Origin: Patescibacteria group bacterium
Lineage (GTDB): Bacteria > Patescibacteriota > Minisyncoccia > Phycocordibacterales > SBAW01
Length of the DNA: 25,309 nucleotides
Assembly: GCA_030916835.1 (NCBI GenBank)
Contig: JAUPWA010000040.1
Coordinates: 1 to 25,309, forward strand
Reading direction: 5' to 3'
The translations under genes and the position numbers were made by a program. The notes under the pieces are model-generated. The model was not told where the DNA came from and did not search any database. It saw only the letters and a list, made by a program, of their open reading frames with translations. How positions within the stretch are numbered: the stretch's first letter is position 1; each line of letters opens with the position of its first letter. Below are positions 1-25,309 of the stretch, piece after piece.

Positions 1-4
1 AAAG

Positions 5-565
5 ATGCTTATTGGAGCGGTTGCTGTGTTGGTGGTGGGTGTTGTGGGTGCATATCTGTATTTTGGGCGCATGCAAACTAAACCAGAGCCGCTTGACCCG
101 ACTCCTCGGCAGGTAACACTGTCTGGTACCTATGAATGTTTGCCACATCTCGATACTTCGGGCCCGCAAACTACCGAATGCGCTTTTGGGCTTGTGACCG
201 ATGAGGGCGAGCACTATGCGGTTAATTTTGGCCAGTCAGCAACCGCCATGGAGCAATTTCAGGCAGGAGCGCATATCCGCGCCGAAGGTTTTGTGGTCAT
301 AAAAGAGGCGCTCAGCACTGACCAGTGGCAAAAGTACAACATGAAAGGAATTTTTACGGTGACCAACATGCTCGAACCTGCTCCTACTAGTGGTGCGTCT
401 GCAAAAATAAATATTGCAGCGGTGTGCGAGGGCGCTCTCTCGTATATGACATTTCCGAGCGGTGCTGCTGCAGATACGTTTGTTGCTGAATGCAAAGAGG
501 GTAAACACCCTGAGGTTATAGAGCGCTACAAAGCACAGCTAGGGCACGATGGTGCGGCGATATAA
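5..565 (+). CDS. Hypothetical membrane-anchored/secreted protein with two Cys-containing extracellular modules (possibly 5'-partial)
   Basis: 186-aa ORF with an N-terminal hydrophobic helix (LIGAVAVLVVGVVGAYLYF), then G-T-Y-E-C-L-P-H...T-T-E-C and a C-terminal AVCEGAL...FVAECKEGKHPEVIERY module. The frame is open to the window edge, so the true start may be upstream. Confidence 0.7.
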   Translation: MLIGAVAVLVVGVVGAYLYFGRMQTKPEPLDPTPRQVTLSGTYECLPHLDTSGPQTTECAFGLVTDEGEHYAVNFGQSATAMEQFQAGAHIRAEGFVVIKEALSTDQWQKYNMKGIFTVTNMLEPAPTSGASAKINIAAVCEGALSYMTFPSGAAADTFVAECKEGKHPEVIERYKAQLGHDGAAI

Positions 566-577
566 AACAACACCAGG

Positions 578-2572
578 CTAGTGTCCAAAGAGATTCGTTA
601 CATAGTGCCATAGTGCACCAAGGGTGTGTGCGATTGAGCTGCCTATTGATGCGCGCGTTGTGATTACTGCTGCAGCTTGTGTTTGCGGTGCTACTTCTTG
701 TGTTGCTTGAGGTTCAGGTGAACTTTTTTTAGCGTGCACGATGCGAAGTGGGGGAACGGTGGTGGTTGGCGTGCTGGTCGCTTTTTGTAGCATTGTGGTC
801 AAAGTTGAAGTGCTGATGGGTGCCACTTCAGCCAACAGGAGAATTTGAGGCGGTGTTGATGTTGCTTCAAGGGTAGAGGTTGCTGCGAGGGTGGTTGATG
901 CAAAGGGTGCGCCCCCACCGCCCTGCGCGCCACTCATGCTTGTTGGTTTTTGAAAATGGTGTAATTGAATCCACGAAGTGCCTTGTAGTACTGGCAGTGC
1001 ATACGCGGTAGCCCAGATGCGGTTATCCTCAGTGTCAGACAGCTCCCCAAAGCCGCCATCACTTTGCTGCATAGAGAGTAGACAGCTAGAGGCTGTTTTG
1101 CCAAGAGCTATTTGTGCCATAGCTACCCAGCTGGTGCTAAATACATTACCCGCACAACCTGCGGCATCTGTGTGTGCATCAAGGAATTCAGCAGCCTTCT
1201 TGAGAGCGCTAGAAACAGCATCGATTGAGGTGAGTGGCGTGAGGGCTTGGATTGCCGCTGCAGTTAAGTCGACACTGTCCCACGAGCCGTTTGCTTCTTG
1301 CTTTGAAAGAATATACACAACGTCTTGCTGTATGAGTGGATCACTCGCACTATACCCGGCATGGGTGAGCGCTATGAGGGCGAAGATATCATCGTTCACT
1401 TCCTGTGCATCGCCAAATTGCGTACCGTCAAAACTTGCAACAATGGGTGCAATGAGCCCATAGGAGTGTGGGTCAATGGAGAGGGCCTCGAGCGCCATGG
1501 CGTGTCGTTGTGTGTCGGTGAGGCTTCGGGGAGTGAGCTGTTTTTCATACGCGACCAGCTGCTCTATTAAGGGCTCGTTTTGGTATGGTGCTAGCGCTAT
1601 GGCCGCCCAGTCGGTGATCATATCTGAGCCGACGCGGCCGTCCTGTAGGTGGGAAAGTAAAAATGCTTTGGCGCCCGCTACCGCCTCAGTGTTTGTGTGT
1701 GGGGGCTGTGCATACTGTGCGGGCGATGGGCCGCCGCCCGATGAGGCGCCTCCTGTCGAGGTGTTTTCTGTAGGCAGTGTGGGGGTAAGGGTGAGGTGGT
1801 TGGATGGTAAAAACCCATCTTTAGTCGCATACAGGTCAGTTGATACTAAGGGTGCGGTAAAAACAGCATCGCCCTGTGCATCTGCAGCAACGAGCTCATT
1901 GCCAAGATGGAGTGTACTTGAAGCTGCTGGCAACCACGCCGCTTCGTAGTTAGCGTCGTAGGCAAAGTGGGTGATGTGTGCGGTGGTGGTGGCGCCCGCA
2001 TACGGCGTGGCTGAGTCCATGGTTATGCGCAACGGGAACACCCCGAGCGTGACAAGGAGCGTCTCTCCATTGTGTACTTCGTGCTTATTGAGCGCTGTTG
2101 CACCCAGAGCGTGGTTGCTCAACCAGGCCCAATAGGTGTTTGTTGCATAGTCGTTCGCAACCCCGCCAGCGGAGTCAAGAAATGCGTCATCGCCATACCA
2201 CGCCCAGGTGGGTAGGAGTCCTGATTGTTCGAGCGCACAGTAACCGCTCACCGTACTTGTGCCGCTCGTAGGGGAAATCGGACATGCAGTAACTGTAAGG
2301 GATTGATTAAAAAGTGTCGTTGAAGCAGTTTCGACATCGAGGGTGATGGTAACCGGTTCAGGTACCACGCTAGTGTCGGTTGCTATGACACTAGAAGTTG
2401 TGGAAGCTTGCGCCTCAGTGGTGGTCGCGTCTGTGGTGCTTGCTATCGCGGTGTCTACCTGTGTTGGTGCTGTTACTTCGGTAGATGTGGCAGCAGTGCT
2501 GTCGGTCTCTTGAGTCGAGCTTGTGTCATCCGCGTGCGCATGCGGCGCGCACATGAGTGCGAGCCCGCACAT
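578..2572 (-). CDS. Large secreted surface protein: Ser/Thr-rich linker + DUF4430 (transcobalamin beta-like) domain + prenyltransferase/squalene-cyclase-like alpha/alpha repeat domain; putative cobalamin-binding protein
   Basis: Within ORF 578..2800. Signal-peptidase-like site AHA|DD. DUF4430-like segment FLDSAGGVAND...TYWAWLSN...GETLLV. Repeats of the type YILSKQEANGSW, TAAAIQAL, SMQQSDGGF, TAYALPVL. C-terminal T-rich stalk and amphipathic tail. Start uncertain (ATG 2572, TTG 2587 or ATG 2653). Confidence 0.7.
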   Translation of the reverse strand: MCGLALMCAPHAHADDTSSTQETDSTAATSTEVTAPTQVDTAIASTTDATTTEAQASTTSSVIATDTSVVPEPVTITLDVETASTTLFNQSLTVTACPISPTSGTSTVSGYCALEQSGLLPTWAWYGDDAFLDSAGGVANDYATNTYWAWLSNHALGATALNKHEVHNGETLLVTLGVFPLRITMDSATPYAGATTTAHITHFAYDANYEAAWLPAASSTLHLGNELVAADAQGDAVFTAPLVSTDLYATKDGFLPSNHLTLTPTLPTENTSTGGASSGGGPSPAQYAQPPHTNTEAVAGAKAFLLSHLQDGRVGSDMITDWAAIALAPYQNEPLIEQLVAYEKQLTPRSLTDTQRHAMALEALSIDPHSYGLIAPIVASFDGTQFGDAQEVNDDIFALIALTHAGYSASDPLIQQDVVYILSKQEANGSWDSVDLTAAAIQALTPLTSIDAVSSALKKAAEFLDAHTDAAGCAGNVFSTSWVAMAQIALGKTASSCLLSMQQSDGGFGELSDTEDNRIWATAYALPVLQGTSWIQLHHFQKPTSMSGAQGGGGAPFASTTLAATSTLEATSTPPQILLLAEVAPISTSTLTTMLQKATSTPTTTVPPLRIVHAKKSSPEPQATQEVAPQTQAAAVITTRASIGSSIAHTLGALWHYVTNLFGH

Positions 2573-3044
2573 AATCAAAAGCGCCAAAAAGAAGTGCGGT
2601 GTAGAGTATGTCGCCCGCGAGCATCGAGAGAAAGAAAGGAAAACCGAGCCCATAACAGTAGAGGAGTCCTGCGAGTGTTTTTGCATACCAAGGTGAAAAC
2701 AGCCAGACGGCAAAGTTAGTGATAAGAAAGAAACCAAAAGACGATCCGCACACAACACCGCCCATCCCCCACACACGAACAAAGCGCATAGAGTACCCAA
2801 CCATGCCTATAAGTGCAAACGATACATACACCGAGGTGAGTATGCGCCAGTCATAGAATCCAATAACTGCATCCACGATGAGCATGGCTGAGAGGGGGAT
2901 AACAACTGCCCATATGCGGCCAAGGTCGCGCCCTGCGCGCAGTGCCACCGCGCTCATGGGTGTTGAGTTTGGGATATGGGGCAGTAGGCGACCAAGGAGG
3001 CCAAAACCAATAAGTCCCAAGATGGTGAGTAGTTTGTTGCGCAT
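2526..3044 (-). CDS. DUF6580-family putative transport protein (ECF S-component-like multi-pass membrane protein)
   Basis: About 5-6 hydrophobic helices; family-like motifs RLLPHIPNSTP, FFLITNFAVW...WY..T..GL..CY..G.PF and GDILYT..LFG. ATG at 3044 lies 2 nt after the upstream stop. Confidence 0.7.
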   Translation of the reverse strand: MRNKLLTILGLIGFGLLGRLLPHIPNSTPMSAVALRAGRDLGRIWAVVIPLSAMLIVDAVIGFYDWRILTSVYVSFALIGMVGYSMRFVRVWGMGGVVCGSSFGFFLITNFAVWLFSPWYAKTLAGLLYCYGLGFPFFLSMLAGDILYTALLFGAFDYVRARTHVRAACARG

Positions 3045-3046
3045 AT

Positions 3047-3528
3047 CTAGAATGTCGATGGCGCAAAGATCCACTCAACCGTATCGCTAGGTTGTAGTGT
3101 GTATGAAGCGGCCCCCACCTGAGGTATAACGCCGTTTACTTTGTATTGCCAGTACTTATGTTCAACGCCATTTTTGAGTCCATGCATACTCACCACTAAT
3201 GTGCCGAGTCCCGCGTACTCTTTGGTGGTGAGTTGGAGTGCTGTGTCGCTCATGGTAAGGGTTTTGAGTACTGACAGTGCAGTGTCACCTGCCGTAATGG
3301 CTACCTGTTTTTGCGCATAGAGCCCCATGATGGTAAGCGAAATAGTTTGCTGTTTGGTGGCGCTCGGTGACTCTGTGGAGGTGGTCGAGATGGCTGTTTC
3401 TTCGTGATGCGCGAGCGTGGGAGCGTAGACTTTGTGCGTTTTGGGGGCACTATAGGCAACAAGCCCGAGGCATACTGTAGCACAGCTGCGCAAGTGAGAA
3501 GAGCGCCCAATTTTTTTTGTGTAGTCAT
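3047..3528 (-). CDS. DUF4430 domain-containing membrane-anchored protein (putative B12-binding), with an apparent 1-nt frameshift near 3478
   Basis: C-terminal T-A-L-S-V-L...Y-A-G-L-G-T-L-V-V-S-M-H-G-L-K-N...K-Y-W-Q-Y-K-V-N-G...V-G-A..Y..Q-P-S-D-T-V-E-W is typical of DUF4430. ATG 3528 (MTTQKKLGALLTCAAVL) is in a different frame from the domain ORF 3047..3493, and one extra base at 3478/3479 would fuse them. Confidence 0.75.
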
Positions 3529-3552
3529 AGCAGTAGGGGGTGTTGCAGAAGA

Positions 3553-4089
3553 TTAATAGGTTGGCGCGGACTCCTGCTTGCCGGCGCTGGCGGCAGTATA
3601 CCGCGCAAGTGCGTAGAGTAAACTAGACAGACGATTAAGATATGCGTATGTCGGGTCAGTAAGTGCTTGCATGCTGCGCGCATGTATCACCGCACGCTCT
3701 GCGCGCCGTGCAAGCGCGCGTGCAAAGTCAAATTGTGCGCTGCGCACTGTTGCTCCAGAGATAAGGAAGGAGGTGGGAGGCTGTACGGTGCGCATGAGTG
3801 CCTCGATGCGTTCCTCAGCCCAGGTCACCTCTTCATGCGAAAGTGATTTTGGTGAGCCAGCAAGCGCTGCTTGCACTATGAAGAGATGTTCTTGCACACC
3901 GCGCACCATAGCAGAGGCCTCTGCATCGGTAGGCTCCTCCTGACACTGTGCGTAGCACAAGCCTAAGAATGAATTGAGTTCATCGAGTGTACCGAGCGCA
4001 TCATACAAGGCGCTATCTTTTGGGAAACGCTCTTTAGTACCAAAGAGCCCGGACTCTCCGGAGTCGCCTTTGCGGGTGTATATACTCAT
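3553..4089 (-). CDS. pduO: ATP:cob(I)alamin adenosyltransferase, PduO type
   Basis: Hallmark motifs IYTRKGDSG.SGL, LGTLDELNS.LG, R.LARRAER, YLNRLSSLLY.LAR. Confidence 0.93.
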   Translation of the reverse strand: MSIYTRKGDSGESGLFGTKERFPKDSALYDALGTLDELNSFLGLCYAQCQEEPTDAEASAMVRGVQEHLFIVQAALAGSPKSLSHEEVTWAEERIEALMRTVQPPTSFLISGATVRSAQFDFARALARRAERAVIHARSMQALTDPTYAYLNRLSSLLYALARYTAASAGKQESAPTY

Positions 4090-4095
4090 ATATAC

Positions 4096-6423
4096 CTAGG
4101 CGGAGGTTGTTGTTTCAGTGGGTACTACCATGTCGACATCACACACACCACCCACGCACGCGAGCTCTTTCTTTTGCTCCGTCTCGTCGGTACGTTCATA
4201 CATAATCAGTTTTGAGTAGTCGATAGTGGGGAAGTTAGCTACCAGCTCATCATATCGTTTTTTGTCTATCGTTTCGTACGGAGCCAAGCGATAGATGTGG
4301 TCAAAACGCGGCAAGAAGGAAAGGCCGCCAATAATGTCCCAGTTTTTTTGCACCCAATCGACAACACCTATCCACTCATCTTCACCAACCGAAATGGTCG
4401 CTGAAGGATTATGCTCCGTAAAGTTGAGCTTGATCATCTTCCAGTATTCGAGCTGCTCGAGTGCGCTAAAGTCGTCTTTAAACTTTGCACTATCCGGTGA
4501 CTCGACAGGAAACTCCAGCACATAGGTTGTGGCGTTTTCAGTGTTTTGACCAACCTCAGGATAGTAGGGTACGCCCTGGTCCTTGAGCATCTTAAAGAGT
4601 GAGTCAGTGGCAGAGATACGTACGCGGCGAATATAGTATTTTGCATGGCGTGGATGAATACCCGAGGAGCAGTTGAAGGTTTGCGAGACAGTGCCGGAGG
4701 GCTTAACTGCGGTCACCGACATGGCAGGAGCGATACCAAAGCGCTTCGCATAATTTTCGTTTGCTTTGACAACTAGGTCACGCATAGCACGCAAAGTCTC
4801 AGGGTCTCGCGCCGCCGCGCTGTCCCATTGGCCGGTCACGGAGACACCAAGGAGCGCTTCTTGCCTGCAGTGCTCGGCCCACTCAGGACTAATATAGTTA
4901 AACTTTGTGAGAGACGCTTGGTAGGTACCCAAGAGTGCTGCAAGACGCGCCTTTCGTAAAAGCGTTTCAAAGGTGTCGTGTGAGCGTGCGATAACTTCGG
5001 ATAAATTGCAGAACTGTTTGGACTGCAAAATGATCTCGCCACACGGGTTAGTGCCGATGGGACCATGTACCACCCTGTCACCATTGAGAAACCCTTGCTG
5101 CTTAAAATTTTCAAGACGACGTGTTGGTAGTGTGTTAGATAGTGACCCGCGATTGAAGATACCGCGCTCACCCGACTGGCTCTTCATGAGTGCGACCCAC
5201 TCCTCCATATGTTCAGTGTTCGTGGGGCGGCTTTCATAGACAGCAGAGTTGTTTGCAACCATGCGATAGGGCTCAGAGAGGTAAAACTGACCCTTCTTTG
5301 CATCACGTAACTCAATGTCATCAAGGTCGGAGAGGCTGATCATTGCGGTGCGGCGTACTCCGCCTGCAACGACGCACTCACCAATTTTGCAGATGATGTC
5401 ATGCACATCAATAGGGCGCAAGCGCCGGCCTTGGCGACGTAAAATCTTTTCGCGTGCAAACTCCAAGAGTGAGCGTAGTGGCTCGGGGCCTGAAGCTTTG
5501 CCACCCATGACCTTTAGCCGTGTGCCGGCAGGTCGCACGCTCGAGAAATCAAAATCAACATCTTTGCCGCTATACCACGTTTGCAAACCCAAAGTAAGCG
5601 CGTCACACCAACCCTCTTTAGAGTCGGCGACCATATGTGTCGGCAACTTCTTTTTTGATTGTTTTTGAATTTGAGGGAGCTGCTCGACGTTTTGGCTCTC
5701 AACCGCAAAACCGACACCGCAGCCTTGCATCGAAAGATACATAATTTCGGCAAAGTCGGTGAGTTTAGTGGGGGCTATGAAGGTGCAATTGTACGCACAG
5801 GTATTGCAGCGGCGTGCTGCTTCGCCTGCAAATTGCATGAGGCGCATCGATGGCATCACCTCTTGGCGCAAAATAGCATCACGTACTTCGTTATACTCCG
5901 CATCGCTCAGTTTCTCACCCAAGTTTTCACGCATGAATGCGATATAGCGGTCGACCGTCTCGATCCATGTCTCGCGGCGATTTTCAGACTCTATCCAGCG
6001 TGCATACGTGCGCAGGTAGACAAACTCACCCAACGGATTACCACCGAAATATTGTTTGCTGGCGGTCGCCAATGCGCGTAGGCGCTCAGGCACCTCACCT
6101 TGCACGTAGCGCATCTTTGAGCGCTCGGCGCGGTAGAGGATGTATGCCTTGGCGGTAGCGGGGAAGTCGTGTGCCATGAGTTCGCGCTCTACCTCGTCTT
6201 GCACGCCTTCAACCGTTGGTGTGAATGATGGGTTTTCGGTAAGCGATTCTTCAAGATGTGTCGTCACCGCATGCGCCACCTGCTCAGGAGCTCCCTCAGT
6301 AAACTCCCCCGCAGCCTTCATTGCTTTGCCAACAGCAACAGCGATTTTAGTGCTATTAAAAGGTACCCGTGCACCATCGCGTTTCAAAATGGCTTGCAAT
6401 GCGGGTTGCTGTTTTAGCTGCAT
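4096..6423 (-). CDS. nrdJ: Class II (adenosylcobalamin-dependent) ribonucleotide reductase, RTPR-like, with N-terminal ATP-cone
   Basis: ATP-cone (KRDG.RVPF...KI...AKAYILYR); motifs YNCTF, GGVRRTAMI, TNPCGEI (thiyl-radical Cys), FCNLSE, VKPSGTVS and C-terminal ACVGGVC redox pair. Adjacent pduO and no class I beta or class III activase gene nearby. Confidence 0.92.
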   Translation of the reverse strand: MQLKQQPALQAILKRDGARVPFNSTKIAVAVGKAMKAAGEFTEGAPEQVAHAVTTHLEESLTENPSFTPTVEGVQDEVERELMAHDFPATAKAYILYRAERSKMRYVQGEVPERLRALATASKQYFGGNPLGEFVYLRTYARWIESENRRETWIETVDRYIAFMRENLGEKLSDAEYNEVRDAILRQEVMPSMRLMQFAGEAARRCNTCAYNCTFIAPTKLTDFAEIMYLSMQGCGVGFAVESQNVEQLPQIQKQSKKKLPTHMVADSKEGWCDALTLGLQTWYSGKDVDFDFSSVRPAGTRLKVMGGKASGPEPLRSLLEFAREKILRRQGRRLRPIDVHDIICKIGECVVAGGVRRTAMISLSDLDDIELRDAKKGQFYLSEPYRMVANNSAVYESRPTNTEHMEEWVALMKSQSGERGIFNRGSLSNTLPTRRLENFKQQGFLNGDRVVHGPIGTNPCGEIILQSKQFCNLSEVIARSHDTFETLLRKARLAALLGTYQASLTKFNYISPEWAEHCRQEALLGVSVTGQWDSAAARDPETLRAMRDLVVKANENYAKRFGIAPAMSVTAVKPSGTVSQTFNCSSGIHPRHAKYYIRRVRISATDSLFKMLKDQGVPYYPEVGQNTENATTYVLEFPVESPDSAKFKDDFSALEQLEYWKMIKLNFTEHNPSATISVGEDEWIGVVDWVQKNWDIIGGLSFLPRFDHIYRLAPYETIDKKRYDELVANFPTIDYSKLIMYERTDETEQKKELACVGGVCDVDMVVPTETTTSA

Positions 6424-6439
6424 ATATAAACTGTGTTAC

Positions 6440-6482
6440 ATTGATAAATGTCTACTTATGATACTCATAGACAAGTATCTAT
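6440..6482. promoter_or_regulatory. Two 16-bp pseudo-palindromic boxes in the nrdJ/arsR divergent intergenic region (candidate ArsR operator)
   Basis: ATTGATAAATGTCTAC (6440-6455) and ATAGACAAGTATCTAT (6467-6482) match at 11/16 as direct and 12/16 as inverted repeats. Box 2 has perfect ATAGA/TCTAT arms and overlaps the arsR ATG. Confidence 0.55.
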
Positions 6483-6852
6483 GAATCCGCAGCCACGAAA
6501 AAAGATGGGGATAAGGACCCCGAGAACAAAAAAAGAGCATGGTAAAGAGTTGACGCACGCTCGCCCCAGTTGGGTAGCGAGCGGCGAGGAGGAGCTCTGC
6601 CCCGAGTGTTTTAAGGTGGTCGGGGATCGCACACGATACAAGGTTGTGTGTATGCTTGGTAAAGAGCCGACAGGGCTTAATGTAAAGCAACTTACTGAAA
6701 AGCTACAGCTTAAACAGCCGACCGTGACCCACCATCTTAATATTCTACGATCAGTTAATGCGGTCGCCTCTGCGGACCTGGGGCGCCAGCGTGTGTATAC
6801 GCTCAATCGGGATGCTCACTGTTTTGAGGACTGCAAGATCCCGTACGCCTAA
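6481..6852 (+). CDS. ArsR/SmtB-family winged-helix transcriptional regulator, Cys-rich
   Basis: F..VGDRTRYKVV.ML.....LNV.QL...L.LKQPTVTHHL.IL.....V.....G..RVY.LN. Has CPEC before helix 1 and HCFEDC at the C-terminus. Start may be ATG 6481 or 6505. Confidence 0.85.
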   Translation: MNPQPRKKMGIRTPRTKKEHGKELTHARPSWVASGEEELCPECFKVVGDRTRYKVVCMLGKEPTGLNVKQLTEKLQLKQPTVTHHLNILRSVNAVASADLGRQRVYTLNRDAHCFEDCKIPYA

Positions 6853-6854
6853 AG

Positions 6855-6883
6855 TTGCAAAAAATAGAAAGGTGTGTTATTAC
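6855..6883 (+). promoter_or_regulatory. Candidate sigma70-type promoter for the structured RNA
   Basis: TTGCAA (6855-6860), 17-nt spacer, TATTAC (6878-6883) preceded by TG. The last base of the -10 box deviates from consensus. Confidence 0.4.
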
Positions 6884-6902
6884 AGAATTAGGTATGAGAG
6901 TT

Positions 6903-7140
6903 CACTTTGGGGTGTGCTGCAAATCGCCGTAAGGCGTTTGAACCCCAGAGTGAGGCCCGGAGTCTGGAGTACCCCCCACTCCAGCTCCGGGTTTTGCCTC
7001 AGGTGTCGGTGCGCCTTTCGTAGTGAGGTGTTTTGTAGGCTTTGCAGCAGTTTTACAAGATTCCTCTGTCTACGGCCCCCTGACTGGTTTACTGCCGGCG
7101 CATGCGCCGCGTAAACACTAACAGTCAGGGGTTTCTTTTT
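6903..7140 (+). ncRNA. Unassigned highly structured RNA (five consecutive hairpins, ending in a hairpin + U-tract)
   Basis: Hand-folded stems: 6903-6952, 6952-7000, 7001-7016, 7019-7074, 7077-7131. At least six G.U pairs and a GUAA tetraloop favour the + strand. No convincing ORF in the interval. Confidence 0.6.
7077..7140 (+). terminator. Intrinsic terminator-like long hairpin with U-rich tail
   Basis: CCCCTGACTG (7077-7086) pairs perfectly with CAGTCAGGGG (7122-7131); inner GTTTAC/GTAAAC and CGGCG/CGCCG stems; followed by TTTCTTTTT. Confidence 0.55.
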
Positions 7141-7168
7141 GCCAAAAAAACTGAGCTATACTATCTGT

Positions 7169-7564
7169 ATGTTGTTTCTTAAACTATACGCCACGGCGCT
7201 GACGACGTTTCTTGTGCTCGACGGGCTCTGGATCGGGCTGCTTATGTCAGGATTTTATAAACGCCAATTAGGTTTCCTGTTTGCTGACAAGGTAAGTGTT
7301 TATGCTGTTGTGGCCTTCTATCTTATATATGCTGCGGGTTTGGTGTTTGTTGTCATTGAGCCGAACGTAGGCAGTTCGCTCACGAAAGTCTTTATGGTGG
7401 GGCTGGTTGTCGGGCTTATGGCGTATGCAACCTATGACCTCACCAATCAAGCAACGATAAAAAATTGGCCCTTTGTTGTTACAGCGATTGACTTGGCGTG
7501 GGGTGCGCTCGTGACTGGTGTCGTTTCTGTCGTAACGGTCATGGTTGCGCGGTTTTTTTCATAG
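7169..7564 (+). CDS. DUF2177-family integral membrane protein
   Basis: Four hydrophobic helices; LD.LWI...M..FY..QLG, Y.TYDLTN.AT.KNWP..V..IDL.WG motifs. ATG 7169 lies 6 nt after TATACT. Confidence 0.8.
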   Translation: MLFLKLYATALTTFLVLDGLWIGLLMSGFYKRQLGFLFADKVSVYAVVAFYLIYAAGLVFVVIEPNVGSSLTKVFMVGLVVGLMAYATYDLTNQATIKNWPFVVTAIDLAWGALVTGVVSVVTVMVARFFS

Positions 7565-7566
7565 CT

Positions 7567-7824
7567 ATGCGCCCACAAGGTGGATACATACTGCTTCTCG
7601 TGCTTCTTCTAAGCGTTGTAATGGGTGCGATGCTCATGCTCTATGGGTATTCATCATTGCTTGCCCCGGCACACACTGTGCCAAGAACGTCTTCGAATCA
7701 ATTGCAAGACCAGCCTAAGGTGGGCACCCCACAAACATCGCCAATAGTACCCATTCAGGAGGCTCAGCAAGTAAAAACCATTGTTGAAACTCAGCAACAA
7801 CTGCGGGCTTCAGATTTGCACTAG
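7567..7824 (+). CDS. Small single-pass protein with a prepilin/PilX-like N-terminus
   Basis: MRPQGG|YILLLVLLLSVVMGAMLML followed by a short Q/P-rich tail. Starts 2 nt after the DUF2177 stop. Confidence 0.55.
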   Translation: MRPQGGYILLLVLLLSVVMGAMLMLYGYSSLLAPAHTVPRTSSNQLQDQPKVGTPQTSPIVPIQEAQQVKTIVETQQQLRASDLH

Positions 7825-7826
7825 GT

Positions 7827-8336
7827 ATGCATACTATGCAGGTGAACGATAGGATGCAGCGTGGGTATCACTATATCTGTAGTGCCCCGGTCGGGAAAAA
7901 GTTTGACCCTCGCTTTAGACCAGACCTTACCCCAAAAGAGATGCTCGCGCTCGGGGTGTTTGGGGGCGTGTATCTACGCGACTGTACCAATGAGTTTCCC
8001 GCATCGTGGTTTTCAAAGGCTAAGCTGCAGAAAAAGGGAGTATATACACAAGACGCATCACTAAATTTATTTAAAGTACGGGCCAGCCAACCTCTGTCTG
8101 AGTGGCGCAAAAAGGGATGGATTCACAAAGACGATCCTCGCGGATGGTTCCAGTGGTATTGTCGCTACTATATGGGGCGGCGCGGCCCCGATGATGAACG
8201 TCAGATTACACGCTGGATGCGCATGACTCGTCACGTAGCGCAAATTCAAAAAAACTGTCGAAAGGGGGATTGGACATGCCATCCCAAGCAGCGCCAAGCT
8301 CTTTTGCATTGGGCGTACGACAGTCGCACGCTCTAA
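7827..8336 (+). CDS. Conserved hypothetical cytoplasmic protein (Trp/Arg-rich)
   Basis: 169-aa ORF with conserved-looking blocks F.PDLTP.EML.LGVFGG.Y, DPRGWFQWYCRYYMGRR..DD.RQI.RW, RQALLHWAYD. Confidence 0.75.
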   Translation: MHTMQVNDRMQRGYHYICSAPVGKKFDPRFRPDLTPKEMLALGVFGGVYLRDCTNEFPASWFSKAKLQKKGVYTQDASLNLFKVRASQPLSEWRKKGWIHKDDPRGWFQWYCRYYMGRRGPDDERQITRWMRMTRHVAQIQKNCRKGDWTCHPKQRQALLHWAYDSRTL

Positions 8337-8386
8337 AACGTTGATAACTGGGCATCGATTGGTCTTTTCATTGGTATCGTTAGGGT

Positions 8387-10156
8387 ATGACGCAAGAACA
8401 ACCAGCGCAGACTAATGCGCAGCCTCCGGTGCCCCCTCCCCAAACGCCTGTGCCAGTGCCTACCCCTACACCTACACCAGCAGTACCACCTCCCACTCCC
8501 GTACCGCCACCTAGAGCGGTACCACCAGTGCCGCCACAGGTTGCTGCGCAGCCGCTGCCTAAGGCGGCCGTTGAGGTGATGCCAAAGGCGGGCGCTACAC
8601 CACCGCATGGTTTTGCAGTCTCAAAAAGTCTCTTGTTTGGCGGCATAGCTGGGCTTGTGGTGGTCTTGGCGGTTGCAGGTACGGTGTATGCCTATGTTGA
8701 AAAAATAGGTCCGTTTGCACAAGTGCCGTATACCCAAGACAATCTTTTGTCGGGCCTTTTGCAGTCGTTTAGCAAGATACAAAGCTCTTCCTATACACTT
8801 TCAGGATCGGTGGCGGTAGGGCCTCGAGACCCTGATGCAAAACCTTTTACACTCACCATACCTAATGCTGCTGAGGTTGAGGAGCAGTATCGCAACGATG
8901 TTAAGCGCACAGAGGATGTCTCTACCATGATGGGTATACTAAAATATGCAAAAACATACCCACGTACCATAGGGGGCATTGCAAGTGCGAACACCTCAAA
9001 ATATTATGCGTCATCCTTTGCGACTACCGACCCAAAGACGCGCCAACCCTACGGATATGTAGTAGCCGAAGATGGTAAAAACTTTGCCCTCACTGTCTCG
9101 TTTGAGACTAATGACGCTATCAAAAAAATTAGACAGTCGTATGATTTTAGCTCCTCAACCACACAGATAACCGGCAATACTGTCATCTTCACCAAAGATA
9201 GCCCGTACTACATATACCTCTCTCATACACCACCAAAACCGTTCTTAGTGCAATTAAGTGACTTGGTACGCATGGCACCAAGCGAAATGCATGCCAAGCT
9301 CTCGGTAGGTGCACAGAGTGACTGGAGCAAAAAAGATGCTGATTGGAAGTTTAACGCTAATGCGACCGCAGACTTTGGCGACTTGAGCTTTAAAATTGAC
9401 TTTGATGCACTCCGTACAGATAGTTTGTACTATGTGCGCCTCAACAACATCCCGAGCATCTTTGGCAGCTCGCTTGCAGCCTACAAGGGGACGTGGATCA
9501 GTATTGATCCCGCCGCAACCTCGACACAAGAGGGGCTTGGCTATTCATATAGCTCATATGTGAAAAGTCTCTCAAGTAATGAGTCAGAGTATAAGAAGAG
9601 TCGTGAGGAGGCCGTGCAGTTTATGCTCGCCGCTGTTGCTATAGCTGACAAGGAACATCTCTTGAGCTTTGGTAAGCCTCCCTATGCTGAAGTGCTCAAT
9701 GGGCAGCGTGTCTATCGGTATGACCTTTCGTTCAACAAAGAGTCGATCCTTGCGTTTTATCAGCAGTTAGGCGTAGAAGCTCGAAAGTATCCCACTCTCT
9801 CTGGTGACACTTTGTTTGATGATCCGGGCATGGTGGAGTATCTCAAGAGTGATGCTTTTTCTCAGGTCTTTGACTATGTGTCTAAAAACACAACTCTTAC
9901 TGTATGGGTAGATACAGACGGGTATCTCACAAGAGTCTCCTACGGTATGCGACTTGTCCCGCCAGACACTGCGGTGATGCTCAAAGACAAGCAGGTGAAC
10001 GCGAGTATAGATTTGCTACTCACTGATATAAATACGCCGGTGCGTATTGATACGCCAACCGGGGCAAAGCCACTCCAAGAGATTATGGGCCAGGTGTATA
10101 CAAATCTGTACGAGTACGACAAGAGTGTTAGCACGAGTACAATAAAGGGAAAATAG
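8387..10156 (+). CDS. Single-pass surface protein: Pro-rich cytoplasmic N-terminus, TM helix, large beta-rich extracellular region containing a pilin-head-like insert
   Basis: 589-aa ORF; PT/PV low-complexity tract, TM LLFGGIAGLVVVLAVAGTVYAYV, C-terminal DINTPV.I..P.GAKP typical of LppX/LolA-like lipoprotein folds. Confidence 0.7.
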   Translation: MTQEQPAQTNAQPPVPPPQTPVPVPTPTPTPAVPPPTPVPPPRAVPPVPPQVAAQPLPKAAVEVMPKAGATPPHGFAVSKSLLFGGIAGLVVVLAVAGTVYAYVEKIGPFAQVPYTQDNLLSGLLQSFSKIQSSSYTLSGSVAVGPRDPDAKPFTLTIPNAAEVEEQYRNDVKRTEDVSTMMGILKYAKTYPRTIGGIASANTSKYYASSFATTDPKTRQPYGYVVAEDGKNFALTVSFETNDAIKKIRQSYDFSSSTTQITGNTVIFTKDSPYYIYLSHTPPKPFLVQLSDLVRMAPSEMHAKLSVGAQSDWSKKDADWKFNANATADFGDLSFKIDFDALRTDSLYYVRLNNIPSIFGSSLAAYKGTWISIDPAATSTQEGLGYSYSSYVKSLSSNESEYKKSREEAVQFMLAAVAIADKEHLLSFGKPPYAEVLNGQRVYRYDLSFNKESILAFYQQLGVEARKYPTLSGDTLFDDPGMVEYLKSDAFSQVFDYVSKNTTLTVWVDTDGYLTRVSYGMRLVPPDTAVMLKDKQVNASIDLLLTDINTPVRIDTPTGAKPLQEIMGQVYTNLYEYDKSVSTSTIKGK

Positions 10157-10199
10157 TGTATACTAGGGGAGTACATTTATTTGTAGGTAATTTTTGACT

Positions 10200-10451
10200 A
10201 TGGCAAAAGAAAATAAATTTATGGCACCTAAGCAGCTCTCAGAAGAGCTCGAGGCGGTAGTGGGTAAAGGCCCCATGCCGTTTCCTGAGGTGGTAAAAAA
10301 TTTGTGGGTATACATCAAGAAGCATGATTTACAGGATCCAAAGAACAAGCGCTCCATCGTTCCAGATGAAAAGCTTGCAAAAGTATTTGGCTCAAGCGCC
10401 CCAGTTAACATGATGAAGATGTCGGGTTTGGTGTTTAAGCATCTTTCCTAA
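10200..10451 (+). CDS. Stand-alone SWIB/MDM2 domain protein
   Basis: LS.EL..VVG...M..PEVVK.LW.YIKKH.LQDPKNKR.I.PDEKL.KVFG....V.M..M...V.KHL is the SWIB signature. Confidence 0.9.
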   Translation: MAKENKFMAPKQLSEELEAVVGKGPMPFPEVVKNLWVYIKKHDLQDPKNKRSIVPDEKLAKVFGSSAPVNMMKMSGLVFKHLS

Positions 10452-10485
10452 TCTGGTGTCTCAAAAGTAGGGTATACTTATAATC

Positions 10486-11238
10486 GTGCCCCGTATAGCA
10501 TGCGGTGTTTTAGCGGCAGTGACACTCTGGGCGGCGCCACTTATGGTTGCGCAGGCTCAAACCGCTGATACCAACCAACCAACAACACAAAGCATAGGTG
10601 CGCAAACCGATACGAATCTAAGCGCATTTGACCCGTATAACCCCGACCACGTCGAGGGTAGGGTGCGTGCCTATTTTGCCGATATTCCTATCATGGTTGA
10701 AATTGCAAGATGCGAATCGGACTTTCATATGTATGACGAGTTTGGCAACCCTCTCTATGGTGGTACTGGCGGCATGGTGGGCGTTTTTCAGGAGGCAGCT
10801 GCCCTACATAATGACGCCGCTAAGGATCTTGGGCTTAATATCAACACGCTTGAAGGTAATTTGGCTTATGCGCGCCACTTGTATGAAAATCAGGGTTTGG
10901 CACCGTGGTACGCCTCTGCAAAGTGCTGGAGCCCAATTAAGACGACTCTACAGCAAGGCTCGGTAGGTAAACAGGTGGTGCTTTTGCAGAAGATTCTTAA
11001 TGCCAACGGTTTTGTCATTGCTGAGGATGGTCCTGGTGCGCCAGGGCAAGAATCTACAACCTTTGGGCCTATGACTGTAGACGCTGTCAAGCGCTTTCAG
11101 TGCACCATGGGGATAGTGTGTAAGGGTACGCCACAGTCAACTGGCTACGGTATGGTCGGACAAAAGACTCGTATGGCGCTTTTGAAGTTGGATGTCCACA
11201 CAGCTCTTGCGGAGCCGAACAGTTTATCTGTGCGCTAA
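10486..11238 (+). CDS. Secreted lysozyme-like/lytic transglycosylase domain + peptidoglycan-binding domain protein
   Basis: Signal AQA|Q; IARCES (catalytic-Glu-like), GVFQ, GN..YA..LY..QG..PW; C-terminal L..GS.G..V..LQ..L...GF...FG..T..AV..FQ...G.VG..T..AL (PG_binding_1). Confidence 0.8.
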   Translation: MPRIACGVLAAVTLWAAPLMVAQAQTADTNQPTTQSIGAQTDTNLSAFDPYNPDHVEGRVRAYFADIPIMVEIARCESDFHMYDEFGNPLYGGTGGMVGVFQEAAALHNDAAKDLGLNINTLEGNLAYARHLYENQGLAPWYASAKCWSPIKTTLQQGSVGKQVVLLQKILNANGFVIAEDGPGAPGQESTTFGPMTVDAVKRFQCTMGIVCKGTPQSTGYGMVGQKTRMALLKLDVHTALAEPNSLSVR

Positions 11239-11257
11239 AGTGTGCGATAGTGTTTGC

Positions 11258-12112
11258 GTGCGATATATAAAAATATTTTTCTATATACTCGTCGGCATTT
11301 TTGCCGTCATCGGCCTCGTCTTCACGGCGGTGTTTGTTGCTATGCGCTTTGGGCTTCTGAATGTGCGTGGTTCGATTCAGTCTCGTAACGACTTTTTTTC
11401 GCTTGCATCAGGTAAACCAGTCTTAAGTGCCAGTCATACTCCCTGTATCGACCCAACAACAAAGGCATGCGCATGGTCGCAGACACCCGAATGGGCGGTT
11501 ATAAAGGCAGGGCTCACCAAAGATGCGCCAGTGTTGCAAGATGTAAGCTTTAAAACGGGTGTGCCCGAGAGGCTTATTGCTGCCGTGGTTGTGCCTGAAC
11601 AAATGCGCTTTTTTACCGCTGAGCGAGAAATATTAAAACGCTACTTTGAGCCGCTAAAAATACTCGGCTCGCTCTCACAATTCTCACTTGGCGTTTCAGG
11701 TATTAAGCAAGATACTGCAAGAACTATCGAGATGCATGCGGCGAGCACTACGTCGCCGTTTTACCCCGGGGCCGGCATGAGTGAACTTATAGCCTATGAG
11801 CCGGGGGTGAACCGAGACACGGCGCTCTACGACCGGCTCACTGATGAGCATAATCACTATTACTCATACCTCTATACGGCCCTGTTTATTAAAGAGATCG
11901 AGGCCCAGTGGGAGCGCGAAGGGTATTCGATTAGTCAAAATCCAGGAGCAATCGTAACGCTTTTTAATGTTGGTTTTCATGCGTCACGCCCTAACGCTAA
12001 CCCCCAGTTAGCAGGGGCCACGATTGAAACAGGCAATTCTTCATATACCTACGGGGAGCTCGGTCAGGATTTTTATGATTCAGCGGAGCTTAGCGATATA
12101 TTTCCCCACTAA
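11258..12112 (+). CDS. Membrane-anchored protein with a probable lysozyme-like catalytic domain
   Basis: N-terminal TM helix; GVPERLIAAVVVPEQ, SLGVSGIK and YSYLYTAL...TLFNVG resemble SLT/lysozyme-like motifs. GTG 11258 chosen because it follows TG-C-GATAGT by 6 nt. Confidence 0.55.
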   Translation: MRYIKIFFYILVGIFAVIGLVFTAVFVAMRFGLLNVRGSIQSRNDFFSLASGKPVLSASHTPCIDPTTKACAWSQTPEWAVIKAGLTKDAPVLQDVSFKTGVPERLIAAVVVPEQMRFFTAEREILKRYFEPLKILGSLSQFSLGVSGIKQDTARTIEMHAASTTSPFYPGAGMSELIAYEPGVNRDTALYDRLTDEHNHYYSYLYTALFIKEIEAQWEREGYSISQNPGAIVTLFNVGFHASRPNANPQLAGATIETGNSSYTYGELGQDFYDSAELSDIFPH

Positions 12113-12132
12113 ATGGTAGTGGTGCTATAGTA

Positions 12133-12537
12133 ATGGGTATGAAAAGCATTGTTCACTGGTTTGATAAGCTAGAAGATCATATCCGCGCACGGTTGAGCCA
12201 TTACCCGATCATATACTCACTTATCGGTGGCGTGGGTATAGTGCTGTTTTGGAAGGGGGTGTGGGAGACCGCAGAGCTCACTATCTATCTCCATGGACCA
12301 GCGTCAATCCTGCTCGGGGTTATCATTATGCTTACCACAGGCCTCCTCGTATCCTTTTTCATCGGGGATAATATTATCCTCTCAGGCATCGCTCGCGAAA
12401 AAAAGTTGGTCGAAAAAACAGAAGCAGAGGTTCTTGAGGAGCACGCGACCCTCGCGGATGTGATGGAGGCGCTCGAACACATGAATACAAAAATGGAGCA
12501 ATTTGCTCGCAAACACAACCATGAAAAGACACATTAA
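12133..12537 (+). CDS. Hypothetical two-TM membrane protein with C-terminal coiled coil
   Basis: Two hydrophobic helices (YSLIGGVGIVLFWKGVW; ILLGVIIMLTTGLLVSFFIG) and a charged helical tail. Start may be ATG 12139. Confidence 0.7.
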   Translation: MGMKSIVHWFDKLEDHIRARLSHYPIIYSLIGGVGIVLFWKGVWETAELTIYLHGPASILLGVIIMLTTGLLVSFFIGDNIILSGIAREKKLVEKTEAEVLEEHATLADVMEALEHMNTKMEQFARKHNHEKTH

Positions 12538-12769
12538 GCGCACCGCGATCCTCGTTCTAGCCTGTGTATGTCTGCTGCTCGGGCTTGCAGGGCTAGTACT
12601 CCCTATTTTGCAAGGAGTACTCTTTTTGGCTGTTAGTTTGGTGCTCTTTCCTATACTATCGCCAACTATTGGCACATGGGCTGAGACACATACTCGTAAA
12701 TATCCAAAGGTGCATGCAGTGGTGAAGAGAGTTGAAGATTGGTTGCGACGTGTTATTGGCGAGGTGTAG
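12521..12769 (+). CDS. Small membrane protein, PGPGW/DUF454-like
   Basis: LLLGLAGLVLPILQGVLFL hairpin followed by an amphipathic helix. Confidence 0.6.
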   Translation: MKRHIKRTAILVLACVCLLLGLAGLVLPILQGVLFLAVSLVLFPILSPTIGTWAETHTRKYPKVHAVVKRVEDWLRRVIGEV

Positions 12770-12802
12770 TACTTGCCGGCGTCTCAGTGGTATAGTACTG
12801 CC

Positions 12803-14020
12803 ATGAAGATACGAGGAATTAGTGCGCGTGAGATTCTTGACTCTCGCGGGACCCCAACTGTTGAGGTGGTGGTGACGCTCGAGGATGGTGTCCAAGGGAC
12901 TGCGTCAGTACCATCAGGAAAGAGTACCGGTTCGCGCGAAGCACATGAGTTGCGCGATGGTGAAGCGCGTTTTGGGGGCAGGGGTGTGCGCAAAGCGGTC
13001 GCTGCGGTTGAAGGTGAGATTCTGAATGCACTCAAAGACAAAGACTTTTCGCAGCAAGAGCTTGACCATGTGCTCTGCGAGCTTGATGGAACGCCAAACA
13101 AGTCGAGACTTGGCGCAAACGCTCTATTGGGAGTGTCGCTCGCATGTGCACGCGCAAGCGCGCTCTCTCAGGATGTGCCCCTATATCGCTATATCGCAGC
13201 GCTCGCCAAGACTACGCCGCGCATGCCGCAACCTTGTTTTAATATCATCAACGGCGGTGCACATGCTGACAGTGGTCTCCATATACAAGAGTTCATGCTC
13301 ATCCCTGCGGGGGATAGTGTTGTGCAGAAGATTGAGCGCGCTGCAGCAGTGCAAGAGGTTCTCTATAAGCTCATCAAAGCTCGCGGCCTAGCGACGGGCG
13401 TGGGAGACGAAGGTGGTTTTGCACCTATGCTGCCAAGCAACGCGGCAGCGCTCGACCTGTTGGTTGAAGCAATAAACACTGCTGCTGTTGAGGCGCAGTT
13501 TGGGATCGATGCGGCAGCAAACTTTTTTTACAAAGACGGGCTCTATGAGATTGATCCGCAAGAAAGGCACGACCGCACCGAACTGCTTGCGTGGTATGAG
13601 GAGTTGGTTGCTAAGTATCCCATCGTTTCCCTCGAGGATCCGTTTGCTGAAGATGATTGGGATGGGTTTGTTGCAGTTACTAAAGCGCTTGGTGAAAAAA
13701 TCCGCATTGTGGGTGATGATTTGCTCACGACCAACCCTGTGCAGATACAATTGGCGGGCGAGCGCCGTGCCACCAACACAGCACTCATTAAGCCAAACCA
13801 AATCGGCACCCTTTCTGAGGCGCTCGACGCGTGCACAAAAGCGCGTGAGAGTGGTATGATGCTGTTTGCCTCGCACCGCTCAGGGGAGACAAATGATGAC
13901 TGTATCGCTGACTTTGCAGTTGGTGTTGGTGCAGAGTATCTAAAAGCGGGAGCGCTGACGCGCGGTGAGCGAGTCGCAAAATATAATCGTTTAATTGCTA
14001 TAGAACAAGAATTGTCATGA
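12803..14020 (+). CDS. eno: Enolase (phosphopyruvate hydratase)
   Basis: [74 protein letters not shown]. Confidence 0.96.
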
Positions 14021-14814
14021 GTACCCGTCCTGCGCTAGTTGTCACTATTGGGCCTGCATCAAGTGGTCGCGAAACTTTTGTAGCGATGGTGCATGCGGGG
14101 CTCGATATCGTTCGTTTTAATTTTGCATGGTCGACCAATGAAGAGCGTGCAGCGCAAATCGCTATGGTCCGTGATGTTGCCCGTGAGCTTGGCCGAGAAA
14201 TAAAACTTTTGCAAGATTTACCTGGACCTCGCGTGCAAACCGGTGCTTCACATACCTATGATCAGTCAGTCGAAACACTGCTAACAGAGGAAGATGAGCG
14301 CTCCATTGCTTTTGGAGTTGAGCAGCAAATAGAGTATCTGGCGCTTTCTTTTGTGGGAAATGCAAAAGATGTCGAAGATGGTAAGGCGCTTATCAAAAAA
14401 TATAACGGCACACAAAAAGTAATTGCGAAAATTGAGCGTAAGGTAGCGATCGACCATATCGATGAAATTTTGGCAGCTGCAGACGGGCTTATGGTGGCAC
14501 GCGGCGACTTGGGTAGCGAAGTACCGCTTGAAGAGATCCCTTTTATCGAAAAGATGCTTATAGAGAAAGCGAACGCTGCTGGTAAGCCTGTTATTGTGGC
14601 GACTCAGATGCTTCTTTCAATGACGGAGTCACCCACGCCCTCACGCGCTGAGGTGACCGATGTTGCCTGGGCGACCCTCTTGGGGGCCGACGGCGTTATG
14701 CTTTCTGAAGAAAGTGCGAGCGGGAAGTACCCCACTGAGGCAGTGACCTATCTGGGTAGGATAGCTGCCCGTGCGGCTGAACATGCGCAAGAGCGCACTA
14801 TACTACTATCATGA
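14017..14814 (+). CDS. pyk: Pyruvate kinase, truncated form (A-domain barrel only)
   Basis: [43 protein letters not shown]. Only 265 aa. Confidence 0.9.
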
Positions 14815-15449
14815 TGGGGAAACTATTGTTGGCGCGTCATCATGAGTCTGAATGGAACAAGAAGGGTCTTTGGACCGGCTCGCGTGATGTACATCTCACG
14901 CAGTATGGTTTTGATAAATCAGCTGAGATGGGCAAGCTTATTGAAGATATCCCGTTAGGAGCGGCATTCGCATCTATCCAGGTGCGCTCTATAGAAACGC
15001 TCGCCTGTATGCTCGAGGCGCTCAACATTAATGTCGAGAGTATCCCAGTGGAGTACAACAAAGCGCTCGACGAGCGTAATTATGGTGACTATACGGGCAA
15101 AAATAAGTGGGAAATGGAGAAGCTGATAGGTACTGAAGCGTTTGACCATATTCGCCGTGACTGGGACTGCCCGGTCCCTAATGGTGAGACGCTCAAGATG
15201 GTCTATGAGCGTGCGGTGCCGTACTATCAAGAAAAAATAGTACCGCTGCTTAAAGAAGGAAAGAACGTGCTCGTAGTATCCCACGGTAATGCGCTGCGAG
15301 CGCTCATGCTGCATATCGAATCTATGCCGCACGAAGATGCCGCAAAGCTTGAAATGTTATTTGGCGGTATTGTTATATATGATCTCACTGAGGAGGGGCA
15401 TATGGTACACAAAGAGGTGCGCCAGGTTCACTCTGAGGTTAACGCATAA
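14811..15449 (+). CDS. gpmA: 2,3-bisphosphoglycerate-dependent phosphoglycerate mutase
   Basis: L.RH.ES.WN....WTG..DV.LT, L.ER.YG...[20 protein letters not shown]. The usual RHG motif reads RHH. Confidence 0.9.
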
Positions 15450-15454
15450 TTTGT

Positions 15455-16408
15455 ATGAAATTGTTGTATTGCACCAAGGTGGCAGATGAAGAGCGTGTAG
15501 TGCGTGAAAAATTGAATGGTTGGGATAGTGTATTTTCAGAGGCGTCGGTTGTGGAGTTGCAGGCAGATAGTGCTGTTGAGGCACTCAGCGTATTTGTCGA
15601 CTCAGGGAAGGTGGACGCGGCCGTGATGGACAAGTTTCCTGCTCTCAAACTCATCACCACACGCTCAACCGGGTATGACCATATTGACCTTGCTGAAGCA
15701 CACAAGCGAGGTGTTGTGGTGTGCAATGTGCCCGCCTATGGTGTACATACGGTGGCGGAATTTGCGTTTGCACTTTTACTCGCACTTTCACGCAAGGTGG
15801 TACAAGCACACGAGCGCATGCATAGCGCGGTGCCGTTTAACCAACAAGGACTCACTGGTTTTGATTTAAGCGGTAAGACTATTGGTGTTGTTGGCACCGG
15901 GAGTATAGGTTTTCATGCGGTAAAAATTGCTACTGGTTTTGGTATGCGGGTACTTGCCTATGATGTGGTGCAGAACGAGCGTGTACTGGCACTGGGTGCA
16001 CAGTATCTACCACTGCAAGAGCTGCTCAGCCAAAGCGACGTGGTGACACTCCATGTCCCGTATATGCCGCAGACACACCATTTGCTTAATCGCGAGGCAC
16101 TCTCGGCGTGTAAGCGCGGCGCGTACCTCATTAATACAGCGCGCGGCGCAGTGGTAGACACCGATGCTCTTATTGAAGCGCTCGATGCCGGTATCCTCGC
16201 TGGGGCCGGCCTTGATGTGCTTGAGAATGAAACCGAGCTTATTGAGTCCACAAAAAAACTACTTGCACATGAGCGTGTTCTCCTAACGCCACACGTTGCG
16301 TTTGATACTGCGGAGGCGGTGCAACGCATTCTCGATACCACCATAGAAAATCTCGAGCATTTTGTGGCAGGGACTCCTGTTAACACTGTCGCTCTAAAAG
16401 CAGCCTAA
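15455..16408 (+). CDS. D-isomer-specific 2-hydroxyacid dehydrogenase (D-lactate dehydrogenase-like)
   Basis: TRSTGYDHID, NVPAYG..TVAE, GVVGTGSIG, LHVP...TH, LINTARG.VVD, GLDV.E.E, TPH.AF.T.EA. Confidence 0.88.
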   Translation: MKLLYCTKVADEERVVREKLNGWDSVFSEASVVELQADSAVEALSVFVDSGKVDAAVMDKFPALKLITTRSTGYDHIDLAEAHKRGVVVCNVPAYGVHTVAEFAFALLLALSRKVVQAHERMHSAVPFNQQGLTGFDLSGKTIGVVGTGSIGFHAVKIATGFGMRVLAYDVVQNERVLALGAQYLPLQELLSQSDVVTLHVPYMPQTHHLLNREALSACKRGAYLINTARGAVVDTDALIEALDAGILAGAGLDVLENETELIESTKKLLAHERVLLTPHVAFDTAEAVQRILDTTIENLEHFVAGTPVNTVALKAA

Positions 16409-16436
16409 CGCGAAAAACTGGTGCTATAGTTTTGGT

Positions 16437-17987
16437 ATGTGGAGTCGCTTCTCATGGCGCATGCTTTTTGCAGGTGCTGTCGTACTGCTTGCAGTTGGAA
16501 TTTTAGGATGGAAGGAGTTTTTTGGTGTCGATATTTCAGATCTTGAGGTAGTGGTGGTCCATCCGCAAGAGTATGTGCAGCATGTGGCAATCTCAGGTGA
16601 TGTAGTAGCTGCACAGACCTCTGATCTTGGATTTGCACAAAGTGGTCGCATTGCCCACGTGTATGCCCTTGTGGGCGAACGAGTGCGGGCAGGGCAACGT
16701 ATAGCAGAAATAGATAATAACGACCTCCGGGCCCAGTTGCTCCAAAAACAAGCAGCGCTTGAGAGTGCTCAAGCTAATTTATCTCAGCTGCAAGAAGGAA
16801 CTCGGCCCGAAGAAATTGCTGTCACGAGGGCACAAATCGCAAGTGATCAAAGCGCTCTCCAGCAAGCAAACCAAGGAGTGCTCAACGCAATACAAACCGC
16901 GTACACAGTGAGTGATGATGCAGTACGAAATAAACTCGATCAAGTTTTCTTAAATCCAACGACAGCAAATATTGATTTAGTCTTTGTAACAACACAGTCT
17001 GAACTCTCTAACACACTGAAAACAAGTCGGATAACCACCGAGCGTATGTTGGAGCGCTGGCAAGAGGAAATTGGCTCCCTGTCAGCTTCACAGGATCTTG
17101 CTGTGATTGAGGCACATGCGCAGACTAATCTTGCGGCAGTCATGCAGTTACTTACGAATGCAAACGCTGCACTTAATACTGCGGTGGCTTCAGGTGCTAC
17201 TAGTGTCTCAACAATAGCATCGTACGTTGCCACTGTGGCGACAGCACGCAGCAATATCAATAGCGCCACCGCATCTCTCAGTAGCGCGATTGCAACAGCA
17301 CAAGCAAGTGCTGCTCAGTTAGCGAAAGATCAGAAAACGCTCGCGCTCCAACTGGCAGGATCAACACCACAGGCTATAGCCCAAGCGCAAGCCAACGTAG
17401 CAGCTGCGCGTGCTGATGTAGCAGCAATGGAGGCTCAAATAGCAAAAACACAAATTATCGCGCCTTTTGATGGTGTTATAACTCGCATGGATGTGCGACG
17501 TGGCGAAATAGTGTCGCCTAATACGCCTGAGATTTCTCTACAAGGCGAAGGGGTGTTTGAAATTGAAACGTATATCCCCGAGCTCTCCATTGCAGCCGTG
17601 CAGGTGGGAGATTTTGCGTCAACGACGCTTGATGCGTATGGTGCCGACGTGTCGTTCGATGCGCAGGTGCTTCGGATTGATCCTGCAAAGACAGAGCGTG
17701 ATGGGGTGGCTACCTATAAAACAACCTTAGTATTTTTGTCCCGCGACGAGCGTATCCGTTCTGGTATGACGGCAAATGTTGCTATCCAAACGACGCGTAT
17801 TCCACAAGCGATGGTCATACCTTCTGGCGCTGTGTTTACACAAAACGGAGTATCGGCTGTTCAAATTCTTGAAGGAAAAACGGTGCGTACCCGTGAGGTC
17901 ACTATTGCTGGTGCGGCGCTTGGAAATGTTGCAGTACTCTCAGGACTGAAGGAAGGAGACCAGGTGGTACTTTCGCCACACTACTAA
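16437..17987 (+). CDS. Efflux periplasmic adaptor subunit (HlyD/MacA family) with a very long helical hairpin
   Basis: N-terminal TM; lipoyl halves GF..SGRI..V...G..V..GQ.IA and IIAPFDGVI; C-terminal IRSGMTANV.I...IP..AV and GL.EGD.V. Confidence 0.85.
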   Translation: MWSRFSWRMLFAGAVVLLAVGILGWKEFFGVDISDLEVVVVHPQEYVQHVAISGDVVAAQTSDLGFAQSGRIAHVYALVGERVRAGQRIAEIDNNDLRAQLLQKQAALESAQANLSQLQEGTRPEEIAVTRAQIASDQSALQQANQGVLNAIQTAYTVSDDAVRNKLDQVFLNPTTANIDLVFVTTQSELSNTLKTSRITTERMLERWQEEIGSLSASQDLAVIEAHAQTNLAAVMQLLTNANAALNTAVASGATSVSTIASYVATVATARSNINSATASLSSAIATAQASAAQLAKDQKTLALQLAGSTPQAIAQAQANVAAARADVAAMEAQIAKTQIIAPFDGVITRMDVRRGEIVSPNTPEISLQGEGVFEIETYIPELSIAAVQVGDFASTTLDAYGADVSFDAQVLRIDPAKTERDGVATYKTTLVFLSRDERIRSGMTANVAIQTTRIPQAMVIPSGAVFTQNGVSAVQILEGKTVRTREVTIAGAALGNVAVLSGLKEGDQVVLSPHY

Positions 17988-17989
17988 CT

Positions 17990-19249
17990 ATGTTTTCACT
18001 CTTGAATATTCGGGTGGGCTGGTTTTTGGCCTGGCGGCAAATTCGGCGCTCAAGCGTGTGGACGACGAGCCTCATAATCTTTGTGATGCTGCTGACGTTT
18101 CTTAACTTGGTGGTGGTTACGGGTATTTTGGTAGGGCTCGTGCAGGGAATTACGGATCTGTACCGTCTCCAAGAAACGGGAGATGTCATAGTGTCGACAC
18201 TCGATACTAAAAATTATATTGAGCAAAGTCCTCAGATTATTTCATTTATTCAAACTCTGCCGCAGGTTGAGCATGTGACAGCACGCTACATCGTCAATGG
18301 CAGTATCGAAGCTAACTACAAGACACGTACCGATCCGAATGAAAAACCAAATGAAAGTGGTGCTGCTATTGTGGGCATAGACCCGGTGGCTGAAAATGCA
18401 TTTTCAGGTATTGCTCGCAATGTAGAGGAGGGCTCGTTTCTTGCGCCTGGTGATTTTGACTCTGTAGTGGTAGGCTCGCAGCTCATCGCAAAATATTCTT
18501 TCGGCGAGATACCGGGTATTCGCCCACTAAAAAACGTCGGGCCAGGTAGTGTAGTGAGGATCACCGTTAATGGTCAAACACGAGAAGTGGTTATTAAAGG
18601 TATTCTTATCGATAAAGCAAACTCACCGCTTTCTTCGCAAGTGTTCATGTCTGCTGCGCAGCTGCGCACGCTTGCAGGTCGTGACGATTACAGTGTAAAT
18701 CAAGTTGCCATACGACTTAAGAAAGGAGTAGATGAGGTTGCTTTTAAAGACCTTCTTGTGCGCAGTGGTGTCGGGCGCTTTGCGAAGGTGCAGACATTTG
18801 AGCAGGCCATTCCCAACGGTGTTGAGGATGTAAAAAACACTTTTGCGGTGCTTGGTAACGCAATAAGCTCGGTTGGTTTGGTGGTAGCGTCGATCACCAT
18901 TTTTATTGTTATTTTTATTAATGCGCTCACGAGGCGTAAGTTTATAGGGATTCTCAAGGGTATTGGTATTAGTCCTCAGGCAATTGAAGTTGCGTACCTT
19001 TTGCAGTCCATGTTTTATGCGCTTGTTGGCTCTAGTATTGGACTTATTATTCTTTTTGGATTCTTGGTCCCGTATATTAGTGCTCATCCGATAAATCTCC
19101 CGATAAGTAACACTGTCCTTGTTGCACCTGTTGGTGAGACGCTTTTGCGCGTCGTGCTCTTGGTGTTAGCGACACTCATCGCCGGGTATATACCAGCGCG
19201 CATGATCGTTAAAAAGAATACGCTCGACTCTATTTTGGGTCGGAATTAA
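17990..19249 (+). CDS. ABC transporter permease, FtsX/MacB/LolE family
   Basis: One N-terminal TM, large extracytoplasmic domain, three C-terminal TMs; IGILKGIG motif. Confidence 0.88.
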   Translation: MFSLLNIRVGWFLAWRQIRRSSVWTTSLIIFVMLLTFLNLVVVTGILVGLVQGITDLYRLQETGDVIVSTLDTKNYIEQSPQIISFIQTLPQVEHVTARYIVNGSIEANYKTRTDPNEKPNESGAAIVGIDPVAENAFSGIARNVEEGSFLAPGDFDSVVVGSQLIAKYSFGEIPGIRPLKNVGPGSVVRITVNGQTREVVIKGILIDKANSPLSSQVFMSAAQLRTLAGRDDYSVNQVAIRLKKGVDEVAFKDLLVRSGVGRFAKVQTFEQAIPNGVEDVKNTFAVLGNAISSVGLVVASITIFIVIFINALTRRKFIGILKGIGISPQAIEVAYLLQSMFYALVGSSIGLIILFGFLVPYISAHPINLPISNTVLVAPVGETLLRVVLLVLATLIAGYIPARMIVKKNTLDSILGRN

Positions 19250-19251
19250 CC

Positions 19252-19986
19252 ATGGCGGCACTTATCGAAACAAAAAAATTAGTAAAAGCATATAAAAGTG
19301 GTGACGGTGTGTCGACCATACTGAAAGGTATTGATTTTTCGGTTGAGCGGGGTGAGTTTGTGTCGATTATGGGTCGCTCAGGAGCAGGAAAATCGACACT
19401 CATGTACCAAATGAGTCTCTTGGATGAGCCAACAAGTGGTGACATTAGTATCGACGGCACCAACACTCGCCACATGAGCGAGAAAGAAAAGGCAGCATTC
19501 CGTCTTCGCAAGTTTGGGTTCGTGTTTCAGGATTATGCGCTTATGCCAGAGCTTACCGCTACTGAAAACATTGTGCTACCGCTTCTTATGGAGTCGTACA
19601 CATTTACGCAAGCCCAGGCAATGGCTGCCGATGCTCTAACCCGAGTAGGGCTTGGGCATCGTCTACATAACGTGCCCTCGCAGCTCTCGGGTGGGGAACA
19701 ACAACGAGTATCTATCGCGCGGGCTATTGCCGAGCAGCCAGAGATTTTATTTGCCGATGAGCCAACGGCGAACCTTGACCGTGAATCAGCAAAGGTGGTT
19801 ATTGATTTGTTTTTAGAGCTCCATGCACACGGGCAAACGATTATTATGGTGACCCATGAAGAAGAGTATGGTCATGTGGCTGACCGTATTATACGGCTTG
19901 ATGAGGGGAGTATTGTAAGTATTGAGAAGGGTGTACGCCATGCACATGCGCGCAAACAACCAACAAAGAAGCAAAGCAAGAAATAG
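19252..19986 (+). CDS. ABC transporter ATP-binding protein (LolD/MacB-like)
   Basis: Walker A GRSGAGKST, signature LSGGEQQRV, Walker B ILFADEPT, H-loop MVTH. Confidence 0.95.
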   Translation: MAALIETKKLVKAYKSGDGVSTILKGIDFSVERGEFVSIMGRSGAGKSTLMYQMSLLDEPTSGDISIDGTNTRHMSEKEKAAFRLRKFGFVFQDYALMPELTATENIVLPLLMESYTFTQAQAMAADALTRVGLGHRLHNVPSQLSGGEQQRVSIARAIAEQPEILFADEPTANLDRESAKVVIDLFLELHAHGQTIIMVTHEEEYGHVADRIIRLDEGSIVSIEKGVRHAHARKQPTKKQSKK

Positions 19987-20098
19987 GGTCTCGCTCATGC
20001 ATTCTTACCCCTGAGACACTTGATGTTTTTGTGTTACGGCAAGGCTTCATGGTTTCTCCAGGTATTCCTAGTGACAATAGGGTGTGCACCGCTACATC

Positions 20099-21274
20099 AT
20101 GGAGTCTCGCTTCAGCGTTTTTGGGCACAGTATGTCTGTATATGCGGCGCTCGCGTATGTGTTGATTTTTTGTGCGTGTGTCGTGCGCGTATGGTCATTC
20201 CCGGTCATTACAACTGACTACACCTATTTTGTCGCTAAATGGTTTGTCACGCTACAAGAAAACCCTGGTCTGACGGCCTTTTTGCATCCGTTTGCTGACT
20301 ATGCGCCAGCCTATCTGTACATACTTAAAATACTCACCTGGTTCCCGGTGTATAGTTTGCTGAGTGTAAAAATAGTCACGTTTGTGTGCGATGCGGCGTT
20401 GGGATATGTCGTATATAAATTATTGAAGGCAACGACGACTTATCTGCACGAACAGCGCCTACTGGCTAGTGCCATTGTTTTTGCTGCGCCCTCGTTTCTT
20501 ATAAACTCATCATTGTGGGGCCAGTCTGATGTGCTCTACACGCTCCCGATACTCCTTTCATTTTTTGCATTACTTCTTGAGCTGCCACTGTTTGCAGTTA
20601 TATGGTTTGGAGTTGCACTGAGCGTTAAGTTGCAAGCCGTATTCTTTTTGCCAATCCTGATTGGCTTTTTATGGCACAGGAGGCGTCTCTATGAACTAGT
20701 GCTCGTACCACTTATATACATGGCGTTTGCAGTGCCCGCACTCGTGGGGGGTGCGGCAAGCAGCGATGTGTTGATGGTGTATCTGCATCAATCAGGAGAA
20801 TACACCTCCCTCAACGTCTCATCGCAGTCACTGTTTGCCTTTACCGATGGTGTACAGCTCACTAGCCAAGTTCAAGCAGTACTCTTTTGGTGTGGTATCA
20901 GTGTGGCATTGCTGGTGGCGCTTTTGGGTGCGTGGTTGGTTACGCATGCGAAGAAGCCCTATGAGTATGTACACAGTGCGCTTGTGGTGGCGCTGCTCCT
21001 GCCATTTTTCTTGCCGCGTATGCATGAACGATATTTTTATCTTGCAGATCTTTTCGCACTTCTGTATGCATTTTACCAGCCACGACAGTGGTTCGTTCCT
21101 CTTGTTGTTATAGGCGCTTCGCTCTTGGCATACATGCCGTTTTTAAGTGGTCAGGTTGCTATTTTTGCACCAATTACCATTGATCTGCGAGTACCTGCAA
21201 CTATGTTGGGAATCGTTGGTGTGTATCTGGTGGCGCGCAGCGCTTCACAGTGGCGGTTGCATGCGGTACCGTAG
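20099..21274 (+). CDS. GT-C fold membrane glycosyltransferase (GT87/mannosyltransferase-like)
   Basis: About 10 TM helices; loop motifs DYAP.Y.YIL, NSSLWGQSD, KLQAVFFLP, P.MHERYFY. Start uncertain (20084, 20099 or 20132). Confidence 0.78.
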   Translation: MESRFSVFGHSMSVYAALAYVLIFCACVVRVWSFPVITTDYTYFVAKWFVTLQENPGLTAFLHPFADYAPAYLYILKILTWFPVYSLLSVKIVTFVCDAALGYVVYKLLKATTTYLHEQRLLASAIVFAAPSFLINSSLWGQSDVLYTLPILLSFFALLLELPLFAVIWFGVALSVKLQAVFFLPILIGFLWHRRRLYELVLVPLIYMAFAVPALVGGAASSDVLMVYLHQSGEYTSLNVSSQSLFAFTDGVQLTSQVQAVLFWCGISVALLVALLGAWLVTHAKKPYEYVHSALVVALLLPFFLPRMHERYFYLADLFALLYAFYQPRQWFVPLVVIGASLLAYMPFLSGQVAIFAPITIDLRVPATMLGIVGVYLVARSASQWRLHAVP

Positions 21275-21279
21275 AGAGT

Positions 21280-21993
21280 ATGCACACCACACTTGTTCAA
21301 AAACACACCATTGCCGAAGGTACTATGATTTTTTATTTTGCAAAGCCGCAAGAGTTTACCTTCACTGCGGGGCAGTATATCGACGTCACTCTCATCGACC
21401 CGCCCGAAACCGACGCTGAGGGGAACACGCGCTCGTACTCTATCTGTGCAGCGCCGCAAGAAGAGATGTTGGCAGTCGCAACACGTATGCGCGACACTGC
21501 ATTCAAGCGTACGCTGGCCGCGCTCCCTCTGGGCACAGAAGTTTCCATTGAAGGACCTCTCGGCTCTTTCATGCTGCATGAAAATGCTGCACGACCGGCA
21601 GTGTGTATTGCCGGAGGGATCGGTATCACCCCATTTCGCTCCATGTTACTGGATGCTACAGCGCGCAAAGTGGCACACCAACTAATACTCTTATATGCAA
21701 ACAGACGACCCGAGGACGCGGCTTTTTTAGATGAGCTACATGCGCTGAAGGAAAAGAATAGTAATTTTACGTTCGTCCCCACTATGTCAAACATGGAGCA
21801 CAGTGCCAAGGAGTGGCAAGGCGAGCGCGGACACATTGACGAGGCTATGCTTGAGCGGTATGTGCCGCGCACTGGTGCGCCTATCTACTACCTGGCAGGC
21901 CCTCAGGGTATGGTTACTGCAATGCGCCAGGTGCTTACCCGCATAGGGGTAAGTGCTGACGACATTCGTTTTGAAGAATTTTCAGGATACTAG
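21280..21993 (+). CDS. FAD/NAD(P)-dependent oxidoreductase, ferredoxin-NADP+ reductase family
   Basis: F.AGQY, RSYSI (flavin binding), GP.G.F, AGGIGITPFRSML, Y.AGP..M, FEEF.GY. Confidence 0.9.
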   Translation: MHTTLVQKHTIAEGTMIFYFAKPQEFTFTAGQYIDVTLIDPPETDAEGNTRSYSICAAPQEEMLAVATRMRDTAFKRTLAALPLGTEVSIEGPLGSFMLHENAARPAVCIAGGIGITPFRSMLLDATARKVAHQLILLYANRRPEDAAFLDELHALKEKNSNFTFVPTMSNMEHSAKEWQGERGHIDEAMLERYVPRTGAPIYYLAGPQGMVTAMRQVLTRIGVSADDIRFEEFSGY

Positions 21994-22005
21994 TAGTTGC
22001 GCGCG

Positions 22006-22590
22006 TTAACGATTTCTCCACCAATGCAAAAAGGGTGGGAGAGCAGAAACCATAATGATGAGGATAATAATGGGAACAACATATTTTTCTACGTCGGGGA
22101 TAATAGACCCAAGATAGTATCCTAGGAGGGTTATGCCAGCGCCCCAGAGCACGCCGCCGATGATGTTGTAGCGAATAAAGGTGCTGTAGCGCATGCCGCC
22201 CACACCTGCGAGTATGGGTGCAAAGGTGCGCACCGCAGGGATGAATCTGGCAAGCACGATAGTTATCGCTCCATATTTTTCAAAATAGGCATGGGTTTCC
22301 TCTAGGCGCTTTTTCTTGAACAAAAATGAGTCGGGTCGGGTAAACAGCGCAGGACCGACATGGCCACCGAACCAGTAGCCGACCTGGTCGCCAGCTATAG
22401 CGCATACCACAATAAGTGGTACTAGTATCCAAATATTGAGTGTACCTTGAGCTGCCAAGAGTCCGGCAGCAAACAATACGCTGTCACCTGGTAAGAAGAA
22501 CCCAAAAAAGAGACCCGATTCTGCAAAGACTAAAAGCCCAAGGCCGACATAGCCAAGAGAAAAAATGAGAGATAAGAAATGAGACGACAT
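22006..22590 (-). CDS. dedA: DedA (VTT/SNARE-associated) family membrane protein
   Basis: FAESGLFFGFFLPGDS.LF.AG, GDQVGYW.G, F.KYG..TI.LARFIP.VRTFAP..AG. Confidence 0.92.
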   Translation of the reverse strand: MSSHFLSLIFSLGYVGLGLLVFAESGLFFGFFLPGDSVLFAAGLLAAQGTLNIWILVPLIVVCAIAGDQVGYWFGGHVGPALFTRPDSFLFKKKRLEETHAYFEKYGAITIVLARFIPAVRTFAPILAGVGGMRYSTFIRYNIIGGVLWGAGITLLGYYLGSIIPDVEKYVVPIIILIIMVSALPPFLHWWRNR

Positions 22591-23013
22591 TTAGGTAAAG
22601 GCTATCCAGGCCGCTAATCCTAAGAACACCACTGCCAGCACTATAAGGACGCTATTTGCTTGGTTTTTTGATGATACCATTTTTTTACGGAGCATCCATC
22701 CAATGATGCCCGTTTCTTCCGTCAGAGGGGCTATTTTTGCGGATCCTTTGTGCGCCTTTTGTAATTCAGCCTGGATGCGAGCAAGTTCAACATCGACGTC
22801 ACTCTGGGCACTCCCTGCTTTGATGCTACTTGGTTGTGCTGTGGGTGTGCCAGGGGCTGGTATTGTGGGTGTGGGGCCAGCAAGAGCGCTAAATGCAGTA
22901 GCGATATCCGCTGCATCCCAACCTGCTGTGCGCAAAGAAACCTCTATATCTGCTTTGGTGTACCCAGCGTGCAGATTGTCTTTTATGTAGGTCAGCAGCT
23001 GATCGTTTATCAT
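22591..23013 (-). CDS. Hypothetical protein with an N-terminal helical module, Pro-rich linker and C-terminal TM anchor
   Basis: L..YI...L..GY....I...L..AGW....I..AF N-terminal module; C-terminal LIVLAVVFLGLAAWIAF. ATG lies 7 nt after TATACT. Confidence 0.7.
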   Translation of the reverse strand: MINDQLLTYIKDNLHAGYTKADIEVSLRTAGWDAADIATAFSALAGPTPTIPAPGTPTAQPSSIKAGSAQSDVDVELARIQAELQKAHKGSAKIAPLTEETGIIGWMLRKKMVSSKNQANSVLIVLAVVFLGLAAWIAFT

Positions 23014-23040
23014 GTGGTTCAGTATACTCGGATTTTTTGG

Positions 23041-23080
23041 CTACAAAAACATCCGCCTCAAGGGGCGGATGTTTTTGTAG
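23041..23080. terminator. Intrinsic terminator (17-bp perfect inverted repeat, potentially bidirectional)
   Basis: CTACAAAAACATCCGCC (23041-23057) / GGCGGATGTTTTTGTAG (23064-23080), just past the stop of the 23092..24294 gene. Confidence 0.8.
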
Positions 23081-23091
23081 GTAACTGTTCG

Positions 23092-24294
23092 CTATTGAAC
23101 GGTTATCGTGGCTGTAGCAGATTTACCGCTTGCCTGTCCGGTAAAGGTGTACGTGTACGTGCCTGGAGTTGCTGGAGTGCTAAGCGAGCCGGTCGAGAAG
23201 CCCCCACCAAGATTCGTGAACCCTTGGGCAACTTGTGTGCCGTTGAGCTTGATCAGGACATACTCTTCGCTGCCAAAGTTGTGTCCACCAAAGTCAATTG
23301 AATTTCCTACACGGATCGTTTGGCCATTTTGATCAATTGAAGCGGGGGTGCTGGTGGCGTTCCCTGTGCCGCCGTTATTTTGATTCCCGCTCCCTGACCC
23401 AGGGTGCAGTGCTCGCAATTGCTCTTGCAGAGAGTTAATCCACATCTGCAGGTGTCCTATAGCCGCCCATAGCGCTGCAATCTCTGAGCTTTGAGGTGTT
23501 GTGCTTGCTGTATTCCCGGTGGTCGTGGCGGTAGTGGTTGCTGTATCCAAGGTTGTGAACGTGTGATCCACAGAGCTTGTCGCGTTGTAGTTAGAGTCCA
23601 TCGACATGACTATGAAGTGATACAGGGTGTTTGGCTGTAGAGCACTGAGCGTCATCGCATGGTTGGTATTCAGTGTGGTGTCGAGCGCCGAATAGGTGCC
23701 ATAGTTTGTCGTGGTGCCATACACAACTTGTGAGGTTCCCGGCGTACTGCTCATCCAAGAGATGGCTGCTTCCGTGCCTGTTGGTACCGCTTGTACCGCA
23801 GAGATCATGCTACTACTTGCGGTGCTAGTGCTAACGCTATTGCTGGTGTTGGTGAATGCAGCCGTTGCCAACATGTTGCTCGTGCTCCCCCTCGCGGTGA
23901 CTACCGCACCAGATGTGTCAGGGTTCGACGTACTTGCTGAGGTTGTGCTGAGCGGTGGAGCGAGCAGGGACACCGAGAAACTACCGCTTTGGTTTGCTGC
24001 AAGGTAGGTGGTGTAGGTGCCGAAGGTTATCCGGACATCCTCGCCGGCTGAGAACCCCGTACCATTTGTGGTAACGAAGGTACCGGTAGGACCCGAAGCA
24101 GGAGAGAGGGATATTGTTGCCCCCGTGCTAGTGGCAGTGCTCGTGGCTGTTGTTGTGGATGGGGTTGATGTGGCGCTCGTGGTAGTGCTCGTGTCCAAGG
24201 TGTTCTGGGCGAAGCTTGGGCGTGGCAGGCTAGTGACTGTGAGCACGCCCACAACTAAGGCGAGCGCTGTTAAGAGAAGAATGCGTGTACTCAT
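23092..24294 (-). CDS. Secreted Ser/Thr-rich surface protein with Ig-like (IPT-like, fibronectin type III) domains and a short coiled coil
   Basis: Signal peptide ending SFA|Q; LSPASGPTGT.V...GTGF..GE.V.I.FG; FN3-like ISW........V.YG.T..YG......H...L..L.P.T.YHF.V.S.D; T-rich linkers. Confidence 0.78.
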   Translation of the reverse strand: MSTRILLLTALALVVGVLTVTSLPRPSFAQNTLDTSTTTSATSTPSTTTATSTATSTGATISLSPASGPTGTFVTTNGTGFSAGEDVRITFGTYTTYLAANQSGSFSVSLLAPPLSTTSASTSNPDTSGAVVTARGSTSNMLATAAFTNTSNSVSTSTASSSMISAVQAVPTGTEAAISWMSSTPGTSQVVYGTTTNYGTYSALDTTLNTNHAMTLSALQPNTLYHFIVMSMDSNYNATSSVDHTFTTLDTATTTATTTGNTASTTPQSSEIAALWAAIGHLQMWINSLQEQLRALHPGSGSGNQNNGGTGNATSTPASIDQNGQTIRVGNSIDFGGHNFGSEEYVLIKLNGTQVAQGFTNLGGGFSTGSLSTPATPGTYTYTFTGQASGKSATATITVQ

Positions 24295-24444
24295 AATGGT
24301 AATTCAAGTTATTAGTTGGATAAACGGATAAAGAGGCGCACAAGAGGCGCATGTCCACTATAGAGGAGTGCCCCTGATGGGTGCGTGAATGCTCCACAGC
24401 CCCCATCTTTACAAAAGTGATTTTTTTTGCTATTATACAGCCCC

Positions 24445-24654
24445 ATGCACAAGAAGCAGACTAAGGCTGAAAAGCCGGCAGAAAAGCGCCACACCCCTCT
24501 CTCTGAGCCCCGCAAAACCTTTCAGCAGGATGGGCACTGGATAGAGAAGCCACACCAGACCGCTATTTTGGTGTGCTCGTGTGGTAATCGCTACTTGAAG
24601 ACACGACGCAACCAGCAAACGTGCTTGCGCTGCCTCTCACTGACCGTTCAATAA
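24445..24654 (+). CDS. Small basic protein with a putative Zn-ribbon (C-x-C-x13-C-x2-C)
   Basis: 69 aa; CSCGNRYLKTRRNQQTCLRC; preceded by TG-C-TATTAT 8 nt upstream of the ATG. Confidence 0.55.
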   Translation: MHKKQTKAEKPAEKRHTPLSEPRKTFQQDGHWIEKPHQTAILVCSCGNRYLKTRRNQQTCLRCLSLTVQ

Positions 24655-24696
24655 CGGTTCCTCCTGCGGCGTATACGAAGATGGTATACTGCCAGC

Positions 24697-25254
24697 ATGC
24701 CACAAGATTCTTCCGAACGTAGAACACCTACTCAGTATCGCGGGCTGCTCCTCGCTGCTATAGGCGTACTCATCTTTTTGCTTGGAGGGTTTGAGTTGTG
24801 GCAGTATAGAAACTCGCCATTCTTCTCCGTGCTGCTCGGGACAAAAACAGCGACAACAACAGCAACCGCACACATGCAACCTGAGCTTGTTGGTGTGGCT
24901 ACCTATACGTGTAACAACGGTAAGAGTATTACCGCGCAGTTTTTTGATACCAAAGGCGCCACACAACCTGCTCTACCTGCGCAGCCACCCACGCCAACGG
25001 GCAGTGTGCTGCTCACACTCAGCGATGGCCGTACGGTTACGCTCGCACAGACTATCTCAGGCTCTGGTATTCGATACGCTAACCAGAAAGAATCTTTTAT
25101 CTTTTGGAGTAAGGGTAAGACCTCGTTTGTACAAGAAGGATCTGCCCAGGAGCAGACATATCAAAATTGTGTGAGCGCAGATGCACTACCGAGTGTTACT
25201 ACAACAACACCCGAGGATGATGTTATGCCCGACTCGGGCGTGTTGCCACAATAG
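24697..25254 (+). CDS. mliC: MliC/PliC-family lysozyme inhibitor domain protein with an N-terminal TM anchor
   Basis: Y.C..GK.I.A.F, L..T.SGSGIRYAN, FWSKG..SFV.E and a closing Cys match the MliC pattern. Confidence 0.82.
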   Translation: MPQDSSERRTPTQYRGLLLAAIGVLIFLLGGFELWQYRNSPFFSVLLGTKTATTTATAHMQPELVGVATYTCNNGKSITAQFFDTKGATQPALPAQPPTPTGSVLLTLSDGRTVTLAQTISGSGIRYANQKESFIFWSKGKTSFVQEGSAQEQTYQNCVSADALPSVTTTTPEDDVMPDSGVLPQ

Positions 25255-25309
25255 GGTGTGGTAGAGGTTTGAGTCGCTGCCCATTGTCGTAACAAATGCT
25301 TAGCGAGGT

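Follow-up and report, generated by a model that had tools for sequence, protein, structure and literature searches.

The window examined here, a stretch of 25,309 nucleotides that forms one contig of a 634-kb Patescibacteria genome (84% complete), contains a divergent gene pair. On one side is arsR, and on the other nrdJ, the first gene of an operon that runs the opposite way (Table 1). The nrdJ product scores 307.8 bits against NCBIfam TIGR02505, slightly below the cut-off of 340. The end of nrdJ is separated from the start of pduO by 6 nt, and the four genes found 3' of nrdJ on the same strand follow with small gaps or overlaps; no convincing terminator was found inside the operon, which assembles nrdJ with pduO and with candidate B12-capture genes. 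The DUF4430 gene accompanies nrdJ and pduO in most of the related class II loci described below, and the 740-aa toroid gene, the last of the same-strand cluster, has homologues in other class II loci. A cluster of this type is described in Lactobacillus delbrueckii, where nrdJ-cbrS-cbrT-pduO comes with ECF-CbrT (PMC5997447). According to the excerpted text of that source, it also groups an RNR that depends on B12 with an adenosyltransferase and with components for B12 uptake, whereas the membrane and binding parts in our window come from the DUF6580, DUF4430 and toroid families, and the excerpt mentions no ArsR-type regulator (PMC5997447). On its own side of the spacer, arsR is alone in the window: nirK, the next gene in many relatives, is missing, and no remnant of it was found in the window or in the genome.

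Table 1. Features of the nrdJ-arsR locus (positions in the window).
Feature	Positions	Strand	Basis
740-aa protein, weak alpha/alpha-toroid match, start codon uncertain	578..2800	-	Cobalamin_bind / SQHop_cyclase_C, below cut-offs
DUF6580 membrane protein, candidate B12 importer component	2526..3074	-	PF20221 (1.1e-37); synteny
DUF4430 protein, candidate extracellular B12 binder	3047..3493	-	PF14478 (1.8e-13)
pduO-type ATP:cob(I)alamin adenosyltransferase	3553..4089	-	Pfam Cob_adeno_trans (3.5e-42); TIGR00636 above cut-off
nrdJ, class II (RTPR-like) adenosylcobalamin-dependent RNR with N-terminal ATP-cone	4096..6423	-	Pfam ATP-cone, RNR_Alpha, RNR-II insertion domain
Box 1, ATTGATAAATGTCTAC, imperfect 6-4-6 palindrome, 16 bp	6440..6455		Consensus match
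Predicted overlapping -10 hexamers, TATGAT (+, arsR) and TATCAT (-, nrdJ)	6457..6463		Consensus scan only
Box 2, ATAGACAAGTATCTAT, 6-4-6 palindrome, 16 bp	6467..6482		Consensus match
arsR, 123-aa Cys-rich ArsR/SmtB-type winged-helix regulator	6481..6852	+	HTH_5 and NF033788 matches
Terminator-like hairpin followed by TTTT, 3' of arsR	6956..6995	+	-38.4 kcal/mol, z-score -4.3

The start codon of arsR is fixed by its orthologues as the ATG at 6481, so that the two start codons are separated by 57 nt (6424-6480), the gap given in the preliminary description of this DNA. The ATG at 6448, which opens the longest reading frame, was rejected as it falls within box 1 and is not conserved. The arsR product scores above the cut-offs of Pfam HTH_5 (PF01022; 34.5 bits, cut-off 22) and NCBIfam NF033788 (59.3 bits, cut-off 55), its top Foldseek matches are SmtB, CzrA and HlyU, each with a probability of 1.00, and its nearest solved structures are SmtB, CzrA, HlyU and BigR. 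Judged by profiles and by predicted fold, it is an ArsR/SmtB-type regulator, to which we will refer as ArsR. In the AF2 model (mean pLDDT 81), a basic disordered tail (residues 1-21) is followed by the canonical core from helix 1 to strand 2, and the wing is followed only by a helix of 4 residues (113-116), residue 123 being the last. Missing from this model is the long helix 5, with which helix 1 usually makes the ArsR/SmtB dimer interface, and the truncation is common to all the orthologues compared. This counts against the binding as a dimer that is proposed below.

The five cysteines that had been pointed out earlier are indeed present, and all of them are invariant in the orthologues. Numbered from the ATG at 6481, C40xxC43 comes just before helix 1, helix 2 holds C57, and the C-terminus carries H113-C114-x3-C118. 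The sites described in the ArsR/SmtB family are the helix-3 CxC, the helix-3/N-terminal site, the helix-5 DxH...HxxE, the helix-5/C-terminal site and the helix-4/C-terminal site. None of these was found in ArsR, whose helix 3 carries no Cys; the only part of a described site is the D-A-H half of the helix-5 site, which can be aligned by eye with the start of that site in CzrA (D84-x-H86), just beyond the point where the HMMER alignment stops, and the second half of the CzrA site has no counterpart. On the residues present, the layout of this putative sensor site is new for the family. In ArsR dimers, helix 5 lies next to the beginning of helix 1, so that a Cys4(His) centre built from the two ends of the chain, possibly across subunits, is plausible. 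C57 corresponds to the helix-2 Cys position of BigR, SqrR and HlyU, which are also structural neighbours. However, ArsR reaches 30.1 bits against NF040642 (BigR) where the cut-off is 155, no long helix 5 is there to offer a partner Cys, four more Cys are invariant, and there are no sulfide-oxidation genes near arsR. A persulfide sensor of the BigR/SqrR kind was rejected on that score and on the missing helix-2/helix-5 Cys pair.

The spacer has a G+C content of 26%, against 50% for the whole window, and it holds the two 16-bp pseudo-palindromes noted previously, 27 bp apart from start to start and mutually inverted about position 6461. The consensus then proposed matches these two sites, with zero mismatches, and no other site of the 25-kb window; the twin arrangement is unique to this spacer within the 634-kb genome, in which the further boxes are solitary partial matches only. 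The final two bases of box 2 are the A and the T of the arsR ATG. A consensus scan predicts two back-to-back promoters, for arsR and for nrdJ, with -10 hexamers that fall between the boxes, and comparable AT-rich -10-like spacers (CATAAT/TATTAT for example) are found at orthologous loci. Box 1 lies over the -35/spacer of the putative arsR promoter and over the region in which the nrdJ transcript is predicted to begin; box 2 lies over the predicted start of the arsR transcript and over the -35 element of the putative nrdJ promoter. With this placement, each box would mask the -35/spacer of one promoter along with the other promoter's start region.

Orthologues of ArsR, of about 120 aa, are found in 230 species-representative genomes, the family comprises 659 clusters at 90% identity, and close relatives are labelled Paceibacterota, Parcubacteria or Patescibacteria. 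Among 37 aligned diverse members, not only the five Cys but also H113, the residues of the recognition helix and the RPxWV motif show no variation. The boxes are conserved as well, and both are kept in 68 of 73 loci. Across loci they follow the consensus ATWGAY-N4-RTCTAT, with an information content that is high in the half-sites and about zero in the centre, their spacing is mostly 26-27 bp, and in 71 of 72 loci box 2 runs into the arsR ATG through a TCTATG junction, at offset 14 counted from the first base of the box. Of 61 relatives, 12 contain the perfect palindrome ATAGAY-N4-RTCTAT: all 10 that carry an ArsR orthologue, and two others, whose lone matches lie inside or between unrelated ORFs and were put down to chance. 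In five near-complete relatives, the motif is confined to the arsR-RNR spacer, plus one stray match. An RTPR-like nrdJ is present in 24 of the 61 relatives, mostly without ArsR, and ArsR control is thus optional. The idea that every nrdJ of the lineage is paired with ArsR was therefore rejected, as most of these nrdJ genomes have neither ArsR nor boxes, and no box was found upstream of nrdJ in any of the five ArsR-less genomes examined.

These patterns bear on a reading in which the palindromes are promoter elements or the sites of another factor, ArsR being a mere neighbour, or in which ArsR is an activator. The boxes are AT-rich and overlap -35-like and start regions, as promoter elements would, and the sign of a regulation is not readable from sequence alone. 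However, a dyad symmetry around an information-free centre, the strict co-occurrence of boxes and arsR across 61 genomes, and the lack of boxes before nrdJ in the five genomes without arsR that were examined all speak against it, as does the location of both boxes inside the predicted RNA polymerase footprint, which is the geometry of a repressor. We hold this reading to be improbable.

The neighbourhoods were compared in a sample of 80 arsR loci with their flanks. An RNR operon is directly divergent from arsR in about 60 of them, so that the adjacency is not a peculiarity of this genome, and in 8 additional loci an RNR lies within 5 kb. The divergent RNR is of class II in about 36 loci, of class I in 11 and of class III in 13. 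Class II loci carry nrdJ plus B12 genes; class I loci carry an ATP-cone-NrdB fusion, then NrdA, a PNPOx-like gene and a ferredoxin-reductase-like gene, whose products may be partners in the activation of the radical cofactor; class III loci carry nrdD-nrdG. A true copper nitrite reductase gene (nirK, TIGR02376 above cut-off) follows 3' of arsR in 41 of the 74 loci that could be assessed. Extra intergenic boxes were found before nrdD in two genomes (G003 and G008), before nirK and before the PNPOx-like gene in locus L106, before pduO/DUF4430 in L082, and, in the congener G001, as twin boxes of its own for the homologue of the 740-aa toroid protein. From these sites, the regulon appears to be small, local and coherent, with arsR itself, nirK, accessory RNR operons and the genes that supply their cofactors. 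Along the ArsR tree, at least 21 changes in the class of the adjacent RNR are counted, and the ArsR proteins of L060 (class II) and L072 (class III) are sisters and nearly identical.

The preliminary description had proposed a metal- or redox-sensing repressor, possibly for cobalt, that would control both dNTP synthesis and B12 uptake. The joint control agrees with the shared conserved boxes and with an operon that includes B12-capture genes; the cobalt part was not supported. A repressor sensing cobalt or cobalamin, which would match nrdJ and B12 uptake to the cofactor supply in the place of a riboswitch, has in its favor that the operon of the window is entirely related to B12, that no cobalamin riboswitch is seen in the window or the genome, and that Cys/His-rich ArsR proteins are able to bind Co(II), as is established for the family. 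Nevertheless, the same protein and the same boxes also stand beside RNRs of classes I and III, enzymes unrelated to B12. As RNR operons of all three classes, often with nirK, are found with one regulator and one operator, the signal would not be specific for cobalt or B12, and the repeated class switches, down to near-identical ArsR proteins, make any cofactor-specific signal unlikely. Together with the G001 locus described below, this leaves the cobalt reading very little probability.

The same description had suggested that ArsR replaces NrdR and the cobalamin riboswitch, and here the negative observations were sound, but the replacement was not supported. In most bacteria, all the nrd operons are controlled by NrdR, a repressor made of a Zn-ribbon and an ATP-cone. 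No NrdR-type box was found in the window when up to 3 mismatches were allowed to an NrdR consensus, and no nrdR gene (TIGR00244 above cut-off) was found in the 84%-complete genome or in any of the 61 relatives, in which the matches are the ATP-cones of RNRs. ArsR resembles NrdR in that both are transcription factors dedicated to nrd genes, whose promoters hold their boxes in pairs, in class I, II and III alike. However, it has no ATP-cone, no Zn ribbon and no TIGR00244 match, and no relation to NrdR in sequence or fold; its box is unlike the NrdR box, it gives no sign of nucleotide sensing, only some members of the lineage have it, and it does not cover the other RNR of the genome. This second RNR is of class I, with an NrdA that carries an ATP-cone (a 960-aa open frame, C14:~220-2880 of genome G000) and an NrdB on a separate contig (C70:~270-1240), and no ArsR boxes were visible in the upstream sequence inspected on these two contigs. 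Since NrdR was found neither with nor without ArsR, most of the 61 relatives showing neither, and since the second RNR is boxless, ArsR is not a general stand-in for NrdR. From this distribution, it belongs to an optional, accessory RNR module.

As for the riboswitch, the spacer of 57 nt is shorter than a cobalamin aptamer, no Rfam family reached its gathering score in the window, and no RF00174 or RF01482 match was found in the genome at E <= 0.01. A different arrangement is observed in G001, where two abutting ArsR-type boxes (positions 2605-2636) precede a full-length AdoCbl riboswitch candidate and overlap it by a few bases (contig C15, L107:2605-2772). This candidate matches RF01482 with 43.3 bits and an E value of 5e-7, below the gathering score of 50, and lies upstream of a gene for a 430-aa protein that joins an alpha/alpha-toroid to PG_binding_1. 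This looks like a stacked control of a B12-capture gene by protein and RNA. Twin boxes directly before a probable AdoCbl riboswitch would mean that the RNA does the B12 sensing and that the ArsR switch is layered on top of it, which argues both against the replacement of the riboswitch and against a cobalt or cobalamin sensor.

We thus consider it quite probable that ArsR is a dedicated local repressor of its own gene and of the divergent nrdJ operon, which would answer through its cysteines to a signal other than cobalt. As to mechanism, a local autorepressor acting on back-to-back promoters is the most likely one. An ArsR dimer would bind each 6-4-6 palindrome through its ATWGAY half-sites, the two palindromes flanking the shared -10 region of the arsR and nrdJ promoters. 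With both boxes occupied, the -35 and start regions of both promoters would be covered, and arsR as well as the nrdJ-pduO-DUF4430-DUF6580-toroid operon would be switched off, and with the latter the B12-dependent synthesis of dNTPs and the B12 salvage. A signal received at the invariant CxxC ... C ... HCxxxC would then release ArsR from the DNA. More likely than cobalt, as this signal, are a redox cue, NO, O2 or the condition of a metal or Fe-S centre bound by ArsR.

Two ways of filling in this signal have to be weighed. In the first, an Fe-S cluster or a redox-labile metal at the Cys4(His) centre would be needed for dimerisation and DNA binding, and its destruction by NO or O2 would derepress the accessory RNR and nirK, in the manner of NsrR, FNR or ArnR on an ArsR fold. 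The four Cys and one His that are invariant at the two ends of the chain of a protein that misses the normal dimer helix are consistent with this, as are the frequent nirK 3' of arsR and the box that nirK has of its own in L106. RNR radicals are known targets of NO, and NsrR and ArnR, answering to NO, regulate nirK/aniA, hmp and nar genes. ArnR and SufR are precedents for NO-responsive regulators that carry a [4Fe-4S] cluster on a winged-helix protein (PMC12343034). A winged-helix repressor with a centre held by Cys, next to a gene for nitrite reductase, would be a possible functional analogue of NsrR, ArnR and SufR, which however belong to other families and have other layouts (Rrf2 for NsrR, a separate C-terminal sensor domain in ArnR); moreover, an RNR as the main target is foreign to those regulons, and the cluster in ArsR is hypothetical. 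Against this reading, CxxC and CxxxC are just as typical of a structural zinc site, and a simple O2 sensor fits poorly with O2-requiring class I and O2-sensitive class III RNRs placed under one switch. We regard it as a possibility to be kept in mind, on the low side. Somewhat more speculative is its extension to the NrdR-less Patescibacteria, in which an ArsR-fold switch indifferent to RNR class would use an Fe-S or redox-labile metal centre of Cys4(His) type in place of helix 5 for dimerisation, and the nitrosative or oxidative loss of that centre would turn on a back-up RNR, the genes for its cofactor supply and nirK; we offer it tentatively.

In the second, ArsR would be a classical sensor of Zn, Cu(I), Ni or Cd, with a new site made of the D-A-H remnant and of the N- and C-terminal Cys, and the metal would release it from DNA. 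Among solved proteins it is closest to CzrA and SmtB, two Zn sensors, with which it shares the winged-helix core (28-31% identity from helix 1 to strand 2), the first half of the helix-5 metal site (D-A-H, aligned by eye) and, as predicted here, a palindromic operator over the regulator's own promoter; in addition, copper is required by nirK. But helix 5 is cut to about 4 residues, with no counterpart of H97 and H100 of CzrA, and a basic N-terminal tail and the invariant CxxC, C57 and HCxxxC are added. CzrA and SmtB have genes for metal efflux or metallothionein as targets, whereas those of ArsR are RNR operons and nirK. There is no conserved partner for metal efflux or storage, the partners being RNRs with three different metal requirements, and the whole-genome motif scans gave no transporter targets. 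A classical metal sensor is thus unlikely.

To our knowledge, RNR expression is under tight regulation in all organisms studied, and NrdR is the known dedicated bacterial regulator. In a set of relatives where NrdR is found in none of 61 genomes, part of the lineage has a tiny regulator with a near-invariant operator that accompanies all three RNR classes. Accessory RNR cassettes are swapped at a fixed regulatory anchor, and such an exchange bears on how dNTP synthesis is adapted to oxygen and to cofactor supply. In the full-text literature on ArsR together with RNR, nrdJ, Patescibacteria or nirK, neither this operator nor an RNR regulator of ArsR type was found described, and a look-up of ArsR in the ESM Atlas returned generic ArsR clusters only. 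With a protein of 123 aa and a DNA switch of 57 bp, the way in which uncultivated bacteria of ultra-small size regulate their genes becomes directly testable. If a redox or NO switch indifferent to RNR class were true, it would link nitrite and NO chemistry to the supply of DNA precursors in genomes of about 600 kb.

Several other observations were made on these loci. The class I operon, as seen at L019:8290-12348 and also in L029, L031, L035 and others, has its ATP-cone fused to an NrdB of 430 aa, while its NrdA, of 556 aa and of the NrdE-prime type, is devoid of it. In the class III loci L024:3211-8409 (G003) and L110:1-2732 (G008), arsR is at the end of the nrdD-nrdG cluster or away from it, and the box or boxes precede nrdD rather than arsR; the cluster of G003 includes cysteine desulfurase-like and reductase-like genes. 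In L084, about 1.5-3.4 kb upstream of arsR, nrdJ is matched in two pieces (query residues 7-461 and 407-755) that lie about 900 nt apart, which suggests a duplication within the gene or an insertion, for example of an intein or mobile element; a second perfect box followed by an ATG is found near pduO, about 4.1 kb upstream. Among the source assemblies (L027-L106), many bear the title 'uncultured Candidatus Saccharibacteria', and others whose loci are near-identical bear the names Paceibacterota, Adlerbacteria, Kaiserbacteria or Parcubacteria; the former title looks like the default of a pipeline and not like a real placement. Finally, elsewhere in the window, the pyruvate kinase ORF at 14017-14814, which lies between enolase and a histidine-phosphatase-family gene, has only 265 aa, with its barrel domain matched in two stretches, and this gene may be shortened or split.

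Follow-up and report, generated by a model that had tools for sequence, protein, structure and literature searches.

What occupies the 316 nt between the stop codon of an arsR gene and the ATG of a DUF2177 gene, given that five hairpins lie inside this gap? The locus is found in a stretch of 25,309 nt (the window), and the initial annotation, made from the letters alone, had described an almost fully base-paired RNA with promoter-like and terminator-like ends. Our analysis indicates that the gap very likely holds a real gene for a folded non-coding RNA of about 250 bases, which falls into no catalogued family and occurs in only a few Saccharibacteria that are closely related to each other. Its function is probably regulatory, which is still a guess, and the locus is best read as a lineage-specific, modular small RNA (sRNA) gene in which a C-rich single-stranded motif is the candidate seed.

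Layout and fold of the putative RNA gene

The features of the locus are collected in Table 1. For arsR, the 123-aa start is also the one used by gene callers on related contigs. The promoter-like site of the RNA begins 3 nt past the arsR stop codon; a simple sigma-70 scan does not list it because its -10 hexamer ends in C. Positions 6853-6883 are nearly invariant in the related species G097, in a further lineage (L063) and in three loci with a shorter RNA (L064, L092 and L093), and a related version is present in G096. Read from the sequence, the RNA would start near A6890 and have its 3' end at the hairpin H5 with its U-tract, a predicted intrinsic terminator, which gives a length of about 250 nt (~6890 to ~7140). 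There is no terminator in the sequence between the arsR stop codon and the RNA, and arsR may therefore use the terminator of the RNA as well.

Table 1. Features of the arsR-DUF2177 locus (window positions).
Feature	Position	Strand	Description	Basis
arsR	6481-6852	+	Cys-rich ArsR/SmtB-family regulator, 123 aa from ATG at 6481	Pfam HTH_5/HTH_20, NCBIfam HTH_metalloreg
RNA promoter-like site	6855-6883	+	-35 TTGCAA (6855-6860), 17-nt spacer, extended -10 TGT-TATTAC (6875-6883)	Read from sequence
H1	6903-6952	+	10-11-bp outer stem, internal loop, inner hairpin GCC-GUAA-GGC	Fold z -5.0
H2	6954-6993	+	Two-part 16-bp stem capped by C-rich loop	Fold z -5.4
H2 loop	6971-6977	+	ACCCCCC, 7 nt, unpaired; candidate seed	Fold and comparison
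H3	7001-7016	+	Weak 6-bp hairpin; 2 of 6 pairs broken in G097 and L063	Fold z -2.3
H4	7019-7074	+	Irregular hairpin, sequence nearly invariant (95% identical to G097 and L063)	Fold z -3.3
H5 and U-tract	7077-7140	+	~22-bp hairpin (7077-7131), then UUUCUUUUU (7132-7140)	-32.6 kcal/mol, z -4.8
DUF2177 -10-like site	7157-7162	+	TATACT, 6 nt 5' of ATG; no Shine-Dalgarno sequence	
DUF2177 gene	7169-7564	+	DUF2177 membrane protein	Pfam DUF2177, E 6.5e-38

The fold is far more stable than expected from composition. With ViennaRNA, the 256-nt stretch reaches a minimum free energy (MFE) of -123.4 kcal/mol, compared to -86.0 +/- 4.8 kcal/mol for 200 dinucleotide shuffles (z -7.87), and none of the shuffles folded equally well. 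The helices H1 to H5, previously folded by hand, were recovered at the same positions, with H2 placed here at 6954-6993. The minus strand folds less well (MFE -103.9, z -5.3). About nine G.U pairs on the plus strand become A.C mismatches on the other strand, which explains this difference and points to a plus-strand RNA. The initial annotation had based the strand on both the G.U wobbles and the GNRA loop of H1; the first of these arguments stands, and the GNRA loop is not conserved, the H1 tetraloop being GUAA in the window and UUAC in both G097 and L063. The helix that closes the 5' and 3' ends in the MFE structure uses the U-tract of the terminator and is probably an artefact.

The downstream gene appears to have a promoter of its own. 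The TATACT of DUF2177 and its spacing are kept in relatives with the long RNA, with a short RNA and with no RNA at this position (seen at window 7157-7171, L038 1488-1503, L039 1489-1503 and L064 783-797). Since this site lies 6 nt before the ATG and there is no Shine-Dalgarno sequence, the DUF2177 mRNA looks leaderless. The separate -10 box of the next gene had been noted earlier, and it is now seen to persist even where the RNA is missing. Together with a conserved promoter-like site, a terminator hairpin with U-tract and the better fold of the plus strand, this agrees with the earlier view that the locus looks like a free-standing RNA gene and not a leader.

The RNA is taken to be non-coding because 1-nt indels are scattered across the alignment of homologues and the only mini-ORF, 12 codons at 6894, is unconserved: its frame and length differ in G097, and its ATG is ATA in L063. 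For the same reasons, a small-protein gene or a type I toxin-antitoxin gene was rejected.

No known RNA family accounts for the locus, as had been suspected from the lack of familiar signatures. Rfam 15 (4227 models, which cover riboswitches, 6S, SRP, RNase P, tmRNA, HEARO/omega RNA, raiA, OLE, ROOL, GOLLD, group II intron domains and retron msr) gave no match at gathering scores in the whole window. When positions 6700-7300 were searched at E up to 10, there was noise only (E>5), in the form of two chance matches: Pseudomon-1 at 13 bits, where the gathering score is 50, and a CRISPR-DR36 hairpin at 12.8 bits, where it is 38. The homologues and the short forms described below did not match Rfam either, and ARAGORN found neither tRNA nor tmRNA in the stretch. 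Additionally, the RNA is present in a single copy in its own 634-kb, 84%-complete genome (G000), which rules out a MITE or REP repeat, and G097 also has one copy. BLAST against phages and plasmids gave no match, and BLAST of the RNA against 60 relatives gave chance matches of 15-25 nt only. Pattern scans with the H4 apex and the promoter had no match in JGI metagenome contigs, a scan of viral contigs was likewise empty, and a scan of genome contigs returned G097 only.

Long and short forms among close relatives

Of 80 species genomes of the genus searched with a covariance model of the RNA (R1; 262 positions, 86 pairs), two had a match, G000 and G097, and a search of 150 other genomes from 131 genera of the order gave none. 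Further loci were found in public assemblies through the flanking proteins. These comprise same-species variants (L083 and L084), the G097 locus on an unbroken Logan contig (L066) and the additional long-form lineage L063. The homologue search that had been suggested at the outset thus gave homologues in a few close relatives only, and covariation among them is thin.

The flanking proteins also led to loci in which the RNA is much shorter. In three independent samples (L064, L092 and L093), the same promoter, U-tail and DUF2177 promoter enclose only ~65 nt, which form a small hairpin presenting UAUUCCCC and then a GCAA-capped terminator; the sequence 3' of the U-tail is also common to the long and the short form. 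A different ~80-nt RNA lies behind the related promoter of G096; of its two C5 runs, the first is part of an internal loop and the second of the loop of the terminator. The arsR gene of G096 (L038 1210-1324) is cut to ~38 codons, of which only the part corresponding to residues 10-39 of the window's 134-aa reading aligns. Where DUF2177 stands behind a different upstream gene, there is a gap of 30-33 nt without RNA, and TATACT is kept.

In a tree of DUF2177, the lineage with the short form is nested within the long-form clade (supports 83-94%). Therefore, the long form is probably ancestral there and the short form derived. As the nested lineage has swapped the body for a ~65-nt RNA, the five-hairpin architecture as a whole is not essential. 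Simple deletions from the long form were rejected as the origin of the short form, because the C-run and the GNRA-capped hairpin come in opposite order in the two.

Two runs of the same organism from different studies (X19 and X20) gave one contig each, covering exactly 7058/7059 to 7227/7228, and the X19 contig has 14 unlike bases ahead of the covered part. This suggests yet another body variant, whose similarity is limited to the 3' part of H4, to H5 and to the start of DUF2177. The locus is present in the data of roughly 15 public studies, but no run recorded as RNA contains it. Four public runs yielded short Logan contigs only, and the X18 data look like DNA sequenced at low coverage. In the GTDB assembly of G097, a break falls between the arsR stop codon and the promoter of the RNA (C2 and C10; L091 and L037/L088), at a place that the Logan contig L066 spans; this break may mark strain heterogeneity at the locus.

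Conservation between G000 and G097 points to selection on the RNA. At fourfold-degenerate sites, arsR and DUF2177 are each 55% identical between these species, whereas identity is 86% in the RNA promoter, 72-78% in H1-H3, 95% in H4, 93% in H5 plus tail and 96% in the DUF2177 promoter. The RNA is thus far more conserved than the neutral sites of both flanking genes and, on this comparison, is clearly constrained and under strong purifying selection, in line with the earlier suggestion that so ordered a stretch had been selected. The near-identity of H4 and H5 could partly reflect recombination between lineages.

The evidence for the structure differs between the hairpins. In five distinct sequences, 96% of the pair cells hold standard pairs, compared to 37-49% when the partners are slid. 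Double-sided changes are seen in three pairs, one in H1 and two in H2, and probably represent three events. H1 has one compensatory change from G-C to A-U and three one-sided changes that keep the pairing, while the two changes in H2 are from U-A to C-G and from U-A to G-U, and some of its cells are unpaired in G097 and L063. The pairs of H4 and H5 do not vary among the five sequences, and all changes in H5 between species keep the pairs; for these two hairpins it is only the computed folding energy that argues for the structure. Collectively, covariation speaks weakly for the structure, and H3, with two of its six pairs lost in G097 and L063, is doubtful and probably no conserved element.

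A C-rich motif and possible functions

The three architectures have a C-rich motif in common, which lies in the H2 loop of the long form, in UAUUCCCCCCAAAC of the short form, and in UUUCCCCCAUAAC together with the C5 of the terminator loop in G096. Within the RNA body, the long form and both short forms have nothing else in common than an unpaired C5-C6 motif of the type UU-C5/6-A-AAC. The number of unpaired C-runs differs, with one in the long form, two in the short form of G096 and one, half of it in a loop, in that of L064. Runs of C5 or more are rare in the genome, at about 4.5e-4 per base per strand, a frequency that gives no independent statistic since the motifs may be homologous. Such homology is itself not proven, because the C-run and the hairpin follow each other in different order in the long and short forms.

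The length of the C-run also varies between samples, with C5, C6, C8, C9 and C11 observed. The H2 loop of the window has C6, as does that of a JGI contig; two contigs of the same species have C8 and C9, and a contig of run X25 has C11, with CCCCC inserted behind 6971. In G097 and L063 the loop reads CACCCCC. This hypervariability may mean that the exact length is irrelevant. The proposal that the C6 loop forms a pseudoknot with the G-run of H1 is unlikely, as this G-run changes jointly with its own partner strand (GGGG/CCCC to GGAG/CUCC in homologues) while the loop remains C-rich.

We tentatively favor the reading that the locus is a highly structured sRNA gene of CPR/Patescibacteria, running from its own extended -10 promoter to the H5 terminator, which encodes a trans-acting regulator with the C-motif as seed; we hold this to be plausible but short of probable. 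In this reading, the RNA would be transcribed from the promoter just past the arsR stop codon and would end at H5. It would act in trans, and the active part would be the single-stranded C-rich motif in the H2 loop, since this is the only body element also found in the ~65-nt and ~80-nt versions of the same slot. The motif could pair with G-rich stretches of target mRNAs, for example G-rich ribosome-binding regions, while H4 and H5, which hardly vary, would stabilise and terminate the RNA and perhaps offer a platform for protein binding.

Neither a scan for G-runs nor the duplex energies with the 5' ends of neighbouring genes pointed to an mRNA target. A crude genome scan returned five ORFs in which a G5+ run lies no more than 20 nt from a likely ATG start; of these ORFs, four are without Pfam family and one is PilN-like. 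The crude gene calls gave no Shine-Dalgarno signal, which makes ribosome-binding statistics unusable. Duplex energies of the RNA with the 5' regions of arsR, nrdJ and DUF2177 were equal to those of shuffles (z between -0.3 and +0.4).

A more specific version, to which we assign a rather low probability, sees the locus of this episymbiotic CPR bacterium as a contingency riboregulator, in which the slot is fixed, the body is swapped or resized, and a slippage-prone poly-C loop (C5 to C11) serves as seed whose length retunes or switches pairing. If true, phase variation would act on the seed of an sRNA and not on a promoter or reading frame.

The favored reading of a trans-acting sRNA can be compared with the C-rich sRNAs of Firmicutes, such as RsaE/RoxS (Rfam RF01820) and the UCCC loops of Staphylococcus RNAIII. 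These are likewise stand-alone genes with their own promoter and intrinsic terminator, and the studied RNA resembles them in having its own promoter-like site, a Rho-independent terminator and no coding capacity, with both ends as predicted from sequence. Stable hairpins present an unpaired C-run in both cases, and in both the C-rich motif is the part that is kept across otherwise different versions of the RNA. However, there is no similarity in sequence or by covariance model. RsaE/RoxS is roughly 100 nt long compared to about 250 nt here, and RsaE-type RNAs have two to four C-runs where the long form has one. Furthermore, the C-run here is a homopolymer of variable length whose pairing is proposed by analogy, and the RNA occurs in few species, whereas RsaE/RoxS is a phylum-wide family.

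Two other groups are similar in some respects. Like the 3'-UTR-type sRNAs DapZ and MicL of enterobacteria, the RNA has its promoter at the end of the upstream gene, and without an intervening terminator a single hairpin would form the end of both the sRNA and the arsR mRNA. Unlike in DapZ and MicL, the promoter lies past the coding sequence and not inside it, and the unit persists where arsR is truncated, as in G096. To our knowledge, no Hfq-type context is known in Saccharibacteria. The raiA motif, OLE and ROOL, orphan RNAs that were discovered through comparative genomics, are also multi-hairpin, non-coding RNAs of ~200-350 nt with their own promoter and terminator, a design that is met here in a tiny, compact genome. 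Those families are widespread and rich in covariation, while the studied RNA is restricted to a single sub-clade of its genus, shows little covariation and gives way to a far shorter RNA in a sister lineage. Two traits are unusual: the swappable body in a fixed promoter-terminator slot, and the hypervariable poly-C loop.

In the literature we found no validated or described small regulatory RNA of Saccharibacteria or other CPR/Patescibacteria. A constrained non-coding gene of 250 nt is costly in tiny genomes. With its clear ends, simple C-run motif and natural long, short and absent variants, which amount to a ready-made deletion series, the RNA is a candidate for TM7 co-culture or enrichment work. 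The finding adds one more putative lineage-restricted orphan sRNA, and its weight depends on follow-up.

Other readings of the locus have to be weighed against a trans-acting sRNA. All variants have the RNA immediately upstream of DUF2177 and on its strand, with a terminator that ends ~28 nt short of the ATG. In addition, the 3' strand of H1 (6941-6952) can alternatively pair with that of H5 (7122-7133) at 10 of 12 bases, and this pairing could work against the terminator. Such an arrangement would fit a cis-acting leader or attenuator of DUF2177, in which a signal at the upstream hairpins decides between a stop at H5 and read-through. We consider this unlikely, as DUF2177 has its own conserved TATACT and no Shine-Dalgarno sequence, also in RNA-less relatives with the 30-33-nt gap. 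A riboswitch or leader has a conserved sensor and lacks a separate promoter for the gene, while here the body is replaced in L064/L092/L093 and in G096; a sister lineage would not be expected to exchange a sensor domain for a 65-nt body that is unrelated to it. There is also no match to a riboswitch family and no significant complementarity of the RNA to the 5' end of DUF2177, and H5 is very stable at -32.6 kcal/mol.

The RNA might instead bind protein or act as a scaffold. The H4-H5 half would then be a protein platform for sequestration, stabilisation or RNP formation, with the C-loop either incidental or a KH-type C-binding site. This might explain why H4 and H5 are 93-95% conserved, far beyond what the keeping of pairs needs, while H1-H3 drift at the rate of coding DNA. 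Against this, the short form lacks H4 and H5 entirely although the locus is still kept, and no motif recurs in the loops in the manner of CsrB or 6S. Domain searches detected no RNA-binding domain in the neighbouring genes, which leaves no linked candidate for a partner, and we see only a small chance for this reading.

A similarly low probability is given to the reading that the stretch has no function of its own and is either a structured 3' UTR or terminator of arsR, or left-over DNA where a nrdJ-B12-arsR block joined the DUF2177 locus. Conservation would then reflect recent shared ancestry or recombination, and the promoter-like site would be fortuitous or an insulator only. The lack of a terminator between arsR and the RNA, the very narrow distribution, and a body that can be replaced and differs greatly in length between close relatives are all compatible with this, as is the fact that in the genomes compared the slot is found only where nrdJ-arsR stands upstream of DUF2177. 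However, the flanks are near saturation (55% at fourfold sites) while promoter, H4, H5 and tail are 86-96% identical, and five consecutive stable hairpins (z -7.9) go far above the needs of a terminator. Moreover, the extended -10 promoter and the short RNA are kept in G096 although arsR is cut to ~38 codons, which means that the unit outlives the upstream gene.

It is very unlikely that the element acts at the DNA level, as a recombination site, a remnant of a mobile element or a REP/MITE-like cluster of palindromes. H5 is indeed a 55-bp near-palindrome, relatives are polymorphic for presence, absence and replacement, and the GTDB assembly of G097 breaks just upstream. Yet there is one copy in G000, one in G097 and none elsewhere in 230 genomes, neither a target-site duplication nor terminal inverted repeats were seen, phage, plasmid and viral matches are lacking, and the plus-strand fold is clearly better through its G.U pairs, pointing to RNA.

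A divergent housekeeping RNA (SRP, 6S or RNase P) is effectively refuted by the distribution, as the RNA is present in 2 of 80 genus species, found in 0 of the 150 other genomes and absent or swapped for 65-80-nt RNAs in sister lineages, and it has neither the SRP domain IV motif, the CR-I/CR-V sequences of RNase P, the single long 6S-type hairpin with central bubble nor more than noise in Rfam at E up to 10, even though the models of SRP RNA (RF00169), RNase P RNA type A (RF00010) and 6S RNA (RF00013) are without match in the 84%-complete G000. These missing matches are due either to gaps in the assembly or to divergent housekeeping RNAs in the genus. The tmRNA of G000 was seen below threshold only, where it is cut by a contig end (C27:2467-2706).

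Neighbouring genes

The Cys-rich ArsR has more than 650 homologues at ~60-73% identity in several classes of Patescibacteria, with records that include the names Paceibacterota, Nomurabacteria and Adlerbacteria, and it is present in only 21 of the 80 species of its own genus. It is thus a widely shared, possibly mobile regulator. A link of ArsR to defence systems was rejected, as the PADLOC matches are those of a generic wHTH. We also rejected an operator for ArsR that the nrdJ-arsR spacer would share with the promoter of the RNA: the inverted repeat of 16 nt at 6439-6454/6468-6483 is real, but has no counterpart at 6853-6900.

Further downstream, a 589-aa protein (8387-10156) that belongs to no Pfam, NCBIfam or PADLOC family is encoded between a 169-aa gene and a SWIB gene. 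The protein has 589 aa in G000 and L083 and 555 aa in L066 (the G097 locus), whereas L068, L072 and L073, which are relatives without the RNA, lack it at that position.

In 19 other species of the genus, the ArsR homologues are followed directly by coding sequence, with the exception of G003. There, a 63%-identical ArsR homologue (L108:1000-1500, minus strand) is followed by a consensus promoter (TTGACA, 17 nt, TATGAT) and a structured, ORF-free stretch of ~240 nt with a strong terminator at its end (z -4.65 for 416 nt). The sequence of this stretch is unrelated to the studied RNA, and it has no Rfam match and no homologue in G000. This second pairing of an ArsR gene with an orphan RNA may exceed coincidence.
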